This document shows positions 1-14,459 of a stretch of DNA of 14,459 nt, one piece after another. Under the pieces are notes generated by a model, which did not search any database, was not told the origin of the DNA, and saw nothing but the letters and a program-made list of their open reading frames with translations. Made by a program: the position numbers and the translations under genes. Position 1 is the first letter of the stretch. Each line of letters opens with the position of its first letter. The DNA lies in the NCBI GenBank assembly GCA_964590575.1, contig CAZPWM010000080.1, positions 1 through 14,459 of the forward strand, given 5' to 3'. This DNA is from an uncultured archaeon (GTDB lineage Archaea > Asgardarchaeota > Thorarchaeia > Thorarchaeales > Thorarchaeaceae).

Positions 1-2
1 TC

Positions 3-248
3 CTCTGTCCAGGTATACTTCCTCCAAAAGGGTTGAAGGACCTAGCTGATAAACTGGGACTAGACGTGAGTGTGGATGGTTTCGTTTCAATCCAATACCC
101 TGCAAGCAATCCTGTTGACACCGTTGTTCCAGGAGTGTATGTTGCAGGGTGTGCTGAGTCTGCGAAGGACATTCCAGATTCAGTAGCTGCAGGGAGTGCA
201 GCTGCGATGAGGGCGAGTATAACCCTTGCGAGAGGAGGTGAGCCATAA
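3..248 (+). CDS. hdrA: C-terminal part (5'-truncated by the window) of an HdrA-family FAD-dependent oxidoreductase, short type without C-terminal ferredoxin domain
   Basis: Frame is open from base 3 (LCPGILPPKGLKDLADKLGLDV..DGF), so the TTG at 33 is not the true start. Contains the HdrA C-terminal motif PGVYVAGCAESAKDIPDSVAAGSAAA. Stop overlaps the next start (TAATG at 246-250). Confidence 0.85.
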   Translation, partial: LCPGILPPKGLKDLADKLGLDVSVDGFVSIQYPASNPVDTVVPGVYVAGCAESAKDIPDSVAAGSAAAMRASITLARGGEP

Positions 249-1993
249 TGGGAAGTGAAGAGGAACCAAGAATTGGTGTTTTCGTATGTCATTGTGGACA
301 CAATATTGCTGGGACAATAGATGTAGAGTCTGTGGCTCGAGTTGCAAGGTACTATCCAAATGTCGTCTATACTACTGACTTGATGTTCACTTGTAGTGAT
401 GCTGGTCAGACTCACATTCGTGAATCGATTGCAGAACATAATCTAAACAGAGTGGTGGTAGCAAGCTGTTCTCCAAGGATGCATGAGCCAACCTTTCGAA
501 GAGTGGTTGAGGAAGCTGGTCTCAATAGGTACCTCTTCGAGCAGGTGAATCTTAGAGAGCACTGTAGCTGGTGCCATGCTCGCGAACCAGAAAAGGCAAC
601 CATCAAGGCTGAAGACTTGGTTCGGATGGCAGTAGCACGAGCTGCACTCCTTGAACCTTTAGAAGTGAAAACAGTTCCAGTGACACCCCACACATTGGTT
701 GTGGGCGGCGGAGTCACAGGTCTTAGAGCTGCTGTAGATATCGGCTCACGTGGATTCAAGGTAACACTCGTTGAGAAAGAATCCGAACTAGGTGGTCACC
801 TCCGACACCTCTCTACAATGTATCCCAATAACGAGAAGGCTAAAGATGTAATTGACCGGATGCTCATAGCTGCCAAGGCAGTGGAGGACATCGAGTTAAT
901 GACAGACTCAATGGTGGTTGATTTAGATGGCCATATTGGGCGTTTTGAAACCAAGATAAAGAACATGAAGACTGGTAAGACGGTCAACCGGACATTTGGC
1001 GCAGTGATTATAGCTACAGGATTCCAACCTTTCAAGCCAAAAGGATACTACGAGTACGGTAACAATCCAAACATCCTCACACTCGCGGAGTACGAGCAGA
1101 TGAAGTCTACAGGATCTGTCCTTCGAATCAGTGATGGACGACCACCAAAGAACGTCCTGTTCATTGGGTGTGTTGGGTCTCGAGAGGAGGGCAATAAAGG
1201 ACATGAGCACTGCTCGCGGTACTGTTGTACTGCTATGACTAAGGCGGCTTTGGACATCAAGGATAAAGCAGAAGAAGTGATGGTCCTCTATGATGATTTG
1301 CGAACTTTTGGAAGGGGTCATGAAGAGATTTACAGAAACGCCAGGCACGAGCATGTAATGTTCTCAAAGTTTGCTCACACAAAGAAACCCAAGGTCTGTC
1401 TTGCGGACGATAAAATAGTCGTTAAATGGAAGGATGTGCTGTCAGACTCCTACTGTGAGTTTGCGACCGACATGTTGGTCTTAACAACAGCAATGGTTCC
1501 ACCTGCAGGAGCGGATGAGGTAGGGAAGATGTTCAGTCTGACCCATTCGGGCGATGGTTTCTTCAATGAGGAGCATATCAAACTAGCACCTCTCACAACA
1601 CATACGGCAGGAATCATGATTGCAGGTGTTGCCCAATCTGCAAAGGATGCCACAGATAGCGCGACGCAAGGAAGCGGAGCCGCCGCAAAAGCTACGTCTC
1701 TGATGGCTCGCAAAAATGTTGAGATTGAATCAACGGTGTCATGGGTTGACGAAACGTTATGTTCCTCCTGCGCTACATGTGTCCAAGCGTGTCCCTATGG
1801 AGCCATAGAGTTGACTGGAAATAAGGATCCACCTGTCGCATTCGTTACGGAAGCTAAGTGCCACGGGTGCGGGACCTGCGCAGCTGCGTGTCCAAGTAAT
1901 GCAATAACCATGCGACATTCCACGGATGAGCAGATCTTGAGCATGGTGGAAGCATTCCTGATGCCTACGACCTATCAAGAAGGAGGCGAATAG
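248..1993 (+). CDS. hdrA: Heterodisulfide reductase subunit A-like flavoprotein (FAD, Fe-S)
   Basis: RIGVFVCHCGHNIAG, VVVASCSPRMHEPTF, VNLREHCSW, FAD motif VVGGGVTG, GCVGSR...CSRYCC, and two C-terminal CxxCxxCxxxCP ferredoxin motifs (CSSCATCVQACP, CHGCGTCAAACP). GGAGGTGA ribosome site upstream. Confidence 0.95.
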   Translation: MGSEEEPRIGVFVCHCGHNIAGTIDVESVARVARYYPNVVYTTDLMFTCSDAGQTHIRESIAEHNLNRVVVASCSPRMHEPTFRRVVEEAGLNRYLFEQVNLREHCSWCHAREPEKATIKAEDLVRMAVARAALLEPLEVKTVPVTPHTLVVGGGVTGLRAAVDIGSRGFKVTLVEKESELGGHLRHLSTMYPNNEKAKDVIDRMLIAAKAVEDIELMTDSMVVDLDGHIGRFETKIKNMKTGKTVNRTFGAVIIATGFQPFKPKGYYEYGNNPNILTLAEYEQMKSTGSVLRISDGRPPKNVLFIGCVGSREEGNKGHEHCSRYCCTAMTKAALDIKDKAEEVMVLYDDLRTFGRGHEEIYRNARHEHVMFSKFAHTKKPKVCLADDKIVVKWKDVLSDSYCEFATDMLVLTTAMVPPAGADEVGKMFSLTHSGDGFFNEEHIKLAPLTTHTAGIMIAGVAQSAKDATDSATQGSGAAAKATSLMARKNVEIESTVSWVDETLCSSCATCVQACPYGAIELTGNKDPPVAFVTEAKCHGCGTCAAACPSNAITMRHSTDEQILSMVEAFLMPTTYQEGGE

Positions 1994-2341
1994 ATGAAAG
2001 AAACCGCAAATCTAGAAAAACTCGAGGCTGCCACAGATGCTTTTGGTGATGAGCGACTGCGCTGGCTCATTGGAAAAGGTGACGTCCTTATTCAAAAGGG
2101 TAAGCTCACTCCTGAACGCTTGAAACAATTGCTAGAACAGACAGTTAATGAGGAGATTGATCGGAGTCGGATTCTTCGGGAGATTCGAGACGGGCCCGCC
2201 ACCATCACTGAGATTGCAAAAGCAATCAAGATGGAGAAGGACCATATACTTGAGAATCTTCTTGCCTTAATGAAGTGGAATCTGGTGGAAATCGTGGGCG
2301 ACGAGAATCGAGAGTATATCTATGCACGGAAGGAGATCTGA
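1994..2341 (+). CDS. Small winged-helix protein resembling the C-terminal extension of long MvhD-type hydrogenase Fe-S subunits; no Cys, so no Fe-S core
   Basis: Starts directly after the hdrA stop (TAGATG) with GGAGG upstream. RLRWLIGK motif followed by the wHTH-like segment RILREIRDGPATITEIAKAIKMEKDHILENLLALMKWNLV. The MvhD-tail similarity is from recall, not from a search. Confidence 0.7.
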   Translation: MKETANLEKLEAATDAFGDERLRWLIGKGDVLIQKGKLTPERLKQLLEQTVNEEIDRSRILREIRDGPATITEIAKAIKMEKDHILENLLALMKWNLVEIVGDENREYIYARKEI

Positions 2342-2368
2342 ACTCTCCTTCCGCTGTCTTTCTTAGAG

Positions 2369-3394
2369 CTATTCGTCAGCTCGCATCTTCACAATTTTCC
2401 CTTGAGCACTCTTTGGAATCATCAAGTCACGTATTTGTTCAGCCAAGGGTTCTATGTCCTCAGGGTCGTAATTTGACATCACAATGAAAGTATAACCCAG
2501 TTTGAAGAACTTGATATAGAGTGCAGTCAGTCCCGGTGCTCCTCCAGCCATGAAGATTGAGCCTGGTTGCTTATTTGGGTCTGCATCTAGTGGCATATAG
2601 ACCCTCTTGGAATACTCTGAGTTCAGGAGAATTTCCTGTGCAACTGCTTTATCAAAAAGAGCCCAGTCCCTTACTGTTGAATATCCCCCACCAGCAGGAC
2701 TACCACGACTTCCAATTACAAAGATGTTACTTCTTCTATTGGTTGGATTGATTGAGCAATCTGGCATATGCCTAGTATATCCAGTTGCTAGGTTCGGTGT
2801 TACTGAATCCACTTCATAATGATGCGACTCTTTCATACCTGCTGGTTTGTAGATATTCTCTTTGACATAATCATAGTAATCCATTCCTGAAACTGCCTCA
2901 ATGATTAATCCAAGCACAACATAACCAGCATTGCTGTAGTTCCACTTCTCTCCAGGTTCAGATACGAGTGGGTCCTCGATGAAGAATGGAACGAAGTCTG
3001 ATACCTTTCTGAGTTTTCCTAGAGCCGCATCAAACTTGTCACCAAAGTAGTTTCCCATTCCTGATGTGAATGAAATCAGATGTCTGATCTTCACCTTTGA
3101 TGCGATGTCTTCTCTGAAATCTGGAAGATGTTTTCCCACTAGGTCATCTAAGTCCAGCTTGCCTTTCTGAACAAGTTGAAGGATAGCCACTTTTGTGACG
3201 AGTTTATTCAATGATCCAATGTTGAATTTCGTGTAAATCCTATTGGGTACATTGAATCTCTTGCACGCAAAACCATAAGCTCTCTCGAATATCACCTTGT
3301 CCTCTTTTGCTACAAGAACTGTGCCTGAGAACTTGTCCTTCTCAACTTGTTCTTCAAGGATTTTCTGAAACTTATCTGCATCGAATTTTGACAC
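2369..3394 (-). CDS. Serine hydrolase, beta-lactamase/AmpC-like (D-peptidase) family, cytoplasmic
   Basis: FNIGSLNK (SxxK), WNYSNAGY (YxN), IRHLISFTSG, PAGGGYST, MAGGAPG at the third-motif position. GTG start with GGAGGA upstream. No signal peptide. Confidence 0.92.
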   Translation of the reverse strand: MSKFDADKFQKILEEQVEKDKFSGTVLVAKEDKVIFERAYGFACKRFNVPNRIYTKFNIGSLNKLVTKVAILQLVQKGKLDLDDLVGKHLPDFREDIASKVKIRHLISFTSGMGNYFGDKFDAALGKLRKVSDFVPFFIEDPLVSEPGEKWNYSNAGYVVLGLIIEAVSGMDYYDYVKENIYKPAGMKESHHYEVDSVTPNLATGYTRHMPDCSINPTNRRSNIFVIGSRGSPAGGGYSTVRDWALFDKAVAQEILLNSEYSKRVYMPLDADPNKQPGSIFMAGGAPGLTALYIKFFKLGYTFIVMSNYDPEDIEPLAEQIRDLMIPKSAQGKIVKMRADE

Positions 3395-3422
3395 TGTTGT
3401 TCCTCCGATAATATGAAATCAA

Positions 3423-3455
3423 TTCGATTATATCGAAATATATCGACAACGTCGA
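3423..3455. promoter_or_regulatory. Two tandem palindromic operator-like sites (TCGA-N5-TCGA) in a divergent promoter region
   Basis: TTCGAT-TAT-ATCGAA (3423-3437) and TCGAC-AAC-GTCGA (3443-3455). A TATA-like CTTAAAAG follows at 3457-3464. Confidence 0.65.
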
Positions 3456-3511
3456 ACTTAAAAGGTCTCTTCCCATAGCAATATCAGCATACCTTCAATG
3501 AGGAAGACAAG

Positions 3512-4057
3512 ATGACACTACCGGAACTTCTGTCAGATCCAGTACGAGCTAGAATCTATCTCGAAGTGTTGCTGAATGAAGAGATGACAGCTCAACAGCT
3601 AAAGGATACAATAAAGATCAGTCGAAGTACAATGTCACATCATCTCTCTAGATTTGTCAAGGATAAAGTGTTCAAAGTTAGAGTGCAGGAAAGAGGGAGA
3701 TCTGTGAAATTCTATAGTCACAACCCTGATTTCAGGGAGGATCTTTGTATAGAGGGAAAAGATGGTCTGGCGTTAGAAAAACGACTACTATTTCTTCAAT
3801 CAGCTGCTGCACATCTTCACGTGATTTCTAGTCTTCTAAGTGAAAGAGCCCTAAAGATTCGAGAAACGCAATCTAAACCTAAACGGGGTACTAGTGTCAC
3901 TTTCACATTCAGTTTCATGACTAAGGAAGAAGCTAATATCTGGAACGAGGAGTATAATGCTTTTCAGAAACGGTTCGAAGAACGTCGAAAGACATTGAAG
4001 AAGTCTTCTAAATCATTGGACTACATTGGATATGGTGGGATCACACCCACTCGATAG
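3512..4057 (+). CDS. ArsR-like winged helix-turn-helix transcriptional regulator
   Basis: LLSDPVRARIYLEVLLNEEMTAQQLKDTIKISRSTMSHHLSRF is a typical ArsR/wHTH N-terminus. Divergent from the serine hydrolase. Confidence 0.88.
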   Translation: MTLPELLSDPVRARIYLEVLLNEEMTAQQLKDTIKISRSTMSHHLSRFVKDKVFKVRVQERGRSVKFYSHNPDFREDLCIEGKDGLALEKRLLFLQSAAAHLHVISSLLSERALKIRETQSKPKRGTSVTFTFSFMTKEEANIWNEEYNAFQKRFEERRKTLKKSSKSLDYIGYGGITPTR

Positions 4058-4062
4058 GCTAC

Positions 4063-4308
4063 TCATTCAGGGAATATCGGGAGTACTGGAGTGACCTCGA
4101 AGTTCACAAAATCAAGTAATAGGCTGAGTGTCTTATGAATGAGCTTGACATCATCAGTTTCAACAACTGCTATTCCTCGATTTGAAGCAACACAATGGTG
4201 TGCAGCAAATACTGTCTTCAACTCCTTTGGTTGTTCAAAATTCTCTAATGCTTTGTTTACGTCTTTTCGATACTTTGGTTTCATCTTCCATTCTATTAGA
4301 TACTTCAC
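4063..4308 (-). CDS. Small DUF3303-like (ferredoxin-like/dimeric barrel) protein
   Basis: MKYLIEWK...GIAVVETDD...FEVTPVL pattern typical of DUF3303. GTG start with GAGGAGGTGA upstream. Confidence 0.75.
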   Translation of the reverse strand: MKYLIEWKMKPKYRKDVNKALENFEQPKELKTVFAAHHCVASNRGIAVVETDDVKLIHKTLSLLLDFVNFEVTPVLPIFPE

Positions 4309-4458
4309 TACTTTTCACCTCCTCTCTATTTCACGCGAATGGGAAACTGGACGGGAAGCTAGTTCAATTTATGATTTTAGATAATGCGCATAAGCTTCTT
4401 TTCAAGTTGGAAATCCACAAGTCTTTTCTTTGCAATATATTGTCACATAACGGTGTGA

Positions 4459-5928
4459 ATGGAAATGTCCGGCTTCAGTATCTCTGAGTATCATAATACT
4501 GCTGAAATCTATCGAAAGCTCGACCATCTGATGAGCCTTCCAATCTATGGCATCAAGCGAGATGCGATGAGTGAGTACCTCCAGTACTTCAATGAAAAGT
4601 GTATGAAGTCTAAGGAGATAATCACCGAAGCTAAGAACTTCATCCCTGGAGGAGTTCAGCATAATCTCGCATTCAATTATCCATTTCCCATTGTTATAGA
4701 TAGAGCAGATGGGGCCTACCTTTGGGATGCCGATGGTAACCAGTATATTGACTTCCTTCAATCTGGCGGTCCTATCATGCTTGGGAATAACTACAAACCA
4801 ATCAGGGACAAGATTATTCAGCTCATTAACGAGAGAGGCCCGATAACTGGTCTGTTCTCTGAATTTGAACTGAAACTTGCCAAAGAAATTAACAAACACA
4901 TGCCATCTATAGAGCTGTTTCGAATGCTAGGGAGTGGGACTGAATCAGCCATGGCTGCGATTCGTGTTGCACGCTTAGCGACCGGAAAGAAGAAGATCAT
5001 CAAAATGGGTGGCGCTTATCATGGGTGGAGCGACCAGATGGTGTATGGGCTGCATATTCCTGGCACTGGCAGCTTTGAGGCACATGGCATTCTTGGCGGA
5101 TGTCGAAAACACACTCATGAGGTATTCCCGAATGATATAGATGCATTACGCAAGAAGATGTCTACAAATCGAGTTCGAGGAGGTACTGCAGCCGTCATAG
5201 TTGAGCCAGTTGGTCCTGAATCTGGGACCCGCCCTGTTGATAAGGATCACAACAAGCAGATACGTGAGCTCTGTGACCAATATGATACTCTTCTCATATT
5301 TGATGAGGTTGTTTCTTTTGGAAGGATAGGTCTCGCCGGAGCTCAAGGTTACTTCAATATCACTCCAGACCTCACAACCTTTGGCAAGGTTGTTGCGGGT
5401 GGCTATCCTGCAGCTGGAGGGCTTGGTGGAAGACGCGACCTTATGGAACATGTTGCAGCAGGCATAGAAGGTGGGAAGAAGAGAGCCTATGTTGGTGGCA
5501 CTCTGGCTGCAAATCCATTAAGCTCAGCAGCAGGCTATTACACCATTCAAGAGATTGAGCGGACTCACGCATGTGAGAAGGCTGGACATGCTGGAGATAG
5601 GCTAAACAAGGGTCTGAAAGATATCATTGATGACTTGCACCTACCATTTGTGGCATACAATCAAGGAGCCATCTGTCACTTGGAAACCTCCGGAACGATG
5701 TTTGTAAAAATCATAAAAAATCCTCTCAAGATCAAAGATATTCTCAAAGAGATTCAAGTAAGGCAACATTTCATGGAGAAGATTGGTGCAGCCTACATGG
5801 CTGAAGGGCTTGTTACACTTGCTGGGTCTCGAATGTACACTAGCCTGGCTGATGATGACTCTGTTATTGATGATGCTCTGAATCGATTTGAACGAGTGTT
5901 TAAGAATGTAGAACGACCTGTTACTTGA
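4459..5928 (+). CDS. Class III PLP-dependent aminotransferase, glutamate-1-semialdehyde aminomutase (HemL)-like; substrate uncertain; start may be 4465
   Basis: IPGGVQHN, GAYLWDADGNQYIDF, SGTESAMAAIRVAR, GAYHGWSD, LLIFDEV, DLTTFGK (PLP lysine), GGTLAANPLS. About 40-aa N-terminal extension. Confidence 0.9.
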   Translation: MEMSGFSISEYHNTAEIYRKLDHLMSLPIYGIKRDAMSEYLQYFNEKCMKSKEIITEAKNFIPGGVQHNLAFNYPFPIVIDRADGAYLWDADGNQYIDFLQSGGPIMLGNNYKPIRDKIIQLINERGPITGLFSEFELKLAKEINKHMPSIELFRMLGSGTESAMAAIRVARLATGKKKIIKMGGAYHGWSDQMVYGLHIPGTGSFEAHGILGGCRKHTHEVFPNDIDALRKKMSTNRVRGGTAAVIVEPVGPESGTRPVDKDHNKQIRELCDQYDTLLIFDEVVSFGRIGLAGAQGYFNITPDLTTFGKVVAGGYPAAGGLGGRRDLMEHVAAGIEGGKKRAYVGGTLAANPLSSAAGYYTIQEIERTHACEKAGHAGDRLNKGLKDIIDDLHLPFVAYNQGAICHLETSGTMFVKIIKNPLKIKDILKEIQVRQHFMEKIGAAYMAEGLVTLAGSRMYTSLADDDSVIDDALNRFERVFKNVERPVT

Positions 5929-6496
5929 GAATTCCTCTGAGGTATACATCTGTCAACTCCGATGACTTTCCCCATCTCCTCAGGTTGCTATCACCGATGA
6001 ACCAGTTGAACATCATATTGGCAAATATAGTTCCGATGAGGGACCGAATAATAACAGGGATTGGGACATCTCGCAAGTCTGATTTAAACTTGAAAATCTG
6101 CTTGATGAATTTTGAATCAGGAGGGAAATTTACCTTGATTGCCCTTTGTATGTGCTTCCCATCCATCTCTACCACTTCGACAAAGAAGAGATTGAGTAGA
6201 CTTGAATTGTTCTGAAATTCTTCTGCGAGTCTATCTACGGCATTGGTCAAGAGGTCTTCCGCATCTTCTCCCTCAACGCTATCCAGAATTGATAGAATAT
6301 CGAAGAGCGGGTGCTTCTCAATGAACACTGCCTCGAAGATTTCTTCCTTACTCATGAAGTGATTGTATATCGAGGCAGCTTTGATTCCGGATTGCTCCGC
6401 GATATCGCGTAGTGAACTACCTCGGAATCCTTTTTCAGTAAACAATCGGTACGCTGAGTCAAGGATCTGCTCCTTTGTAGTATCTTCAGAGGACAT
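5921..6496 (-). CDS. TetR/AcrR family transcriptional regulator
   Basis: TKEQILDSAYRLFTEKGFRGSSLRDIAEQSGIKAASIYNHFMSKEEIF is the TetR HTH signature. 3' end overlaps the aminotransferase by 8 nt. Confidence 0.95.
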   Translation of the reverse strand: MSSEDTTKEQILDSAYRLFTEKGFRGSSLRDIAEQSGIKAASIYNHFMSKEEIFEAVFIEKHPLFDILSILDSVEGEDAEDLLTNAVDRLAEEFQNNSSLLNLFFVEVVEMDGKHIQRAIKVNFPPDSKFIKQIFKFKSDLRDVPIPVIIRSLIGTIFANMMFNWFIGDSNLRRWGKSSELTDVYLRGILK

Positions 6497-6517
6497 CTAA
6501 TCGCGACCTTATGCAAG

Positions 6518-6539
6518 CTAACGTCTGTTAGTTTTAATA
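6518..6539 (-). promoter_or_regulatory. TATA-like box and adjacent palindromic operator upstream of tetR
   Basis: Minus strand reads TATTAAAA (6539-6532) immediately followed by CTAAC-AGAC-GTTAG (6531-6518), about 20 nt before the ATG at 6496. Confidence 0.65.
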
Positions 6540-6563
6540 GTGTGTAATGCTTTTCATAACTTC

Positions 6564-6947
6564 TTAGTTGTGTGTTGCGCCCTCTTGAGCCCAAGTAGGA
6601 GCTCTCTCAACTGTTGGTATTTCTTCTATTGAATGGAAGATTCTCTTGCCTTCTTCCTTTGCTCGATTATACTCCAGGAGAGCTCCCTTGGATTCAGCCA
6701 AGAGAAAGAGTGCATCGCAATGGTCGACCCAGGGTGCGTGCCAGTTCATGTAGTCTACCCAGTCCATATCAATCTCGAGCTCCCGTGCTAGTATGTCTGG
6801 CCAGTGGGTGAGATGAGGGATATATGGAAAGTGACCTTTCTTCCAGATCTTGAGACCTGCTTCCATAGCCTTTCGGACATTTTCTTCAATCTCTTCTATG
6901 GTCGCCCCAGTATACGGTCCTGCAACATAGATCTTCATACTCTTCAA
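6564..6947 (-). CDS. DUF4406/DUF1937-like protein (nucleoside 2-deoxyribosyltransferase-like fold); alternative ATG start at 6938
   Basis: KIYVAGPY...ENVRKA...GHFPYIPHL...CDALFLLAESKGALLEYNRA is characteristic of this family. Confidence 0.8.
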   Translation of the reverse strand: MKSMKIYVAGPYTGATIEEIEENVRKAMEAGLKIWKKGHFPYIPHLTHWPDILARELEIDMDWVDYMNWHAPWVDHCDALFLLAESKGALLEYNRAKEEGKRIFHSIEEIPTVERAPTWAQEGATHN

Positions 6948-7201
6948 TCACAATCACCCGGTGATTTCTGCTGAATCATAACTCTCCTATATATTACAAT
7001 GCGGTACTCATTGATGAGTGAAATATCCCTTGTACACAAGTTCTTAAGGGAACGCCCCAGAAAAAAAGTGCAGGTATACCAAGCACGAGGCGCCTTCGAG
7101 ACGTGGTCTGGTGAGGGGTCAACACGATTACACACACATACCCACTGAAGAACACCCTGGTTTTGTTTGACCTGCTATTCGCATAAGCGAGAGAATATAC
7201 G

Positions 7202-7783
7202 ATGGGATATCAAGAACGTGAGCCTATTGAGGCTACAGTGGCTGAATTAAAGCCAAGAATGAAGAATGTAACCATATCTTTCAAAGTGGTTGCTATTGGT
7301 GAAGAACGTGAGGTAACATCCCGCAACGATGGGGTGACTCACCGCGTTGCTGACGCAACAGTTGGCGACTCAACTGGATGTGTTCAAGTACCATTATGGG
7401 ACTCCTCTCTAGATGAAGTTACAGCAGGTACAACCTACACTCTGAAGAACGGATATACAGGCCTGTTCCGTGGAAACCTTCGACTCAACATCGGCAAGTT
7501 TGGTGAACTAGCTGAAGCTGAGGAAGCCATTGAAGAGGTCAACGAAACAGTTGACATGAGTGCCGAAGAACACGAAGATGACCGTCGTCGAGGCGGTTAT
7601 GGTGGTCGCAGTGGCGGCTACGGTGGTAGGGATCGTCGTGGCGGTGGTGGCGGCTACGGAGGCGGCGGCGGCTATGGTGGCGGCGGCCGAGGTGGCGGTG
7701 GCTACGGAGACAGCGGCGGTGGCGGCTACGGTGGTAGAGATCGTCGTGGCGGTGGCGGCGGCGACAGACGACGTAGATACTAG
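7202..7783 (+). CDS. ssb: Single OB-fold single-stranded nucleic-acid-binding protein (archaeal SSB/RPA-like) with a long Gly/Arg/Tyr-rich C-terminal tail
   Basis: VAELKPRMKNVTISFKVV...VADATVGDSTGCVQVPLWD...LKNGYTGLFRGNLRLNIGKFG matches archaeal single-OB SSB. Acidic linker, then a GYG/RGG tail at residues about 128-193. Confidence 0.9.
   Translation: MGYQEREPIEATVAELKPRMKNVTISFKVVAIGEEREVTSRNDGVTHRVADATVGDSTGCVQVPLWDSSLDEVTAGTTYTLKNGYTGLFRGNLRLNIGKFGELAEAEEAIEEVNETVDMSAEEHEDDRRRGGYGGRSGGYGGRDRRGGGGGYGGGGGYGGGGRGGGGYGDSGGGGYGGRDRRGGGGGDRRRRY
7611..7762 (+). repeat. 44-nt direct repeat (7611-7654 and 7719-7762, 2 mismatches) within the GGN-rich SSB tail
   Basis: gtggcggctacggtggtag(g/a)gatcgtcgtggcggtgg(t/c)ggcggc occurs twice, 108 nt apart, encoding GGYGGRDRRGGGGG. 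Confidence 0.9.
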
Positions 7784-7806
7784 ATAATTTAACACCAATC
7801 AGAATC

Positions 7807-7856
7807 TATACGGGCACCTGATTACGGGTGTCCGTGTATCTTCCTTTTTTTATTTT
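7807..7856 (+). terminator. Stem-loop plus U-tract terminator after ssb
   Basis: TATACGGGCACCTG-ATTA-CGGGTGTCCGTGTA gives a 14-bp stem with 3 G-U pairs, followed by TCTTCCTTTTTTTATTTT. Lies between convergent genes. Confidence 0.8.
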
Positions 7857-8134
7857 GACTCAATCCGAGAGAGAATCAGAGAAACCATTGCCTTGGAGGC
7901 ATTAGGTGGAGTAAAATTATAGTCCTCCTTTTCTCGCTGTAACTTGTAGTTGATACTGGCTTTCTTGAATTCAACTTGTATTCTCTCAAAGTCCTTCTTG
8001 GTCGTTCGAAGACCGAAACAGTATCTCGAGAGTATTTCATGCCTTTTGGCTGTGAGCCAGAGTTCTTTCAATAGAACTGATTCTCCAGCCTCAGCTACGT
8101 TTATTGTTATCCCTTTATGGACTGAGTAATTCAC
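7850..8134 (-). CDS. Hypothetical 94-aa protein, possibly a truncated remnant
   Basis: GTG start overlaps the upstream TGA (GTGA) and the ORF fills the gap to the ssb terminator. No recognised motif. Confidence 0.45.
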   Translation of the reverse strand: MNYSVHKGITINVAEAGESVLLKELWLTAKRHEILSRYCFGLRTTKKDFERIQVEFKKASINYKLQREKEDYNFTPPNASKAMVSLILSRIESK

Positions 8135-9342
8135 CGTTGAAATCGTCGTCTAAGAAATACAATTGGTAAGGGGAGAATTAAGATGACTAAAATTGACACA
8201 TTGATGATTACTAATGGGTCAATAGGAACCGGTCCTTCTGATGCTGGTATCACATACTCGATCACAAAGTAATCTGAGGGATGCCAGTCCTCATCTTGAA
8301 TATCTCCTGTGAACACTACAACGATGTCTTCTTCTGGTAGAACGAAGATCTTCTGTTCATAATGACCAGTTGCCTCATAAAATGTGTACCCTGGGATTCC
8401 CCACCATGTGTATCCATAGTTGTACCACGAACCAGTGTCATAATACATTTGCGATGAAACATTGACCCATTCTGAAGAAACTACCTGGGTTCCATTCCAG
8501 TTTCCCTCGTTTAGATAGAGAAAAGCAAAACGAGCCATGTCCCTTGGTTTTAGGTTCAATCCTCCGCCACATCCATATTGCAAGTTTGCAAAAGGCTTCC
8601 ACCAAGTGAACTGATTAATTCCAATGGGGTTGAATAAAAACTCCTCTGCAAAATCAGCGACTCGATATCCTGTTGTCTGTTCAATGACTCCTCCTAGGAG
8701 CTCAATACCCCCGGAGTTATACTCCCACTGCTCTCCTGGGTCACATGCCATTGGTCTGTCTAGGACATACTCCCACATGTCTGGACTATCATACATGGCA
8801 AATAGATCATTTGCTGGATCTGTATAAGGAATATCTACTTCATGAAACTCAAGCCCTGTTGACATTGTCAAACAGTGGTACAGAGTGATATTCTCCTTTC
8901 TTGGATCCCAGTTATCAATTGTATAATTCGGGAAAAAGTCGAGGATTGGTTGACTCACATTGTCGATATAGCCCATATCTATGGCTATCCCGATGAGAGC
9001 TGACATGAAGCTCTTTGTGCATGACTGAATTGTATGCAACATGTATTGTGTCCAGTATTGGTAGTATTTCTCATACACAATGTAACCATTCTTGATTACA
9101 ATTACCGAATCCACTTCGATTTCATTTTCAGTAATTGTTTCATCAATACGATTGAGAGTGTTAGAGTCCAATCCCTGTTCTTCGGGAGTTGTGTTTAACC
9201 ATGCTACCGTTGGCCAATAGTCCCTGACACGTTCTTCTTGCGCCACTGAATATCCTTGAGTTGGAACTACTTGTATCATCAGTAGAATTGCACAAATTGC
9301 AATGATTGACACAATATGATTATCTCTTTTCATTTGATTCAC
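8131..9342 (-). CDS. Exported, C-terminally membrane-anchored serine hydrolase (beta-lactamase/NylB-like family), paralogue 2; alternative ATG start at 9333
   Basis: N-terminal hydrophobic signal, YWPT..W...TPEEQG, HTIQSCTKS (SxxK), LTMSTGL, WEYNS (YxS), LKPRDMARF, YGYTWW, ATGHYEQ, C-terminal TM followed by RRRFQR. Confidence 0.92.
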   Translation of the reverse strand: MNQMKRDNHIVSIIAICAILLMIQVVPTQGYSVAQEERVRDYWPTVAWLNTTPEEQGLDSNTLNRIDETITENEIEVDSVIVIKNGYIVYEKYYQYWTQYMLHTIQSCTKSFMSALIGIAIDMGYIDNVSQPILDFFPNYTIDNWDPRKENITLYHCLTMSTGLEFHEVDIPYTDPANDLFAMYDSPDMWEYVLDRPMACDPGEQWEYNSGGIELLGGVIEQTTGYRVADFAEEFLFNPIGINQFTWWKPFANLQYGCGGGLNLKPRDMARFAFLYLNEGNWNGTQVVSSEWVNVSSQMYYDTGSWYNYGYTWWGIPGYTFYEATGHYEQKIFVLPEEDIVVVFTGDIQDEDWHPSDYFVIEYVIPASEGPVPIDPLVIINVSILVILILPLPIVFLRRRFQR

Positions 9343-10262
9343 ACCAGCACAATCGTAAGGACAAGTCCAAGCCAGTAACTCAGAGCGATGTATGCCATGA
9401 ACCAGTTTCTTGACTTAGATTCGGAATAATGCGTCTGCCATAATTTCCTACCAAGTACAACGAACAATGCAAACATGGCAAAGACAACCAAGAAACTAAA
9501 AGCTAACACACCTGCAAGGTTGGGAATCATTCCTCCTATGGTGACCATATTGGAATATACCAGCTCAGCGTTTCCAAAGGCAAGAGCAAATGCATAAGCA
9601 AAACAGCTAATAGCTTCTTTGGTAAAGATTGTCATCCCTGTCATGAAGAAGAACATAGAGGGCAAGAATGAATGACGGATTCTCTTGACTGCGAGTGGTA
9701 TTAGATAAACGGTTCCAATCCCTGCAGAGATCAAAAACATGACTGCAACTAATGTCGTAAGGAAATCGGGATTGTCTGTAAAGCCCGCAGTGAAGAATAT
9801 CCAATTCCAGGTTTCATGGTATGTAAACAATCCCGACCACGGGAGAGCTCCAATCCATCCTGCGATGTATGGGGTCTGGAAGACTATGCTTGTCACAATC
9901 CGAAATTCCCCTGTGCTCCCTTGTTGCACTGGAAGGAGCAGGTCAAACATTACCTCGTAGAATTCTCCAATCCCGAAACTGATAAGGAATAATACGATTC
10001 CGAGATAATAGAAGAATATCTTTACCTTGGTGTTTCTCCACCCTGATGCTTGTGCCTGATCTGGATCATCATCCGAAGTTTTGGGGGTGGAAGGATCAAT
10101 CTGAGGGGGGGTAACCAAGTATGAGAGATATCTCCTTAACTTGCTGCCAGACACTGTCTTCAACCAAGGTGTGACTAGGATAAACAAACACACTGCGATA
10201 ATAGGCAGTGCAATTGCTATGATAGTTGCTTGGTCGACTGTGAGCTCGAGAAATTGTATCAT
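9339..10262 (-). CDS. Uncharacterised multi-pass membrane protein (about 6-7 TM)
   Basis: 307-aa ORF with several long hydrophobic segments and a Trp/Gly-rich loop (AGWIGALPW...YHETWNWIFF). 2-nt gap upstream, 4-nt overlap downstream. Confidence 0.8.
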   Translation of the reverse strand: MIQFLELTVDQATIIAIALPIIAVCLFILVTPWLKTVSGSKLRRYLSYLVTPPQIDPSTPKTSDDDPDQAQASGWRNTKVKIFFYYLGIVLFLISFGIGEFYEVMFDLLLPVQQGSTGEFRIVTSIVFQTPYIAGWIGALPWSGLFTYHETWNWIFFTAGFTDNPDFLTTLVAVMFLISAGIGTVYLIPLAVKRIRHSFLPSMFFFMTGMTIFTKEAISCFAYAFALAFGNAELVYSNMVTIGGMIPNLAGVLAFSFLVVFAMFALFVVLGRKLWQTHYSESKSRNWFMAYIALSYWLGLVLTIVLV

Positions 10263-10264
10263 TA

Positions 10265-11503
10265 TTATGTTAACTCCTGGAATTGATTGCTGATTCTGAG
10301 TCTATACTTGGGCACTGCGTAAAAGATAGGTAAGAAGATGGCACCAATAACTACTAAGTTGATTGCATTTGCGACCATCACTTGTCTGGGAATCTTGTTA
10401 ATTGCTGATGGGACGATGTAATCGTATAGAAGCCATGGCTGTAGGTCTGACTCATCTGGTGGAACACTCGAGGTGAAAACCACGACCATGTCCAAGCTTG
10501 GGACTACAAAGATAAACTGTCCTTGATAACCCCGGGCAGTATAGGCATTGGCGATATCGTTAGTGTAAGTCCACCACTGATACGAATACCCCGTGAGGAT
10601 GTCGAATGGTCGAAGAGTAGCCTTTGATTGTTGTACCCATTCTTCAGGAACGATTTGTTCGCCATCCCATGTTCCGTTGTTCAGATAGAGATATCCAAAT
10701 TTCGCCATGTCTCGGGGAAGCATTTCTACTCCTCCTGAAGCCCAATAGAAACCTTGGTTGTCCGTAGGCCAAAAGACATCCGCAGGTGATATGCCAAGGG
10801 GAGTAAACAGCTTTTCCACAGCATAGTCAAAGAGTGAGGTTCCCGTTGCCTCCGTAATGATTGCTCCTAACAGATTAGTTGCTCCTGAGCAGTAGACCCA
10901 TCTTTCACCTGGATCATACTGCATAGGTAAATCAAGAATGTACTGCACATTATCGCTTGCAAACCACATTTGGTAGTTGCTATTCAGTGGGGAATTGTAA
11001 GGTTCAGTCCATTCATCCCACTCTAGTCCTGCAGTCATAGTTAATAGATGTTCAAGGGTTATCGATTGTTTTCGCTCGTCAAGATTCGCGATTGTTCGGT
11101 TCGGTAGGAGATCAACTAACTTACTATCTACACCCTCAATGTAACCTTCTTCAATCGCAATTCCCACAAGCGCTGAAGTGAAGCTCTTTGTGCATGAGTG
11201 AATGATGTGGCGCGTTTCGGAATTATAGAATCCGGGATATTCCTCAAAAACCAGGTAGCCATTTTGTACAATCAATATGGAGTCAATGAGCAGACCAATG
11301 TTATCGATATACTCCATCATATCATCCAATAGATGCTGGTTCATCCCCTGTTCTTCAGGGGTGGTGTTTAGCCACCCATCTGTCGGCCAATAGTCTCGAA
11401 CCACATCGGTTTGTGCAAGTGAATAACCCTGACCTGGAACAATCGGCATCATCAAGAGAACTATGACAATGCCGATGAGTGACGCAGTCTTTTTCCAGAG
11501 CAA
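10265..11503 (-). CDS. Exported, C-terminally membrane-anchored serine hydrolase (beta-lactamase/NylB-like family), paralogue 1
   Basis: Signal-like MLWKKTASLIGIVIVLLMMPIVPG, YWPTDGWLNTTPEEQG, HIIHSCTKS (SxxK), LLTMTAGL, WVYCS, MLPRDMAKFGYLYL, ARGYQGQ, C-terminal TM. TTG start. Confidence 0.92.
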   Translation of the reverse strand: MLWKKTASLIGIVIVLLMMPIVPGQGYSLAQTDVVRDYWPTDGWLNTTPEEQGMNQHLLDDMMEYIDNIGLLIDSILIVQNGYLVFEEYPGFYNSETRHIIHSCTKSFTSALVGIAIEEGYIEGVDSKLVDLLPNRTIANLDERKQSITLEHLLTMTAGLEWDEWTEPYNSPLNSNYQMWFASDNVQYILDLPMQYDPGERWVYCSGATNLLGAIITEATGTSLFDYAVEKLFTPLGISPADVFWPTDNQGFYWASGGVEMLPRDMAKFGYLYLNNGTWDGEQIVPEEWVQQSKATLRPFDILTGYSYQWWTYTNDIANAYTARGYQGQFIFVVPSLDMVVVFTSSVPPDESDLQPWLLYDYIVPSAINKIPRQVMVANAINLVVIGAIFLPIFYAVPKYRLRISNQFQELT

Positions 11504-11505
11504 TG

Positions 11506-12159
11506 TTATACCGCCTCTGACTCAATTTTCCTGAGATAACGTGAGATTAGATCGTGCCACTCAGAGAGTGTTCTCTTGTAGGTGGCATCTTGTGAAAGGA
11601 GAAACTGAGACATTCTGTATGACACATCGCTTCGAGTAGATGGAGGAAGGCTTTGGAACGCATGATTGCCTGGAGAGTCATATACTTTGGATACCTCTGC
11701 TTCTCTGTCGACCAATCTCTGCAAGATGGATCGCGCATGGTCAATCTCTGATTGAGTGATGTGAATGCCAAGTGTCGAGAGACCGAGAAGTGCAGCCATT
11801 ACTTGGTCTTTTGAAGCAACAGGTGCCTCATCATATGAACTCATTCTCTCACTTATGCCTAATCGGAACTCTCTAGCGACGGCTCGATAGTATCGCTCAA
11901 CAATACCCCTAGTAGTTTCACGAGTTTCTACAAGATCTATTATCCCTGCACTCTTCAACTTCTGAACATGGTGAAGCACTGTACCAGGTTTCTTCTTCAT
12001 TGCAACGGAAAGCTGCTTTACAGTCATCGGTTGATTGACGAGATGCTTGAACACGATGTCTCTTCTTGTCCCATCAAGCAAGAGTTTGATAATCTTTGGA
12101 TTTGTAACTACTTCGAATTCCTTGATTGGTTTGTGTGATACGACTGGATTCATTTTCAC
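11506..12159 (-). CDS. ArsR-like winged-helix transcriptional regulator
   Basis: IKLLLDGTRRDIV...PMTVKQLSVAMKKKPGTVLHHVQKLKSAGII...RGIVERYYRAVA is a typical archaeal ArsR/HTH_20 pattern with a C-terminal extension. Confidence 0.9.
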   Translation of the reverse strand: MKMNPVVSHKPIKEFEVVTNPKIIKLLLDGTRRDIVFKHLVNQPMTVKQLSVAMKKKPGTVLHHVQKLKSAGIIDLVETRETTRGIVERYYRAVAREFRLGISERMSSYDEAPVASKDQVMAALLGLSTLGIHITQSEIDHARSILQRLVDREAEVSKVYDSPGNHAFQSLPPSTRSDVSYRMSQFLLSQDATYKRTLSEWHDLISRYLRKIESEAV

Positions 12160-13109
12160 CTGCCTCCTTCATCTTGTGTGTAAGTTGCATCAACTTTAGC
12201 TGTCAGAATCATGTAGATTCTTGTGAGTATAATTGAAACGGCTGGAATCACAACGAAGAGCAAGGCGATAACAGCTAATGGTCTATAGGGTTCCAAGAGT
12301 ACTTCAGGAAGGAACGGACTCCATAGGAATGCCAATTCATTCAATATCGGAAGAAGTGGTACTCCAACTATTAGAACGATGATGAACCAAGCACCTAGTA
12401 CACGACCCGGGAACTGACATGTGAGTCTAACAGATCTTGCAGCCGCTCGTACCGCTGATAGACCGTCGATAATTCCTGGAAATGTGAGAGAAAGCATCCC
12501 GTTTACTAAAACTATCCAAACGAAAATCATTGGGATTAGTAGTTCAAGCTCCTCGTTCGTAGGAGGATTCCATGTGGGGTAGGAAATAGCTAGGAATGCG
12601 AGAATGAGGGGGGCAAGTGTGATAATGAAATGCAGAATCCCTCCGCCCAGTAATGATAACCCTCTCTTTCCGTACCATGAAAATGCACTTTCTGCTTGAG
12701 TTCCATCACTCTCCACAATCTCTCGAGCCATTCCAAATAAAGCCCCGAGGGCTATGAAGAACGGTCCGAGTAGTGGCAAAATCAGGAACATGATTAGCAA
12801 GATTAGTGTGAGACCACCTGTCGCGGTGAACCCTGCAACAACTGATTCTACTAGCCAAATCAAGAATGGCAGTCCCATCGTGAATAGAATTGGGATTAGA
12901 ATGAATAGTAGAATTAACACAAGAAGAAGGGCAGTGACTAGCAATATACCTAGCATAGCCAACCCAAAGGATAGAATATTCCTTACAGCAAGTGTGAAGC
13001 CCACTTTGAAATCTTTTAATATCCCACTTGGTGGTGGCGCAGCGGAACTTGTTTCTGTGAATTTTCTATCATCGTCTGGTGAATCTGGATAATTACTTGG
13101 CCAACTCAT
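12156..13109 (-). CDS. Uncharacterised multi-pass membrane protein (about 6 TM)
   Basis: Pro/Ser/Asp-rich N-terminus, then hydrophobic helices and a FPGIIDGLSAVRAAARSVRL motif seen in generic 6-TM envelope proteins. GAGGT ribosome site upstream. Confidence 0.85.
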   Translation of the reverse strand: MSWPSNYPDSPDDDRKFTETSSAAPPPSGILKDFKVGFTLAVRNILSFGLAMLGILLVTALLLVLILLFILIPILFTMGLPFLIWLVESVVAGFTATGGLTLILLIMFLILPLLGPFFIALGALFGMAREIVESDGTQAESAFSWYGKRGLSLLGGGILHFIITLAPLILAFLAISYPTWNPPTNEELELLIPMIFVWIVLVNGMLSLTFPGIIDGLSAVRAAARSVRLTCQFPGRVLGAWFIIVLIVGVPLLPILNELAFLWSPFLPEVLLEPYRPLAVIALLFVVIPAVSIILTRIYMILTAKVDATYTQDEGGR

Positions 13110-13127
13110 AATGAGACCTCTCTATTA

Positions 13128-13171
13128 CTAAGAAAGAAGGGTGTGACCCCACCAGAGAATGATGGGGTCAC
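13128..13171 (-). terminator. Hairpin plus pyrimidine tract (terminator or attenuator) between small gene A and the six-gene operon
   Basis: Minus strand GTGACCCCATCA-TTCTC-TGGTGGGGTCAC (13171-13143; 12 bp with 1 G-U) followed by ACCCTTCTTTCTT. Confidence 0.7.
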
Positions 13172-13226
13172 TGAGGAGATAGATAGTGTATTGGTCGGGA
13201 TGGAAAGAAATACCATTTACGTCAAC

Positions 13227-13580
13227 TCATCGAGTAAATTGAAGCGATACATCTCGATCATCTGAAGCCTTGATTCGTGCCATCTCGGTAGAAAGCTCCG
13301 CATCTTCCCAGATCCCTGGGTTGATTGGATCTCCATACTTTAAGTATTGAATCAGACGTGCTTCATCGTAGACCTTGCTTGCTGCTGCAACTCCCCCGGG
13401 AAGAGCTAATACTATAGCCCCAGGGACAAGAGCAACTAGATACAGTAGACCTACTGTACCCGCAATGGCGGCAAGTATCCTGACCGCACGGCCAGCAATG
13501 ACTCGATTGAGAGAGAAACTAAGGGTTTCCTGAGGAGTGACATTGACTGTTTCCTTTACCTTGATTCGTGCATTGTACAT
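13227..13580 (-). CDS. Hypothetical 117-aa membrane protein, paralogue A
   Basis: Ungapped alignment with 13748-14101 (32/117 identities by hand count). Central hydrophobic stretch. GTGGTG ribosome site. Confidence 0.8.
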   Translation of the reverse strand: MYNARIKVKETVNVTPQETLSFSLNRVIAGRAVRILAAIAGTVGLLYLVALVPGAIVLALPGGVAAASKVYDEARLIQYLKYGDPINPGIWEDAELSTEMARIKASDDRDVSLQFTR

Positions 13581-13660
13581 CGTTTAACACCACGCGAACA
13601 CCGAATCGGTCCGGATTTCCGGAACGATGCGTTTTTCCCTATCGTTCCATAGAATCAAAT

Positions 13661-13684
13661 CTATATAAAGTGTTTGGTCAGCGC
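13661..13684 (-). promoter_or_regulatory. Archaeal promoter (conserved upstream/BRE element plus TATA) of paralogue A
   Basis: Minus strand GCGCTGACCAAACACTTTATATAG; matching copy upstream of paralogue B. Confidence 0.7.
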
Positions 13685-13696
13685 CAAACGTTAGAC

Positions 13697-13729
13697 AAAA
13701 ACGGCATGAGAAACATGCTTCCTATGCCG
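13697..13729 (-). terminator. Hairpin plus U-tract terminator after paralogue B
   Basis: Minus strand CGGCATAGGAAG-CATG-TTTCTCATGCCG (one A-C mismatch, two G-U pairs) followed by TTTTT. Confidence 0.65.
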
Positions 13730-13747
13730 GGAAAAAACCAATAGTGA

Positions 13748-14101
13748 TTATCGAGTATAACCTTGGAGGGTACCAGGTCTATAATGAGACCTCAGACGAG
13801 CCATCTCTGTTTCTGACTCAACATCGTCCCACTTGCAATCCTCAGTGGTCATATTGCATCGCACCCATTGAATCAGTTCCGTCTCGTCCCGGATCTTGGA
13901 TATCAGGGTAACTTCAGCTGGAAGCACAAACAACACTAACCCTGGTAGAACTGTAAGAGGGAGCAACATCAAACCCGCTAGTGCAATGCAGATTGCACAG
14001 CGAATTGACCTCCCAAAGATGAAGCGTTTCAGGAGCGGCTTCGGCACCACAGCATACCGCAGTTGCTCCGGAACAACTTTAGAACGCTGAAACTTATCCA
14101 T
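13748..14101 (-). CDS. Hypothetical 117-aa membrane protein, paralogue B
   Basis: Same length and motifs as 13227-13580 (GR..R, PG.....LP, SK..DE..LIQ, W.D.E..TEMAR, terminal [F/Y]TR). GTGGTGA ribosome site. Confidence 0.8.
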   Translation of the reverse strand: MDKFQRSKVVPEQLRYAVVPKPLLKRFIFGRSIRCAICIALAGLMLLPLTVLPGLVLFVLPAEVTLISKIRDETELIQWVRCNMTTEDCKWDDVESETEMARLRSHYRPGTLQGYTR

Positions 14102-14142
14102 TGTTTAATTCACCACACGATACAATATGTTGGATGAATTGA

Positions 14143-14165
14143 TTATATAGCTCTTTGTTCAGCGC
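14143..14165 (-). promoter_or_regulatory. Archaeal promoter (conserved upstream/BRE element plus TATA) of paralogue B
   Basis: Minus strand GCGCTGAACAAAGAGCTATATAA; 11 of the first 12 nt match the paralogue A element. Confidence 0.7.
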
Positions 14166-14252
14166 AATATCTATTCTATTTTGCATCGAGCTAGCGCAAG
14201 AAAGGCTTTTCACTATGCGATACATCATAGACATCCCTAAGGAGATACTCAC

Positions 14253-14459
14253 GTGAGTGGCTTACAAAGAGCAGTGGTGAAGGTACTCATTCTCGTACCT
14301 CTTGCTGTATTTGCCATTCTCTTCGCAATTGGTCCTGGACGCATTGTATCGTATACTCCAGCCACAAGAGTTGGGGTTCATACGGTACTTACCTTTTGGA
14401 TCTCTATTCCAGCTGCTTTAGGGGTACTAGCCTATCACAGCAGACCTTTGCGTGCAAAT
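14253..14459 (+). CDS. N-terminal part (3'-truncated by the window) of a membrane protein; not in the ORF track
   Basis: AGGAG at 14240-14244, GTG at 14253, open to the window end: MSGLQRAVVKVLILVPLAVFAILFAIGPGRIVSYTPATRVGVHTVLTFWISIPAALGVLAYHSRPLRAN, with two hydrophobic helices. Confidence 0.7.
   Translation, partial: MSGLQRAVVKVLILVPLAVFAILFAIGPGRIVSYTPATRVGVHTVLTFWISIPAALGVLAYHSRPLRAN

Follow-up and report, generated by a model that had tools for sequence, protein, structure and literature searches.

A single-OB SSB with a long Gly/Tyr/Arg tail, encoded in the window analyzed here (the whole stretch of DNA, 14,459 nt), probably serves as a stand-alone chaperone of single-stranded nucleic acids, in the role that cold-shock proteins fill in bacteria. 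RNA-chaperone function is known for the SSB-1 type, a name taken from PMC10684826, through work on Saccharolobus (PMC10684826; statements cited here by identifier rest on the accessible parts of each source). Several groups of observations support the same reading here: firstly, family membership, retained binding aromatics and a separate RPA1-like gene, with no cold-shock domain (CSD) or RRM found in the genome; secondly, five close paralogs with graded tails, tandem copies, and a promoter-like element and terminator of the gene's own; thirdly, a conserved long leader like that of csp genes, the residue pattern of the tail, varying gene neighbors and the tally of Csp and SSB over Asgard genomes. 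The reading is weakened by the ordinary folding energy of the leader, by the lack of thermometer-like melting in silico, by a trend of tail Gly with temperature that independent pairs do not support, and by a Csp/SSB complementarity that comes mostly from one family. We take the host to be an Asgard archaeon, a condition the first-pass annotation had left hanging, because the close homologs that bear names are mostly Ca. Thorarchaeota.

That annotation had identified the protein as a single-OB SSB, and profile searches agree. PF21473 matches one single stretch, residues 16–103 (47.5 bits against a cut-off of 24), and searching the PDB returned Sulfolobus SSB as the best match (E 9e-14), with hSSB1 also matched (E 3e-10). 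Aligning the protein to Sulfolobus SSB placed W66, Y85 and F89 at its W56, W75 and F79, so that the base-stacking aromatics are kept; W56 and F79 are binding residues of the Sulfolobus protein (PMC10684826). PRK06461 was the top NCBIfam match, below its equivalog cut-offs, an ESM Atlas search returned PF21473 clusters only, and Pfam detected neither a PF00313 cold-shock domain nor an RRM in the SSB itself. As judged from its sequence, the fold is the single OB of the Sulfolobus-SSB/hSSB1 family. The acidic stretch after the OB domain (Table 1) had been called a linker; its acidity stands, but it is no plain linker, since its first part is conserved, and S120 within it is invariant among 55 diverse homologs.

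Table 1. Coordinates of the SSB gene and of the elements around it, as positions in the window.
Feature	Positions	Strand	Basis
Putative promoter: conserved element, then TATA-like TTCTTAAGG (7041-7049)	7031..7049	+	conserved position
Conserved folded 5' leader, ~130 nt	7070..7201	+	identity, pairing
Closing helix P1, 5' arm GCAGGT	7070..7075	+	pairs with 7170-7175
Closing helix P1, 3' arm ACCTGC	7170..7175	+	pairs with 7070-7075
Small hairpin, 3' arm over Shine-Dalgarno-like stretch before ATG	7179..7190	+	pairing in relatives
SSB-1-type single-OB SSB gene (PF21473), 193 aa	7202..7783	+	ORF, profile and PDB matches
OB domain, residues 10-108	7229..7525	+	alignment to Sulfolobus SSB
Acidic segment, residues 104-127, net -12, partly conserved	7511..7582	+	composition, homolog alignment
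Gly/Tyr/Arg low-complexity tail, 66 aa, net +11 (residues 128-193, 7583-7780), plus stop codon (7781-7783)	7583..7783	+	composition
Terminator-like 14-bp hairpin, then T-rich run	7807..7856	+	hairpin; similar downstream in relatives

Scanning the 91%-complete assembly with PF21473 returned seven matches, five of which are close paralogs (52–100% identity). Their OB domains are near-identical and their tails graded: two are long (50–66 aa), one has ~10 residues, one has 4 and one paralog has none. Of the other two matches, one is a divergent single-OB paralog (C5:37501-38025, minus strand) that has a basic tail ending in a Gly-Tyr-Cys motif and is not matched by the leader model described below; a paralog of this kind was also seen in P0169 and P0253. 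The other, on C54 (L007:952-1740), joins a GNAT acetyltransferase to a C-terminal Ssb-like OB in 263 aa, and weak PF21473 matches in frames of 263–315 aa recur among genus mates. Each of 24 genus mates has 5–13 PF21473 matches, more distant OB proteins included, and in six of these genomes tandem SSB copies lie ~800 nt apart.

A separate RPA1-like gene on C8 encodes 598 aa with multiple OB folds and a Zn motif, a layout that the SSB, with its one OB, does not share. Its presence disfavors a replicative role for the SSB, and on this point the earlier suggestion that the protein is no plain replication SSB is probably right. Scans of the 91%-complete genome detected neither a CSD nor an RRM, and no stand-alone TRAM either (TRAM occurs only within a 446-aa frame); a CSD was detected in 0 of the 24 genus mates. 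Tallying 151 Asgard genomes, with a strong SSB match set at E 1e-40 or better, revealed a CSD in 30 of 31 genomes without an SSB match, 7 of 22 with a weak match and 28 of 98 with a strong one. The resulting complementarity between Csp and SSB is suggestive only: a single family makes up 25 of the 31 genomes without an SSB match, and f12, f17 and some of f5 have CSD and SSB together. CSD genes were present in 29 of 29 genomes of family f9, often in tandem (e.g. G119:C4, G098:C74, G076:C42, G109:C2), with SSB-1 mostly missing; f12 and one f1 genus likewise have CSD copies in tandem.

Upstream of the gene, the promoter-like element stands at one and the same distance from the leader in loci of the genus and of the family, and the DNA beyond it is unconserved; 7031–7049 is on these grounds a putative promoter. 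The leader has a median identity to the window of 0.85, against 0.53 further upstream (0.51 when shuffled) and 0.525 at fourfold sites (28 loci). In helix P1, 3 of 7 pairs have changed in a compensatory way; the small hairpin, whose Shine-Dalgarno likeness was judged from upstream hexamers of the genome, is paired in 93% of cells and changes on both sides at 1 of 4 pairs. Over 35 leaders the two elements together are paired in 87% of cells, with both-side changes at 4 of 11 pairs, whereas slid controls gave 28–42%. A second set of 23 leaders, fitted to the model and sharing one member with the training set, was 86% paired, but its covariation was weaker and was matched by 45 of 500 shuffles. 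The interior of the leader has no fold shared among relatives, and its single-sequence folding energy is ordinary (z −0.73). Helix strength of at least 15 also occurs in 19% of 332 control leaders, and the case for the leader therefore rests on conservation.

Searching the host genome with the leader model returned five matches, one before each close paralog and none elsewhere, and all 32 of the matches checked (34 rows, 2 without a locus) lay upstream of SSB genes, which led us to reject a wider regulon. The model matches 16 of 22 genomes of the same family (f1) and, under strict filters, 0 of 98 other Asgard genomes. Rfam gave no match, and a known RNA family was rejected, the only two hits (E 2 and 2.2) being due to chance. 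An RNA thermometer found no support in silico, where the Shine-Dalgarno stretch opens only gradually between 4 and 55 °C. A tie between long leader and long tail was rejected, as Bathyarchaeia leaders are short (~30 nt) and near tail-less paralogs retain the leader. Leaders of f12 differ in sequence, yet align with a closing helix of their own; those of f19, f2, f18, f17 and f21, different again in sequence, seemingly also open with a helix that closes before the start codon. RNA-library contigs from three studies match the window without mismatch; their first positions are 7079, 7083 and 7086, and they extend into the coding sequence, while a fourth contig begins at 7127. These contigs cover 7079–7707, and their runs were chosen on the SSB gene, so that uncovered flanks are uninformative; contigs cannot reveal a transcription start, which we predict near 7070. 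They point, weakly, to transcription of the leader.

What the protein may do is best approached through its studied relatives. Saccharolobus SSB is dispensable and is induced by cold; it melts dsRNA and can stand in for the missing Csp proteins of csp-less E. coli (PMC10684826), and Sulfolobus SSB binds ssRNA like ssDNA (PMC5346138). Equal binding of ssRNA and ssDNA together with RNA melting is reported for crenarchaeal SSB-1 but not for the Heimdall member (PMC10684826), the sole Asgard SSB-1 tested, which is tail-less, comes from a host with a Csp, prefers ssDNA, and showed neither chaperone activity nor complementation of csp loss (PMC10684826). By analogy with the Saccharolobus homologs, for which this is shown, the OB domain here would stack with bases of single-stranded RNA or DNA and melt RNA structure in a passive manner. 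The tail would add flexible, multivalent RNA contacts through ~6 Tyr and ~13 Arg on variable Gly spacers and through its RRRY tip; the acidic segment might, more speculatively, hold the basic tail when nucleic acid is absent; and replication would be left to the separate RPA1. The shared folded leader would probably set the amount of protein translated, with possible feedback on it by the SSB protein itself. The tail's role is uncertain because Saccharolobus SSB without its tail shows nearly unchanged binding (PMC10684826) and because cold adaptation by cyanobacterial Rbp1 does not require its Gly-rich tail (PMC9333190). The RNA chaperone proposed by the first-pass annotation is thus likely, but the function was already shown for the SSB-1 family in Saccharolobus, and it is seated there in the OB domain and not in the tail (PMC10684826).

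The tail itself consists of 38 Gly (58%), 15 Arg, 7 Tyr, 4 Asp and 2 Ser, with 0 Gln and 0 Asn; apart from Gly it is almost exclusively Tyr and Arg. We predict from this composition that it is flexible. The earlier counts of six GYG and four RGG and the DRRRRY end were reproduced, and the repeated DRR units number three (four with D127). In 20,000 shuffles that kept composition, GYG and DRR proved more frequent than composition explains (P(GYG ≥ 6) = 0.008; P(DRR ≥ 3) = 0.0002); P(RGG ≥ 4) was 0.83, and the RGG count, therefore explained by composition alone, was rejected as a signal. A six-frame scan of the 3.4-Mb assembly for at least four [GS]Y[GS] plus RGG motifs within 60 aa returned two frames, the SSB gene at 7202–7783 and its paralog on C19.

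Tails of at least 30 aa are present in 118 of the best 120 of 569 homologs, and an acidic C-terminal tip in 0 of these 118. Dropping 13 rows (truncated, frameshifted or ending otherwise) left 105 complete tails, close kin and hence non-independent, which contain 6.1 ± 0.8 Tyr, 13.5 ± 1.4 Arg and 27 ± 7.5 Gly. The Gly count (range 12–53) follows tail length (rho 0.83), and Tyr and Arg counts hardly track it (CV 0.14 and 0.10); Arg occurs 1414 times against 0 Lys, and Tyr 638 times against 4 Phe. This pattern suggests that selection has kept the set of stickers fixed and left the spacers free. Val/Ala-rich tail readings in P0082, P0124, P0177, P0189, P0231, L119 and L134 are what a frameshift in the G-rich repeat would be expected to give, and such database copies are probably assembly errors.

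The same residue pattern could instead mean that the main selected job of the tail is to form RNA–protein condensates in the cell, the SSB being an archaeal RNA-granule scaffold, an explanation to which we give a small chance. Constant stickers on variable Gly, with Tyr chosen over Phe and Arg over Lys, agree with it and fit a published residue ranking (10.1101/2021.01.01.425046), as does charge laid out in blocks (−12 in the acidic segment, +11 in the tail); human hSSB1, moreover, enters stress granules and uses a disordered tail to phase-separate with RNA or ssDNA (PMC11403420). However, the 66 aa of the Thorarchaeal tail include no more than 7 Tyr and neither Gln nor Asn, and they carry about +0.17 net charge per residue, where net charge is a factor that lowers self-association (10.1101/2021.01.01.425046). 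The Tyr/Arg choice also suits plain RNA binding, the same leader stands before paralogs with almost no tail, and a search of the accessible literature returned nothing on such condensates in Asgard archaea. Coacervation with RNA in vitro is likely, and the chaperone interpretation does not need it; condensate formation by the SSB is plausible with RNA only, given the net charge of +11. A wider proposal, in which the Thorarchaeia hSSB1 homolog is a multi-copy Csp/GRP equivalent whose Tyr/Arg tail leads to cold or stress RNA granules and whose protein melts the shared leader, strikes us as improbable in its entirety; were it true, archaea would have an RNA-condensate system that regulates itself, and an SSB1 that forms condensates would be older than eukaryotes.

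It is similarly unlikely that the protein acts on the ssDNA side, in repair, R-loops or transcription, like hSSB1 or like Sulfolobus SSB with RNA polymerase, its tail and especially the RRRY tip docking a protein partner. Such docking would agree with the RRRY end of 98 of the 118 tails and with the binding of RNA polymerase by the Sulfolobus SSB tail (PMC5346138); loss of Saccharolobus ssb induces DNA-damage genes, the Saccharolobus protein is most active on DNA/RNA hybrids, and the Heimdall SSB prefers ssDNA (PMC10684826). Against this, gene neighbors vary between SSB loci and none was recognizable as a replication or repair gene among the frames shown (the Pfam scan covered those within the window), some paralogs have tiny tails or none, and the multi-copy expansion, long leader and partial Csp complementarity fit the RNA side better.

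The first-pass annotation had further regarded the tail as eukaryote-like and of note for an Asgard host, and had set it against acidic-tipped SSBs. A genome scan gave 587 confirmed loci, of which the best 80 (71 titled Bathyarchaeia or Bathycorpusculum) were ranked by closeness to a single query and so form one clade. Among these best 80 of 587 loci, the tails have medians of 60 aa, 6 Tyr and 3 GYG, 63 carry an aromatic-GG-RDRRG unit and 77 end in Arg and an aromatic residue. A claim of Asgard specificity fails because this non-Asgard clade carries nearly the same repeats. Drawing 101 Thermoproteota genomes (83 matched; 70 loci read, 60 with tails) gave tails with a median of 27 aa, at least 5 Arg in 58, at least 3 GYG in 2 and an acidic tip in 4. 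Tyr-rich tails in ordinary archaeal SSBs, which the annotation had named as the finding that would count against it, therefore exist in the Bathyarchaeia, with the same length, Tyr count and unit; this speaks against the annotation only in part, since GYG-rich forms are rare (2 of 60) in the Thermoproteota draw. With acidic tips in only 4 of 60, the tip is a mark of a subgroup and not of the family; the contrast drawn earlier is weak, and the Saccharolobus tail carries RGG just before its tip. In 63 tails from 17 other Asgard families, all have at least 5 Arg, none an acidic tip, and nine at least 3 GYG (families f4, f12, f19 and f22). Comparing these sequences, an Arg/aromatic tail is the family norm, with long Gly/Tyr forms in several lineages. 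In family f16 (L089, L090, L091), a tailed SSB is directly followed by a nearly tail-less paralog.

A quick, weakly resolved OB tree sets the Thor and Bathy groups apart and needs seven changes of the Gly-rich state. Tail Gly correlated with a thermophily proxy over 40 Asgard loci (rho −0.61) and 18 families (rho −0.58) and not over 62 Thermoproteota/Bathy loci (rho −0.09), and eight independent pairs gave no support to a temperature trend. That Gly and Tyr were expanded by neutral slippage of repeats, starting from a short ancestral tail of Arg and aromatics, is very improbable: Gly follows length, its rich state changes seven times on the tree and several database copies are frameshifted within the repeat, but Tyr and Arg are nearly independent of length, the tails exclude Lys and Phe and keep a fixed terminus, and Gly is encoded by a mixture of codons (GGC 22, GGT 14, GGA 2). 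Our search of the accessible literature found nothing about the leaders of Asgard SSBs or about Gly/Tyr/Arg tails in them, and the accessible parts of PMC10122647, PMC12993045, PMC13734099, PMC12680538 and 10.1101/2020.07.20.212902 describe no such tail.

Among the closest known systems are the Saccharolobus/Sulfolobus SSBs (SsoSSB, SisSSB; PDB 1o7i, 2mna, 7wcg), which have the single OB with its binding aromatics and a flexible tail including RGG, in hosts where no Csp was found. The Thorarchaeal tail differs in being longer and Gly/Tyr-rich, with a basic RRRY end in place of an acidic tip, and its host differs in having a long folded leader, RPA1 and five close paralogs in place of one gene. 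SSBs of Bathyarchaeia (Ca. Bathycorpusculum and kin) resemble it in the tail features listed above for the best 80 of 587 loci; they form a separate OB-tree clade, use some Phe for Tyr, which goes with their median of 3 GYG, and occur as one close copy per genome (4 genomes checked) behind a leader of ~30 nt. Human SSB1 (NABP2, SOSS-B1; PDB 5d8f, 4owt) has a homologous single OB and a disordered tail, binds RNA and ssDNA and shows tail-dependent phase separation (PMC11403420); according to the accessible accounts it differs in that its condensation is redox-controlled through cysteines and that it works in the SOSS complex.

FUS and hnRNPA1 have prion-like domains that are long, rich in Gln, Asn, Ser and Tyr, and weakly charged. 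The likeness to them proposed earlier holds for the GYG and RGG motifs and for the use of Tyr over Phe and Arg over Lys, but does not extend to a tail that is short (66 aa), strongly basic (net +11) and poor in Ser (2), with far fewer stickers, in a protein without an RRM or a Q/N-rich prion-like domain. The tails of GRP7, CIRBP and RbpA have a Tyr/Arg make-up. These glycine-rich RRM chaperones (cyanobacterial Rbp1/RbpA, plant GRP7, mammalian CIRBP) are described, in the accessible parts of the sources, as cold-related proteins with one RNA-binding fold and a Gly-rich tail; they use an RRM and the SSB an OB fold, and with no RRM found in the genome the likeness is one of analogy and not homology. 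The CspA family comprises small, multi-copy OB-fold chaperones under structured 5' UTR control (PMC10684826); the SSB differs in lying outside PF00313 and in a leader that Rfam does not match. By analogy, then, the SSB would work like a glycine-rich RNA chaperone while belonging to the SSB-1 family, and not to FUS, GRP or Csp.

If the chaperone interpretation is true, many archaeal genes annotated as "SSB" or "replication factor A1" would encode the main RNA chaperone, and cold-shock RNA chaperoning in Asgard archaea would be carried out by either Csp or expanded SSB-1 paralogs. Graded tails on a near-identical OB within one genome provide a test set for the effect of a Tyr/Arg tail, and the conserved leader is a candidate cis-regulatory RNA of archaea that is open to testing and has no catalog entry.

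The window holds several other genes. A DUF4406 gene (6564-6947, minus strand) is divergent from the SSB gene and recurs at 3 of 36 loci, which gives no fixed partner. Three PF00144 serine-hydrolase (beta-lactamase-family) genes lie within 9 kb (2369-3394, 8131-9342 and 10265-11503, minus strand), two of them with hydrophobic ends, and a homolog is near the SSB gene in 10 of 36 loci. A protein named HdrA-like from its Pfam domains (FAD and 4Fe-4S; 248-1993, plus strand) is followed by a small winged-helix gene. Two adjacent, seemingly paralogous 117-aa ORFs (13227-13580 and 13748-14101, minus strand) have a hydrophobic middle and no Pfam match, and a frame resembling them occurs near the SSB genes in L019 and L020.

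Follow-up and report, generated by a model that had tools for sequence, protein, structure and literature searches.

The window, that is, the whole 14,459-nucleotide stretch of archaeal DNA analysed here, carries on its minus strand two ATG-started open reading frames of 117 amino acids each, both found where the initial annotation had placed them. One of them, up117 (13748..14101), the 'up' paralogue, encodes a small membrane protein and the other, dn117 (13227..13580), is its paralogue. Aligned without gaps, the two proteins are identical at 32 of 117 positions, exactly the number previously counted by hand, and shuffling one of the sequences 10,000 times gave a mean of 7.5 identities and a maximum of 18, with no shuffle reaching 32. 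BLASTP aligned residues 24-117 with 35 identities in 95 positions (37%, E 1e-17). All of the shared blocks named at the outset were present (L.R.I.GR..R, PG.....LP, SK..DE..LIQ, W.D.E..TEMAR and the terminal FTR/YTR), and up and dn form separate clades.

Comparisons with related loci gave dN/dS values of 0.07-0.21 in 14 of 16 cases, with dS at about 1 or more, which is near saturation; the other two comparisons were too saturated to compute. For up117 the values were 0.075-0.21 in nine of 10 comparisons and for dn117 0.07-0.15 in five of six, dS being saturated in the one remaining comparison of each. Both genes are under purifying selection. That the two frames are not genes, but resemble each other because a stretch of non-coding DNA was duplicated or because ORFs arose by chance within a conserved regulatory region, would fit the lack of a family match and of a confident fold and the unusual conservation of the flanking non-coding DNA itself, but this reading is effectively refuted by the low dN/dS at near-saturated synonymous sites, and against it also stand a reading frame and a length of about 117 codons kept in >100 relatives, a Shine-Dalgarno-like GGTG ahead of both starts and a coherent membrane-protein architecture. 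Judged by these sequence comparisons, up117 and dn117 are real genes and true ancient paralogues.

Distribution of the family

We collected 56 relatives of up117 and 74 of dn117. The fixed length proposed initially was borne out, 79 of 135 collected relatives being exactly 117 amino acids long. The description of the proteins as unannotated holds for function only, because relatives in NCBI metagenome-assembled genomes (MAGs) are recorded as genes under the label 'hypothetical protein'. Searches of Pfam, NCBIfam, PHROGs, PADLOC and PDB sequences and with Foldseek agreed with the statement that they belong to no known family: neither up117 nor dn117 matched any family in Pfam (E≤0.01), NCBIfam (E≤1), PHROGs (E≤1) or PADLOC (E≤0.01). 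A scan of 102 members at E≤10 most often brought up, below threshold, Ntox27 (19 of 102, best E 0.0093) and DUF6113 (16 of 102, best E 0.0011). Membership of these families was rejected, the examples examined scoring 12.7-18.2 bits against cut-offs of 24-27, with matches located over the hydrophobic segment. A profile of 102 sequences searched against PDB sequences gave a 39-aa photosystem subunit as its best match (E 0.89), and a Foldseek search of the PDB with the dn117 model, the global confidence of which is poor (pTM 0.28), returned no match at E≤10. In the ESM Atlas, the highest feature score of up117 was 0.86, with unnamed clusters, and P0094 gave no usable match.

A phmmer search with dn117 against 1.84 billion representatives retrieved 10 matches at E≤1e-3, one of which (P0064, 556 aa, E 9.9e-5) was set aside as spurious, being a tandem-repeat protein without a membrane segment. 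Fused forms were absent from the length-unrestricted phmmer search with dn117. The 102-sequence profile retrieved 128 proteins, and the 120 listed were 73-177 aa long; among those listed, all named matches came from MAGs labelled Thorarchaeota, Sifarchaeia or Promethearchaeota. The family is narrow and bears no enzyme signature; it comprises about 130 clusters at 90% identity in three paralogue lineages and, judged by all relatives retrieved, is restricted to Thorarchaeota-type Asgard archaea. A 309-aa ORF from a Terriglobia bacterium (L012) was not accepted as a relative: hhalign gave a probability of 39%, the family HMM a score of 11 bits, and the similarity was limited to the N-flank and the first hydrophobic arm. 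Literature searches by the locus tags of three homologues did not find the family, and among the matches listed for Thorarchaeota, hairpin or lineage-specific membrane proteins none dealt with it by title or start of abstract; the parts of PMC5847659 and PMC9804665 that were covered make no mention of such proteins. We use 'categorically new' in the sense that no known family or fold was matched, which does not imply novelty of mechanism.

Genomic context of the pair

The initial annotation had the pair lying upstream of an operon with two surface hydrolases and a regulator; the regulator proved to be of the ArsR family and the hydrolases to be membrane-anchored members of the beta-lactamase family. 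The gene that follows dn117, also on the minus strand, is TM317 (12156..13109), encoding a polytopic membrane protein without a family match, and its stop overlaps the start of ArsR217 (11506..12159, minus strand), an ArsR winged-helix protein (Pfam HTH_5, E 1.1e-7; HTH_20, E 1.4e-7) with a C-terminal extension of roughly 110 amino acids, without Cys. Further along the same strand are the beta-lactamase-family serine hydrolases (PF00144) Blac412 (10265-11503, E 7e-40) and Blac403 (8131-9342, E 4e-31), both of which carry a signal or anchor at the N-terminus and a membrane anchor at the C-terminus, and between them the polytopic protein TM307 (9339-10262, minus strand).

On the plus strand, 14253..14459 holds the divergently transcribed start (69 aa) of a histidine-kinase-like gene. 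In the full protein, of about 743-758 aa, a polytopic membrane domain takes up ~520 aa, and the C-terminus beyond it is divergent and histidine-kinase-like. The fragment in the window shares 60-78% identity with the N-terminal ends of the full-length proteins in loci L002-L005 and L011, and L001 has one too. Histidine-kinase models were matched collinearly by all five queries, which came from four loci and comprised four C-terminal fragments and one full-length protein (best E 1.1e-7). The scores were all far below the curated cut-offs, and Pfam HATPase_c was matched at E 0.011 in one of four cases. One query gave a single weak non-kinase match (TraA relaxase, E 0.079), and a profile search of PDB sequences found no kinase. 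The reading of this neighbour of up as histidine-kinase-like is drawn from sub-threshold matches only.

TM317 follows dn in all eight loci that hold dn, as does ArsR217 in all seven that are long enough, and up stands back-to-back with the kinase-like gene in seven of eight loci. Wherever dn occurs, it stands ahead of the operon of membrane protein, ArsR regulator and serine hydrolase. In L006 the up/dn pair is present and the kinase-like gene is not beside it. The kinase-like gene and dn are kept in L011, where up is reduced to a 68-codon remnant; in L002 a 296-aa gene on the opposite strand is inserted between up and dn; and in L007-L010 an up-like gene occurs alone among housekeeping genes, without a kinase-like neighbour. 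The link of the small proteins to their neighbours is not obligatory. The kinase-like gene, the solo up-like copies and the promoter- and terminator-like elements of each gene had been absent from the initial annotation.

These non-coding elements all lie on the minus strand. Upstream of up117 is a putative promoter element (14133..14167, consensus TTGCGYTGAACAAAGAGCTATATAATCAATTCATC) with a TATA-like box at 14142-14149. Its sequence hardly differs among the up upstream regions of the window and L001-L006, and it is also found upstream of the solo up-like genes of L007-L010, in a different genomic context. Just past the up117 stop, a consensus scan located a terminator-like hairpin with a T run (13704..13718); such a structure lies at the same spot in L001 and L003-L006, though the stems differ in sequence. 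The putative promoter region of dn117 (13662..13689) consists of a small hairpin GTTTGG..CCAAAC (13672-13689) and then a TATA-like box, CTTTATATA (13662-13670), in which columns T80, T81, A82, A84 and T85 are invariant in eight sequences. Between this box and the start codon is the inverted repeat GGAACGAT-N12-ATCGTTCC (13621..13648), which may serve as an operator-like site or else be a structure of the 5' leader. The motif GGAACGWT was observed four times in the window against 0.55 expected, and GAACGWT-N10-14-AWCGTTC occurs once each in six of 12 loci, in every case 62-67 nt upstream of the dn start codon; in these loci and in the window the inverted repeat is found only at the dn 5' region. 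RNAalifold gave one 8-pair stem with a single compensated pair in the dn leader, too little for an RNA element, and Rfam had no match in 12900-14459 at E≤1. The spacer between dn117 and TM317 contains a 12-bp hairpin, GTGACCCCA..TGGGGTCAC, with a T-rich run (13143..13171), a candidate terminator or attenuator. Mean column identity in the spacer alignment is 76%, stem changes in L003 and L006 preserve pairing, and the consensus scan detected no clear TATA box there. Consensus scans and conservation together suggest the promoter, operator and attenuator roles.

Sequence architecture and predicted topology

The predicted architecture comprises a basic N-terminal segment, a 33-residue uncharged segment and an acidic helical tail of ~50 residues. 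The N-terminal segment closes with L24-x-R26-x-I28-x-G30-R31-x-x-R34, and the 33-residue segment holds Pro53-Gly54 at its exact centre as well as L60-P61; residues 35-67 are uncharged in dn117 and, Glu63 excepted, in up117 too. The conserved core consists of L24, R26, I28, R31, R34, P53-G54, L60-P61, D72-E73 and W91/E95/E99/R102. Counted in an alignment of 102 rows (A1), in which column totals vary, P53 and P61 are kept in 102/102 and E73 in 101/101, R31, G54, E99 and R102 in 100/102 each, L60 in 99, W91 and E95 in 97, and R34 and D72 in 94. Within the TEMAR motif that had been singled out, E99 and R102 are near-invariant but the other positions are not. The tail invariants share single helix faces, D72/E73 on the one hand and W91, E95, E99 and R102 at i, i+4, i+8 and i+11 on the other. 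The variable parts are residues 2-22 and 104-114. Beyond the latter, the terminal [F/Y]TR claimed to be invariant survives as an aromatic-x-basic pattern (about 95%), position 115 being F or Y in 94/99 rows and position 117 R or K in 94/97, but conservation does not extend to the Thr between them (S 36, T 35 and A 11 in 97 rows).

The two paralogues differ in detail. The basic N-terminus of up117 (9 K+R vs 2 D+E in residues 1-34, the C-domain being net acidic) is followed by C35-x-x-C38 at the membrane edge, the invariant Glu63, the acidic helical tail and the end YTR. E63 is present in all 39 members of the up clade, C35 in 37 and C38 in 31. Cys82 and Cys89 are both present in 13 of the 39, one of them in one and neither in 25, and this co-varying pair could form an extracellular disulfide. 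Cys is absent from dn117, which has many small residues in its membrane segment (A37, A40, G41, G44 / G62, G63, A65-A67), a loop Y82-G83-x-P85-x-x-P88-G89 and the end FTR; position 63 is Gly in 50 of 65 rows of the dn clade.

A hairpin membrane scaffold had been among the initial suggestions, and several features of the sequence pattern fit a hairpin. The hydrophobic segment has conserved basic residues at either end (R34; K/R69 in 97/102), R34 and D72/E73 are each 19 residues from P53-G54, the small residues of dn are mirrored around the turn (G44/G63, G41/A66, A40/A67), and the invariant basic residues (R26, R31, R34, R102) balance the acidic ones (D72, E73, E95, E99). Against this reading stand the uncharged arms beside P53-G54, which at 18 and 13 residues are short for two full spans, the net acidic C-terminal domain and the Cys82/Cys89 pair of the up clade. 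AlphaFold2 returned a continuous helix through P53-G54 for both proteins, spanning residues 21-84 in up117 (pLDDT 67.5, pTM 0.26) and 21-82 in dn117 (pLDDT 74.1, pTM 0.28). These models say little, because they consist of helices only, with no tertiary packing, and the continuous helix would fit a single span as well as a hairpin. Covariation for hairpin contacts (mutual information with APC) was dominated by hypervariable and clade-linked columns, and prediction of an up117-dn117 heterodimer (A2, A3) scored 0.00, a result that gives no verdict and speaks neither for nor against binding.

Putative function

Our best explanation, which we advance tentatively, is that up117 and dn117 may be non-enzymatic, membrane-tethered adaptor or modulator subunits of the neighbouring sensing cluster, with a hairpin topology and with the dn unit under ArsR control. 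The hydrophobic segment would form a tight helical hairpin with both ends in the cytoplasm, the up hairpin docking in the membrane against the histidine-kinase-like sensor and the dn hairpin against TM317, while the charged tail would give the kinase core or ArsR217, as cytoplasmic partner, a face to dock on. In the ArsR-controlled unit, dn117 would come first after the promoter, with the inverted repeat as operator, and the hairpin and T run behind dn would lower read-through into TM317, ArsR217 and the hydrolase. The existence of the genes, the limits of the family, its pattern of conservation, the synteny and the conserved non-coding elements are observed; topology, partners and regulatory role, as well as operator and attenuator function, we infer.

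Small non-enzymatic membrane modulators that are encoded beside, or controlled by, a membrane sensor are known from enterobacteria, namely MgrB, SafA and MzrA. The back-to-back position of up117 and a polytopic histidine-kinase-like gene in seven of eight loci would be comparable if the sub-threshold kinase assignment is right. Unlike these modulators, to which they have no sequence relation, up and dn form paralogue pairs and carry a 33-residue Pro-Gly segment and a conserved acidic tail; they are also larger than MgrB and SafA. In the SdpR/SdpI system of Bacillus, a polytopic protein holds an ArsR-family autorepressor at the membrane. Similarly, ArsR217 is translationally coupled to the polytopic TM317, and an operator-like inverted repeat lies at the first promoter of the unit. 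However, ArsR217 falls short of the SdpR model (21.8 bits; cut-off 100), TM317 has no family match, the cluster in the window has no toxin gene, and SdpR/SdpI lacks a counterpart of up and dn.

It is rather unlikely that the two proteins are instead self-sufficient monotopic wedge hairpins, oligomerizing through their charged tails and organizing or bending the membrane, with the synteny to the sensing cluster incidental or reflecting co-regulation only. Caveolin, stomatin/SPFH and reticulon proteins have a hydrophobic segment of ~33 residues with a central Pro breaker and charged flanks, and up and dn resemble them in having a 33-residue hydrophobic segment with a central helix breaker and conserved charged residues on both sides. 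The invariance of that breaker, a segment too short for two full spans and the mirrored small residues of dn, typical of tight helix packing, all speak for such a scaffold, as do the solo up-like genes of L007-L010 and the conserved TATA-type promoter and terminator-like hairpin that each gene has of its own, as for abundant stand-alone products. However, up and dn matched none of PF01146, PF01145 and PF02453 at any threshold tried, they are related to no hairpin scaffold family by sequence or fold, and the AlphaFold2 models contain no hairpin. No marked amphipathic helix was found outside the membrane (hydrophobic moment 0.08-0.32), and dn is tied to TM317 in every locus that holds it.

The initial annotation had suggested that the C-terminal tripeptide is a recognition or processing signal, for example in precursors of released peptides. 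In its most developed form this would make up117 and dn117 single-span surface proteins, N-in/C-out, whose exposed aromatic-x-Arg tail is recognized or processed, for instance by the membrane-anchored beta-lactamase-family (peptidase-like) hydrolases, a reading that we regard as improbable. It would accord with the unbroken helix across the hydrophobic segment in both AlphaFold2 models, the strongly basic N-flank and net acidic C-domain, the co-variation of Cys82 and Cys89, which would fit a disulfide, the retention of the aromatic-x-basic C-terminus behind a variable spacer, and the two hydrolases with outside-facing domains encoded downstream. Against it, the conserved K/R69 stands right behind the hydrophobic segment, as in a cytoplasmic flank, the solo up-like genes have no hydrolase beside them, and the aromatic-x-Arg C-terminus is not common to the other cluster proteins. 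Released peptides in particular are not supported: purifying selection acts along the whole length, and conservation is strongest not in a leader but at the membrane, juxtamembrane and helix-2 positions. Neither a conserved leader with a variable core nor nearby maturation or export genes, as expected of RiPP-like precursors, were found; none of the neighbours (the kinase-like protein, TM317, ArsR, TM307 and the beta-lactamase-family hydrolases) matched a peptide-maturation or exporter family, and the vicinity contains no gene for maturing or exporting the peptides of a known system. A type IV pilin-like nature was likewise rejected. Class III signal peptides have a short basic N-terminus with a [KR]-[GA] cleavage site immediately ahead of the hydrophobic helix, and up117 and dn117 have no [KR]-G/A junction at that place, because the order is G30-R31-x-x-R34 and the hydrophobic segment begins at residue 35.

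Small pore or ion-conducting proteins, either holin-like or with a carboxylate ion path through Glu63 of up and dn as the non-conducting partner, seem quite improbable. Like class II holins, the proteins are small and have a hairpin-like hydrophobic segment and a highly charged tail at the C-terminus, their paralogous pair possibly matches the two-gene arrangement of holin/antiholin genes, and the invariance of Glu63 within the hydrophobic segment of the up clade would suit an ion path. However, the usual residue at position 63 of dn is Gly, neither PHROGs (E≤1) nor a tblastn search of 50,697 phage records gave a match, no phage or lysis genes are found nearby, and the chromosomal position of the locus is conserved across species-level genomes.

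We see only a slim chance that up and dn co-assemble, through their charged tails and aromatic-x-Arg C-termini, into a membrane-organizing coat whose expression is set by the sensor/ArsR cluster, which would make them an Asgard-specific, independently evolved monotopic hairpin scaffold and a functional analogue of the eukaryotic caveolin/reticulon-type wedges.

Asgard archaea have many lineage-specific genes of unknown function, and the family described here is a candidate for a new Pfam/DUF entry. Its locus also offers cis elements, namely the 35-nt promoter block, the operator-like inverted repeat and the conserved hairpin as a candidate attenuator. If the proteins are monotopic hairpins, they would bear on the organization of Asgard membranes. 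If, as in our preferred reading, they are modulators of the neighbouring sensor and regulator, they would be an archaeal counterpart of the bacterial small-protein regulators, little known in archaea.

Results

Two tandem genes define a lineage-restricted orphan family

The tandem paralogues up117 (13748-14101) and dn117 (13227-13580), both on the minus strand of the window, begin with ATG and comprise exactly 117 codons each. Gapless alignment gave 32/117 identities, against a mean of 7.5 and a maximum of 18 in 10,000 shuffles, which exactly reproduces the identity count of the initial annotation; the sequence blocks that it named were all found in both proteins. BLASTP aligned the two with 35/95 identities (E 1e-17). 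Compared with orthologues from related genomes, dN/dS was computable for up117 in 9 of 10 cases, at 0.075-0.21, and for dn117 in 5 of 6, at 0.07-0.15, with synonymous sites near saturation. The low dN/dS, the identity above that of shuffled sequences and the BLASTP match together therefore establish up117 and dn117 as real protein-coding genes.

In line with the initial annotation, neither protein matched a known family: no curated family was retrieved from Pfam (E<=0.01), NCBIfam (E<=1), PHROGs (E<=1) or PADLOC (E<=0.01). At E<=10, a Pfam search with 102 family members retrieved only sub-threshold names, chiefly Ntox27 (19/102) and DUF6113 (16/102). For these two, the examples examined had bit scores of 12.7-18.2, below the cut-offs of 24-27, and aligned across the hydrophobic segment. 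Against PDB sequences, the best E for the family profile was 0.89. Word-seeded searches retrieved 56 relatives for up117 and 74 for dn117, while filter-free phmmer with dn117 against 1.84 billion cluster representatives yielded 10 matches at E<=1e-3, one of them a spurious hit to a repeat protein (P0064). The 102-sequence family profile matched 128 proteins. Across these searches, the named matches among those listed were all 'hypothetical protein' from metagenome-assembled genomes labelled Thorarchaeota, with a few Sifarchaeia or Promethearchaeota; one family locus carries a Hermodarchaeota label. A locus from Terriglobia (L012) proved not to be a true relative. Taken together, these searches mark the family as an orphan with a lineage-restricted distribution. 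No published account of it was found in the literature searched.

Conserved residues and the C-terminal tail

Exactly 117 residues were found in 79 of the 135 relatives collected; longer relatives probably reflect mis-called starts in most cases, and shorter ones are fragments. In the 102-row family alignment P53 and P61 are invariant and E73 is present in 101/101 rows, followed by R31, G54, E99 and R102 (100/102 each), L60 (99), L24 (98), W91 and E95 (97 each), I28 (95), R34 and D72 (94 each) and R26 (91). Position 115 is F/Y in 94/99 rows and position 117 R/K in 94/97, with position 116 variable (S 36, T 35, A 11). Raw protein ends were aromatic-x-R in 50 of 56 up-set proteins (51 counting one VIR) and aromatic-x-R/K in 72 of 79 dn-set proteins; the remainder are fragments or divergent members ending in MTF, IIV, RFP, FTI or FSM. 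These column counts and raw ends narrow the two motifs originally proposed, so that 'TEMAR' reduces to a conserved [TSA]-E-x-x-R and the 'terminal TR' to aromatic-x-[RK], in which the aromatic and basic residues are kept but the Thr is not.

Divergence of the paralogues

In a quick maximum-likelihood tree (104 rows on few columns), 37 rows formed an up clade distinct from every dn-type row (98% SH-aLRT support). The family comprises three paralogue lineages. The duplication is old on the timescale of the genomes sampled. Members of the up clade carry Glu63 (39/39), which lies within the hydrophobic segment, a C35-x-x-C38 motif at the N-terminal edge of that segment (C35 37/39, C38 31/39) and His106 (37/39). 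Cys82 and Cys89 occur together in 13 up-clade rows, singly in 1 and not at all in 25; the pair could form a disulfide or, with C35 and C38, a four-Cys metal site. Glu63, the C-x-x-C motif and this Cys pair are specific to the up clade. Cys is absent from 58/65 dn rows, and dn proteins have small residues at positions 37, 40, 41, 44 and 62-67.

Membrane topology

Residues 1-34 are basic (K+R versus D+E, 9 versus 2 in up117 and 6 versus 2 in dn117), residues 35-67 are uncharged except for Glu63 of up117, and residues 68-117 are acidic (10 D+E versus 7-8 K+R). Overall we lean slightly towards the hydrophobic segment forming a tight helical hairpin, which would place both termini in the cytoplasm. 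Sequence features in its favour are that conserved basic residues flank the hydrophobic segment on both sides, R34 and D72/E73 are symmetric with respect to P53-G54, the dn small residues are mirrored around the turn, and invariant basic and acidic residues are equal in number. However, the arms would be short (18 and 13 uncharged residues), and AlphaFold2 with family alignments returned one continuous helix (21-84 in up117, 21-82 in dn117) plus a second helix, although with a pTM of only 0.26-0.28. An outside location would also be compatible with the acidic C-domain and the co-varying Cys pair in it. Covariation analysis of the family was uninformative on topology.

Conserved putative expression signals

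Each paralogue looks like a separate transcription unit. A 35-nt putative promoter block (TTGCGYTGAACAAAGAGCTATATAATCAATTCATC, 14133-14167, minus strand) that contains a TATA-like box precedes up117, and in L001-L010 the same block precedes the up-type start by ~40-75 nt. It is nearly invariant across species, in paired genes and in the solo genes of L007-L010 alike despite their different context, and its conservation far exceeds that of the gene's own synonymous sites. A hairpin with a T run (13704-13718, minus strand) follows the up117 stop codon.

Upstream of dn117, on the same strand, a TATA-like box (CTTTATATA, 13662-13670) is followed, before the start codon, by the inverted repeat GGAACGAT-N12-ATCGTTCC (13621-13648). 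Its octamer has four occurrences in the window where 0.55 would be expected, and the repeat pattern was found once each in 6/12 loci, always 62-67 nt 5' of the dn start codon and at no other site of those loci. Such placement matches the established pattern of archaeal repressor sites. We read the repeat as either a putative operator-like site or a leader hairpin; in the former case the obvious candidate regulator would be ArsR217, the ArsR-family protein encoded downstream.

The spacer between dn117 and TM317, the next gene (13110-13226, minus strand), contains an invariant TCTATCTCC, a 12-bp hairpin (13143-13171) and a T run. Column identity across eight genomes is 76%, above the neutral expectation given a dS of ~1 or more, and stem changes in L003 and L006 preserve pairing. 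No clear TATA box was seen in the spacer. It resembles a terminator or attenuator, conserved in front of the operon, that would let part of the transcription from the dn promoter pass into TM317, ArsR217 and the hydrolase genes. Five terminator-like sites lie within 13000-14459, compared with 1.1 +/- 1.2 in shuffles, and Rfam gave no match in 12900-14459 at E<=1.

Gene neighbourhood

We compared 11 true related loci from species-representative genomes. TM317, a polytopic membrane protein of no family, directly follows dn in 8/8 cases (the window, L001-L006 and L011), and ArsR217 follows TM317 in all seven loci with sufficient contig, succeeded by the membrane protein TM307 and beta-lactamase-family hydrolases. 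In L011 up is a 68-codon remnant (7615-7821) that keeps only the last ~30 family residues and has lost its stop codon, whereas dn and the other cluster genes are intact. In L002 the gap between up and dn is widened to 1174 nt by the insertion of a gene for 296 aa on the opposite strand (8448-9338, minus); the dn promoter elements remain adjacent to dn. In L007-L010 an up-like gene stands alone amid housekeeping genes (a 2H phosphoesterase, a DUF998 protein and, read by eye, a thiolase-like ORF). Neither paralogue is strictly dependent on the other or on its neighbours, and the neighbourhood is recurrent, not obligatory.

Divergent from up, a gene of 743-758 codons is present in 7/8 cases (the window, L001-L005 and L011); L006 has other genes in its place. 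Only its first 69 codons lie in the window (14253-14459, plus strand). Full-length homologues (L001:1-2310, L002:5610-7850, L003:410-2653, L004:451-2682, L005:700-2931 and L011:5354-7630, all minus; 743-758 aa) contain a polytopic domain of ~520 aa. Five queries from four loci, one of these queries a full-length protein and the others C-terminal fragments, all gave collinear matches to the sensor histidine-kinase models BaeS, PnpS, CreC, PhoR, CpxA and PorY, with a best E of 1.1e-7 and all scores far under curated cut-offs; one query also had a lone weak non-kinase match (TraA relaxase, E 0.079). Pfam gave HATPase_c at E 0.011 for 1/4 sequences and nothing at E<=0.01, a PDB profile search returned no kinase, and no response-regulator gene was seen nearby. 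The gene probably encodes a histidine-kinase-like sensor.

The two membrane-anchored beta-lactamase-family proteins of the window lie at 8131-9342 and 10265-11503 (minus). S-x-x-K and Y-x-N are the usual motifs of this family; as read directly from the translations, both proteins keep the former, as SCTK, and have Y-N-S and Y-C-S in place of the latter, whereas a soluble third paralogue (2369-3394, minus) has Y-S-N there. Elsewhere in the window, an Ssb-like OB-fold protein (7202-7783, plus; PF21473, E 2e-12), syntenic in L002-L006, ends in a Gly/Arg-rich tail of ~70 residues with repeated GGYGG and RRGGGG units. A HdrA-like flavin/iron-sulfur oxidoreductase gene (248-1993, plus; Pyr_redox_2 and 4Fe-4S domains) and, directly 3' of it, a small winged-helix protein gene (1994-2341, plus) are unrelated to up and dn.

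Discussion

Our analyses firmly establish that these small membrane proteins form a real family that is ancient, restricted in lineage and marked by a defined set of motifs and tightly conserved expression signals. As to function, our favoured guess, a tentative one, is that up and dn, tethered to the membrane and not themselves enzymes, may act as adaptors or modulators of the sensing cluster beside them. Stand-alone structural hairpins come second and seem unlikely. Third, and less likely again, are outside-facing single-span proteins whose C-terminal tail serves as a recognition or processing signal. Holin-like or ion-path proteins are the least probable of the four; no phage relatives of either protein were found in PHROGs or in the phage records searched. 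The suggestion that they are precursors of released peptides found no support, because selection acts on the whole length, a leader/core pattern is absent and no known maturation genes lie nearby. We leave a large remainder of probability to a function not yet imagined.

These proteins fit no described family or fold, a status that reflects the lack of matches and not a demonstrated new mechanism. Asgard genomes commonly encode small membrane proteins that are orphans; what lends this family additional interest is its combination of paired and solo paralogues, striking promoter conservation and a sensor/ArsR context.
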